A stretch of 64,000 bases of DNA. Source: Malacoraja senta. Taxonomy: Eukaryota. The stretch covers positions 10,046,001 through 10,110,000 of the forward strand of contig CM075988.1 in the NCBI GenBank assembly GCA_038087875.1. Direction: 5' to 3'. The notes below the pieces were generated by a model, which saw only the letters and a list, made by a program, of their open reading frames with translations, was not told the origin of the DNA and searched no databases. Shown here piece by piece: positions 1 through 64,000 of the stretch. The position numbers and the translations under genes were made by a program. Numbering within the stretch: position 1 is the stretch's first letter; every line of letters starts with the position of its first letter.

Positions 1-570
1 TCAAGCCTTTCTGTTATTGAAGAGGAAGGGATTAGCAGTTTTTCGTGACTTGTTTTAGGATGGTTGTTTTATGTCTTTTGAACAACTCTCCAATAAATAT
101 AATCTACCTAACTCACATTTCTTTAGATATTTTCAAATTAGACATTTTTTGAAGGCTACTCTACCCTCTTTTCCGTTACCACATCAAACCAAAATCTTGG
201 AAAAAAATTTACATTTGAACCCTTATCAGAAAGGTTTAATAACGACTATTTATGCGTTGATTTTGAAATTACAAATAGATACATTGGATAAAATTAAGAA
301 CGACTGGGAAAGATCACTTCAAATTTCTCTACCTATAGAAAAATGGGAGAGGATTCTTCAATTAGTTAATACCTCTTCAATGTGTGCAAGACACGCTTTG
401 ATACAATTCAAGGTGGTTCACAGAGCTCATATGTCAAAAGATAAGTTAGCTCGTTTTTATGGTCATAAATCTTATCTGTCACATGTTATGTTTATCATTA
501 TTGTTTTTTTTTGGTGTTGTTTTGTTTTTACTTTTGAAAAAAAAATAATAAAAAGATTTTAAAAGAAAGA
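1..570 (+). mobile_element. L1/Tx1-clade LINE 3' fragment (ORF2 C-terminal region, then 3' UTR and A-rich tail)
   Basis: ORF 71-562 reads SFEQLSNKYNLPNSHFFRYFQIRHFL...WERILQLVNTSSMCARHALIQFKVVHRAHMS, typical of fish L1 ORF2 downstream of RT. Similarity stops near 461, followed by a T-rich UTR and AATAATAAAAAGATTTTAAAAGAAAGA. Confidence 0.8.
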
Positions 571-1159
571 TTACACTCAGAATTGTTGGTATCCTATTTT
601 AAGAATTCACGGTAACCATTCAAATATTTTATTTGATCTTATATGCCTTCTGAAGTTTTTTTTAACGGATTCTTTAATATACTGTCTAAGGGACACCATT
701 TCCAGTTGTAGAATTGAGCATCAACATCACCTCAGGCTGTTGTGGCCAAGTTCTTGAAGTGAGACTTCAAACGATAACTCTGACTCAGAAGCAACGCAGT
801 TACCTACTGAGCCATAGCAGACTATAAAGTGGACTGAAGGAACTAGGCAGAGAAATAAGAGCTGGCTTCCAATCTAATTGTGCAAAGGAAAGGCATAAAC
901 AGTACAAGGATTTGTTAGTGAAATAAATAGGGAAAAGAGCGAAGGTGTTGTCAATGATTTACAATTCCAGATTTATCACACTGATACATTTTCCCATTAG
1001 CTTCCCTCAAAGGAAAATAAACAGAAATTATAGTCACATTTCTTCTTAACACACTAAATGTAAATTTATCCTGGAACAATTAGAATTCATAGCTCTGAAC
1101 TTCAGTGTCAAAATACTATGAAATCTGTGAACCAAATGAAAACCAGATTTGTAATGATA

Positions 1160-1550
1160 ATTGACACAAAATGTTGGAATAACTTAGCGGGTCAGGCAGC
1201 ATCTCTGGAGAAAAGGAGTAGGTGATGTTCCTGGTTGAGACCCTTCTTCAGACTGAGAGTCAGGGTAGAAGGAAACTAGAGGTATGAAAGGTTTGAGAAC
1301 AAAACAGCACAGAGGGGGAGCAGCAAGAGAGGGTGTTGCAGAACTCCTGTCGGAGAGAGGAGAACTTCTTCAAAGTAGCCATACCTTGAGGAGATATCGC
1401 AGTGGAGCAGACAAAATGTGTCAGGAGGAACTGCAGGTGCTGGTTTACATCAAAGATAAACTCAAAATGCAGGAGTAACTCAGTGGGTCAGGGAGAATCT
1501 CTGGAGAAAAGGAATAGGTGACATTTTGTGTCGAGACCGTTCTTCAATGT
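1160..1550 (-). repeat. Penelope-like 3' tail fragments with degenerate hammerhead motifs (two copies)
   Basis: GACACAAAATGTTGGAATAACT...CCCTTCTTCAGAC at ~1163-1253, and a second copy at ~1420-1546. Confidence 0.65.
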
Positions 1551-3639
1551 TGTCTCCTTGTGCATAGTCACCTAGATAGATTGAACAGTTTCCAACTTTA
1601 GTTCGTATAAAGAGCAGAGGTTTACACAATAGCACTTAATCAAAACTATTGTTTTGCACTATTTGGGAATGTTTGTTGAAAGTGATGTCTGGCTGGTATT
1701 TAACTTTTACCTTGTGCTGTGAATGGTCTTCAATTGTAACGTAGACCATCTAGGGAAGAACTTCACTTGGTCACTTGCCCAACACACAAAAGTAATATAA
1801 AGGCTTATTCTTCTATAATACAGTCTCATTGATTTCAAAGGAATTGAATTTTGGAAGCAGAGCACAAAATGCGCCATGTTTACTAATACTAAACAAGCAT
1901 ACATTTCTATCTGAATGGTTTCCCATTGGTAATGTTTTTATTTCGGTGTTGCTTCTGCTCCAACTAATTTGGTAGCTCCATTGGGGAATATATCCTTGAT
2001 GCCAATAATGAGATTCCAGTATATAATAATAATAATGAATTTTATTTACGGGCGCCTTATACCGAGGTCTCAAGGACACCTTACAGAGATTTATAGGAAA
2101 CATATAATCTGAATTTAAAAAATAAGTTATAAAGACCAATAGATGTACTCCTCTCCTTAATTTTTCCAAGTAGAAAAAGAAAGCTATTGATAAATTATGG
2201 CAGAGACTGTAATGCAATCTACACCCAGTTTCCACTATTGCAATGGCTCAGAGATATTACTTGAGGCTTTCATTTGGAACATGACTCAATTACAGAGAGA
2301 GTACATCAGGGGGAAGGTTATTAGGTCCAAATACCTGCTCCATATGGAACCCCATAAATTTAACTTTCCACTTAGTACTTCATTCCATCTATTTCTATCC
2401 AAGTCTCTCAACATATTGTTCCATTACTTTTTCCCTCCCAAGCATGTTAGCTTTCTCCGAAATGCATCATCGCCATTTGCTTCCATTTATTCTTCTGGTG
2501 AAAATAATTGCTTTTTGCCTAGAATTCACTTATTGTTGCAATGCTGTGCTTTGTCCCTAATGCTCAATCAGAGCACCTGTTCAACTTTGCTAAATTAGTG
2601 AGATTGAGTCTCCAGAAAAAGTATTTATTTCCCCCCTTTTATCATGAACTAAAATCTATTGTGCAAGGTCCAATGCTAGATGGCTTACATTGCTACTCTG
2701 TTGAGAGAGAAGCAGAAGGGGCGGCACAGTGTCACAGCAGTAGTAGAGCTGTTGCATTACAGCGCCTGAGAACCAAGTTCGATCCTGCCTGTGAGTGCAG
2801 TCTGTCCGGAGTTGGCAGGTTGCAGACCATGAGCAGTGAAAGACTATGTAGACAGTCACACAAAAATTAAGGCATCTCCAGCATTAGCAGTGCAGATATC
2901 AATGTCATTCAAAAATTAGATGGCTGATCAGAAGGGTTTATATTCACAGATGATTGGAAAGGGGACACTATTTTCTCATTGTTTTACTGTGAGTAAAATT
3001 ACACATTGTTGGTTGCATGATTCTATACTAAATTTTAATGTTAATTGAGAAATGCACCTAAAGTCTGCAATAATGCCTGGGATATGGCACCACAGTGGCA
3101 GGTCCATGTTGCTCATGGATAGAGACACAAGAAGTGGCAAATTTTGAGCAAAACACAAAGTGCTGGAGTAACTCAATGGGTCGGGCAGCATTTGGGGAGA
3201 GAATTGGCAGGCAACATTTCAGATCAAGACCCCTCTTCAGATTGATGTGTGGAATACTTTTACATGCATTTTAGATTTTAAGAAAGGCATAGATAAGTCC
3301 AATTTCTAAACTCATGTTAACTCATTTGCCTGAATTACTGTCTGAATATATTGGAGACAATATATTCTATTTAATTTCTGATTCTTTGTTTAGTTCACTT
3401 ATTTTACATCTTCAAGTCTTCTATTGTGTCCTCCCTTAACCTTCTTCTTGCTAGAAATGGCAGTTCCAGCCTGTTCAGTGTTTCCCAACGTCCATCAGAA
3501 GAATATCAGAAATATAACTGGGAATTTGGCCCCTCGTGCCTTTTCTGCCATTCAAGGCGATAATGCCTGATCTCCTACTTCAGTTACACACTCCTGCAGT
3601 ATCCCTTGATTTCCTTAATAACTGTCAATCACCATAATG

Positions 3640-4110
3640 AAAATACTGTCAAGGTAATGAACCACCACTGCCTTCTCAGGGCGTGAATTCTGAGGCTTCA
3701 CTACCACTCGAATGAAGACATTTTTTTCATCTCTGTCCTGAATGACTGAACTTTTATTTTCAGACAAGGACTCCTGGTTCTAGAAATCCCAGCTGGAAAA
3801 AACACAGAACTTTATACATTTCAATGAGATCACTTTTCATTCTTCTGAACTCCAGAGAGCATAGATCAAATCTGCTTAATCACTTCTCAAATGATCAATC
3901 TGCAATTCCAGAAAATAATTTTGTGAATCTTAATAGAACTCCCCCCTTTGCAAGTGTATCCTGCACTCAATATGATCAGTGCAATTCTCAGCAGGTCCCT
4001 ACGTAATTGGAGCAAGTTGTCTCCACTCTTGTACTCAAATCCTCTGGTGATAAAGGCTGATGTACCATTTGCCCTACTAATGCTGGCTTTACCTGCATAT
4101 TTATTTTCTA
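3640..4110 (-). mobile_element. Old degraded CR1 LINE 3' fragment
   Basis: Reverse-strand similarity to the better CR1 copies at 26190-26620 and 46803-47563 (GAATTC...TTCACTACC...TTTTTCATCTCTGTCCTG; TTGTACTCAAATCCTCT). Confidence 0.6.
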
Positions 4111-5024
4111 TGATTCATGAAGGAGGATACCCAGGTCTGTCCTCTAATCTCTCTACTGAAAAATATACTTTGCTTTTCAATTTATTCTACAAAATAGATA
4201 GTCTCACACATTTCCACATTATATTCCATTTGCCATGAATCACTTCCCTCTGGAAGGCGACTCTGAACTATCAAAGCTGCCACAGCCAGACATAGAAGCA
4301 GCTTTTTTCCATGATTAGTAGCTCTACGCAATAACCAAAATTCTGTAGCCTCCTTTTGCTCTGGTATTTTATTTAATTCAACATGTTTAATCAATAATGT
4401 TATATTATTAACATTTAATGTTTTATGTGTCATTCCTAACTGTATGTCATGTTGTCACTTGCGAGTGGAGCACCAAGGGGAATTCCTTGTATGTGAATAC
4501 TTGGCCAATAAACCTATTCATTCATCAATTCATGCCCTTGCTCATTCGCTTATCTATATCCAGAACTGCCCAGTATGCTCCTCACAGCCCATAATAGTAC
4601 CCATCTTTGTATCAGCAGCCAATGTGCAAATATTACACTTTATACTTTAATACAAATCCTAGATATAAATAGTGCAGGGTTTTGACACAGCACTATCCTG
4701 ATCATACCCAATCTGGTTACAGTACTCCAACCAACAGAAATGACTTATTTATTTCCATGAGGATCAGAGTAAAGACATCAAAACCTATAGATAGCATAGA
4801 TAAATGTGAATGGCACTTAGTGTTAGGCTTCAGACACAGGTGCTTTGATTTTCTCATTTTTGTTTTTTTCTTTTGCTATAGGTGACTCGGAATAGACTAA
4901 CACTGTTGAAATGCATCTTTATTCCTTTGTAATAAGGAACAATAGTGTCACAGCTATTGGCATTGCTGTGGCTTTCCTGTCAGGTTAGAGAGGTTGCTGA
5001 TGAACCATTACAACTCAATGAGTA

Positions 5025-5320
5025 TTTAGACTTTAGAAATACAGGCCCTTCAGTCCACCGAGTCTGTGCTGACCAGCAATCACCCCATACACTTACACTA
5101 TCCTACACAGTAGGGACAATTTACAATGTTTACCGAACCAATTAACCTTCAAATCTGTACGTCTTTGGTGTGTGGGAGGATACCGGAGCACCTGGAGGAA
5201 ACCCACACGGTCACAGGGAGAACGGACAAATTCTGTAAAGACAGCACCCGTAGTCAGGATCGAGCACGAGTCTCTTGTGCTGTAAGGCAGCAACTCTACC
5301 GTTGCGCCACTGTGCCACCC
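5025..5320 (-). mobile_element. tRNA-derived V-SINE (HE1-like)
   Basis: Reverse complement has a tRNA-like head (GGTGGCACAGTGGCGCAACGGTAGAG...TCGATCCTGAC), the V-domain GTTCTCCCTGTGACCGTGTGGGTTTCCTCC and a TCTAAA tail. Confidence 0.85.
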
Positions 5321-6264
5321 CATGAGCCAAATAGTGGAGGAAGCATCCCTGCTGACTGCATCACACTCGGTGAATTTTGGAAGATGTCTCGGCAGTTCTC
5401 AAGGACTCCTGGCAATGGACAATCAGGTCTTCAACAGAAAAGCCTTAGCGTAACAAAGTAAACAATAAAGTAGCACATTGCCCCTAATTTTACCAGGACT
5501 GAGGCTCAAAGAAAGTTGGTTTCACATCTGAGCTCTAATATAAATCATCCAAATGAACATTGAGTGAATAATATCATCATTAAGCTCACATCTGACACCT
5601 GAAAATATTTCAAGAATACTAGTGTGAATCACATGAAGAAGAAACATCTAATTGGTCATTGGCATAATATGACTAAGAAATTAGTCTACTCCAGGGTAAA
5701 TGGGTTTTAACATTATTTACTCATGAAAAGTGGCTACTAAATGATTCAAAACTCAGACCCCAGCCTCCCAATACCTGGACCTGATTTACTCATCGTTTTA
5801 AACCTGGGTACAGAATCACCAACTGTTTGGCATTACCCCCCTTAGTCATTCATTTTTACATTAATATAATAAAGCTTCTGCTCTCGCCTTCCTAGCCTTT
5901 TAATATACATGGAAGAAATCCATCAGGATAAGAGATTTTATCCTCACTAAGTTTAATTAGTTTATCAATTATCTTCCTATCATTAACATAACCCAGTCAG
6001 CACTGATTGCTGGAGAAAGTTAAAGATGCATTATTTGATATGGCAAACTATTCCACCCATTTTCCCAATGGATGCAGGCAGTCAGATTTATATACTTTAA
6101 CATATAGCATGTTTTCTTTCAATCCGAGGAGTCATAGACAGTTGTTATTTGGAGTATAGGCACCTTGATTATTGACATTACTTATGGAAGACCAGGTTGT
6201 CTTCTAAAGTTATAAGAAACAGATTGAGACTGCTCATTTGAAACCAGCTGCCCCTGATGTTCAC

Positions 6265-6500
6265 TTCCACACTCCAATCATTCAAAGGCCTCCTCCATTG
6301 GCTGAGTGAAGCCATATGCAAACTGGAGGAAGAGCACCTGGTATTCTGTTTGGGTAGCTTACAACCCAATGGTGTGAACATTGGTTTCTCCCATTTTAGG
6401 TAACTATATAGCGCTTCCCATCTCCCTTCTTCCTCAATATAGGCCTCTCCCCATCCACCTCCCTTGTGCCCCTACTGGACTCACACCTATTTCTCCCATT
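6265..6500 (+). mobile_element. Penelope-like element fragment (GIY-YIG C-terminus)
   Basis: Translates GLLHWLSEAICKLEEEHLVFCLGSLQPNGVNIGFSHFR*, matching the copy at 62540-62660. Confidence 0.75.
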
Positions 6501-7759
6501 GCAACCAACACGATTAAGTACTCACACTCCAGTCTTCCTCGCTTCTGCACCCTCCCAAGCATAAAATTCAAAAGCATGAATGTCACCAGATTCATGAACA
6601 GCATCTTCAATGAAGAACTTTCAGGCTTGAGAATGGACCTCTCATAGGCTAAGGATGAATAGCCAATCTTCCAATCTACCTCATTGTGGGCCCTTGCCCT
6701 TTTTACCTGCACTTTCTCTGTAGCTGTAACACTATATTCTGCACTCTGTTTACTTGCCCTTCTGCATCACCTGATGTACTCACGTCTGGTATGATTAGTC
6801 TGGATAGCAGGCAAAACAAAGTTTTTCACTGTATCTCGGTAGCTGTGACAATCATAAACCAATACCAATACGAAACCCCTGCTGATTTTGTTCTTCTTTG
6901 TGCTTGTGCTCAAAGCCAACTTCAGTACATTCATCTCCTCGAGCTATCTGGACCTCGGGGGAATCAGAAGTCTTTGGTGGAAGGTGATCAGACGAGCCTT
7001 CAGGCCCTGGGATTTTTAAAAGCTGCAGCATTCACTTGGTTCATAACTCTGTTCCCAGCCAGGTTTTTAATCCACTGTCTACACCGGAAACAATAGTAGA
7101 GGGGAAAATGTTATCTTTGATATAATGCAGTCTTGCCGCAGGTGGGTAACCGTAGCTGGCCCAAATAGAGGAGTCTTTTACATTTACCTGCAATTCAATG
7201 TAATTGCCAACTCGCTGCCCTTCTGGCAGATCCCCAGTTGCGTGCTTATTGTGGGCTGGCAATTTCCCAGTGTAAAACTAACCCCCAATCATGCCAGAAT
7301 GACATTTGTGAAGCGTCTTTAACTTTTGGGCTTGCACCTTCTCACCCAATCCGGAAATCTTGCGTTTGTGTATCTACTATATTGTAACATGAAATATTAC
7401 ATGAAGTCACAAGAGTCTGCAGATGCTGGAATCTTGAGCAGCGAGCACTGGAGGAACTCACTAGGTCAGACGGTATATGTGGAAGGAAATGGATTGACGG
7501 CATTTCGGATTGGCACCCTTCTCCAGTCTCTTCCATTCATTGGATTACAGAAGTGGAAGTGATAAGATTCAAGAGGCAGACAGATTGGTGTCACAGAGTC
7601 ACACAGCATGGAAATAGGCCCTTTGGTCCAATTTTCCCGCACCGACCAACATGTCCCATCTACACTAGTCCCGCCCACCTGCATTGGTCCCATATCCCTC
7701 TAAACCTGTCCTATCCATATACCTGTCCAAATGTTTCTTAAACCAGGACAAGCATATGG

Positions 7760-8066
7760 TTTAGTTTATTATAGTTTAGTTTAGTTTAGAGATACAGTAT
7801 ACAACTATGTCCTTTGGGCCACCACGTCCATACCGACCAGCGATCACCCATTCAGACTACTTCTCTGTTATCCCACTATCACATCCTAGACACCAGGCCA
7901 ATTAACCTACAAGCCTGCACATCTTTGGAATGTGCGGAGAAGCTTGGGCAATCGGAGGAAACCCACACAGTCACAGAGCGAATGTCCAAACTTACACAGA
8001 CAGCATCCGAGGTTGGGATCAAACCCTGGTCTGTGAAGCAGCAATTCTACCGCTGCACCACTGTGC
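7760..8066 (-). mobile_element. V-SINE (HE1-like)
   Basis: (TTTAG)n tail and V-domain in reverse orientation. Confidence 0.75.
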
Positions 8067-8522
8067 AGGATTCAATACAGTGTGAGCTCTCTGATCATGT
8101 CTCTTCATCCTCATCAATGTCTGTTTAATTAATTGAGAATCACAATGTAGTTAATAATCATTGACAGCATCAAAGGTACCATAAGCAGTAACCCTTCAAT
8201 CCAAAGTGACAGGATGAATATTATTTGGCTTCTGCATTAATGTGTTGCTTCCTGCTTTGCCTTTCGTCTGTATCTGCTAATACTTACAGCATGAAGATAC
8301 CTTTATTTTAGTTCATTATTCGGTTTCAGATAAAATGACGGACAAGAGATGAATTTTCAGCTCAGATAAGCTCAGATAAGATGCTGTACCTTAATCAATA
8401 TCCTCTTCTCATTCTGGTTTTCTGGTGTCTGGAAATTCATGGTGCACATGCTAAATTTAAAACTGCTGCAATATCATGAAGAATTTGTTAATTTTCTTCT
8501 GTCGAGAAAATATACCCTCATA

Positions 8523-8830
8523 CGGCAGCATGGTGGCGCAGTGGTCGAGTTACTGCCTCATAACACCAGAGACCCGGGTTCAATCCTAATCACGGTGCTG
8601 TCTTATGGAGTTTGCACGTTCTCCTCGTGACCTGCGTGGGTTTTCTCTGGGTGCTTCTGTTTCCTCCCACACTACAAAGACATACAGGTTTGCAGGTTAA
8701 TAGGTTTGGGTAAAATAGTAAATTGTTCCTGCTGCATGTAGGATAGTGTTGGTGTGCAGGGATCATTAGTTGGCACTGACTCGGTGGGCCGAAGGGCCTG
8801 TTTCCGCGCTGTATCTCTAAACTAAACTAA
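8523..8830 (+). mobile_element. V-SINE (HE1-like), full length
   Basis: Box A-like TGGCGCAGTGG, box B-like GGTTCAATCC, V-domain and CTCTAAACTAAACTAA tail. Confidence 0.85.
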
Positions 8831-9451
8831 GTCAAAGGCACATCAAGCAAACCCTTTCCCACCATTAAGCCTGAAAGTATCTGTGAGTATTACTATTGTC
8901 GGCACAGAGTGTAGTTCATTATAAATGACTGAACAAATGTTTTGTCTTGTTGTACTATAATGTTTCTTTCCATTTGGTTTCCATTGTTCTACACTTTGCA
9001 AGTGCGGTAATTTATAGTTCTGCTTCCTAGTTTGCACTTGTTCTATTTTATCCACACATTATCCCCTTGCTCACTGATCCACGTTTGCTCTTAATTTATC
9101 AATACTGCGATTTATTTTTCAAATCTCTACCTTTTGCTCCAAAGCTCACTACAGTCTCTCCGTCCTGACCCTATAATCTTCCCAAGCCCCATAAGCCATC
9201 GAGATATTTATCCTTCACTGTCAGCAGACTTGATTTTATCTGCACTAAGACCTTTTTATTTAATGTCAAAATCTATCTATCTCCGTATTTATTTTTTTCC
9301 GTTTATGGGATTCTTTAAAAATTTGAAAAGCTCGAACCTCCAGCTGCTAGAAATCTGAAATCTACACAGAAAATACTTGGAATACTCAGCAGGTTTGATG
9401 GAAACCATCAGACAAAATCAGAGTTTAACTCTTCATCATATCATCAAATGG

Positions 9452-9788
9452 CATGGCACAGTGGTGCAGCTGGTAGCTGCTACCTCACTGCGCCAGAGAC
9501 CCAGGTTTGATCCTGACATTGGTTGCTCTCTGTGTAGAGTTCTCACATTTTCTCTGACACTCATGGCTTTTCTCCGAGTGCTCAAGTTTCCTTCCCATAT
9601 CCCAAATATATCCAGGTTTATAGATTAATTGGCCTATAAATTGTCCTTAGTGTGCAGGGAGAGGACGTATATGTGGGACAACATCAAACTACTATGAACG
9701 GGTGATCTATCGTTAGCCTGGAGTTGGTAGACCAAGGGCATGTTTCCATGCTGCATCTTATAATCAACCAATCAATCAATCAATTAAA
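9452..9788 (+). mobile_element. V-SINE subfamily with (CAAT)n tail
   Basis: tRNA-like head, V-domain and AATCAATCAATC tail. Confidence 0.7.
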
Positions 9789-11865
9789 TCATAGTTTCCT
9801 CTGTTATAAATCTTTGGTGATCTGTCCTTGTGTCATCTTATATGGACTATCTCCTACGAGTTCTTACAGGATAACGGTATGCAAAGATTATTTGTGAAAT
9901 CAAAGACACAATTTTTATTGTTATAATGGTTATACGGAATCTCCACATTTCTGTAGAATGAACTATTTTACATATACAGTAGTTCCTTTCTTACAAATCT
10001 GTTCTTCAAATATAAAATTTTAAGCAACTAATCGATTTACAAATTCAATACCTTCACAACATGCAATAATCTTTCAAAATTTCCCTTTTGTGAAGCTAAA
10101 ATTGGTTTCCATTACTTTTTGGACAAATATGTCCTGACTTTAGTGAAGCCAACAGCTCGAGTCTTTGCCAAGAAGTCAGGTTTTAACAAATGCCATTATT
10201 TTGGTCTTCAAAATAAAAATCAACAAACAACATCCTTTTAGTTCAAATACGAGAAACTCGGCAACAAGAAACCTCAAAGACTGCCCAACTTTGAGATTTC
10301 AACTAGGACAAGAATAATGTCTGACAAATACACAGGAGAGCAATTAGCAATTGTAAACAGAACACACACAATGTTTTGCCTTCACTCGTCCTTCAGATTT
10401 AATTGTATTGTTCTTGCTCTCCAATTGCCCACTCGACAACTATGCTAATTTATAGATAATGTAGGATTCTTGGTTTCCTTCCTGAGACCTCATCACCGGT
10501 ATCTGTGTTAATGTAGCACAGGGGAAGTCAAAAACACAAGAAAATAGTAGGTAAGCTATTACCTTCAAGCCTGATCCTCCACTCATGGCCTCAATTCATC
10601 TTCTGACCCAATTCACTGATCTTCCAAAATTTTGTCAAGCTCCACCTTAAATACCAACCTCCACAACCCTCTGGGGTAGAAAATGACAAAGATTCAGCAC
10701 TCTCTGTGAAATCAAATTTCCGTGCACTTCCATTTTTAATGATCAGCCTCTTATCAATTAACTATTTCCCCTTGTTTGATACTGTACCACGAAGTGGAAA
10801 TATCCACCATGTCATGACCTTTTAGGATCTTATCTTTCTCAACAAGGTCACTGCTCATCCTTTAAAACCAAAGAATACGGACACAATCTATTTAGCATCC
10901 CATGGAGGTGGAATCTCAGGACTTAATGTTGAATCACCATTGGACTGCAAGCTCTGTACACATTAGACTTTTCTCTTTCCAATTACGCCTTCTTGAACCA
11001 ATGTGTCCTGAAAACATTTGGCATAAAGTTGTATTGCCCTTTTCCATTTCTTAGTCTGTAATGTATTATTGATTTGCCTACTAAACTGAACAGTCTGCAG
11101 AATATTTTACCATTGACTGCAAATGATGCCAAGGTGTCTTATATTTACTCATGCAATGTGTAAGATGATTTGAATCTGAGAAAAGATGATTTTCTTTTGA
11201 CAATTTGAACGCATTTTCTCCTTTCAAACGAAGTAAGGTACAGTTCACAAGAAAACAAGTTGGTTGTTTACAATTACGCTGCTGACAAAGCAGTTAAAGG
11301 CAGAAACGTCCACCAAATACTAAGGAAAGACTAAACATTGGTTTACATAATTTGTCCATATAGTCATGGAGTCTTACAACACAGAAATAATCATTTGGAC
11401 AATCAAGCCCACGCTAACTATGATGCACTCATTGACACCAATCTTCATGTAACCCCATTTTATTCTCCGCACATTCCCATAAGGTCCTCCCCACTACATC
11501 CCAAGATTCTACCACTCACCTGCCAATAATTTAAGATAATTTACTGTGACTAATTATCCTACCAACCCACAATAACTGATATATGTGAGGAAACTGCAGT
11601 ATCCAGATGAGATCCATGTAATCATAGGGAGAACATGCAAACTCCACACAGACAGCACCAGAGGTCACGACTGATTTGGGATCACTGGAATTGTGAGACA
11701 ACTGTTCTACTAACTGCACTAAAACCCCAATGCATGAGCTCTGATCGAAAAAATAAGTTAAATTAAAGGGTGGTAGGCACAAGAGGGGTAAGATTATGTT
11801 AAGCAACATTCAAAGTCAAAGAATATGTGTGATACGTACTGAAAATGGTGGCAATGGGTGCAGAT

Positions 11866-12336
11866 GAGGTTTATCAGAATGCTACTGGATTAGAGGGTTT
11901 AAGCTGCAGGGAGAGGTTGGATATCCTTGGATTGTTTTCTCTGGAATGCCAGAGATTGAGGGGAGACTTAAAAGAAGTATATAAAATAATGAGATGCATT
12001 GAAAGGGTTGACCAGTCAGAACTTTTTCCCCAGGGTGGAAATTCCCAACACTAGAGGCATAACTGTAAGGTGAGAGGGAGGAGTCAATTGAGGTGTGTGG
12101 GGCATGTTTTTTTATACAGCGAGTGGTTGGGGCCAGGGATGCACTTCCAGGGATTGTAGGGAAAGCAAATACAATAGTGGTGTTTTAGAAGCTTTTGGAT
12201 AGCCACACAGATGTGTAGGGAACATAGCAATATGGATCATGTGCAGGCAGATGAGATCAGTTCAACTTGGCATCATGTTCAGCACAAGCGTTGTGCGTCT
12301 AAGGGCCCATTCCTGCACTGTGCTGTTTTATGTTCT
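11866..12336 (+). mobile_element. CR1 LINE 3' fragment
   Basis: Translates ERLDILGLFSLECQRLRGDLKEVYKIM (CR1 ORF2 C-terminus), followed by a CR1-type 3' UTR ending TATGTTCTA. Confidence 0.85.
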
Positions 12337-13474
12337 AATTTTAGTTTTAATCACTTTTTAAAGTAATATGCAGGAATGCACCTTTATTAAGAAGCCAGAG
12401 GAGAAAGATTAAGTTGTTTTTTGGAGTCAGAGAGGGAACATCACCAGGCCAAAGATCAAGTGAAGCAATATGCAGAGACATAAGTCTGAAGAAGGGACTT
12501 GACCCGAAAAGTCACCCATTCCTTCTCTCCAGAGATGCTGCCTATCCCACTGAGTTACTCCAGCGTTTTGTGTCTATCTTCAGTTTAATCCAGCATCTCA
12601 GTTCCTTCCAACACATGCAGAGACATTATCATTCTGTCAAAACACCTGCTAATTAGAAAAGACTGTGCAGAAGCCATGTTAAACCTCTTGCTGTGAACAT
12701 TTCCAATATACAGACATTATGTGTGGTGCTGAATCAAGACCATGTTAGAGTTCAAAGACAATCACCAAGGAGTATATCTTCAGCGTTTTGTTTCCTTGGA
12801 GATTGTAAACTGCAAGAACTTCATAAATGTTATTTCTGTCACATGCAATATTATGGGGACACAAAGTGCTAGAATAACTCAGCAGGTGGAGTATGTGTAA
12901 TGTATACAAAACAAATTTGACAATGCAGTTGCATACATGACAAATGAAGCACCATTGAGCCATTCAACCATTGAGGACAGGTAGCATCTTTGAAGAACAT
13001 GGATAGGTGACATTTTGGATTGAGACCCAACTTCTGAATGACTATAGGGCCAATATTCAGTCCGAAGCAGGATCTTGACCCAAAACATCCCCTATCCACG
13101 TTCTCCAGAGAAGCTGCCTGACCTGCTGAGTCACTCCAGCACTTGGCATCCTTCTTTGCATTAACCAGCATCTGCTGTTCTTTGCTTCTACAATATTACA
13201 GAGACATGGCAAGCGAAGGAGCCACTGATAGAGACAGTGCTAGAGACGAGGTAAATGTTGTAGAAGGCAGAGATAGCAGCAGAGAGTGGAATTAAGCGAT
13301 AGTGGGTATAAAGGAATGGGTACTGGAGGAGAGTAAGGAGATAAATAGTTGGGTTTATTATGAATGCAGGTTGGGAATGGCATCGTTTTGATGAATTAAG
13401 AGATTGGATTTGTTTGATGAACTTGAGGTGCTGGCGTTGATAATAAAAGTACTGAAGTACAGATCCCTTTAGAA

Positions 13475-13539
13475 GATGCTATCATGTTCTCAAGGGGATG
13501 CTATCATGTTCTCAAGGGGATGCTATCATGTTCTCAAGG
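13475..13539. repeat. Perfect 22-bp tandem repeat, about 3 copies
   Basis: GATGCTATCATGTTCTCAAGGG repeated three times, the last copy one base short. Confidence 0.95.
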
Positions 13540-14347
13540 AGAAAAATACAGCAAAGAGAAATGACATAACAGCAAATGCAGAGCCTCCTGGATTTGAGCC
13601 CTTGTACAAGAAGTTTATCACCAATGCAATGTTCATGTATTGAAATGTGTACGCATTGAATTGGGAATGATGCATTATTCATCTCTGTGTTTTGCCGCTT
13701 TCTGGAAACAAAGGACCAACATGAAAGTGAGAAGATGTGATCTCATTAGTCACTCACTGCATTTGTTAACATTTACACTGTTAACATATCTGGACTGCTA
13801 TTACTGTGGAAACAAAGAGTCAGGGCTGGTGGGAATTCAAGCTAACAATCCAGCACAATTTTATTTTAAGGAGAGATTTTTGATTATGGTAGTGGCATGT
13901 TAAACTGGCTGATTTATTGAATCACAACCTCACATTAAAATAAGATCTCGAACCATAGTGGAAACCAGAATCTGGCAATTTCTTCTCCTGGAGTTATGGT
14001 GTATGGCCTCTAGCCTTCTGCACTTTTTTTGAAAATAAGTGTTTTAGACATAGTCAGTAAAAGATCCAATGTGGCAAATCACAAATGTTTTGTACACCTC
14101 AGGAGTTTCTCTTCTCCATGTAGCTTTCTTCTCACACATCACTGGTAAGGAACCTGACTCTATGCTTCTTGCTAACTATAACGAAGGTATCGTTGGCCGC
14201 TCATTTATTTGAGAACATAGGGTCGTTTGCAGGGCCAATAATGTTGGATTTCTTGAAGCTGGTTACCGAGTCTTGTGAGCCTAAGGAGTAGTCATTAGAC
14301 TCCACACAACCACTCAATGCACTGCTGAAGTTTAGAGAAACAACTTG

Positions 14348-16809
14348 TCAAGGCAAGTCAAGTCAAGAGAGTTTATTGTCATGTGTCCCAGAGAACAATG
14401 AAATTCTTGCTTGCTGCATCACAACAGAGTATTGTAAGCATACATAGAGAACAGTTCAGTGTGTCTCTGTAGCATAGACCATATATACACACATAAATAA
14501 ACAGATAAAGTGCAATAGGCTGTTATAGTCAGAGTTTGTTTGATGGCGAGTTTAATAGCCTGATGGCTGTGGGGAAGTAGCTGTTCCTGAACCTGGATGT
14601 GCCAGATTTCAGTCTCCTGTACCTTCTACCCGATGGCAGCAGAGAGATGAGTGTGTGGCCAGGATGGTGTGGGTCCTTGATGAAGTGGGCAGCCTTTTTG
14701 TGGCAGTGACTGCGATAGATTGCTTCGATGGTGGGGAGGTCAGAGCCGATGATGGACTGGGCAGTGGTCACAACTTTCTGCATTCTTTTCCGCTCCTGGA
14801 AGCTCAAGTTGCCGAACCAAGCCACGATGCAACATGTCAGTATGCTCTCTACTGTGCACCTGTAGAAGTTCGAGAGAGTCCTCTTTGACATACCGACTCT
14901 CCGTAATCTTCTCAGGAAGTAGAGGCGCTGATGTGCTTTCTTTATAATTGAATCAGTGTGTTGGGACCAGGAAAGATCTTCGGAAATATGCATGCCCAGG
15001 AATTTGATGTTTTTGACCCTTTCCACCATCATCCCGTTGATATAAACGGGATTGTGGGTCCCTATCCTACCCCTTTCAAAGTCCACAATCAGTTCCTTGG
15101 TATTGCTGGTGTTGAGAGCCAGGTTATTGTGCTGGCACCATTTGGTCAATCGGTCGATCTCACTTCTATACTCTAACTCGTCACCATCAGTGATTCGTCC
15201 CACAACAGTGGTGTATCAGCAAACTTGATGATGGAGTTCGCACTATGTCCAGCTACACAGTCATGGTTATAGAGTACAGCAGGGGGCTGAGCACGCAGCC
15301 TTGAGGTGCTCCCGTGCTGATTGTTATTGAGGATGACACATTTCCACCAATACGGACAGACTGTGGTCTGTGGATGAGGAAGTCGAGGATCCAATTGCAG
15401 AGGGATGCACAGAGACCCAGATCTGAGAGCTTGGTAACCAGTTTGGAGGGGATGATGGTGTTAAACGCTGAGCTGTAGTCAATGAATAACAGCCTGACAT
15501 ATGAGTTTCTGTAGTCCAAGTGGTCTAGAGCAGAGTGGAGAGCCAGTGAGATCGCATCCACCGTTGATCTGTTGTGGCGGTAAGCAAACTGCAGTGGGTC
15601 CAGTTTCTTATCGAGGTTGGAGCCATAATCAACCTCTCAAAGCACTTCATCACCACAGACATTAGTGCCACTAGTCGATAGACATTGAGGCACGTCACCT
15701 TGCTCTTCTTGGGCATCGGTATTATTGATGCCCTTTTAAAGCAGGTGGCAACCTCAGATCTCAGAAGTGAGAGGTTGAAATTGTCCGTAAAAACTCCAGC
15801 CATTTCGTCCGCACAGGTTTTTAGAACACGACCGGGTATGCCATCCTGTTCAGATTCTTTCCGAGGGTCCACCCCCCTGAAGGATCTTCTGACGTCGTCC
15901 TCTGTGACTGTGACTGAAATACCATCACGGCGAATGGGAGCTCGGGAAGGCAAATCAGTGTTCTCCCTATCAAAGCGTGCGTAAAACGCATTGAGCTCGT
16001 CAGGGAGTGATGCTTCGCTGAAAATTGAGCTGCCTCCTGATTTCGCCTTGTAGGAGGTGATGGCATTCAAGCCCTGCCACAGTTGCCGAACATCCGTCTC
16101 ATCCTCCAGCTTGGAGCAGAAGTCCCTTTTGGCCTTTTTGATGGCCTTCCCAAGGTCGTATCTGGAATTCTTGTAGACCTCTGCATCTCCAAACCTGAAT
16201 GCCCGGGATCTGGACTTCAGAAGAATGCGGATCTCATGGTTCATCCAAGGCTTCTGGTTAGGAAACACTTTTGTTGGGACGCAGTCCTCCACACATTTCT
16301 ATATGAAGTCTGTAACGACAGTGGCATATTCATTCAGGTCCATTGCCGAGTCCCTGACCATTGCCCAGTCTACAGACTCCTGGAGTTGTTCCTCTACCCC
16401 ACACCCCCCCCTCCCCCGACCAGCTCTGTACAGTCCTCACCTCTGGGGGTGCGCTCTTCAATTGCTGCCTGTAGGCAGGAAGCAGCAGCACCGCAGTATA
16501 GTCGGATTTACCGAATTGAGGGCGAGGGATAGAGCGATAGGCGTCTTTGAATGTCGTGTAGCAGTGGCCGAGGGTGTTTGATCCTCTGGTGCTGCAGGAG
16601 ACATGTTGGTGGAAGTTAGGGAGCGATTTTTTCAGGTTGGCTTTGTTGAAGTCCCCGGCTATGGTGGTAAACGCCTCGGGGTAAGCTGTCTGGTGCTTGT
16701 TGACCACGGCATGCAGCTCCCCCAGTGCCAGATGGACCTCAGCCTGGGGTGGGATGTCGACCGCGGTCAGGATGATGGAGGTGAATTCCCTTGGTAGGTA
16801 GAAGGGATT
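14348..16809 (-). mobile_element. Rex1/Babar non-LTR retrotransposon, 5'-truncated and frameshifted (APE endonuclease C-terminal half, RT, C-terminal domain)
   Basis: Consecutive minus-strand ORFs: FYLPREFTSIILTAVDIPP...GDFNKANL...TLGHCYT (APE); [65 protein letters not shown]. (CTTGA)n 3' tail, and CAACTTG repeated at 14341-14347 and 16810-16816 (TSD). Confidence 0.92.
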
Positions 16810-16844
16810 CAACTTGGAAGTAGACCCTTCGACCCACTTGGTCA

Positions 16845-17115
16845 ACAACAATCATCAATCGCCAGTTCACATAAGTTCCATGTTATTCCACTTTCTCATC
16901 CACTCTCTACACACTAGGGGCAATTTAAAGAGGCCAAATAACCTACAAAGCTGCACATCTTTGGGATGTGAGAGGAAACCGGGGCACCTGGTTGAAACCC
17001 ACGTGTTCGCAGGGAGAACATGCAAATTCCACACAGACAACATCTGAGATTGTGATTGAACCCAGGACTCTGGCGCTGTGGGTCAGCAGGTCTGTCAGCT
17101 GCACCACTGCACCAA
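16845..17115 (-). mobile_element. V-SINE (HE1-like)
   Basis: V-domain and tRNA-like head on the minus strand. Confidence 0.7.
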
Positions 17116-17233
17116 CCCACATGTGGAAGCCTCTGTTCTCAAATTGGAGATGCAACCAGATACTTATTAATGAAAGGTGCATTTTTTCTCTGCAAGGCCA
17201 TGTGGCTCAGGGAATTGGCCCATGATATTATCC

Positions 17234-18209
17234 TGAGGAGGAGGAGGAGCCATCTTGGGGAACGGCTGCTTATCAGCAGCCGTCCGTTTAATTCACTTTT
17301 TTTTTGTAGTTCTAGTGAGTCCTGTGTTTTGCTTGTGGGAGAAATCGACTTTTTAATGTAGGGCGAAGGGGGTAACTATATTTCTAGGTCCCTACCTGGT
17401 CGGTGAGGCAGCTTTTTCTCCGGGCTGCCCTGTCGACCCGTCCTCGTAGCCTACCAGCGGGCGTGGAGCGCCGTTTCCTGGCGGGGACCACCCAGCACCT
17501 CGGCTTCGGTGGCGGCACAGCGCTGGAGCACTATCGTGGAGCGGAGCAGGCGATGCCTTGCCTGGGTCGCCGCGCTGGATCAACGCGCTGGAGCTCCGGT
17601 GAGCTGTGACCGCCAAGTTCAACACTTCTGGGCTGCGGGTCTGCGGAGAGGAGCGGGCGGCGCCGACTTCAACATCGGGAGCCTGGGAGCTCCAAACCGG
17701 CGCGGCCTTGTCGGCTTCGGAATCCGCGGTCTCCGGTAAGGAATTGCGGCCGTTCCAGGTGGCCCAGCCGCTGAGAGGACTCTCCCGACGCTGGGTCAAC
17801 AGCACCCGGCGAGAACGGCCAGGAACATCGGGCCTCCGTAGAGGCAATAGCGGAGGCCTCAATAGGCCTGACTTTAGGAGAACTGGGGATGGGGACTGGA
17901 CATTGTGCCTTCCCCCACAGTGGTAACCATTGTGGGGGGATGATTTTTGTGTGTAAGTGACTATTTTAGTCTGTGTCCAAGATGGCTGTCGGAAGGGAGA
18001 GTGTACGCTGGCGCGGTTTAGCTGCCGCTGCTCTCTCTTCACATTGTGTTTCTGATTTTTTGTCTTTGGATCGAATTCTGTCTTTAATTTGTGTATTGGT
18101 GATGTCTTTATAATTTATTTTACTCCGATTATATGTTTTTTACTTGTTAAATTCTGTAAGGTGTCCTTGAGACTCTTGAAAGGCGCCCATAAATAAAATG
18201 TATTATTAT
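17234..18209 (+). mobile_element. GC-rich non-autonomous retroelement with L2-like 3' tail (family copy A)
   Basis: Starts near GCCATCTTG and has a CpG-rich non-coding body. Ends GTAAGGTGTCCTTGAG...GAAAGGCGCCCATAAATAAAATG(TAT)n. TATTATCC flanks both sides (17226-17233 and 18210-18217). Confidence 0.7.
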
Positions 18210-18297
18210 TATTATCCCTCCACAAGAAGCACTCGATTTGTGTTATTCACATGACCTACTTCACATCTGCTTTAGTGAGCACGTTAACAAGACCAAG

Positions 18298-19465
18298 ATG
18301 TATAAAATCATGAGAGGAATGGATCGGGTAGATGCACAGAATCTCTTGCCCAGAGTAGGGGAATCGAAGACCAGAGAACATAGATTTAAGGTGAAGGGGA
18401 AAAGATTTAATAGGAATCCGAGGGGTAACCTTTTCACACAAAGGGTGGTGGGTGTATGGAACAAGCTGCCAGACGAGGTAGTTGAGGCTGGGACTATTCC
18501 AATGTTTAAGAAATAGTTAGACAGGTACATAATAATAATAATAATAATAAGTTTATTTATATAGCACATTTTCCAATCGATTTAACTCAAAAGCCAAAGT
18601 GCTTTACAGTTACTAACCAAACAAATAATAAAAAGAGATAGAAAAAATGACAACACACTATAAGAAATTTTACACAAACACGAACATCCCCCCACAGTAG
18701 AATCTACACTCTCCACTGTGAGGGAAGGCACTAAAATGTCCAGTCCTCCTCCTCCTCCTAGTCCACCCGAGGTCGGGGCCAGTCTGAGGCCACTGCAGCC
18801 AGTCGCCGCAACGGCAGCCCGCTGTTGTTTGCCCACCCGCATCGGGTGGAAAAGTCCTCAGCAGCTTGGAAATGTCTGGAGCGGCCGCTCCTTCCCCGGA
18901 GACTGCGACGCCCGCGGACTTCAGGCCGCGCCGGTTGGAGCTTCGACTCCGCGGTGTTTTTGATCCAGCGCCGCCCGCCCGTGGCGGGATGCCCTCAAAC
19001 CGCAGACCGCAGACCACGGCTGCTCGATGTTGGTGGTCGGCGGTCACAGCACTCCGGAGCGGCGACCCGACAAGGCATCGCCCGCTCCCTGCTGATGTCC
19101 CAGCGCTGTGCCGCCGAAGCTGTGGTCCCCGGCAGGAAACGCCGCTCCAGCCCGATGGAAGGCCGCATGGGGAGACCGGAGACGCGATTCGGAGGAAAAC
19201 CGCATCTCCGACCAGGTAGGACTGGGGTTAAACAGTTCCCCCCCCCCACATAGAAAGAATAGACTCCAAATAATAAAAAAATAAAAAATATTCAAACAAT
19301 AAAAGAGTTAGACGACAGACTGCAGGCAGGCTGCCATACAAACGGCGCCCACTCCTGCACATCCGCCATCTTGAATTTTGGATAGTTATGAGGGATATGG
19401 ACCAAACACAGGCAGGTTGGACTAGTGGAGCTGGGGCATGTTGGCCAGTGTATCACTCTATGACT
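18298..19465 (+). mobile_element. CR1 LINE 3' end, interrupted by the element at 18531-19379
   Basis: Translates MYKIMRGMDRVDAQNLLPRVGESKTREHRFKVKG...FTQRVVGVWNKLP. The UTR breaks at GGTACAT (18530) and resumes at GGATAG (19380). Confidence 0.85.
18531..19379 (-). mobile_element. GC-rich non-autonomous retroelement with L2-like tail (family copy B)
   Basis: 5' CAAGATGGCG. Shares CCTACCTGGTCGG...CGTTTCCTG and GTGCCTTCCCTCACAGTGG blocks with copy A. Tail TGTAAAGCACTTTGG...GTGCTATATAAATAAAC(TAT)n. Cleanly splits a CR1 UTR. Confidence 0.75.
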
Positions 19466-21964
19466 GTAGGATCCATCACTGACCACATTTAAGTTGGCGA
19501 CTGGAATGATCAGCGTCAGGAAGGGAAAAAAAAGGACAGAAAATGTCGGAAACACTCAACAGGTCCGTCTGCATCTGTAAGAAAAACAGAGTTAACAATT
19601 TAGATGTGGAATCTGCTTCTTCAGACACGTTGCTCAAACAATGTCACAAGACTCAAACCTTACGGATTATGAAAAACTAATTATTATTTCATCACATTGT
19701 AAAAAGCAATATTGGTGACCCACAGCACTTCCATGAATGTTTATGATTTTATTAAAATGATAATTCCATAAAAGGAGTTTTAAGGAATTGCAGCCTCTAA
19801 AATCTTGGACAAAGAATCCGTGCTGGAGCAACTCAAAGGCCCAGGCACCATACTTTGAGGGAATTGCACAGTCAACATTTCAGGTTGTCCCAATCCGGAG
19901 CTCTGCCTGTCCATTTCCCTCCACAGATGTTACCTGACCTGCTGAATCCCACACATGTCAGCACGGGGCCACAAGGGGCAGCACAGTGGCTCAGCATTAG
20001 AGTTTGTGCCTTACAGTGCCAGAGACCCAGGTTCGATCCTGACTATGGGTGCTGTGTGTATGGCGTTTGTACATTCTCACGTGATCCTCGTGATCAAGTG
20101 AGTTTTCTCTGGCTGCTCCGGTTTCCTCCCACATTACAAAGATGTACAGGTTTTTAGGTTAATTGGCTTCTGTAAATTTCCACTAGGGTCCCTGGATGAT
20201 GAAAAGGAATGAGTGAAAGAAAGGCGGATAGCAAGGAACCACTGGGATTTGTGAGTGAAAAGGAGGAGAAGATGTGTATGCTGGTTGAGCCTCATTCAAG
20301 GTGGTGGAAACTACAGAGGAAATGACACGATTTATGTATATACAGAAGGTCCAACTTTCTTTCTGATTTGTTTCCAACCTATGCTCATGGCCTGTGCAGC
20401 TATCCAGCAAAGAGTTGGGATGCATTGGGAGCGCAGCTGGTAGAGCTGGTGCCTCACAGCATTAGAGACCATGGTTCGACCCTGACCTCAGGTGCGTCTG
20501 TGCCGTCACACGCTCCCCGTGACTGCGTGGCTTTCCTCCGGGTGTTCCAGTTTCCTTCCACATCCCAAGACATGAAGGTTGATTGGCTCTCTGTAAATTA
20601 CCACTAGTGTGTAAGAAGTGGTGGGAAAGTGTAATGACATAGAACTAGTGTGAACTTGTGATCAATGATAGGCGTGGACTCGGTGTGCTGAAGGCCATGT
20701 TTCCACGCTGTGTCTCTTAGTGCGTAGAGAGTGGACGTGAAAGTGAGATAACATAAAACTAGTGTGAATGGGTGATCGATGGTTGGCGTAAATTGGGTGG
20801 GCTGAAGGACCTGTTTCCATGGACCTGTTTGATCCATTCAATCAACAAGGGATCATCACAAATAGCCGTGGGAAGAGTAATTATCATCAATCACCAGGAT
20901 GGGTAGCGGGTCAGGTTGAAGAAATATATAGGTACATTGAAAACACTTTTCTGTGGATGTTACTGAGATAATAATTAAATTTTGAATGTTTGCAGTAAGC
21001 GACAATTTATGTTAAAAGGGAAGAAACCAAACATTATAAAAAAGCTAATTGCTATTTAATCACTTTGCAACAAGCAATACTGATGATTTCTAACAATCTC
21101 AAATGAATGGTTATGATTACAGTAGAATAATGATTAATATTACAATAAATCTGTCGCTGGAGTACAGTGTCTGGTTTATAAATATTAAATGTATTTCAGA
21201 CTGCGTTGTTAATAATTCATAAATTCATAGGTCTTCTGTGTAAATGCTCATTGCGAGTCGGAGGATTACACCACCACTCAGTGAGAGGAGTGTTCAATCA
21301 CGTTGAGTCCTCTGTACAATCTCTGTGGTTGTCTAAAGGAGAGGAGATTGAGTGTACGATGGTTCAATAGATCCTTTATTGTCACGTGTAGCAGGTACAG
21401 TGAATACATTTTTTGCATACAGCTCAGCAAGATTATCCCCATACACTAGTACAATCACCCCGATCAGTGCAGTATGCACAGAACAGCCCACCGAGTCCAT
21501 ATGGAAGAGGCATGATTTTGGTGCCATTTTAAAGACCCAACAGCAGTTGGCCACAAAGACCGTTGCAGCCGTCACCTCCATTTCGGTCGTCCCTCTCCAA
21601 GCCTGGCCCTCTTCAGCCCTCGTTCCCCTTGTATTATATGTGGCAGAGTTTTGAAGAATGATAGCTGTTCTCATCGCAATGCATAGCATGGCAGGGGGAT
21701 ATGCGAAGAGTATATTTCCTTCGAACGATAGCGAAATCTCACAGTCACAGAAAATGGGCCAGGAGTGCGATGAGAGGGTAATGAATCTTTGGAAATGATT
21801 ACACATGGAGCATTTAGTACAAGAATCATGTGCTGCGTGGATTATGTGGGAAGGCTGAATTAAGGTCAGATTAGCTATGAGAGTGAATGCTTGAGATGCA
21901 GAACATGCTTGAGAGACAGAACAGCCAATACCTGCTCCCATTTCTCAGCCACATTTCATGAAAT

Positions 21965-22690
21965 GTAATATTTTATTATCACATGTGACAAGGCACAGTG
22001 AAATGATTTGCTTGTATTTACACCATGTATACAAATAGCGGCCACCTATGGCGCTGGACAAAGTTACAAAGCATGCCGGCTCCTCCTTTTGTTCTCCCCC
22101 CCCACCCCCCACACACAGCATGTCCCCCACACCGGGTCCCCATTGTCCTTTGTTTCCTCCCGCCTATTGTTCATTGTTTACCCCCCACGGCGGACCCCAC
22201 ACAGGGTCCTCCATTGTTCTTCCCATCTCATTGACAGTGGGTTGACCCATGAGGCATCGCCGCCACCGTGAGGCTTCACCACCGCCAAGGCCCCATCGTC
22301 ACAAGGCTTCACCGCTGCCACCGCTTCACTGTCGCCGAAGCCCCACCATTGCCGACGCCCCACTTCACGTGTCCGTCTCTTCTGTCGGTCAGCGCCATCA
22401 TTGGCTGCCGCACCGACCTCCCCACAATGCTGCCGAGTCCTCTCCTGAAGCCTCCGTGGTGCCGACCCACGCCCCAGCCATGGGCTCTGTTGGCTGATCC
22501 GCCAACCCAGAATCCGAGCCGCGAAGCCCGGCTCCTCCGATCGACCTGCGAGGCCCCGGCATAGGCTTGTTGAATGATGAATGGCATGGAAGTCACCACC
22601 ACCACCTCACCTGGCTTCCAGTCCTCCAATACTTCTGAATGTCCCCCAACATTTCTGTAATCTTCTACCAACTATCTTAAATCTATGAGC
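21965..22690 (-). mobile_element. GC-rich non-coding element with a Rex-type 3' tail and internal short tandem repeats
   Basis: Reverse tail TTTCACTGTGCCTTGTCACATGTGATAATAAA, and repeated AGGCTTCACC(A/G)C motifs at 22270-22330. Confidence 0.5.
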
Positions 22691-23799
22691 AAAAACGCAA
22701 AGTACTGGAGTAACTCAGTGGGTCAGGCAACATCTCTGAAAAACATGGATAAGTTTTGTTTTGGGTCAGAATCATTCTGCTGTCCGTAGAAGGGTTTGAC
22801 ATGAAACGTCGCCTATCAGTGTTCTGGAATACTGGAGTGACTCCATGGGTTATGCAGCTTCTGGAGAACAGGGATAGGTGGCATTTCAGGTTGGGACTCT
22901 TCTTCAGACAGATTGTGGGAAGGGGTGGGGGTGTAAGAAAGCTGGAAAAAAGGAGGGGCAGGAGAAAGTCTGGCAGGTAATGGGGATGGGGGGGAAGGGT
23001 TATAGGGAAGTGGTGGACAAAGTCTAGGGATTAAAAGACAGAAAGTGTGAGGCAAAAGGTGCTGTTCTTCCAATTTGCTCTGAGGTACTGTTCCTCCAAT
23101 TTGCGCTGGGCCTCACTCTAACAATGGAGGAAGCCCAGGACAAAAAGGTCATTATGAGAATGGGAAGATACGTTAAAATGGTTAGCAACAAAAATGTCCC
23201 AACCGCAGATTTCCTTGGGATACCTGTCCTCCTTGCATTGTGACCTTCCCAACCTTCATCGATCTATTTGTGTTGCTAAGCCTTCAGCTGCAAGAGCCAT
23301 CAACTCTGTGATTCCTTTCATGAACTATTCGGTCTCTATGCAGTACTCCTTAAAATTTACCTTTGCAACCACACTTTTCATTGACTTTTCCAGTGACTCT
23401 TCGTAGCTGAAATTACAGATATTGTTCGATAAAGCTCCTGTGGTGCACTTTGAAACATTCTAAATGGGAAGGAAATACAGAAGAGTTACCAAAGAGTATA
23501 TCAGATTCATTGGAAAGTGACCCAGAGGGGAGCTGAGGAGAACCTCTTGGAGTGATCTGAAACACATTGATATAAGGCAGATTCAGCTGTATCTTTTAAA
23601 TGGAAATTACGAAAGGCGGAAAAAAGTGGTGAATGAGCACAGAAATTGTCCTAATTTGATACAGGAGCAAAGGTACTCCAGAAATTAGAATAGAAAGCAG
23701 AGAACCCTAGAAATATTCATCGCGTCAGGTAGGGCCAATATAGACACACTGTTCAAACCATTGGTTTAATACAATATGTTCTGATCTAATCCAATTCAG

Positions 23800-24095
23800 G
23801 GGTGCCACAGTGGCACAGCGGTAGAGTTGCAGCCTCACAGTGCCAGATTCTGACTATGGGTGCTGTCTGTATGGAGTTTGTACGTTCTCCCTGTGACCAC
23901 GTGTGGTTTCTCTGGGTGCTCCGGTTTCCTTCCACATTCCAAAGACGTACAGATTTGTAGGTTAATTGGCTTAGGTTAAATTGTAAATTATCTCCAGTGT
24001 GAAAGACATTGCTGGTGCATGGGGTAATCGCTGGTCAGTGTACACTCGGTGGGTTGAAGGGTCTGTTTCCGTACTGTATCTCTCTAAAGTCTAAT
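23800..24095 (+). mobile_element. V-SINE (HE1-like)
   Basis: GTGGCACAGCGGTAGAGTTG head, V-domain and CTCTAAAGTCTAA tail. Confidence 0.8.
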
Positions 24096-25038
24096 CAAGT
24101 TGTTCAAGAACATTGTGTAAGAAGGAACTGCAGATGCTGGTTTAAACCAAAGATAGACACAAAAAGCTGGAATAACTCAGCCAGACAGGCAGCATCTCTG
24201 GAGAGAAGGAATGGGTGACGTTTTGGGTCGAGATCCAATTGTTCTGTTAAACAATTAGCAACAAGTAAAAATATCAAAGATAGACACAAAAAGCTGGAGT
24301 AACTCAACGTGTCAGGCAGCTTTTCTGGAGAATAGTAATAGGTGACGTTTCGGTTTGAGACCCTTCTTCACATTGAGAGTCAGGGAAAAGGGAAACAAGA
24401 GATAAAGAAGGTAAATAGAACAAATGAATGAAAGATATGCAAAAAGCAACAAAGATCAATGAAAGGTGGATCCCACAATGGTTCAATGTTGGGCTGTGGG
24501 GTAGGTGAAAATGAGTTATAAATAAAGGGATTACGAGTAAAAATATTAGTTTGCCCCATTTACAGACATTTGAACAGGTACATGGATAGGAAAGGTTTGG
24601 AGGGATATGGGGTGAATATGCAGGTGGGACTAGTGTAAATGGGGCATCTGGGTCGGCATGTGCATGTTGGGCCAAAGAGCTTGTTTCCATGCCATATGAC
24701 TCTATTACTCTATTAAGATAAATACGATTTGACCTTTTCTGCTGTCATGATAGCTGACAACATCATATATGAGAGATTTTAATATTTATGGCCATTGGCA
24801 ACACAGACAAACAAAAAAATCCACACAATAGGTGTAAAATCTATTTTTATAAGCATGATTAAGCAACTTCCTCTCACATGACAGGCATGTCATGTGAATG
24901 GCTTTCAAATAGCCATTGCATCCTTTATCTCTCTGTCCCTCCCACACCTAATTGTTGTACAAGTTTCACTATCGTCCTGTTGAGTTTCACTGTATAACTC
25001 GTTTTCACCTAGCCCCCAGCCAACATTGGACCACCTTT

Positions 25039-25181
25039 GTTTAAGAAGGAACTGCAGATGCTGGAAAATCGAAGGTACACAAAAATGCTGGAGAAACTCA
25101 GCGGGTGCAGCAGCATCTATGGAGCGAAGGAAATAGGCAACGTTTCGGGCCGAAACCCTTCTTCAGACTGATGGACTCAAA
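25039..25181 (-). mobile_element. Solo Penelope-like tail with hammerhead motif, flanked by a 12-bp direct repeat
   Basis: TGGACCACCTTT at 25027-25038 and 25182-25193. Minus strand CTGAAGAAGGGTTTCGGCCCGAAACGTT at 25139-25166. Confidence 0.75.
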
Positions 25182-25293
25182 TGGACCACCTTTTCTTGAT
25201 CATCTTTACTTTTTGCATATCTTTCATTCATTTTTTCTCTATCTCTCTATAGCACGGTCTATATCTCTCTTTTCCCTTTCCCCTGACTCAAAT

Positions 25294-25321
25294 CTGAAGA
25301 AGGGTCTTGACGCGAAACGTC
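25294..25321 (+). ncRNA. Minimal hammerhead ribozyme motif in a Penelope-like tail
   Basis: CTGAAGA-AGGGTCTTGACGC-GAAA-CGTC: intact core, one mismatch in stem II. Confidence 0.6.
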
Positions 25322-25880
25322 ACCTATTTTTTTTGTCCAGAGATGCTGCTTGACCCGCTGAGTTACTTCAACTTTTTTTGTCTATCTTTGGTTTAATTGA
25401 GCTGCTCACTACATTCTAGGCACATTAACCATTATCAGTGTTTGTTAGCAATGATTGTTGCACATGTCACAAAAGTTTGATAAAGTAGCATGTACATCAC
25501 TATTCTAAATTGATGACATAGTTCTCGCTGTCTTCTCCATCATATTACAGAAACAGAGTTCATATTTCAATTATCTTTTATAAAGCATGATCTGCTAGTT
25601 AGCTGGGTTAACTGATCTCCAGAAAACCAGAGTGTCCATGAACATGGGGCAGAAGCATCAGTGTCCCTGTTCACACATTAGACGCTTGAGTAAAGCAAAG
25701 GAGGTTCTGTGGTTTCAGTTCAGACTCACAGGAGAGAATAGAAAATTGAAAAAGAAAATGCACAATTAATTTCATTTTACATTTTGTCAGTTACAGTGGA
25801 ACCCTGCTGCCTCATGCTGACCTTCTGACAAAGGCAATCTCATGGGTTCTTAATGCCCATTTATTTAACTGTTCAATGTA

Positions 25881-26076
25881 CAGCTGATCCTCGGCCTACG
25901 ATGGGGTTACGTAAAAACCCAACATAAATCGAAAATATCGTAAGTCGAAAGCGCATTTAATACAATGTGATCACGTGGCCGGAAATGACGTGCGGCTTGC
26001 TGATGTTGCCCAGCGTTTGCACCATCGTAAAATCAAGATATCGTAGGTCGAAGCATCATAAATTGGGAAGCATCTG
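25881..26076. mobile_element. Tigger/pogo-type (Tc1-mariner) MITE
   Basis: TA|CAGCTGATCCTCGGCCTACGATG ... CATCATAAATTGGGAAGCATCTG|TA: imperfect TIRs, TA TSD and repeated ATCGTAAGTCGAA motifs. Confidence 0.8.
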
Positions 26077-26187
26077 TAAATATATAAAGCGAGGATATGG
26101 AACCAGGGCAATAGAAATACATTTTGAAAAGTTTCATAACCAGAGTCATTAGAAGTAATGCATGTCACACAGCGCTATTCAACATTA

Positions 26188-26620
26188 AACATAGAAACAT
26201 AGAAACATAGAAAATAGGTGCAGGAGTAGGCTATTCGGCCCTTCGAGCCTGCACCGCCATTCGATATGATCATGGCTGATCATCCAACTCAGTATCCCAT
26301 CCCTGCCTTCTCTCCATACCCCCTGATCCCTTTAGCCACAAGGGCCACATCTAACTCCCTCTTAAATATAGCCAATGAACTGGCCTCAACTACCTTCTGA
26401 GGCAGAGAATTCCACAGATTCACCACTCTCTGTGTAAAAAATGATTTTCTCATCTCAGTCCTAAAAGACTTCCCTCTTATCCTTAAACTGTGACCCCTAG
26501 TTCTGGACTTCCCCAACATCGGGAATAATCTTCCTGCATCTAGCCTGTCCAACCCCTTAAGAATTTTGTAAGTTTCTATAAGATCCCCCCTCAATCTTCT
26601 AAATTCTAGCGAGTACAAGT
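26188..26620 (-). mobile_element. Young CR1 LINE 3' end
   Basis: ORF 26289-26618 YSLEFRRLRGDLIETYKILKGLDRLDAGRLFPMLGKSRTRGHSL...FFTQRVVNLWNSLP, with a (TTTCTATG)n tail. Confidence 0.92.
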
Positions 26621-26759
26621 CGATCTAGCATGTACAAGCCGTTAAATAATTCACTGATTTGCTGTATGTGAAGGTTTACGTAAATATTACCAATGAGATA
26701 ACTCAGAAGCAGAGCAGCATTTCGATGCCAAAATCTTTTCTATTTAGCAGTTAAAATAA

Positions 26760-27049
26760 GGCAGCACAGTGGCGCAGCGGTAGAGTTGCTGCCTTACAGT
26801 GCCAGAGACCTGGGTTTGATCCTAACTACGGGTACTTGTCTGTATGGAGCATGTACATTTTCCCCGTGACCTGTATGGGTTTTCTCCATGATCTCCAGTT
26901 ACTCCCACACTCCAAAGTTGTACAGGTCTGTTGGCTAATTGGTTTGGTATAATTGTAAATTGTCCCTAGCGTGGGTGCGCAGGAATCACTAGTTGGCACG
27001 AACTCGGTGGGCCAAAAGGCCTGTTTCCACGCTGCATCTCTAAACTAAA
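26760..27049 (+). mobile_element. V-SINE (HE1-like), full length
   Basis: tRNA-like head, V-domain and CTCTAAACTAAA tail. Confidence 0.85.
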
Positions 27050-27050
27050 G

Positions 27051-27557
27051 AAGAGTTTGAAAAAAAATGACATGTTGAAGATCTCCTTCGACTATGTAGA
27101 AGACCTCCTTCGACCTCCTTCGACTATGTTGAAGACCAGCTTTGACTAGCTTCAACTAACTTGTGACTAACCGAATAGTGAAGAGTGAAGACGACCTCCT
27201 TCGATCTCCTTCGATCGCCCTTCGACTATGATGAAGACTATCTACGACTACCTTCGACTACCCTCGATTACCTACGACTAACATGCCGACCTACTACGAC
27301 CTACTATGACTAAACCTACAAGTAAAAAAAGTATCCATTTTTTCCATGGCGACCTGTTTTTACTCGCGGGCATTTTTTAACATATTGAAAAAAAACGCTG
27401 CGACCTAGCTGAGGCCTCAAGTACGCGGAAACCACTCTCGAGCATGAAGGAGAGTTACGAAGACCTCCTACTACCTCGTGTCGACCATGCTGCGAGTCTG
27501 AGTCGAGGGCAAACTCGCCAGAACTCGCGGAATAGGTCGCCCAAGTGGGGCAGGCCC
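27051..27557. mobile_element. One-ended Harbinger-type MITE with internal CTACGA/CTTCGA tandem repeats
   Basis: Ends CCAAGTGGGGCAGGCCC followed by TAA, matching the right TIR of the MITE at 31833-32404. The left TIR is absent. Confidence 0.7.
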
Positions 27558-29149
27558 TAAAAATTCTAAAAACTGTATTCAAAGGAATGTAATAGTCAGT
27601 CTTGGCATCATGTTCAGCATATTGTGTGCTGAAAGACCTGTTCTTATGCTGTACTGTTCTAAATTATATGTTCTATGTAATATTGGAGCTGAGTTGTAGA
27701 TTTTATCACTGGGATGTGATGAGGAACAAGTACCTTACTGCGTGTAGCTGATTAACAGGCGGTATTGTGCTTTAATTTGTTGGCAAAGGTTCCACTTGCA
27801 AAGGGCATGTGATCATGCCACTATAAAGAAGGTGACACTGTTGTGTGCTGCGGGCTACCATTTGGACTCACCTGTGTTTATATCAAAGTGAGCTGGCACC
27901 TTAGTTGCAAGCTGTTTCTTTTAGATCCTCTTTGCAGCTTCTCATTCACCACATTCCCTTCTTTATTTCAGCAGGGAAGATACCTAAGCTGCCTCTATGG
28001 AAACCAGCATTTGGTCACTAACCATTTCCTTTAGCTGCCTCAGGAACCTTGATGCAAAGCAATTAATTTCCGTCTAAGCATATCACTCAAGATAGGAGAA
28101 GGAAACATTTTCTCTGGGCAATATGTATTATTAATATTCTAAATATCAGTGCTATTTTCTTGCAGAAATCTGCACAGGTTACTGCATTAATAAAATAGAT
28201 CTTCCCATTAATTATGACAGAATGGATTTTGCAGTGAAGATTGTACATGTTTGCATGACCTATATCTCTTGACCCTTCTATGGATTTTTCTGCAACTACA
28301 ACGGCAATTAGCTTTCGTCAAGAAGTTGTCATTTTGCTTGTCTGATCTCTGGCAGGGGTGCTGTTGGAGGCAGATATGATAGTGGTGTTTAAGAGGGTTT
28401 TAGGTAGGCACATGGAGATACAGGGAATGGAAGGACATGGATCATGTGCAGGCAGATGAGGTTAATTTATCTCGGCTTCATGTTCGGCACAGGCATTGTG
28501 GGCTGAAGGGCCTGTTCCTGTGTTGTTCTGTTCTATGTTCTATCTATTTTTACTAACGATTTGGTTATCTGCCTTTTTATTTCCATGTGGCTCAATAAGT
28601 TGTTTTATGATACAAAATATTCCCTTTAAATGCATTTTGTAGTTGTAGAAAATCTCAATATTTGCTCATCGGAGATTGGCAGATTCTGGATCAGTACGGG
28701 TGGCAGGGGTTATGGGGAGAAGGCAGGGTGATGGGGTTGAGAAGGAAAGATTGAATGGCAGAGTAGACGATGGGCCACAAACTGTATAACTTATGAACTT
28801 ATCTTTACTTAAAATGGCATACGTTATGGGTCTATTAAGTATTGTTCATATTGGTTGCTAAACTTGCTACTTGTAGATAACAATTGAGATCCTTGAAGCA
28901 GGGGGAGACATTTTGTTGATGGCACTTCTGGAATTTTAAGCATCGCCCATTTTTTATCCATAGCAGCCCAAGGACACAAAATGGAATTCGAGGTACAACA
29001 TTCCTAACAGGAAATGTATAGGATGCCAATCTGTTTTGGGCATTTGACGCATCGACATCAGACATAATGAGCAGAACTATCTTGACATGAATCAGTAAAT
29101 ACCATTGATTTGAAGACACGATGGTCAGTCCCAGAGTCAACCCCAGATA

Positions 29150-29445
29150 TTACCCACACCACCCTGGCCAAACACTCATTTCCCTCCTGCCATCGGGAAG
29201 ATGATATAGGAGCCTGAAAACTGTCACATCCAGGTTTAGAAACAGCTTCTTCACTACGACCATCAAGCTATTAAACACTACAACCTCCAAATAAGCTCTG
29301 AAATACATAAACGTGGGGGGCATTGGTTTTGTATTTTTGCGCTATTATTATTTGTTTGTTTGTTTGTTTTATGTATATATGTATGCATGAATGTATGTAT
29401 ATATGTACACACACACACACACATATATACATATACATATATGTA
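29150..29445 (+). mobile_element. Rex1-type 3' fragment ending in TTTG/TA/CA microsatellite
   Basis: HPGQTLISLLPSGR*YRSLK...RFRNSFF, homologous to 14530-14670. Confidence 0.75.
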
Positions 29446-30909
29446 TTTGTCATCAGAACTGAATCTGAATGTGGGTTGAAGTGAGACCTTGCAGAACCGG
29501 ACATGCTGGAGGAGGTAGGAGGAGGAGACGGAGGGGAGCAGAGCTCTCAACATGAAGGTTAATTACCGAGATGTTTTTGGAGCAATTTTTTTTCTGCAAC
29601 TACAATGTTCATGAGTTGGCTTCAGTTCAATAAAAGAGGTTGTTTATGAAACGGACCAAATACAGCATCAAGCTGGTTTTGCTTGTGGTTGTCAGGTTAA
29701 CCATCATCCTTAATTATTTTAAGCCTCTGGCACTGTTCAGACCACTGGTGGAGACACAAGCAGCATCTCTCAGTTAATAGCGCAGAGCCATATGAACGAG
29801 ATCCCTGCGGCCTCGCATATCTCATTCCTTCTTGCAGAGACCAACAGATGGAGTAAGATTGAGCATTTAGTTGAATTGCAGACTTCCCCACTGGTGCAGA
29901 ATGGTGAAGTGTTGCTTGCACCTGATTGAACTTGGCCTTGCTGCTCAACAGATGTGCACTCCAGTGCCTCTGGAGTACTGCCTCGCCATGCAGGAGAGGT
30001 TCTGATAACCTGCCAGAAGTCACAATTCCTTCATTCTGTAGCAAGCCTCTTTCATAGTTGTATTTATGTGGCAATTGAAGGGATTAAACTGGTTGTGAGA
30101 GGTTTTACTTGAATAATATAACTCATTAGTATGGTGTCAAGTAATGGGGAGAAGGCAGGGGAATGGGGTTGAGAAGGAAAGATAGATCAGCCATGATTGA
30201 ATGGCGGGTACACTTGATGGGCCGAATGGCCTAATTTTGCTCCTATGACCTATTACCACCAGCCTCACAGCAGTGCAAGTACCCGGTAGATTTACAATGA
30301 GAGCAACGTAAAACTATTCGAGGATCTCAGAGAGTCAGGCAGCATCTGTGGAGAGAAATGGATACATTATGTTGTATCTGCAGGCTCCTGCGTCTCCACA
30401 ATGCAAATAGTTCCACAAATGCTCCCATTGTAGGAGCACTTCACAGTGAAGGCTGGCACAGTGGCATTTTTGGTAGAGCTGCTCTCTCACAGACCAAGAG
30501 ACACGGGTTCAATCCTGACCTCCGGTGTTGTCGGGATGCAGTTTGCCCATTCTCCCAGAGTGGGTTTCCTCCGGGTGTTTAGGTTTGTCAGTTAATTGAC
30601 CTCTGTAAAATGCCCCTAGCGTGTAGGGAGTGAATGGGAAAGTGAGATCATATATTATGAGATGATATAGGGCGGCGCAGTGGCGCAGCAGTCGAGTTGC
30701 TGTCATGCAGCGGCGGAGACACGGGTTCAACCCTGACCACAGGTGCTGTCTGTACAGACTTTGTACGTTCTCGCTGTGACCGCATGGGTTTTCTCCGGAT
30801 GTTCCTTTTCACTCCCATACTCCAATGACTTACAGGTTTGTAGGGATCAGGGTAAGTGGAGATATGACTCTCTACATCAACATCTATATATCATTTCCCT
30901 TATCCCTAA

Positions 30910-31229
30910 AAGCCCTGTCCCACGGTACGAGTTCATTCCAGCAGCTCTCCCGAGTTTAAAAAAAATCAAACTCATGGTAAGCATGGAGAATGAACGTAGC
31001 GGGTACGTCGGAGCTCGGGGAGGTCTCTTAGCGCTAACGGCAGGTACTCGGGAACACTCGCTAACGGCAGGTAAGCACTGGAAGACTCGTGAAGATTTTT
31101 CAACATGATGAAAAATGTCCACGAGAGCCCCGAGTACCGACGAGTGGCCATTACCGTAAATCTCCGAGTTCGAATCAGGGCAAACTCGGGAGAACTCTTG
31201 GAATTAACACGTACCGTGGGACGGGGCTT
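30910..31229. mobile_element. PIF/Harbinger-type MITE
   Basis: TIRs AAGCCCTGTCCCACGGTACG / CGTACCGTGGGACGGGGCTT, with TAA duplicated at 30907-30909 and 31230-31232. Splits a Penelope-like tail (CCTTATCCCTAA^CCAGTCTGAAGAAGGG). Confidence 0.85.
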
Positions 31230-31237
31230 TAACCAGT

Positions 31238-31265
31238 CTGAAGAAGGGTCTCGACCTGAAACGTC
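31238..31265 (+). ncRNA. Minimal hammerhead ribozyme motif
   Basis: CTGAAGA-AGGGTCTCGACCT-GAAA-CGTC. Confidence 0.65.
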
Positions 31266-31832
31266 ACCCGTTCCCTCTCTTCAGAGCTGCTACTTGTCCT
31301 GCTGAGTTACTCCAGCTTTTTGTGTCTATCTACAGCTTATCATATGGTCTGATTATTTATTTTGTGGATTAATGTAAAATCCATCACATTTGACTCTTGC
31401 TGTGAACAATTCCTTCTGTAGCACTTTCATTTAAAAGTTTGTTATCAAAAGTTAATTTATCGGCACCACCTGACAGCAGGGATATAACCATAACTTGTAT
31501 GTGTGGAGCACACAAAGATGCTTGCACTGTATCTGACCCTTTTAATGTCGGGTTTCTTTCAGTTAAAAGTGTTCTTGCTGTGGGCCTGGTTACACTGGGG
31601 AAATAAACAAAAACACCACCAAATGCAAACTGAAATTCAAAAGAAAATTAAACTGTTAAATAATACAGTACATGCAAATATTTGGTTGCCTCTAAGGCAT
31701 CAGAAAGCGAGTTGCAAAGGAAGGAATGCGATCAGCCTGGTAGTAGATAGCAGGTCTGCATAAAATGGAGGCACCCTGAGGTGGTGCCTCAACTATTGCA
31801 GCTGTGATTTCCAGGAAAACCTTTTCAAGTAA

Positions 31833-32404
31833 AGGGCCTGTCCCACTTGGCCGTCATTTAAGCGACAGGCCGGTAGTGACTGACGCGCGAGTCATCATGC
31901 GTCCGCACAGCCGTCTGGAGCATGTGACGTCATTTGAAGATAGGCACAAAATGCAGGAGTAACTCAGCAGGACCGGCAGGATCTCTGGAGAGAAGGAATG
32001 GATGATGTTTCGGGTCGAGACTCTTCTTCAGTCTGAAGAAGGGTCTCGACCCGAAACGTCACCCATTGCTTCTCTCCAGAGATGCTGCCGGTCCCGCTGA
32101 GTTACTCCAGCATTTTGTGTCTTTCTCCAATCGTCTTGGCCCCGCTCTGGGAGTAGGAGTGGGGGCGGAGCCGTGAGCCCCAGGCCGAGCTCGGCGATCG
32201 TTTGCCTGCTTCTGCTGCTGTTGGAGGTGAGACGTTGCGCCGCGCCAGGGTCTTGGGCCGTCAGTTACGCGACAGGCCGGTGGCGCGCGAAGATTTTGTG
32301 CAGGACAAAATCCACTCCTCCCGTCCCGCGCTACCCATGCCCTACCCACACGCTAGCAGGTCACGTAAATGGCGCGCAAATGATGGCCAAGTGGGACAGG
32401 CCCA
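31833..32404. mobile_element. PIF/Harbinger-type MITE carrying a central ~197-bp palindrome
   Basis: TIRs GGGCCTGTCCCACTTGGCCGTCATTT / AAATGATGGCCAAGTGGGACAGGCCC, with TAA at 31830-31832 and 32405-32407. Confidence 0.85.
32033..32060 (+). ncRNA. Minimal type-I-like hammerhead ribozyme motif (best copy in the window)
   Basis: CUGAAGA-A-GGGUC-UC-GACCC-GAAA-CGUC: conserved core, perfect stem II, palindromic ACGU stem III, and a GUC cleavage triplet ending at 32060. Confidence 0.7.
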
Positions 32405-32577
32405 TAACACTCCTCCCGATTCCCACCCGCTGTGACATTCCAGCTGCTGAAACAGCGCTCCTCCCTGTTTAACAGCACTTGGAAAAGTTAATGGAAGTAG
32501 CAAGGAGAGCAGGATCAATGTCCATTAAAGAAAGTGGTAGCAGCAGCAATAATCAGCGAACTAAGTCCTGAAGGACG

Positions 32578-33415
32578 TTCATAAGTTCTAGATGCAGAAT
32601 TAGGCCATTCGGCCCATCGTCTACTCCACCCTTCAATCATGGCTGATCTATCTTTCCCTCTCAAACCCATTCCCCAGTCTTCGCCACCTAACTCCCGACA
32701 CCCTCACTAATCAAGAGAGGATTCTCCCGACGCCGGAGCACCATCACCCGGCGAGAACGGCCTGAAACATCGGCCCCCGTAGCGCCGACTGCGGAGGCCT
32801 CAATAAGGCCGACTATGGGTGAACATGGGATGGGGACTGGACATTGTGCCTTCCCTCATAATGGGAACCATTGTGGGGGGTGTTTTTTATGTTTATTGTT
32901 AAATTCTTTAATGTTGAGTCTTATCTTTATCTGTGTGCTGCATGGTAAGACAAATGTCACTACACCAATTGGTGTACAAATAAATGTCCTTTATCCTTTA
33001 TCCTTTATCTGACAATCTCCACCTTAAAAATATCCATCGAAGGCTTCCACAGAGTTCCACAGATTCACAAACCTCTGAGTGAATAAATTCTTCCTCATCT
33101 CCTTTCTAAAGGTACATTCTGTTATTCTGAGGCTATGGCCATTGGTCCTAGACTCTCCCACTGGTGGAAACATCCTCTCCACTCTATCCAGGCCTTTCAT
33201 TATTTAGTAAGTTTCAATGAGGTACCCCCTCATCCTTCTAAACTCAGGCAAGTACAGGCCCAGTACCGTCAAATGCTCATCATATGTTAATCCAATCATT
33301 CCTGGGATCATTCGAAAACCTCCTCTAGATGCTCTCCAAATGCCAGGACATCCGTCCTTGGATATGGGGCCCAAAACAGCTCACAATACTCCAAATGCTG
33401 TCTGACCAGTGCTTT
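32578..33415 (-). mobile_element. CR1 LINE 3' fragment interrupted at 32717-33010
   Basis: Reverse CR1 UTR (TAGGCCATTCGGCCCATC...) and coding remnant (GGTCCTAGACTCTCCCACTGGTGGAAACATCC). Confidence 0.8.
32717..33010 (+). mobile_element. 5'-truncated GC-rich retroelement with Rex-type tail (family copy C)
   Basis: 32718-32880 aligns by eye to 17777-17940, then ends CACTACACCAATTGGTGTACAAATAAATGT(CCTTTAT)n. Confidence 0.75.
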
Positions 33416-34141
33416 ATCAACATTATCAGTGCCTCTGCATTACATCCCTTTGTTACATGACATTGATTCCAGTCTGAGCATAGTAAGTCCATCAAGACGT
33501 CTCATCTTCGCCAATTGCAAATGTCAGCAATGGTCAGCAATGTCAGCAACAAGCTCCACTGGGTCGTTCATACTGCCACTGTATTTGATGGTTCGGTCTC
33601 AGATTGGAGCTGGCAGCTCAAAACAAGACATCCATTAGGGGCTGCAAACAATCAGAGGAGACAGAAATACTACTCACCACAAAATAAAACTTCAGTAGAA
33701 AATTTAGATCATCCACTGTTCCCCGGCAAATAATAAAGTGTTAACAATACTGCCACAAAGAGAGTCACCTAATGAAGAAATGCTGTCTAACTTTGAGAGT
33801 GATTACAATAAGATAGCCCTTACACTATAATAGGGCAGGAACTGAATCCGATAACAGCAGTGAGATGGAAAGATATAATGACCCTCTGATGGTCATAATG
33901 TACAGCGATAAACATAAGAGTATTCTTCTGAGTATTTGCTCAGGTTTAAATTCTATATTTAGGTTTAAAGGATATTACTGACATCTGGTAAGGAAAATAG
34001 AATGAATATAGCTCTTTACTGTTTGCATTCATTCTGGGTCATTTTTTTCTTGCTGTTGTCTGCTACAAATAGATTGCTTCTTGTTATTCTCTGCATAGAC
34101 TTGTGCAGAACCATTTAACCTGATCAAGGGCCTGAAGAATG

Positions 34142-34450
34142 GGGCAGCACGGAGGCGCAGCGGTAGAGTTGCTGCCTTACAGTGCCAGAGACACGAGTTC
34201 AACCCTGACTATGGGTGATGTCTGTACGGAGTTTGTACTTTACCCTTGTGACCGCGTGGGTTTTCTTCAGATGCTCCAGTTTCCTCCCACGTTCCAAACA
34301 CGTACAGGCTTCTAGGTTAATTGGCTTAGGTAAAATTGTAAATTGTCCCCATTGTGTAGGATAGAGCTAGTGTACGGGGATCGCTGGTCGGTATGGACAT
34401 GGTGGGCGAAGAGCCTGTTTCATGCTGTATCTCCAAAGTCAAAAGTCTAA
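34142..34450 (+). mobile_element. V-SINE (HE1-like), full length
   Basis: Head, V-domain and tail present. Confidence 0.85.
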
Positions 34451-35967
34451 GAAAAGTTCTTAATGCTGAAACGTTGCATATCCATTTCTTCCATAGATGC
34501 TTCCTGACCCACTGACCATTACTTAGAATTTTACTCTATTTAAACTATGTTTTCCAGGAAATTACTCACCAAATCTATCAGAGAATGGACACAGTCTGAT
34601 TGGCCATTTTGTTAAACATTTTGCTTAGGTCTATGTTTGGAACATGTCTATGAGACAAAACAGATCAAGGGAATTGTTAAAATGCTTTATTTTTAATTTT
34701 GTTTTGAACTTTGATTCAGGTTTCTCGAAGGTTCAACCAACTTCAGATAGCGACGATCATGTTATGTTTTTAAGGATCCATTCTTTGGTTTTCATTTCTT
34801 TTTTTTTAATACCTTTGGTATATCTAATCTTTATTAAATTGCTACCTGTGGGACCTCGCTGAGAGTCATTTGGGTGTTCCACTTCTTACATTATATTAAT
34901 CATCAGACTGTAGAAATACTTCATGGGTTGCAATGCACTGGGGAAAGTCAATGGATTGTGGAAGGTAGAGACACAATAACCTGCAGTTGCTGGAATCTTG
35001 AGCGAAACACAAGTGCTCGAGCAACTCAACAGGTCAGGCTGCATATGGAGGGAATCAATAGGCGGTATTTCGGGTCAGGTTCTTCAGATTGAATAGGGGG
35101 CCAGAATCCTAAATCGGAGGTGGGGTGAGACAATACCTGGTAAATTATAGGTTTATACAGGATAAGGGTTGGGGAGAATTGATTAGCAGATGATGGGCAT
35201 AGGCTAGAGATGAAATTGAGACAAAATGGTGTCAGATAAGGAGAGGAATGTAATGTAAAGCCAGAGAGAGTGATATAGATGGAAAGGAACAGTGAGGTGG
35301 GGAAAAGGGAGAAAGTGGGGCAGGATAATGGGAGAAATAGGTGTGCCCTAGGATGGGGAGGGAACAGGAAAGAGAGAGGGGGAGGAAGGTTATGTTCATA
35401 CTATTGGGTTGTAAACTAGCAAAGCAGATTGTGGAAGGTGATGCATAATTGGAACTTTCTTTCCAACTATGTTTTCTGCAAATCCAGAGTAATAGACATG
35501 TGGAAAATATTATTTTAAATGCAAAATCTCATCGCATAGAGGATAAGGAGTGTAATTTATAGGGATAAGGTCAAGCTGCCAGTCTGAAACTTTCTGTCAC
35601 AACAAACTGGTGCCCCATTTGAAATTTATTTAATCTCAGTATTGATTATAAGTATTTCAAAAACTCGTTGGTACAAAGCTGGTCAAATCTCTCTCTCGTT
35701 ACCATCTCCAAAACATTTGATCCGGGACAAAAAGACTTTTAGTGGGCAATTAAAGGATGCATTCCACATGAAGCAGTATGTGAAGCAATTTCCAACTGCA
35801 AACATTTCCCCGCATTGATCGGTAAGCTTCTTTAGATAGTTTTCATGAACCAATAATAACGATAAGTAGATAGCAATTTGACTATAACAAAAGTAGACCA
35901 TGATTTGTAAATCCAACACTGAGAAATACATTTTGATTGTCAGGTCAATATCATGTGTAAATAGTCA

Positions 35968-36272
35968 CCATGGCACAGCAGTAGAGTTGCTGCCTTACAG
36001 CGCTTGCAGCGCCAGAGGCCCGGGTTTAATCCCGACTACGGGTGCTGTCTGTCCGGAGTTTGTACGTTCTCCCCGTGACCGCGTGAGTTTTCTCCGAGAT
36101 TTTCGGTTTCCTCCCACATTTCAAAGACATACAGGTTTGTAGGTTAATTGGCTTGGTAAATGTAAAATAGTCCCTACTGTCCGTAGGATTGTGTTAATGC
36201 GTGGGGACCACTGGTCGGTGCGGACTCAGTGGGACGAATTGAACCTGTATCTCTAGACTAAATCTAAACTAA
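35968..36272 (+). mobile_element. V-SINE (HE1-like)
   Basis: Head with a CAGCGCTTGCAGCGCC variant, V-domain and CTAAATCTAAACTAA tail. Confidence 0.85.
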
Positions 36273-37737
36273 GTTGCACATTGATAGGGTGAAGACCTGC
36301 TGCCTAACCCATCGAGGTCCTCCAGCACTTCATTTTTGCTCAACTTTCACAACAACACTACTTTCATGCCAAAAGAAAACCACACAGAGCTATTTCTGGC
36401 CTCTGCCCTCAATATTTACCTGGAATAGACAGATTTGTGGCCTATATTAACATCATATTTGAAAGACAACATCAGCAGCAATGAATTGTCTATAATTCAG
36501 CAGAGGTCAAAACCCCCACTTAGAGAGGTCACAAGTCATGGATGGTGCTGGAAAAATTGCCCACTCTGGGGTTGGAACAACTCCTGGTTTAAATTTGATG
36601 CTCAGGAAACCTCATGAATAAAGCAACAGATACAAATCCTCACTACGCCCTCTCTGTGTATAACTCACTTGAATATATGCTCCCAATACTGGATGTCAAT
36701 TAGCTCCATGGATCAAACACTGAATTCCTCTCTTCCTCTAAGGTATCTAACAGCGAGGGCATAACACTGACTGTAATAATATCAAGAGCTGAATCGACAC
36801 AGGAATGTTTAAACTCAAAAAGGCTTTTACTAGCATCCTATTATACAAGGCTCAGCATGGGACATACACAACTGAGCAGACAAACCAGTACATAAATAGG
36901 AAACTCAAAAGGTAACACAAATGATAATGATGCACAGGTGAAAATACTTAAACATATTGAAGAAAGGACAACACAGTCAGTGCTACCCCCAGTTCTCAGC
37001 AGGCACAGTGATAAACCCGTCTTACCCACATTGGTCATTGTGCCATTGCTATTCATGGCACTCTTTTCAGTTTAAACCAGCATCTGCAGTCCTTCCTACA
37101 CATTCAGAATATTAGCTCAGTTGTGCTGTCAATCCCTAAGGAGGAGAGGGGATGGGGGAGTGGGTGGTTGGGATGAGGATGGGTGGAGGGGATGGGGGAA
37201 TGGGTGGAGGGGTTTGGGGGGTAGGTGAAGGGGATGGGGGAGTGGGTGGTTGTGGTGGAGGGGCTGGCGGAGAAGGTGTTTGGAGTTGAGGGGAGGTGTT
37301 TTCCTTCTGCGCTGCCTGCCATCTGCAAATAATCCCTTTTTTTCTACAATGATACCATTTATTCACAATTTTCTTCAATTATTTTCCTGATGGTGAGAAG
37401 GCTATTTTAACAGAAATGCAGAATCTGTAACCGTGTGTAGAACACAAAGTGCTGGAGTAACTTCATGGGTCTGGCAGCATCTTTGGAGGACATGGATAGA
37501 TAACGTTTTGGATCAGGACACATCTTTTGACTGATTGTAGTCGGGGTGAGAAAGCTGGAAAAGAGAGGTTAGGGAAGGATAAAGGTTTGCAAGTGATAGG
37601 TGGATACAGGTGAGGGTGTTTTGATTGGCAAAGGGGACGAAAGAGGGTGCAAGGAGACAAAAGAGTGTCAGGTAAGCAGAGAAGAGGAGTGAAAGGTAAA
37701 GCCGGAGTGAGAGATATGGGTGGAAGAGGACAGGGGG

Positions 37738-38220
37738 CAGGCACGGAAATCGCTATCAAAACATGCGAGGGACACAATTTCTTGGTTGCCGCGCGCGCAT
37801 GCACGCACACACACATACACACACACACACAAATGCGCGCACATGCGCACACATGCGAGGCTTCGGCCGTGGGCCCTGTGGACGGTAACATCGGGAGCTG
37901 ACCTGGTTGGTGACTGACTCCGAACTCCAGCAACGGCAGCTTCATCCGCCCCGAATCGTGGGGCTTCAATCGGCTTGTTCACGGGGTCTTTCATCGGCCA
38001 GCGGGGGCTTCAACATTGGGAGCTTCGATCGCCTCAATGCAGCAGTTTGATTTTAAGCCGCGCCGGGCGCTGAAAGGCCCCGCGAATGGGCCGATTCAGC
38101 CCTTAGAAAGCGTCTGATAAAGTCCGGATTACAAAACATGGGGGGGATTGTCCCCCACCTTTCAAAGCAGAGGGGGGAGGGGAATGTGTCCCCCTGTCTC
38201 CCCCAAGATTTCCGTCCCCG
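37738..38220. mobile_element. hAT-type MITE
   Basis: Imperfect 14-bp TIRs CAGGCACGGAAATC / GATTTCCGTCCCCG, with 8-bp flanks ACAGGGGG (37730-37737) and ACAGGCGG (38221-38228). Confidence 0.65.
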
Positions 38221-38599
38221 ACAGGCGGTGGGAGGCATGGAGAGTAGCAGTAGAGTTGCTGTCTTACAGCGCTTTCAGTGCCAGAGACCCGGGTTTGGGA
38301 GAGTGGGTGGCACAAATTACGTCTGTAGTTTATTGATGGCATTCAAACATCTCAATTAAATCACAGTCTTATTACTCACCACCAAACTAATCACAAATCT
38401 GCTCATGAACATTGATGTAACATTTTGTGATTCAAATAGAGGTTTCTCAAAGGTCAAGAGTTGGTTTACTTCTTCCTTTTGACTGAAAAATGCTCACTTC
38501 AAACATAAAATTGCAGGAAAAATCTGAAGTGATTATGTGGGCCTGAACAGCTGTATTGATACGATGCTATTAGACACCTGGAAGATAGCTGTGTTGATA

Positions 38600-38950
38600 C
38601 GTTCAAGAGTCAAGAGTATTTAATTGTCACATGTACAGACGATGAAACAATGAAATTCATACTTGCAGCAGCATAGCAGGCAGATAAAATATCATAATCA
38701 AAAACATGAATAAATTAATAACTCTAATGCCAGGGCAAAACAAAACCCCAGAGTCCTCAGTGCATCCAAAGACAGTCCACAGTGTTTAGTTGAGGATAGT
38801 GTAGTGTCGTGTTCAAGAGCCTGATAGTTGTTGGGAAGAAGCTATTCTTGAACTAGGTGGTTATGGTCTACAGTCTCCTATACCTTCCTTGCAATGGCAC
38901 AAGTAAAATGAGAGCGTGGCCAGGGTGATGTGGGTCTTTGGTGATACTGG
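38600..38950 (-). mobile_element. Rex1-type 3' fragment
   Basis: CAAGAGTCAAGAG tail and GGAAGAAGCTATTCTTGAAC...GTGGCCAGGGTGATGTGGGTCTTTG, homologous to 14350-14680. Confidence 0.75.
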
Positions 38951-39227
38951 TTTTGGTTTTATGGTTCAATAGACAATAGACAATAGTTTAGGTTCAGGTT
39001 TATTTTCAGTTTAGTTTTAGTTTTAGAGATACAGCGTGGAAACAGGCCCTTCGGCCCACCGAGTCCGTGCCGACCAGTGATCCCCACACACTAGCACTAT
39101 CCTACACACACTAGGGATGATTCACAATTAAACCAAGCCAATTAACCTACAAAGTTGTATGTCTTTGGAGTATGGGAGGAAATCAAGCACCCGGAGCAAA
39201 TCCAAGCAGGTCACGGGGAGATCGTAC

Positions 39228-40125
39228 AAGATTAGCAAGTTTGCTGATGATACAAAAGTTAGTCGTTTTGCGGATCGTGGAGATGGTTGTGAAAGTTTGC
39301 AGCAGGATCTGGATCAATTGGCTAGGTGGGTGGAGGAATGGTTGATGGAATTTAATACAGAGAAATGTGAGGTGTTGCAGGACCTACACAGTAAATGGTA
39401 GGTCTCTCAGTAATGTTGTAGAGAAGAGGGATCCAGGAGTATAGGTGCATGGTTCCTTGAAGGTCGAGTCGCTGGTAGATAAGGTGGCTAAAAAGGCCTT
39501 TGGCACTTTGGCCTTCATCAGTCAGAGTATTGAGTATAGAAGTTGGGAGATCATGTTGCAGTTGTATAAGACGTTGGTGAGACCGCATCTAGAATATTGT
39601 GTTTAGTTCTGGGCACCATGTTATAGGAAAGATATTGTCAAACTTGAAAAGGTTCAGAAAAGATATACGAGGATGTTGCCAGAGTGTGTGAGCTATAGGG
39701 AGAGGTTGAGTAGGCTGGGTCTCTATTCCATGGAGCGCAGGAGGATAAGGGGTGATCTTAAAGATATGTACAAAATCATGAGGGGAATAGATCAGGTAGA
39801 TGCACAGAGTCTCTTGCCCAGAGTAGGGGAATAGAGAACCAGAGGTTTAAGGTGAAGGGGAAAAGATTTAATAGGTATCTGAGGGTAACTTTTTCACACA
39901 AAGGGTGGTGGGTGTATGGAACAAGTTGCCAGAGGAGGTAGTTGAGGCTGGAACTGTCCCATCATTTAAGAAACGATTAGACAGGTACATGGATAGGACA
40001 GGTTTGGAGAGATATGGACCAATAGCAGGCAAGTGGGACTAGTATAGCTGGGACATTGCTGGCTGGTGTGGGCAAGTTGGGCCGAAGGGCCTGTTTCCAC
40101 TCTGTATCATTATGACTATGACTAA
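39228..40125 (+). mobile_element. CR1 LINE 3' ~900 bp (RT C-terminal half to tail), fused to a truncated minus-strand V-SINE at 39005-39227
   Basis: KISKFADDTK...LQQDLDQLARWVEEWLMEFNTEKCEVL; LYKTLVRPHLEYCV; TATGACTATGACT tail. Confidence 0.9.
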
Positions 40126-43100
40126 CGCTCCAAACTCACATCCAGTAAAGATTAAAAAATAGTTGATGGTCCCTTTAAAAAGCCTTTCAAAAATCACAGG
40201 CTGTGACTCTTATCTTGCTGACATGCTTCATTATGGTGATGCCAACTGTCTACATCTAATGAACTTTATCTGGTCATTCATCAGCACGGACACTCATGGG
40301 CACAATGTGTACATGAACTCTGGATGCTAAAGTATAATTGCCAATTTTGTATAATTGGCACCAACATCATCTGAAAAGTGCACATCATGGAATCAGAGTC
40401 AGAGGTTATAAGTCTTGGGTTTTCTACAGTTTGTAAATATTCCGAAACATTGATAAAGACGAAGCATAAAACTGTAAATTGCTTCTGGTCAATTATAAAC
40501 CTCTCCTTAAAGCGAAGAGAATTTGTCAACCCAAGGTTGAAGGAAGCCACTCACAATCGAGTGATTGCAAACTGTTACCTGCAGAGAGTAAACAGCCATA
40601 CATAAAAAACAGGTGCTGAATGCACAACCACATGAACCCTCATTCCCTTCATTTTAAACAGCCTTTATTTTAGTTTAGTTACAGTGCAGAAACAGGCCCT
40701 TCGGCCCACCGAGTCCGCACCACGCACACTAACATTATCCTACACAAACTAGGGACAATTTACACTTACACCAAGCCAATTAACCTACAACCTGTACGTC
40801 TTTGGAGTGTGGGAGGAAACTGAAGGTCTCGGGGAAAACCCATGCTGTCACAGGGAGAACGTACAAACTCCATACAGACAGTATCGCTAATGATTTGTTG
40901 AACTATCTGCAATGCCAATGAAAGGCACCTCTCTGGATGTTTTAAGGGAGTAGCTCAACTTGAATTAAAGTGAATAAATTTAAAATTCCTCACGCTATTG
41001 ATCGACAAGACTCAGCAAAGCCAAAAGTGTGCAGGTATTGATTAGTGGGTTAAATGGAACCTAAACAGTGATGGTGTGTTTCCTTTTCTCCAGTTCCCTT
41101 CACAGAGTGATTCTCTTCTCTGGAATAATAAGTGAACATTCTGTGCAGAAGCCAAGAAGGCTTAAAAAGGTCACAAGTTACACACACTTGGAGTGTGGGA
41201 GGAAACCGGAGCACCTGGAGAAAACCCACGTGGTCACAGGGAGAACGTACTAACTCCACACAGACAGCAACCCATAGTCAGGATCGAACACACGTCTCTG
41301 GCACTGTGAGACAGCAACTCTACCGCTGTGCTACTGTGCCGCCCTTTGTTCTTTTGCCAATTTTAAATTCAGACTATGTAGTGACAGTGCATGCAATGAT
41401 ACGGCTAATTTTGTTTGTCCTTTTGAGTATCCTGGGAAGAGAAGAAACCCCGAGGGTGATTAATTCAGTCAGACTTGGGGGCACGGCCAAAGTTGAGGGA
41501 GGATTGTGCTTCCAGCGAAACATTATTAAAACCTAGGTATAAGATTGTGGAAACTCCAATGACACTGCGCAACCTTTCATCCATCATTCTGGCAAAAGCG
41601 GGAATGTTTGCTGACAGTCGCACAACGTTTAATTCTGTTCACAACTCTGCAGCAAATGCATGCAGTAAGACCTGGACAACTTCAGGCATGGACTGATAGG
41701 CGGTAAATAATGTTCACATCGCAGAAATGCCAGGTAGTCTCCAACTCCAAGTGTGAGTTTAACAACAGCACAGCATAGTAACAGGCCCTTCGGCCCGCCA
41801 TGTCTGTGCCGAACATGATTCCAAATTAAACAGCGATTCTGCCTGTACATGATTCAGATCTTTCCATACCCTGCATATTCATATGCTTACCTAAAAGCCT
41901 CATAATCTAACAACTTAACTGTATACTCTTAACATTCAATGGCATTGCCATTGCCAACCACCCACCATCAATGTTCTGGGACTCAACTTTGGTCAAAAAC
42001 TCTCCTGGACCAGCCACATAAATACAGTGGTTGCAAAAGCAGGTCAGAAGTTTGTTATCCTGGAGAGAGTGACTCAAGCCCTGACACCATCTTCAAGGCA
42101 CAGGTCCAAAGTGTGATGGAATGTTGTCTATTTGCTTGAATGAGTTCAATTCCAACAATACACAGGCACAGCTGGTAGAGCCGGGTTTGATCCTGATCTT
42201 GGGTGCTGTCTCTGCGGAGTTTGCATGTTCACCCTGTGACCACATGGGTTTCCTTTGGGTGCTCCTATTCCCTCCTACATCCCAAAGGAGTGCAGGTTTG
42301 CAGGTTAATTGACCTCTGTAAATTGCTCGTAGCTGGTGTGGATGCGGAAGTGGGAAAAATAGAACTACTGTGTAAGAACAAGGAACTGCAGATGCTGGTT
42401 TACAAAAAATTCAAAGTGCTGGAGTAACTCAATTGGTCAGGCAGCCTCTCAGGAGAACATTAGGTGTCATTTCAGGATGGTACCCTTCTTCAGTCTGATT
42501 GTTGGGGGATGTGGGGAAGCTAGGAAGGACAAGATAAAGCCTGGAAGGTAATCGGTGGATACGGGTGAGGGGAGATGGTTGGACAAAGGCCAGATGTGAA
42601 AAGACAGAAGGTGTGAGATCAAGGGATAGAAGGTTTACAAAATTGTGAAGCTAGAGGAAGGAATGTTGATGGAAGTGGGGGAGGGGAGGTGTGGAGAAAT
42701 AGATACGTCGAGGTGGGGTTTAGGGAATAGAGGGAAGGGGGGTGAAATGGGGTGGGTTGGTGTTTGTGGTTATCTAAAATCATTAAATTAGTGCGAATGG
42801 GTGATCATTGGTCAGCAGGAATTCAATGGGCTGAGGGGCCTCTCTCCAAGCTCTATCTTTCAATCAATAAATCAATCAATTAACAATCGCAACGCCATTC
42901 AAAATAAAGCAGCTTGGTCAACGAGCTCCCCCATCCACCACGGTAAATACCCAGGATGAAACAACAGGCTGGATTGGTAACATATCAAACAACTAACCAT
43001 TCATTCCTTTAATCCTGGCGCACAGAGCTGTGTGCACTGTTTTGGAGTTGACTTCAGCTACTCACTGGAACTATTCTGACTGCAACTCCAAAACCTGTGA

Positions 43101-43747
43101 TGACTACCATCAGGAAGAATACACCTGACATGTGGCAAGCCCAATCTCTGCATGTACTCTCCAATTTGCAACCCATGATGGCATGGAAATAATTTAACAG
43201 TTCTTGCATCATTCCTGCAACACCCCATCCAACAGCTCAGGTATAGTGGTTCTCAGCTTAGGTTTATTATCGTCACATGTACCAAGATGGAGTGAAAAGC
43301 TTTGTTTTTCATGCTATCCAAACAGATCAGAAATACTATATACAACAAGGTCTGCAGAGACATCATGAAGCATCTCACCATCTCCTTCTTAAGGACAAGA
43401 AAAGTTGGGCAACAAATGCTGGCCTTGCTTACGACAATCGTATTATAAAATATATATTTAAAAACAGCTCCTTGCACCCCTCTAAGTGTTTCTGCTCCTT
43501 GTGATCTTGTGATGAACCAAACTTAATATCTCTACCTCCAGCTTGTGGGAGGGTGTGGGATGTGGGAGGAAACTGGAGCACCTGGAAAAAACCCACACCA
43601 TCACAGGGAAATCGTACAAACTCCATACAGACAGCAGCCATAGTCAGGATTGAACCTGGGTCTCTGAAGCTGTAAGGCAGCACGTCTACCACTGTGCCAC
43701 CCTTAAATGTAACAATCATGTCAGCCATTAACTGGAAGGGCATACCT

Positions 43748-44066
43748 TTAGTTTAGTTTAGAGCTACTGCGGGGAAACAGGCCCTTTGGCCCACCGAGTC
43801 TGCACCAAACAGCGATCCCCACACATTGACACTATCCTACACACACTGGGGACAATTTTACATTTATACCAAGCCAGTTAACCTACAAACCTGTACATCT
43901 TTGGAGCGTGGGAGGAAACTGAAGATCTCAGAGAAAATCTACGTGGTCACGGGGAGAATGTACAAACTCCACATAGACAGCACCCATAGTGGAGATCGAA
44001 ACCAAGTCTCTGGCCCTGTAAGCGCTGTAAAGCAGCAACTCTACCGCTGTGCCACCATGCCGCCCC
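43748..44066 (-). mobile_element. V-SINE (HE1-like), full length
   Basis: (TTTAG)n tail through to the GGGCGGCATGGTGGCACAGCGG head on the minus strand. A further partial copy lies at 43556-43702. Confidence 0.85.
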
Positions 44067-44178
44067 TAGCCATACCTGAGTGATCAAGGACCTATCATGT
44101 CCCTACTGCCAGTAATTTGTACACTTATATGTAAATATATTTGTTTGTGACTTTGTTTGTGACTTTTACCCTCAAGCT

Positions 44179-44457
44179 GGGCAGCACGGTGGCGCAGCAT
44201 TAGAGTTGGGTTCGATCCTGACTAAGGGTGCTGTGTGTACGGAGCTTGTACGTTCTCCCCGTGACCACCGTGGGTTTTCTCTGGGCTCTCCGGTTTCTTC
44301 CCACACTCCAAAGACGTACATGTTACTTGGCTCGGTATAATTGTAAATTGTCCCTAGTGTGTGTAGGACAGCGTCAGTGTGTGGGGATCGTTGGTCGGTG
44401 TGGACTCCCAGGGCCGAAGTGCCTGGTTCCACATTGTATCTCTAAAATTAAATTAAA
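44179..44457 (+). mobile_element. V-SINE (HE1-like)
   Basis: GGGCAGCACGGTGGCGCAGC head, GGGTTCGATCC box B and V-domain. Confidence 0.85.
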
Positions 44458-46143
44458 ACAGATATAGTTAAAGGAAAGCAACGCAAAGTAAAAATGTTCA
44501 CACAAAGCCTGCTGGAAATTCAGAACTTCCTTGTTGAAAAAAGCTGTGGATGTTAGATGGACTGAAATGTATTGAGTTTCACAGTGAAATAGATAGAGAT
44601 TGACAGATTTTAATGAAGTAAGGATATCAAGGGATGTGGATCAAAGACTGGGGAAATGAATTGGCATAAGATCATCCATTGTCTAACACAATATTGGACC
44701 AGATTCATGGCATTCAATGCCCAGCTTGTCTCAAAGATCAGCAAGCTTAGCACCAGTAATCTATTATCGATTTTAATCAAGTTAGATTAATTAATCAAGT
44801 TTAAAATGTATATAGTTTTGGATTATTCAAATTGTTCTTTGTCCTTAATAATCAAAGTACTATTGCCTGATTTGTGATTATGGAACTTACTTCATTTTTC
44901 CACATTTTTTTCTTGACAAATTGTTTTTATCTTCAAATCTTATTCAGGTTGATCATGCAACCCACTGACTTTTAGTTGGAGATGAACATAATGCTGTATA
45001 ATTTCCATGATGAATTTAAAGTGAAGCCTAGTGAGAATTGTAGATTCAACCCATGGCTGCACAAGTGACAAGATCACAAGCGAAATATTGAGATTTGCCT
45101 TATAATTTTGAATAACAATGAAGTGCGTCAATATTCAAAATGAAGTTTGATATTAATTTAAAGAGGGAGATTGTAGGAAACAGACACTGGAGTAGATTAT
45201 TCAGCTTTTGTATCTGCTTTGCCACTAAATAGGGTTCAAGGCTGCTCACTTACCTTTGCACCCATTTTCCTATATTAACCCCATAATACATGATTCCCTA
45301 AATGTACCAAATGTATTTTTGTTGTTTATTATTGTGTTTACAGAGTACTATGTTTACATATCTGTTATGCTGCTGCAAGTAAGAATTTCATTGTTCCATT
45401 TTGGAACATATGACAATAAAACAATCTTGTCTCTTGACCACTAATTATATATCAGTGACTGAACAGCCACAGCCTTCTTGAGCAGAGAATTCAAAAAAAA
45501 TCGCTATCTTCCAAATGTTTTCCAGTCTCTATACTCAATACTCAATGGTTAATCCTTTAGAATGAGATAGTAACGACTGATTTGAGACATCCCTGTCAGC
45601 AAAAATGTTGGTCCAATAGGATTTATATACATTTCCTTGGGATCATATCTTCCCTCATTTATTCTCCTCTTCTAGTAGAAATTTCCAGCCCTGAGGATCA
45701 ACCTGGTGAACCTGCACCACAGATAGACACAAAATGCTGGAGTAACACAGCATCTCCGGATAGAACAGGCAATGTTTCGGGGCGAGTTCCTTCTTCAGAC
45801 TGAGAGTCAGGGGAGAGGGAAACACAGGGATAAGGAAGGGTAAGGTGTGAAAATGAGACCTCAAACCTACACCACACTTCCTCTTTTACTAGTATATCCT
45901 TTCTTATGTCAGCAGATCTGACCCGTGCACAGACCGATACCATATAAAACTTCAGAAGGATGTCTTTTATATAACAGCCAACATACCACTTCCCTTCACA
46001 ATTCTTTGTTGTTCTTTCGTGTAAATGCAGTGATTGGTGTACAATAATCCCCAATAGTATCACCAGTTTTCAATCACTCACCATTTAAAAAGCACACTGT
46101 TTCCCTGCTTCTCTCTATTGTTTAGTTAGCTATATTTAAAGGT

Positions 46144-46483
46144 AATTAACTGACAAACCTTCAGCCACAAAGAACTGTGAAGTAAATGAAACCGATGGAT
46201 GCTCTTGTGCAGTTGTCTTTACTCAATAGGAACTTGAGTTTTACAGCGAAAATCATGAACTTTGGCAATTGCTTGGAGGAGATAGAAATATGAGAAGATA
46301 TTTTGAAATTCCAATAACTTTCAGTGCAAGAAGCATTCTGGTCTAATAAAGATCACTTGACCAGACCTATCCAAAAGGTCTCCCTGGATGGTGCATAATT
46401 TTTCTCAGGTTTTGACTTTAGTTTAATATAGTTTAGAGATACAGCACGGAAACAGGCCCTTAGGCCAACAGAGTCCGCACCGA
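46144..46483 (+). repeat. Local direct duplication, copy 1 (copy 2 at 49625-49963)
   Basis: AATTAACTGACAAACCTTCAG...CAGAGTCCGCACCGA occurs twice, about 3.48 kb apart, with scattered substitutions. Confidence 0.95.
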
Positions 46484-46802
46484 ACAGCTTAATACTAGAC
46501 TAACTGGGACCCATTGGGTCCCATGTTCACAGGGGAGGGCTGGTCACCCGACGCAATATTCCACCTCTCCACCAATTCCAATATTGGTGGCCAGTGGGAG
46601 GGCTCTCTGGAGTGCTGGTATGGGTTCTTGAGGTGGCAGCTCAGTCCCTCAAGCCTGATGTGCTGGCAGCTCACTCACGGCTGGTGGGCTGGCAGTTGAC
46701 TCATGGCTATTCCTTGAAATTCCATTTCAAGCTGGGTGCAAGGCCACCAAATTCAAATCTGACCCGTGCACAGACCGATAACATATAAAACTTGGTTTTA
46801 TA

Positions 46803-47563
46803 TGGTGGCCGATTAGGAAAAGGGGAGATGCAGCGAGACCTGGGTGTCATGGTACACCAGTCATTGAAAGTAGGCATGCAGGTGCAGCAGGCAGTGAAGA
46901 AAGCGAATGGTATGTTAGCTTTCACAGCAAAACGATTTGAGTATAGGAGCAGGGAGGTTCTACTGCAGTTGTACAGGGTCTTGGTGAGACAACACCTGGA
47001 GTATTGCGTACAGATTTGGTCTCCAAATCTGAGGAAGGACATTATACCCATAGAGGGAGTGCAGAGAAGGTTCACCAGACTGATTCCTGGGATGTCAGGA
47101 CTTTCATATGAAGAAAGACTGGATAGACTTGGCTCTTCTCGCTAGAATTTAGGAGATTGAGAGGGGATCTTATAGAAACGTACAAAATTCTTATGGGGTT
47201 GGACAGGTTAGATGCAGGAAGATTGTTCCTGATGTTGGGGAAGTCCAGGACAAGGGGTCACAGCTTCAGGATAAGGGGGAAATCCTTTAAGACCGAGATG
47301 AGAAAAAACTTTTTTCACACAGAGAGTGGTGAATCTCTGGAACTCTCTGCCACGGAGGGTAGTTGAGGCCAGTTCATTGGCTATATTTAAGAGGGAGTTA
47401 GATGTGGCCCTTGTGGCTAAAGGGATCAGGGGGTGTGGAGAGAAGGCAGGTACGGGATACTGAGTTGGATGATCAGCCATGATCATATTGAATGGCGGTG
47501 CAGGCTCGAAGGGCTGAATGGTCTACTCCTGCACCTATTTTCTATGTATCTATGTATCTATGT
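46803..47563 (+). mobile_element. Young CR1 LINE 3' ~760 bp nested in the Helitron
   Basis: RDLGVMVHQSLKVGMQVQQAVKKANGMLAF...LYRVLVRQHLEYCVQIWSP...RGDLIETYKIL, with a (TCTATGTA)n tail. Confidence 0.92.
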
Positions 47564-47564
47564 A

Positions 47565-47972
47565 AATCCATTTTCCTACCATTTCAAGCAGGGTGCAAGG
47601 CCACCAAATCCAAGTGCAGTTTCTTAACACTTCGAGCAGGGTGCAAGGCTACCAAATTCAAGTGCAGTTTCCTACCTCTTCAAGCAGGGTGCAAGGCCAC
47701 CAAATCCAAGTGCAGTTTCCTACCACTTCGAGCAGGGTGCAAGGCCACCTAATTCAAGTGCAGTTTCATTCCACTTCAAGCAGGGTGCAAGGCCACCAAA
47801 TTCGTGCAGTTTCATACCATTTCAAGCAGGGTGCAAGGCCACCAAATTCAAATGCAGCTTCATACCATTTCATGCAGGGTGCAACACCACCACATTCAAA
47901 TGCAGTTTCATACCATTTCATGCAGGGTGCAAGGCGACCACATTCAAATGCAGTTTCATACCATTTCAAGCA
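47565..47972. repeat. 48-bp minisatellite, about 8.5 copies (one more unit at ~46720-46757)
   Basis: Unit approximately TTCAAGCAGGGTGCAAGGCCACCAAATTCAAGTGCAGTTTCCTACCAT, starting at 47583, 47631, 47679 and onward. Confidence 0.92.
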
Positions 47973-48830
47973 TGGTGAACCACCATAAAACCACCATAAA
48001 ACCACACAAAACACCAAACTCACAGTTCAGTAGACATTCAGTGTGTTCAGTTGATTCACAGCTCAGACAGTCGTGACCTCTCCCTCCCCCATCATGCAGA
48101 GACTGAGCCACACCCACACTTCCGGGTTTTATAACTTCTCCCCCTCCCACCGGAAAAGGTGTGGCCTTCACGGCATGATTGACAGGAGAGAGATTCTCAA
48201 AATTTTTAAACACTAATAACACTTTTCTTTTTCATTGATGGGAAGAACCCTCTGCACCTGTTGAGCGGATGGGGACTGAGTAAGATGGCCAAAAATCACA
48301 GCCATAAGTGGTAGCGTTTCATCTAAAATCAATATACAGTGCAAACAGGAAGTTACCCAAAGCACCCAAACCACCATTTGCAGTGGTGCCTTTTAACTTC
48401 AAGCCAAAGCACCCAAACCACCATTTGCAGGCAGTGCCTTTTTACTTCAAACCAACCAATTTTTCATTTTCAAACCACATTAAGGGGACTCACAGTTGAG
48501 TAGACATGTGTTCAGTGTTATTCAGAGCTCAGAGAGACATGACCCTCTGACTTCCTCCATCTTGCAGAGACTGAGTGAGGCACACCACTTCCTGGCTTTA
48601 TAGTCCCTCCCCCTCCCTCCAGCAGGGGCAGCAGAGAGAATGGTGAATTTTTAAAAAACATTAATATCTCTCTGATTTTTCATAGATGGGAGAAATGCTC
48701 TGGTCCAGGAAGGCGGGCGTGGGCTCTGAGCGAGGTGGCCAAAAATGACGGCCGTAGGTGGCGGCGTTCTCTCGGAAATCGCACCACAGTGGGCCAAAAG
48801 CGGTCAAGATCAGACGTTTAGTAATATAGA

Positions 48831-49128
48831 TAGTTTAGAGATACAGAACGGAAACAGGCTCTTCGACCCACAGAGTCCGCACCAACCAGCGATACCTTTA
48901 CTCTTACACTATCCAACACACAACGTGGACATTTTAAAAAACATTTTTACATTGATACCAAGCTAATTAACCTACAAACCTGTACGTCTTTAGAGTGTGG
49001 GAGGAAACCAAAGATCTCGGGGAAAACCCACAAAGAAGGTACAACCTCCGTACAGACAGCACCCGTAGTCAGGATCGAACCCGGATCTCTGGCACTGTAA
49101 GGCAGTAGCTCTACTGCTACGCCACCAT
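48831..49128 (-). mobile_element. V-SINE (HE1-like) whose tail was the Helitron target
   Basis: TAGTTTAGAGATACAG...CAGGATCGAACCCGG...TACGCCACC. Confidence 0.8.
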
Positions 49129-49624
49129 GACACAGTGATAAACATGCAGTGACAAATATAAATTTTGTGTGACTTTTTGATTCCATAAGTATTGAAAATA
49201 AATTTGAATTAAAAGTTTTGTAGAGTGCTCAAGGAGATGAGAAATGCTTTTAACTTCATTAAGCTTGCTTGCCAGCGTTTAGTGTCAGGATTGTGATAAT
49301 CCACAGTGTGGTTTACAGTAAGAAGATGGTCCCACTGGAGTCTGATTGAAGGCTGTTTTATTTCATTGATACGTTTATTAATCAGAGACAAGGTGATCAG
49401 GGAGGGTCAATGTTCATTTGACATATTCATTTAATACAGGAATATACATTTTACAACCTTCCAATGATTTGTGTTTGGGTTGACTTACTTGGGAAGGTGA
49501 TTGACAAACATAAATGTCTTGAAGATCTCATGTTTGTTTTAGATTATGGCAGATAATACACACAGGTAAAATGTATGTCAAATCTTAGCAACTGATAACT
49601 TGAATAGATTTAGAATTTAAAATG

Positions 49625-49963
49625 AATTAACTGACAAACCTTCAGTCATAAAGAACTGTGAAGTAAATGAAACCGATGGATGCTTTTGTGCAGTTGGCTT
49701 TACTCAATAGGAACTTGAGTTTTACTGTGAAAATTATGAACTTTGGCATTTGCTTGGAGGAGATAGAAACATGAGAAGATATTTTGAAATTCCAATAACA
49801 TTCAGTGCAAGAAGCATTCTGGTCTAATAAAGATCACTTGACCAGACCTATCCAAAAGGTCTCCCTGGATGGTGCTTAATTTTCCACAGGTTTTGACTTT
49901 AGTTTAATATAGTTTAGAGATACAGCACGGAAACAGGCCCTTAGGCCAACAGAGTCCGCACCG
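49625..49963 (+). repeat. Local direct duplication, copy 2, continuing into a minus-strand V-SINE (to ~50137) head-to-head with a plus-strand V-SINE (50149-50408)
   Basis: Direct comparison with 46144-46483. Confidence 0.92.
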
Positions 49964-51767
49964 ACCAGCGATACCTGTAATCTTACACTGTCCTACACAC
50001 AATGTGGACAATTTTTTTACATTTATACATTTATTAACCTACAAACCTGTACGTCTTTGGAATGTGGGAGAAAACCGAAGATCTCGGGGAAAACCCACGC
50101 AGAACGTACAAACTCCATAAAGACAGCAGCCGTAGTCATCATCGAGATCCAGAGACCCAGGTTCGATCCTGATTACGGGTGCTGTCTGTACGGAATTTGT
50201 ACGTGCTCCCCGTGACCGCGTGGGTTTTTTCCAGGTGCTCCAGATTCCTCCCACATTCCAAAGATGTGCAGGTTAGTAGGTTAATCAGCTTCTGTAAATG
50301 ACCCCTAATGTGTAGGATGCAAAACTGGGTCTAACATAGAACTAGGGTACGGGTGACTGTTGGTAGGCATGGACCTGGAGGGCCTGTATGCTGCATCTCT
50401 AAACTAAAATATACTAAAGATGCTCTGTAATCCGCTGAGCGTAGATTTGTAGCTAAATTGTCCCGTGGGTTTAGGATAGAACTAGTGTATGGGAGATTGG
50501 TGGTTGTTGTGGACTCAGTGGGCCAAAGGGCCTGTTTCTACACTGCATCTCTAAACTAAACTGGGAGCTCAGGTCACTAACATGGGCTGAATGAATGTGT
50601 TCCCCTAAGTGATTACACAATCTATGTTGATTTCTCCAATGGGGAGGAGACAAATTGTGGGCTCAGAGCTCAGTACACTGGGCGAGAAAACATGCAAGTG
50701 AAGGAGTGTTTGACTCTCGAGATGGTAGGATGCAAAGAGGTAAACATTAATTGTATTTGTCTCTCCGCAGATGCTGTCCGACCTACTGTGTAGTTTTGTA
50801 TTTTAAATGTTGCTGATGTTTGCTTTTAGAAAAGCAAGGTAAAATTGGCTCTGTATTCCTTGATCATAGCATGTCCAATAGGACATATAATTCAGAGTCA
50901 GTGTCATAGAACAATAGAGAGTGGAAATAGGCCCTTCGGCCCAACTTGCTCACACCGGCCAACATGTCCCATCTACACTAGTCCCACCTGACTGCATTTG
51001 GCCCATATGCCACTAAACCTGTCCTATCCATGTACAATCCCTGTCTAAATGTTTACCTGCCTCAACTACCTCTTCCAGCAGCTCATTCCATACACCCACC
51101 ATCCTGTGTGTGAGCTATAGGTAATGTTCTGGTACCACATATTCCAGTCGGCTGTTTGAGTAGCAATCTTCATGTTGCATCTATTAATACTCAGTTAATA
51201 GTCAGGTTTGATTAAAACCTTGTATACTTGAGGAACATGCTTGAAACTATTCAAGGAAACTTAGCTTGGAACTGTAATATATTAGACATGTCTGCTATTT
51301 AATGAATTTTTAGCTTGGATTCCAATTAAAGCTAACTGATTAAATTGTTTGATCTCCCTCTTCACTGAAAGGTTGCCATCGTAGCATTTACACTTCTCAA
51401 TGAATTATTGAAAATTCATTCATATTAGTGACAATATCCTAGACATTTGCTTTATTAAATGTTAACAGTGTCTTGCAAAAGTTGTCTGTTTAATGCTATT
51501 TCCTCAGTTTATAAGCAGTGTGTACAATCCATGGGATTAATAGTAAGATTAAACAAGAACTTACCAGTTTGAAGTTTGATCTTTATTTTATGAGGAGTTA
51601 CGTTGGTGATTACGTGAAGAACCCCGTCAGGGCGCATGCGCGTCAATCTTCAAAGCAGCGGTATGAAATCACAGACAACACCATAATTGAAGTAACATAT
51701 TAAGATGATCAACATGAGAACTACCATTATGACCTTTTTTCTATGAGAGAGGGTTGGGCGTGGCGGG

Positions 51768-51879
51768 CACGTAATCACCAACGTAACTCCTCATAAAATA
51801 AAGATCAAACTTCAAACTGGTAAGTTCTCGTTTAATCTTACTATTTTACTTCGGAGTCACGTGAATGACTACGTGAAGA
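51768..51879. repeat. DIRS internal complementary region (ICR)
   Basis: 51768-51845 is the reverse complement of 51539-51616 (1 mismatch). 51843-51879 is the reverse complement of 56241-56277 (1 mismatch). Confidence 0.95.
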
Positions 51880-52090
51880 TTTTAAAGCTCTGTGATTTTT
51901 ATGCCGCAGATCAAAATCCCGGCTTCTCACTGCATCGATTGACTCTGAGTATCATCAATAATGCTGTAAACATGACATTGCATATCATGCAAAAACAAAA
52001 CAGTTTTATTTTTGGTCATAAAACAACCAATAAACCCTCTTAATGTAGGGCAACAAACAAAACAGAATGAAACAGTATTGAAAACAGACT

Positions 52091-53091
52091 TTAAACAATA
52101 GCAACAGCACTCAATATTGAGTTGGCAAACAGCCCTCCATCGGCAATCGGCCGATGGTAGTATTGCTGAAACACAAGTTCATTTTTCCAACCTGCGGCTT
52201 TTAATATATGGTCGATGGGAACGTCCATCGCCCTGGCCGCGGATGTTGCTACTGCGCTAGTGGAATGAGATGTAAACACATAAATGTTAATTCCTGCCTG
52301 AACCAACTCTTGCTTTAACCACCTTGAGATAGTCTGAACTGCCACTCTTTTATGTTGGCTTCTTGTAACTGAGAAATAATCCTGTTTCTTCTTGTCTTAA
52401 AGCCCTTGCGGCTTCAATGTAATGTAACAAATGTGTCCTTACACATAAACATGGAGCTGTAGGATATGCTGAGATCACAATCTTAAGACCTGTCACACCT
52501 GGCCTGCTTTGTTTGAGCAGGACAGAAATACAAAACAGAACATTCTCTGTATTCACTTCCATTCTCTCGAACTGAAGTTTTTGGAAAGTCTGCACTCTCT
52601 GTACTGACACTAATGCCATTAGCATAGCCAATTTCATGATTAATTTTAACAAAGTTATAGACGTGACAGGGACCCAATGACGAAGTATGTTACAAACAAC
52701 ACTTACCTTGCAGATTACCATATACCTAGGCTTAGGCGGTTTGGAATTAAAGATTCCTTTCATCAACCTAGATATGAGAGGGTGAGAACCTATACTTTGT
52801 GTCCATGTACCTATTACAAGATATGCCGACCAAGCACTTCTAGCTGTATTGATAGCAGTATAGCTAAGACCATCATCATAATAAAGTGTAGATAAACTCT
52901 AACCCATTTTCAATAACTACAGTATCATATTGAATATTCTTTTGAACACAATATTGTTCCCATTTTTTTTTTTTTTTTTTTTCATAAGTCATATACTGTT
53001 TTTGAGTACTGTTTCTCCAGGCTGCAGTGAGTATATCCACCGTTGGCCTAGAAAGTCCTCGACCAATGTAAGGCATTCTTAAAACCTGCAA
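52091..53091 (-). pseudogene. DIRS tyrosine recombinase, frameshifted
   Basis: AWRNSTQKQY...W; MKGIFNSKPPKPRY; KLAMLMALVSVQRVQT; LLKQSRPG; CLCVRTHLLHY; TISRWLK...FTSHSTSAVATS...ILKAAGWKNELVFQQYYHRPI. The HxxR motif reads HSTS. Confidence 0.9.
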
Positions 53092-53189
53092 ATTAAAAGA
53101 TCCATACCATCACATAACGGATGAACTTAATGCGTTACTGGATGCTCCAGCAAATTCCTACTGTTTGGAATCAGCAAAAAGAGGTTGGA

Positions 53190-53400
53190 TCGCTATCTGT
53201 AACATCAAAGGAAACCATGGTTGAATCAGGCAATTTGGTATCACCAAAACCCCTGAAGCGGCATCCTGCTTGATTTTCTCAAACACCGACCTACGAGGCA
53301 GAATGGTGGGAAAATGTACACAAACATATCATCCCAATTTAGTGAAAAAGCATCAATTGTCACTGCCCCTGGATCTGGTGCCTATGAAACATATTTTGGC
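53190..53400 (-). pseudogene. DIRS DNA N6-adenine methyltransferase-like domain remnant
   Basis: Manual translation PKYVS*APDPGAVTIDAFSLNWDDMFVYIFPPFCLVGRCLRK / IKQDAASGVLVIPNCLIQPWFP, with the DAF..W and Y.FPPF motifs typical of DIRS MT. Confidence 0.85.
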
Positions 53401-53449
53401 CTTCCATATAGAAGTACTATGTTCTTGAACACATCCTGGTTCCACATCC

Positions 53450-54790
53450 ACTCTGTGTTATGATGGAATTTTCGTGAGCTGCCATCTGGTACTACATTAA
53501 GTTTCCGTGGCAGATAGATAGCTCCAATCCAAATCTCTCTATCTCTACTCCAGGTCCAATTGTATTTGCCAACCTGTCACATGATAACAATTTGATTCCA
53601 CCCATGTGATTCATATCAGCAACTGCTGTAGTGTTGTCTATTTTGCACTGCACATGCAAACTAGTTTAGTTAGTGCCATAAGCCTTGAGTCCATAAAATA
53701 CTCTTGGTTAATTCCCCATGTTTGCAGAAGCAATGTTCATCTGTCTCCACCGCTGGATCTTGTATCAGTAGCACCCTACCCAAGTGCTCTGACATCTGTC
53801 TGCAAATCATGGAAGCTTGGTCCAATAACACTTTGGAACTACTAGTGGACACATGCTGAATCCACCATTGTACATCAGCAACAGCCTCTATTGATAGAAG
53901 CATAGGTCTATTATAATGACCCCAATGTATCCTCAATGCTTGTTCCTTTGACCTTTGTAATTGTAGATAATAAAGTGTCCATATTGAACTGCTTGAAATG
54001 CTGCCAGCCATTACCACAGCAGGCTTGTCACCTGGCTAATTGAAGGCTGTGTGTTAGCAATTAGCTTGATATAGCTCTTAATTAGCTCTACCCATTTTTG
54101 CCTGGGCAAGGTCACAATGATGTTGATTAAGTCCATTGTGAACCCAACTAGTCAATTTGTGTCACAGGTATAAATTTAGATTTCTCAGAATAGCTTATAA
54201 AGCCCAATTAAAAATTGGTTTTTACCAACTGCCACTGATGCTTCAGCTGTTTCCTTTGATTGTCCTACAATCAAGATATTATCTAGCTAAGCCATGAGCA
54301 CATGACCTTGACTTCTCATCATGCCTAGCATAGGTTTTAACAACTTTGTAATCACTCTAGGAGCTGAAGACAAACCATTAGGCAGTGGATTGTATTGGCA
54401 TAATTGCCCCATCCAGCTGAATTTTAAATCTTCTATCCTGCAAATGAACAGACACTGAATCCGCATCTTTAAGATCTCCTTCACAAACGTTTCCATCTTA
54501 AAATGTCTATACCGTACAAAAGGGTTAAGACTATTCAGGTCTGTATAATTCTGCATCCCCCCATCCTTTTTTGGTCTGGGAAAAATATTGGACACAAACT
54601 GATGGCTTTGGTAAACTGCCTTAGCAATTACACCTTTATTACATAAGCTTGCAAGTTCCAGCTGAACTTCCAATTGTTCAGTGATACTGAAGTCAAACTC
54701 CTTTTTTGGAACATGTTGCATGGGTAAATCAGAATTTGCATTAAGCTTTATTTGATGCCCTTGAATAACCTTCAGTATAAACTGAGGTAA
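53450..54790 (-). pseudogene. DIRS reverse transcriptase / RNase H, multiple frameshifts and stops
   Basis: FVSNIFPRPKKDGG...DLNSLNPFVRYRHFKMET...QYNPLPNGLSSAPRVITKLLKPML...LMA*LDNILIVG (YLDD decayed), and DVQWWIQH. Confidence 0.88.
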
Positions 54791-54887
54791 ACATTTAATT
54801 GTATCACATTAGATCTGTCTACATGAGAACCAGACCCTCTTACCTCCTTACCACCTGGCATTCTTCCCCGGCCTTGAGCTGGATATC

Positions 54888-56060
54888 TCACCTCCGTGGC
54901 GGTGCTACAGCCGAACGCCAACTGCGCTGCATCGTAGCTGGACTAGTCCCTTGCCCGGACCAGTCTGCTCCCTTATAGGGATACTTCCGCTTTGGTGAAT
55001 ATGTGGCTGCCGTCTTAGCCTCCTCCTCCAGCTCCTTCACCAGCTGTGCGAAATCCTCGCCAAACAGCTGTGCCGGTTGCACTGTGCCAGGCTGGCAGAG
55101 TGAAGCATATTTAGCATTGATGGTTGGTCTAATGGCATCTTGCGGAGGCAGTTGATCTCAAAGTGGGCACTCCACAATAGCGCCTTTTGTTGTAATTTGT
55201 CATGGCCTCTCCATCCACCATCCTGGCAAAGCTCGTTATACCAGATGCCAGCAACTTTAAAAATATGCTGTAGCTTCACATGCTCCTGGGCTTTCATTAG
55301 TATGCCCATCTTGCCCCAATTCTTCCTGTTCCCAACAGGAACTTTAAACAGTCCACAGTTGATTGGGGCTTCATACTTCTTTACTGTCTCATCCATTGTC
55401 AGCTCCTGTAGCTGATGTGAGACTTGGTAATTTATGCTGGTGGCAAGTTCCTCACCCAGAGGCTCACCAGTGTCCGACGACATGGCAAACCGTGCTGCAC
55501 ACGGTGTCAGCTCTGACAGCTGCCTGCCCTCCCTTTGGAAGTCGTCGGACTCAGGGTCAGAGCGTATCTGCCCTTCTGCACTCACCTCTTGCAAAGAGGG
55601 TGCTTTCAAGCAGGCCTCTACTAGGCACTGCCAGCGGAGCCGTCCCCTCGGCCTCCCGCCTGCACAACTCCTCCTGGAGTATGGCTTTATGAAGCAGACC
55701 TCTCCTAGGCACTGCCAGCGGAGCCTTCCCTAAGGCTTCCCGCCTGCACCACTCCTCCTGGAGCGTCTCTGTGGAGCAGCCCCTGTATGAGCTGCTCCTT
55801 TTGGATAACCGCTGGGGAACGGTATCCTGTCCCCGACGGGACTCTCGTGGCCTGACTCTGCGGAGTGTATAGCCCTGACAGACTTGGCTTCTGCCGACCG
55901 CCCGACTGGCGTTGGCTGTGTACCCGGCTGGTCACTTTGCCAAGTCTGTCGCCGCACCGTTACCGGCTTGCGACTCCCCCGAGGTGACAGGCTGCCTTTC
56001 AGAGACTGCACTCCCGCAGCTCTCTCTCTCCTTGTCGGCAGCAGCCTGCACCTTTTCCTT
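54888..56060 (-). pseudogene. DIRS gag-like ORF1, broken
   Basis: Position between the left ITR and RT; KYEAPINCGLFKVP and QLFGEDFAQLVKELEEEAK. Contains an 84-bp internal tandem duplication (55613-55765). Confidence 0.65.
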
Positions 56061-56819
56061 GTTCCTGTATGTGGGGGGAAAACACACAGAAACAATATCT
56101 TTACTTTTCTCTAACTCCTCCAAAGTCTCCCCGACTTTGGTGGAGCTGTATTTACTCACGTTGCAGCAGGAGGTCCGTGCTCCTGCTGCCGTTCGCACCA
56201 ATGCGTCCGACGTAATGACACGCATGCGCCCTGACGGGGTTCTTCACGTAGTCACTCACGTGACTCCGAAGTAAAATTATATTTCACACGTATAAATGTG
56301 ACAAGTTACAACAAGCAGCAATTATCCACATTTGGTAATAAAATCAAACGTATGCTGGTGGCTCGGCTGCTGAAGATGCATAATTGACTAAATGAGTCAA
56401 CAACAGCAAACACCACAAATAGCCCATACTGTTAGATGGGGCTTGTTAAAGTGAAAGGCAGCCTATCAGTCGTATTAAAATCCAGCTACTAAACCTGACA
56501 GTTGTTAATGAAGCCCACAGTCCCAATCATAACATTGTTTTACTAAATGTGTTTTTTTGTGTGTAGATTGCTTCCAGTACATGGAAGCCAGCAATCTCAG
56601 AGACAGCTCTGTTGTTCTTCCATTGTTGTAGATCAACTCGACAACAACTGATTTATGATACCAGCAATGTGGTGCAATATTTTTAAAGACAAAACTGTAG
56701 GTTTGAATGACTAGAAATTAAAATATGACCCTCACAACAATAAGGCTAGAGTGTTACATGGAATTGAATTGCCTTTTGTTATGCATTGTGTACACCTGCT
56801 TCTGTTCTTTTGTTATATG

Positions 56820-57122
56820 TTTAGACTTTAGAATTTAGAGATTCAGTATGGACACAGACCCTTCGGCCCTAGGAAGCAGCCCGTGTCGGCCAGCAATCGC
56901 CCCATACACTAGCACTATCCTCCATATTATGGATGATTTACAGTTTGCAGAAGCCAATTAATCTACACATCTGTACGTCTTTGGAGATGCGAGGAAACCA
57001 GAGCACCCGGAGGAAACCCATGTGGTCACAGGGAGAATGTACAAACTCCATACAGACAGCACCCGTAGTCAGGTTCGAAGCTGGGTAAGTCAACAACTCT
57101 ACAGCTGTGCTACTGTACCACC
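56820..57122 (-). mobile_element. V-SINE (HE1-like)
   Basis: TTTAGACTTTAG tail and reverse V-domain. Confidence 0.8.
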
Positions 57123-57964
57123 CAATGTTTATAACAATATATGAGGAGGCCATTTGTCTCATTGAGTCCAGGGCAGCTCCTGGAGGAGCAATCTCAATGG
57201 GCCCAGTACCTCTCACCTTGTTTCTCTTTCCCTTTGCACCCTCTTCTCTCTCACACATTGCCATCAACTCTCCTTTAATTCTTATTATCACAAACCTACT
57301 CTGGAGATAGGTTACAATGGCTAATTAACTACCTGCATTTGGGACGTGTGAGGGAACTAGACCACCCTGAGGAAATCCTCACCCTCGTAGAAAAAGCAAG
57401 CACACTCAACACAGACAAGACTGAGTCTGAGTTATGTTGTGAGTTGGAGTTGGGACATATTGTTGTTATGCTCAAAGTTTTAAAAAACTGCTGCCTTTAA
57501 GACCTATAAAGTTACCTTCAATTAATAGATTTATTTGATGCTTTGAATTCAAGCCAAGAGCTTGTGTGACCATTTACCACAACATAGATCACATTTTGCT
57601 CTGTCAGGGATCATGAAAATTTATGGCTGATTGATCAGAACTGAAGAGAACTGAAGCAGAACTGAATCCAACAAGCAGTTTACCAATATTGAATGCAGGA
57701 ATACAAATTCAAATACTTAACATTGGAAAAACAAAATTACTGAGTAATTGTACTGGAAACATTTATTTTTAGCATGACCAGATGACCGAAACAGCTTTAA
57801 GATTTTAATTGTATTATTATGATTACTTTCATGCTATTTATCACATTGTAATTTGCAACTGTGTGTCTGGTGCAGAGTTAGCAATATACCTCCTAGGGTG
57901 CATTGATTATTTAGTATCTCCCAAGGCACATTTTGCTGCATATATGCATCTCCAGCTCCATTAG

Positions 57965-58365
57965 TTTAGTTTATTTATTGTTACGTGTACCGAGGTACAG
58001 TGAAAAGCTGTTGTTGCGAGTTAACCATTCCACGGAAAGACAATACATGATTACAATCGAACCATCCACACTGTACAGATACATAAGGGAATAACGTTTA
58101 GTGCAAGATAAAGTCCAGCAAAGTCCGATTAAAGATAGTCCCAGAGTCTCCAATGAAGTAGATAGAAGTTCAGGACCGCTCTTTAGTTGTTGGTAGGGTG
58201 TTGCTTGATGTTGCCTGATAACAGCTGGGAAGAAACTGTCCCTGAATCTGCAGGTGTTTTCTCACACTTCTATATCTCTTGCCTGATGGGAGAGGGGAAA
58301 AGAGGGAGTGGCTGAGGTGTGACTCGTCATTGGTTATGCTGGTGATCTTGCCGAGGCAGCATAAG
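57965..58365 (-). mobile_element. Rex1-type 3' fragment
   Basis: TTTATTGTTACGTGTACCGAGGTACAGTGAAAAGC tail, and GGGAAGAAACTGTCCCTGAATCTG...TTGCCTGATGGGAG (reverse LPSGKRY). Confidence 0.75.
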
Positions 58366-58624
58366 GTAATGGGAAGAATAAATCTCTGCTATACCAACAG
58401 TGATCCTTAATCATTTCATGTTTGTTGGAAATTGAGTTGGTAGAGTTCATTGGACTCATTGGGATAGTGCACCTCAATACATGTGGTATTGGGCCTTTGT
58501 CAATAAACTCCACTTCCATGGACTTCTTATTGAAAGAATAACTATTTTGAGGACTCGGAAGATGGAGCATGATGGTTGACCAGGCAAAGATCCTTTAACT
58601 TGAAATGTTAGCTCCATTTCTCTT

Positions 58625-58946
58625 TAGTTTGGTTTAGTTTAGAGATATGGCGCAGAAACAGGCCCTTTGGCCCACTGAGTCCACACCAACCAGCGATCCC
58701 CGCACACTAACACTATCCTACACACACTAGGGACAATTTTCATTTACAGCAAGCCAGTTAACCTACAAACCAGTACGTCTTTGGTGTGTGGGAGAAAACC
58801 GAAGATCTCGGAGAAAACCCACGCAGGTCATGGGGAGAACGTACAAACTTCATACAGACAACACCTGTAGTCAGGATCGAACCCGGGTCTCCGGCGCTGC
58901 AAGCGCTGAAAGGCAGCTGCTCTACTGCTGTGTCACCATGCCGCCC
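58625..58946 (-). mobile_element. V-SINE (HE1-like), full length
   Basis: Tail, V-domain and head all present on the minus strand. Confidence 0.85.
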
Positions 58947-60274
58947 TTGCCAGAGATGTTGCCTGCCCGCTGATTTTATTTTTTTTGAATTTGTCATAGT
59001 CTTAGAGAATTATTTGAATGCCCTCTTTTTTGTCTTTGCTCTGAGTTGTTTTGCAGCTAGCCCAGTGATCAGCGCCTTATACTTTGGACTCATTTTGATC
59101 ATCCTACTCTGAGCCTTTCTCTAATGAATGTCATTGAGCAAGACTGACCATTAATGAATGCTCACCGCTTGATGAGCCTTGCCACTGATCTGAAACATGT
59201 CAGCATAATTTGTTTTGACATTCTGCAATCTTTGGGTCCTTTTCAGTGTTTTATTTCACTAATTGATAGGGTCTTGTGCAAAACGGGAGATGATCAATCA
59301 ACTCTTCCAAATTGCTTTCCAATTTGTCTGACTTTTTATTCAATGACTGTTTATTACAACTGCTTTGCATGTGCCATGCGTCTGTTCCATTTCAAGGCTC
59401 TATGGATATTTTTACACAAGATAAAAACTTGGGAATGAGCAACCCATAAACAACAATTTTTAAATAATACAGATAATAATACAATAATACAAATAATACA
59501 ACGCGCATTTAAATTCTTCTCATGGTCATATCTTGAAGCCTGTGAGTCAAATATAAATGTATATGTTTCTGTGGCAAGACATTCAAAAGGTGTTCCATTA
59601 TTGGCTGAGCACATCCATTGATTTATTATCTTGTCTTAGGCTTCCATAGTTTGATTAAAAGACCAACAGAATTTATTGTACACCTTCAATGGACCATTTC
59701 TAGTCTCTTTCTGCCTAAAAGCAAGATTTTTAACATGTTCCTCAGCAGGGTGTATAGGTTTTCTAAATGACTCTGGTGACTTGTGCATGTTTTGATCTGA
59801 AATATTTTTGAGGCATAAATTTCCTCTGTGGGCATAGAATAACATTCTAATCTTTCTCAAGCACAGATCAGTTCAGTTGGAAAATTAAGAGGCTAAACTC
59901 TCAAAACATTTTGCTTAATTTGGCTAAATGTGAGATCATCCATATTAACTATCTGCCCAGCACTGATCCATCTTGTTCCCTGCATAAGCTGCATTGCTCT
60001 GTTGCAATCTTCACAAGCACAGTTTAACACACGCAGTGGGCACGAATGCATCAGAAACACAAATATGTAATTACTTTCCATTTTCTGAAAAATATTAAAC
60101 GGACCGAACTTTATGAAAAAGTGTAAAATGATGATCCTCCTTTCTGCTTTCTTTGGTTTGAGATTGTCAAAGCATTTCATTTCAATTTTATTCTTGTCAT
60201 ATAGCTACTTAATTTAAATTGTGATCAACAACCAGTATATTTATTTCTTATATTTTTGCCTCTTATCATTGTGC

Positions 60275-61200
60275 GCCAAGAATGTTTAATTGTCAAATGA
60301 ATTGACAATGAAACAATTAAATCATTACTTGCAAAAGGCACAAAACGCTGGAGTAACTCAGCGGGTCAGGAAGCATCTCTGGATAGGTGACAATTCGGGT
60401 CGAGGCCCTTCGTCAGACTCAACATGGATAGGCAATGTTTCAGGTTGAGACACTTCTTTAGACTGACGTTTGGGGATGAGACCTTTCTTCAGTTTCCACA
60501 AAGGGACACAAAGTGCTGATGTATTATATAAATAATATATAATACACAAAAAAATCAATAAATTAATAATCCCAGTACAAGTGCAAAATGTCCAAACTCC
60601 TAAGTGCAACCGAAGACAGTCCACAGTTCATAGTTGAGGTTTGTGTTATTTAGTGTTTAAGACAATGATGGTTGTTGCGAAGAAGCTATTCTTGAATTTG
60701 TTGTTTCAGAGTTTATACCTTCTTCCTGCTGGTAGGAATGAAACAAAATCTCTTTAATGTGGGGGAGGTCAGTACACATAATGGACCAGGCAGTGTTCAC
60801 CACTTTTTATAATCTCCTTCATTTCCAACTGTACGAGTTGATGAACCAGGCCATGATGCAACCAGTCAATATGTTATCTACCCGTACATCTGTAGAAGTT
60901 CAATAGAGTATTTGTCGGCAAACCAAATCTCCTCAATCTTCTAAAGAAGTAGAAACATTGATTGGCTTTCTTTATGATTGCGTCAATGTGTTTGGCAGAT
61001 CTTTTGTGATATGCAGTCCAGGAACTTGAAGTTATCGATTCTCTCCACCGCCAAAGCATCAATGAAGATAGGTTTGTGGATCCTTGGATTTCCCCTTCTA
61101 AAGTCAACAATTAGCTCATCAATCTCAATGCCATTGAGAGAAAGATTGTTGTTCTGGCACCATTCAATCGGGTTTTCCATCGCCCTACCACATCATTACG
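60275..61200 (-). mobile_element. Old Rex1-type 3' fragment interrupted by Penelope-like tails (60335-60517)
   Basis: WCQNNNLSLNG...ELIVDFRRG...FKFL; IIKKANQCFYFFRRLRRFG...NFYRCT. Confidence 0.85.
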
Positions 61201-61361
61201 CATTATTCATTGAAGGACCTGGCTCAAGATAGGCTATTCTCAAAGATACTGGCTGACCTCCAAAACTTCACCCACATTAACTTTAAAAGGAGTTTCAAAT
61301 TATGACAGCCAACTGGCTATTTAATATGAGTTGCATCTCATCCAACTTTTATTTCATTTAA

Positions 61362-63405
61362 GGTAGACACAAAAAAGCTGGAGTAACTCAGAGTTACAAG
61401 CAGCATCTCTGGATGGGTGACGTTTCAGGTCGGACCCTTCTTCAGACTAGTCAGGGAAAAGGGAAACGAGAGATATAGATTATGATGGAGAGAGATAAAG
61501 AACAATGAATGAAAAGTAACGATGATTAAAAAAAAACAGGCCATTGAAATTGAAATTGAATTGAAATTATTTTATTTGTCACATGTGCCAATTGGCACAG
61601 TGAAATGTGTGATTGCCATACAGCCATACAATCAAAAATAAGAACACAACACATGATAGAGTTCAACATAAAACATCCCCACACAGCAGAATCAAATTTT
61701 CCCACTGTGAGGGAAGGCACCAAAGTCAGTCGTCTTCCTCTAATGTTCCCCGCTGTTCACCCGTGGTCGGGGCCTCCCCGAGCGCACCGCAGTCGCCGCT
61801 ACGGGCGGTCCGATGTTCAGGCCCGCTCGCCGGGGTGATGTAAGTCCGATGTCAGGGCTGGGTGACCTCCTCAGCGGCTTGGGCATCAGAGTCGGCCACC
61901 TCCTACCGGAGTCCACAGCTCCCAAAGTCCGCAGGCTGCGCCGGGCAGAGATGCAGAGATGCAGCGCTGGCGGCCCTCGGCAAAGAGCCCCAGGACTCCG
62001 TGATGTCATTCAGCGCCGGAAGCTCTCCCAAACCGCAACTCCACGATGTTGGAGCTCTCCCAAACGCTGGAAGCTCTCCAAAACCGCAGCTCCACGAGCT
62101 CCAAACGGCGATCCAGGTCGGCATCGCCCGCTCCGCCCACTCCGCGGTGAATCCAGCGCCGCGCCGCCGCTGTTGCAGCTCTGGTCCAGTTCCCAGTCAC
62201 CGGCAGGAAAGGCCGCTCCGATCCAGGTGGTAGGCCGCGAGGAGGGGGGCGAGGACGCGACTTGGAGAAATAGTCGCGTCCCCGCCAGGAAGCGACTGGG
62301 AAACAGTTTCCCCCTTACCCTACCCCCCTCCCCCACATAGAAAAGTTAAAGTTTCCCCCCAAAACAAACATTAAGCTAACTAAAAATTAAAAAAAGTTGG
62401 AAAAAACGAACAGGCTGCAGGCAGAGGCTGCCCTCAGTGTAGCGCCCCCTGTTGCTGACTTTGATGTTTGTTGGGTGAAAACTAGAAGTTGGTGTGACTT
62501 GGGTGGGGGAGGGATAGAGAGAGAAGGAATGCCGGGATTACTTGAAGTTAGAGAAATCAAAATCATACCACTGGGCTGTAAGCTGCCCAAGCAAAATATG
62601 AGATGCTGCTCCTCCAATTTGCATTTAGCCTCACTCTGACAATGGAGGAGACAGGACAAAAAGGTCAATGTGTGAATGGGAAAGAGATTTGAAGTATTTA
62701 GCAACCTGGAAATCAGGAAGGTTCAGGCGGAATGAGCAGAGGTGTTCAGTGAAACTATCGCCCAGTAGTCTCGCCGGTGTATAAGAGTCCACATCTTGAA
62801 GATGATGCAACTAAACTTCTGCCATAACCTGAAAGGACAGTCGGGGCCCTGGACAGTCGAGCTAGGAGATATAGGGGCACATGTTGCATCTTCTGCGGTT
62901 GCAAGGGAAGGTTCCTGGGGAGGGAGGGGTTGCGTGAGAAGGAATGAGTTAACCAGGGAGTTGCAGAGGGAACGGTCCCTGTGGAAGGAGGAAAGGAGTG
63001 GTGATGGGAAGATGTGACTAGTGTTGGGATCCTGTTGGAGGTGGCAAAAATGTTGGAGGATTATGTGGTGTAAGCAATGGCTGATGGGGTGAAAGGTAAG
63101 GACTAGGAGGGACTTGCCTCTGTTGAGAATAGGGAGAGGGGGAGCAAGGGGTGAGCAAGGGGGGAGCTGCGGGGTACCGAGGAGACATGAGTGAGGGGTT
63201 CATCTATGATGGGAGAAGGGAACCCCCAGTTCCCTAAAGACTTAGGACTTCTCGGATGTCCTAGTGTGGAACACATCATCTTGGGCGTAGATGCGGCGCC
63301 GACAGAAACATTTGGAGAAGGGGATAAAGTCTTTTCAGGAAGCAGGTTGGGAAGAAGTGTAGTCGAGATGGTTGTGGGAGTCAGTGGGTTTGTAAAAGAC
63401 GTCTA
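61362..63405 (-). mobile_element. Penelope-like element, 5'-truncated (RT thumb, GIY-YIG, 3' tail with hammerhead), interrupted at 61546-62450
   Basis: VFYKPTDSHNHLDYTSS; LLHCQSEAKCKLEEQHLIFCLGSLQPSGM; downstream same-strand CTGAAGAAGGGTCCGACCTGAAACGTC at 61419-61445. Confidence 0.85.
61546..62450 (-). mobile_element. GC-rich non-autonomous retroelement with Rex-type tail (family copy D)
   Basis: Shares GCGGCCTACCA...GGAGCGGCCTTTCCTGCCGG and GTGCCTTCCCTCACAGTGGG blocks. Tail TTTCACTGTGCCAATTGGCACATGTGACAAATAAA(TTCAA)n. Splits the Penelope tail at GGCCATT^GTTGCTG. Confidence 0.75.
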
Positions 63406-63466
63406 ACTTGACATCTACAGAAACATAGATTGCCGTGCATAATATTGTGATAAATGGATGAGATTC

Positions 63467-63790
63467 TATAAAGTACAAAGTTAGGCCATTTGGCCCATCA
63501 AGTCCACCGCCATTCAATCATGGCTCATCTATCTCTCCATCCTAACCCCATTCTCCTTACTTCTCCCCGTAACCCCTGACACCCGTAGTAATCAAGAATC
63601 TATCTATGTCTGCCTTAAAAATATACATTGACATGGTCTGCACAGCCTTATGTAGCAATGAGTTCCACAGATTCACCGCCCTCTGACTAAAGAAATTCCT
63701 CCTCATCTCCTTCCTAAAGGAAAGTCCTTTAATTCTGAGTTCATGACCTCTGGTCCTAGACTCTCCCACTAGTGGAAACATCCTCTCCAC
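63467..63790 (-). mobile_element. CR1 LINE 3' end
   Basis: ERMFPLVGESRTRGHELRIKG...FFSQRAVNLWNSL. Confidence 0.9.
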
Positions 63791-64000
63791 CTGTATTGGT
63801 ACACGGTTGCATTCAGTTCAAGTCTGCTGAAAGGTAAAGACACAAAGGAATTTCTAAGTATCAGAAGATTGAGGTCAGTCCACTTCCCCTCCATCGTCCT
63901 TGTGACCACATGATAAAAGTATCAGTCACAAATATCAGTCACTGGCCATTTGTTCTCAGAAATGGTTCGCGAAAGTGTACTGCGATGGAAATCTGACATT

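Follow-up and report, generated by a model that had tools for sequence, protein, structure and literature searches.

The 572-nt element at positions 31833 to 32404 of the window (the whole 64-kb stretch of DNA that was analyzed) is probably a composite non-autonomous DNA transposon: a pair of Penelope-like retroelement ends likely landed once in an ancestral, Harbinger-like MITE and has since likely been amplified along with it, as passive cargo, the hammerhead motif in the pair being predicted to be silent.

A Harbinger-like MITE frames the element

The outer frame consists of two terminal inverted repeats (TIRs), at 31833 to 31859 (plus strand) and 32378 to 32404 (minus strand), of which the paired stretches, 31834 to 31859 and 32378 to 32403, are identical at 25 of 26 positions; the outermost bases, 31833 and 32404, are both A and are therefore unpaired with each other. 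When the non-palindromic parts were shuffled 1,000 times, an exact inverted match of 19 nt was never obtained, and one of 14 nt was obtained once. Immediately outside the TIRs lies a TAA target site duplication (31830 to 31832 on the left, 32405 to 32407 on the right). Inside them, a left internal part (31860 to 31935), with ATTT at its junction with the central palindrome, and a right internal part (32129 to 32377), beginning with AAT, yielded nothing but stops or unrecognized frames upon six-frame translation of the MITE. A subterminal 26-nt motif (31849 to 31874, plus strand), repeated in direct orientation and with 92% identity at 32256 to 32281, is possibly a binding site for a transposase partner.

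Reads from 4 of 24 listed sequencing runs (X1, X2, X3, and X10), representing three organisms, were mapped at 80% likeness. In all four, the summed depth, which does not equal copy number, rises by about four orders of magnitude at the left TIR (in X1, from approximately 40 to more than 500,000) and returns to low values at the right TIR. Over most of the right internal part, it amounts to 10^4 to 10^6 in X1, X3, and X10 and is about tenfold lower in X2, the shallower run. Contig 9 of X10 aligns from position 31829, including the TAA, behind a 56-nt flank of its own, while the alignments of X10 contigs 15 and 16 end at the right TIR, past which these contigs run on for 181 and 146 other letters, respectively. 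Given these depth steps and contigs with their own flanks, the MITE is a dispersed family with exactly these ends. The first-pass annotation, which had proposed a Harbinger-type MITE with 26-bp TIRs and a TAA duplication, is supported as to the frame: the TIR length, the 3-bp TAA/TTA duplication, and the short, noncoding, dispersed, and high-copy nature of a family with fixed ends are those of PIF/Harbinger (Tourist-like) MITEs, and non-autonomous PIF/Harbinger elements have TIRs of about 14 to 50 bp (PMC3014272, PMC9179366). An autonomous Harbinger partner (a DDE transposase plus a Myb-like protein) was not recognized among the open reading frames of the window, which were inspected by eye and 5 of 56 of which were scanned against Pfam.

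The window contains further elements of this kind. A sister MITE (30910 to 31229), with TIRs of about 48 bp, the same terminal motif, and a TAA duplication, is itself nested in a Penelope end (30907 to 31334), with an intact hammerhead core a few bases downstream of the MITE, so that the nesting is the reverse of that described here. A related element end was found at 27557 (element at about 27050 to 27560); a matching left TIR was not found for it, and its interior has motifs in common with the sister MITE as well as short repeated units. The observed/expected CpG ratio is 0.9 to 1.2 in the MITE parts (31833 to 31935, 32129 to 32404, and 30909 to 31230), compared to 0.44 in the window and 0.62 in the palindrome. 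In a skate or ray host, the TIR/TAA elements at 30910 to 32404 would point to Harbinger-type activity in cartilaginous fish; Harbinger elements were reported to be absent from the elephant shark, in a study that called for other species to be checked (PMC9179366).

Both arms are Penelope-like pLTR ends

The interior of the MITE is occupied by a palindrome with arms at 31934 to 32031 and 32033 to 32130, which are 90% complementary. Over the 98 mirrored positions, there are 88 Watson-Crick pairs, 3 G-U pairs, and 7 mismatches, with a longest unbroken paired run of 29, and the fold has a z score of -19.7. An earlier description as a near-perfect palindrome of about 197 bp was correct in placing the center at 32032, but "near-perfect" is generous for 88 Watson-Crick pairs out of 98. 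Alignment with other copies places the outer limits of the retroelement-derived sequence at about 31936 and 32128, the two outermost pairs having come from the target site.

Both arms derive from a Penelope-like pLTR, of which they represent the 3' end. A profile of 16 copies in the window matched the minus arm (31936 to 32031) with an nhmmer E value of 4e-29, this copy being included in the profile, and alignment with other copies gave the same assignment; the plus arm (32033 to 32128) was assigned by comparison with other copies and the profile. In total, the profile search returned 33 matches in 64 kb, or about 1 per 2 kb, including tandem neighbors and five divergent neighbor pairs, and both tandem and strand-switch joints were also seen in read contigs. 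Some copies in the window carry an extension of approximately 35 nt, which is absent from both arms and which also forms the majority of loose ends in all four runs. In the anole element, an optional Penelope tail marks two reverse transcription start sites (PMC11167929). Since the extension corresponds to this optional tail and is missing from both arms, these are tail-less pLTR ends.

Remnants of coding sequence are compatible with this assignment. Two decayed frames (23189 to 23082 and 62799 to 62564) lie on the same strand as, and upstream of, copies of the arm, the second across an unrelated insert of about 900 bp. Both match a relative, P0003 (E values of 5e-8 and 2e-9, respectively), a protein with a GIY-YIG motif, whose Pfam GIY-YIG score of 20 bits is below the curated cutoff of 22.6 bits. 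A frame on the reverse transcriptase side (62726 to 63199) had no Pfam, Atlas, or homologue match, and one retroelement frame in the window showed a 55% match to a stretch of a thorny-skate protein model; such repeats occur in skates, and the host probably belongs to the skates or rays. Together, the copy alignment, the optional tail, and the GIY-YIG-like remnants bear out the earlier identification of the arms as two divergent Penelope-like tails, here tail-less pLTR ends with a minimal hammerhead motif.

Other retroelement-like remnants are present as well. At 61360 to 63400, a Penelope-like coding remnant has its 3' region split by the GC-rich insert of about 900 bp, relatives of which are found at 18683 to 19243 and 32742 to 32984. 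Several long, decayed minus-strand frames occupy 52350 to 56110 (two were scanned against Pfam, without a match), which we take to resemble a DIRS-like retroelement with reverse transcriptase and recombinase-like pieces. A broken LINE-like coding region is located on the minus strand at 14529 to 16851, with one frame matching Pfam PF09004, and repeated-peptide frames at 47566 to 47988 suggest a tandem array.

At the center of the palindrome, immediately 5' of the hammerhead, lies the micropalindrome TCAG-T-CTGA of the retroelement (32028 to 32036), which is also present in solo copies at 1255, 25170, and 45802 and is likely the fold-back point. Both arms share one minority base (31974/32090), with the other letter accounting for 88 to 93% of mapped depth, as expected if both arms were copied from one template. 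We rejected the possibility of an assembly artifact, because the arms differ at 10 of 98 positions and the flank-to-TIR junctions showed no differences in X1 (both junctions) and X2 (left junction).

Head-to-head pairs also occur outside the MITE

The emphasis placed earlier on the back-to-back arrangement was overstated, since such pairs are not peculiar to the MITE: among the 32 contigs listed, 16 bridge the same center with at least 31 letters on each side, the threshold used for bridging throughout, and 7 of these 16 (6 loci) continue for at least 100 letters that are unlike the MITE. Within the window, a divergent pair at 22783 has the same center and no TIR nearby; its decay is advanced, with 16 of 43 mirror pairs left. 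Next to this decayed palindrome (region 22692 to 23189) lies another arm, together with its 3' region and an endonuclease remnant. As same-center pairs recur and several run into non-MITE DNA, the head-to-head palindrome is an ordinary insertion product of Penelope-like elements. Such products have precedents, in that inverted 5' copies are typical of Penelope-like elements (PMC8557442), palindromes at inverted junctions have been interpreted as the outcome of self-priming (PMC3846280), and in Schistosoma, hammerhead pairs occur on opposite strands, 100 to 700 bp apart (PMC4209133).

The history that we propose would accordingly start from this very common retroelement, which leaves pLTR ends of about 100 bp, often head to head at one center. 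The pairs may form at integration, through self-priming on the TCAG-N-CTGA micropalindrome of the element, and one such pair would then have inserted at an ATTT/AAT site of a MITE of about 380 bp. The protein of the anole Penelope element preferentially cleaves at ATT, on both strands (PMC11167929), and the letters found here at the left (ATTT) and right (AAT) junctions match that preference; by analogy, the same preference may have applied at these MITE junctions.

A MITE subfamily likely carries the palindrome

Whether the palindrome belongs to the MITE family, as had been suggested, depends on the two junctions. On the left, contigs 10 and 11 of X10, a run from another organism, bridge from the MITE into the minus arm (74/57 and 31/101 letters on either side, respectively), and the same junction is crossed more shortly by X10 contig 9 (107/24) and X2 contig 18 (98/15). 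The three X10 contigs overlap and differ from each other and must therefore represent at least two loci, and X2 contig 18, with 19 differences compared to none in the X2 contig of this locus, is another copy. Furthermore, a joint that skips the palindrome, as an "empty" MITE would produce, was not among the 15 listed of at least 1,415 joints (with a listed support of 1 to 42 contigs per run), whereas position 31922, 13 letters from the left junction, has its majority base supported by 96 to 124 contigs per run. On the right, the junction was bridged by 0 of the 32 contigs listed. Depth in X1 stays high there, at 782,000 (position 32127), 487,000 (position 32132), and about 766,000 (the bin that follows); the alignments of generic arms, by comparison, are clipped between 32122 and 32126. 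The alignment of X3 contig 32 begins at 32134, and the 16 letters before it, toward the junction, are unaligned, so that this contig may be a copy without the arm. It should be kept in mind that the listed contigs are the longest collinear pieces, a choice that favors filled copies. Because the left junction is present in contigs from two organisms and no empty joint is among the 15 listed, we consider it quite likely that a filled MITE subfamily exists with which the palindrome travels, the right junction being supported indirectly. The suggested membership is thus likely correct as far as the left junction is concerned, but lacks a bridging contig among the 32 listed on the right.

Searches for copies elsewhere added little. 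A pattern scan of the genome contig and viral contig collections returned no matches, and a metagenome match (L001) was dismissed as a chance match in bacterial-looking coding DNA. Predicted-protein searches with the frame that crosses the right junction gave one and eight matches; the six that were aligned back cover the arm only, and the two remaining matches are to long proteins, with 27 to 32% identity.

An alternative explanation is that the MITE family is mostly empty and that a few filled copies were hit independently, at an AT-rich hot spot in an otherwise GC-rich element. With arms present at about 1 per 2 kb (33 matches in 64 kb) and with ATT, at which the anole protein prefers to cut, on each strand at the junction, independent hits are conceivable; moreover, the right junction is unbridged among the listed contigs (with the unaligned letters of X3 contig 32 located there), and the sister MITE at 30910 to 31229 demonstrates that nesting can also occur the other way around. 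On the other hand, four contigs from two organisms share the same side, the same orientation, and the same arm end, and depth is continuous across both junctions. In addition, an empty junction at high copy number should out-rank the listed joints, with their 1 to 42 contigs per run, but it is absent from the 15 shown. We therefore regard repeated independent insertion as unlikely and prefer a single landing in an ancestral MITE, after which the filled element came to occupy several loci in at least two organisms, presumably moved in trans by a Harbinger-type transposase.

A variant of this scenario, in which the transposase moves the filled MITE but the Penelope reverse transcriptase also copies the palindrome, together with part of the MITE, from the outer arm end to give 5'-truncated retrocopies, strikes us as decidedly improbable. 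In its favor, the arms end where insertions commonly do, at the tail-less start site, unrelated DNA can be mobilized in trans by pLTRs (PMC3846280), and the X10 depth climbs toward the left junction (13,000 at 31883, 24,000 at 31890, 122,000 at 31902, and 365,000 at 31922), as 5' truncation would produce. However, the right side has no such gradient, clipped alignments in a stretch that is diverged and rich in CpG give the same pattern, a hairpin of -168 kcal/mol would have to serve as the template, and copies with intact TIR ends and their own flanks exist. Equally doubtful, in our view, is a more elaborate version, according to which a multispecies Harbinger-type MITE with the Penelope reverse transcription start region in both orientations would be a hybrid of the two classes, moved by transposase, seeding retrocopies, and yielding a double-stranded RNA of about 95 bp against the ribozyme region of the abundant retroelement, as a mobile silencing cassette.

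The hammerhead motif is predicted to be silent

The plus arm contains an intact minimal type I hammerhead core (32033 to 32060), with the scissile site expected after C32060, as judged by a check against the published description (PMC4209133): CUGAAGA, an extra A, a 4-bp helix II, GAAA, a palindromic ACGU, and C17 at 32060. The check, applied in a fixed register and covering the conserved core and helix II, was passed by 3 of 21 copies, including this one, which confirms the first-pass call of an intact plus-arm core. Helix I has two contiguous pairs, followed by two mismatches; it has 4 to 5 bp in most metazoan minimal hammerheads and 2 bp in Drosophila virilis (PMC4209133). The core in the minus arm (32004 to 32031) is more than "slightly mutated," as it had been called, with three defects: helix II contains a mismatch, ACAU replaces ACGU (which breaks the helix III palindrome), and the first helix I pair is absent. 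Since the center is a single unpaired base, only one arm can have the U with which helix I starts. A search of 31000 to 33500 against Rfam returned no hammerhead model match (two chance matches only), so the ribozyme call rests on the published description of minimal hammerheads.

The earlier proposal that transcripts would be subject to competition between self-cleavage and hairpin formation is not supported by the predictions. Each strand carries one monomer within the element, the next plus-strand copy being located 795 bp upstream, outside the MITE, and in both directions of transcription the antisense precedes the sense core. The 216-nt palindrome region is predicted to fold at -168 kcal/mol, and in folds of the whole 572-nt element, the pairing probability of helix II was about 1e-19 to 1e-20 on both strands. 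Constraining the core to be open made the predicted fold about 43 kcal/mol worse, and the hairpin was dominant at all six nascent transcript lengths tested. Even in the isolated arm, the predicted pairing probability of helix II was at most 0.19. These energies take no account of help from protein, which the anole hammerhead needs: its cleavage required the protein of the element, and it was dispensable for insertion in vitro (PMC11167929). Metazoan minimal hammerheads showed no activity as monomers and little as dimers (PMC4209133). With a single monomer per strand, antisense transcribed first, a helix II probability of about 1e-19, a cost of 43 kcal/mol, and inactive monomers, no competition between folds is predicted, and the long hairpin is predicted to trap the hammerhead motif and keep it silent. 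Read-through RNA from either strand would form a hairpin of about 95 bp that hides the single ribozyme monomer. That transcripts are split between a self-cleaving hammerhead and the long hairpin, so that the MITE spreads working ribozymes, is hardly credible, for although the plus core is intact and the related anole hammerhead cleaves once the element's protein is added (PMC11167929), the 2-pair helix I and the three defects in the minus core come on top of the fold predictions and of the poor activity of minimal hammerheads (PMC4209133).

Significance and comparison with known systems

On present evidence, we are dealing with a curious composite element that adds no new ribozyme function. 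Should the palindrome prove to be fixed in a subfamily of the MITE, it would be a clear case of a class II element spreading a ribozyme motif. Hammerhead censuses would then call for caution, many of their matches being silent cargo, and the capture, which would have preceded the divergence of two or more of the sampled organisms, would serve as a dated marker. Independently, the many same-center palindromes represent a countable footprint of an unresolved step in Penelope integration. In the literature searched, which included work on sharks and skates but not most subscription papers, Dfam, or Repbase, a hammerhead-bearing palindrome in a MITE was not found; the supplements to PMC4209133 list further hammerhead families, which may include the present one.

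A DNA transposon with a piece of retroelement is not new, as the non-autonomous hAT elements hobo-N1 to hobo-N6 of the green anole were already described as carrying a Penelope fragment (520 bp) inherited as cargo (PMC3014272). The element described here differs from these in its Harbinger-like frame with TAA duplications and in its cargo, two short ends placed head to head as a palindrome that includes a hammerhead motif; the available text of PMC3014272 mentions neither a ribozyme nor a palindrome in the hobo-N elements. Similarly, in MER6, a Mariner-type MITE, a retroelement piece specifying structured RNA (the V domain of a SINE) was amplified by a DNA transposon burst, but both the superfamily and the cargo are different, the cargo of MER6 being neither a ribozyme nor a palindrome (PMC6887750).

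The palindrome itself resembles the inverted-pLTR products of endonuclease-positive Penelope elements, which are likewise head to head, with a junction palindrome, an optional tail of 30 to 40 bp, and 5' truncation; here, in contrast, both arms are about 95 bp, and instead of being a dead end, the pair seems to have been propagated by a DNA transposon (PMC3846280, PMC8557442). With metazoan minimal type I hammerheads, the motif has in common CUGANGA, an extra base before helix II, G10.1-C11.1, a palindromic 15.2-16.2, and the lack of a helix III (PMC4209133, PMC11167929). As a putative ribozyme, it is distinguished from them by a helix II of 4 bp, a helix I of 2 bp, and an overlap of the two motifs at one center, which places sense and antisense on each strand. 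Finally, non-LTR retrozymes are also noncoding, pLTR-derived, hammerhead-bearing repeats (10.64898/2026.07.22.740005). We rejected that identity, since the pair is inverted and one core is damaged: retrozymes consist of tandem, head-to-tail units, which allow dimeric cleavage, whereas the element described here is an inverted pair enclosed by TIRs (10.64898/2026.07.22.740005).
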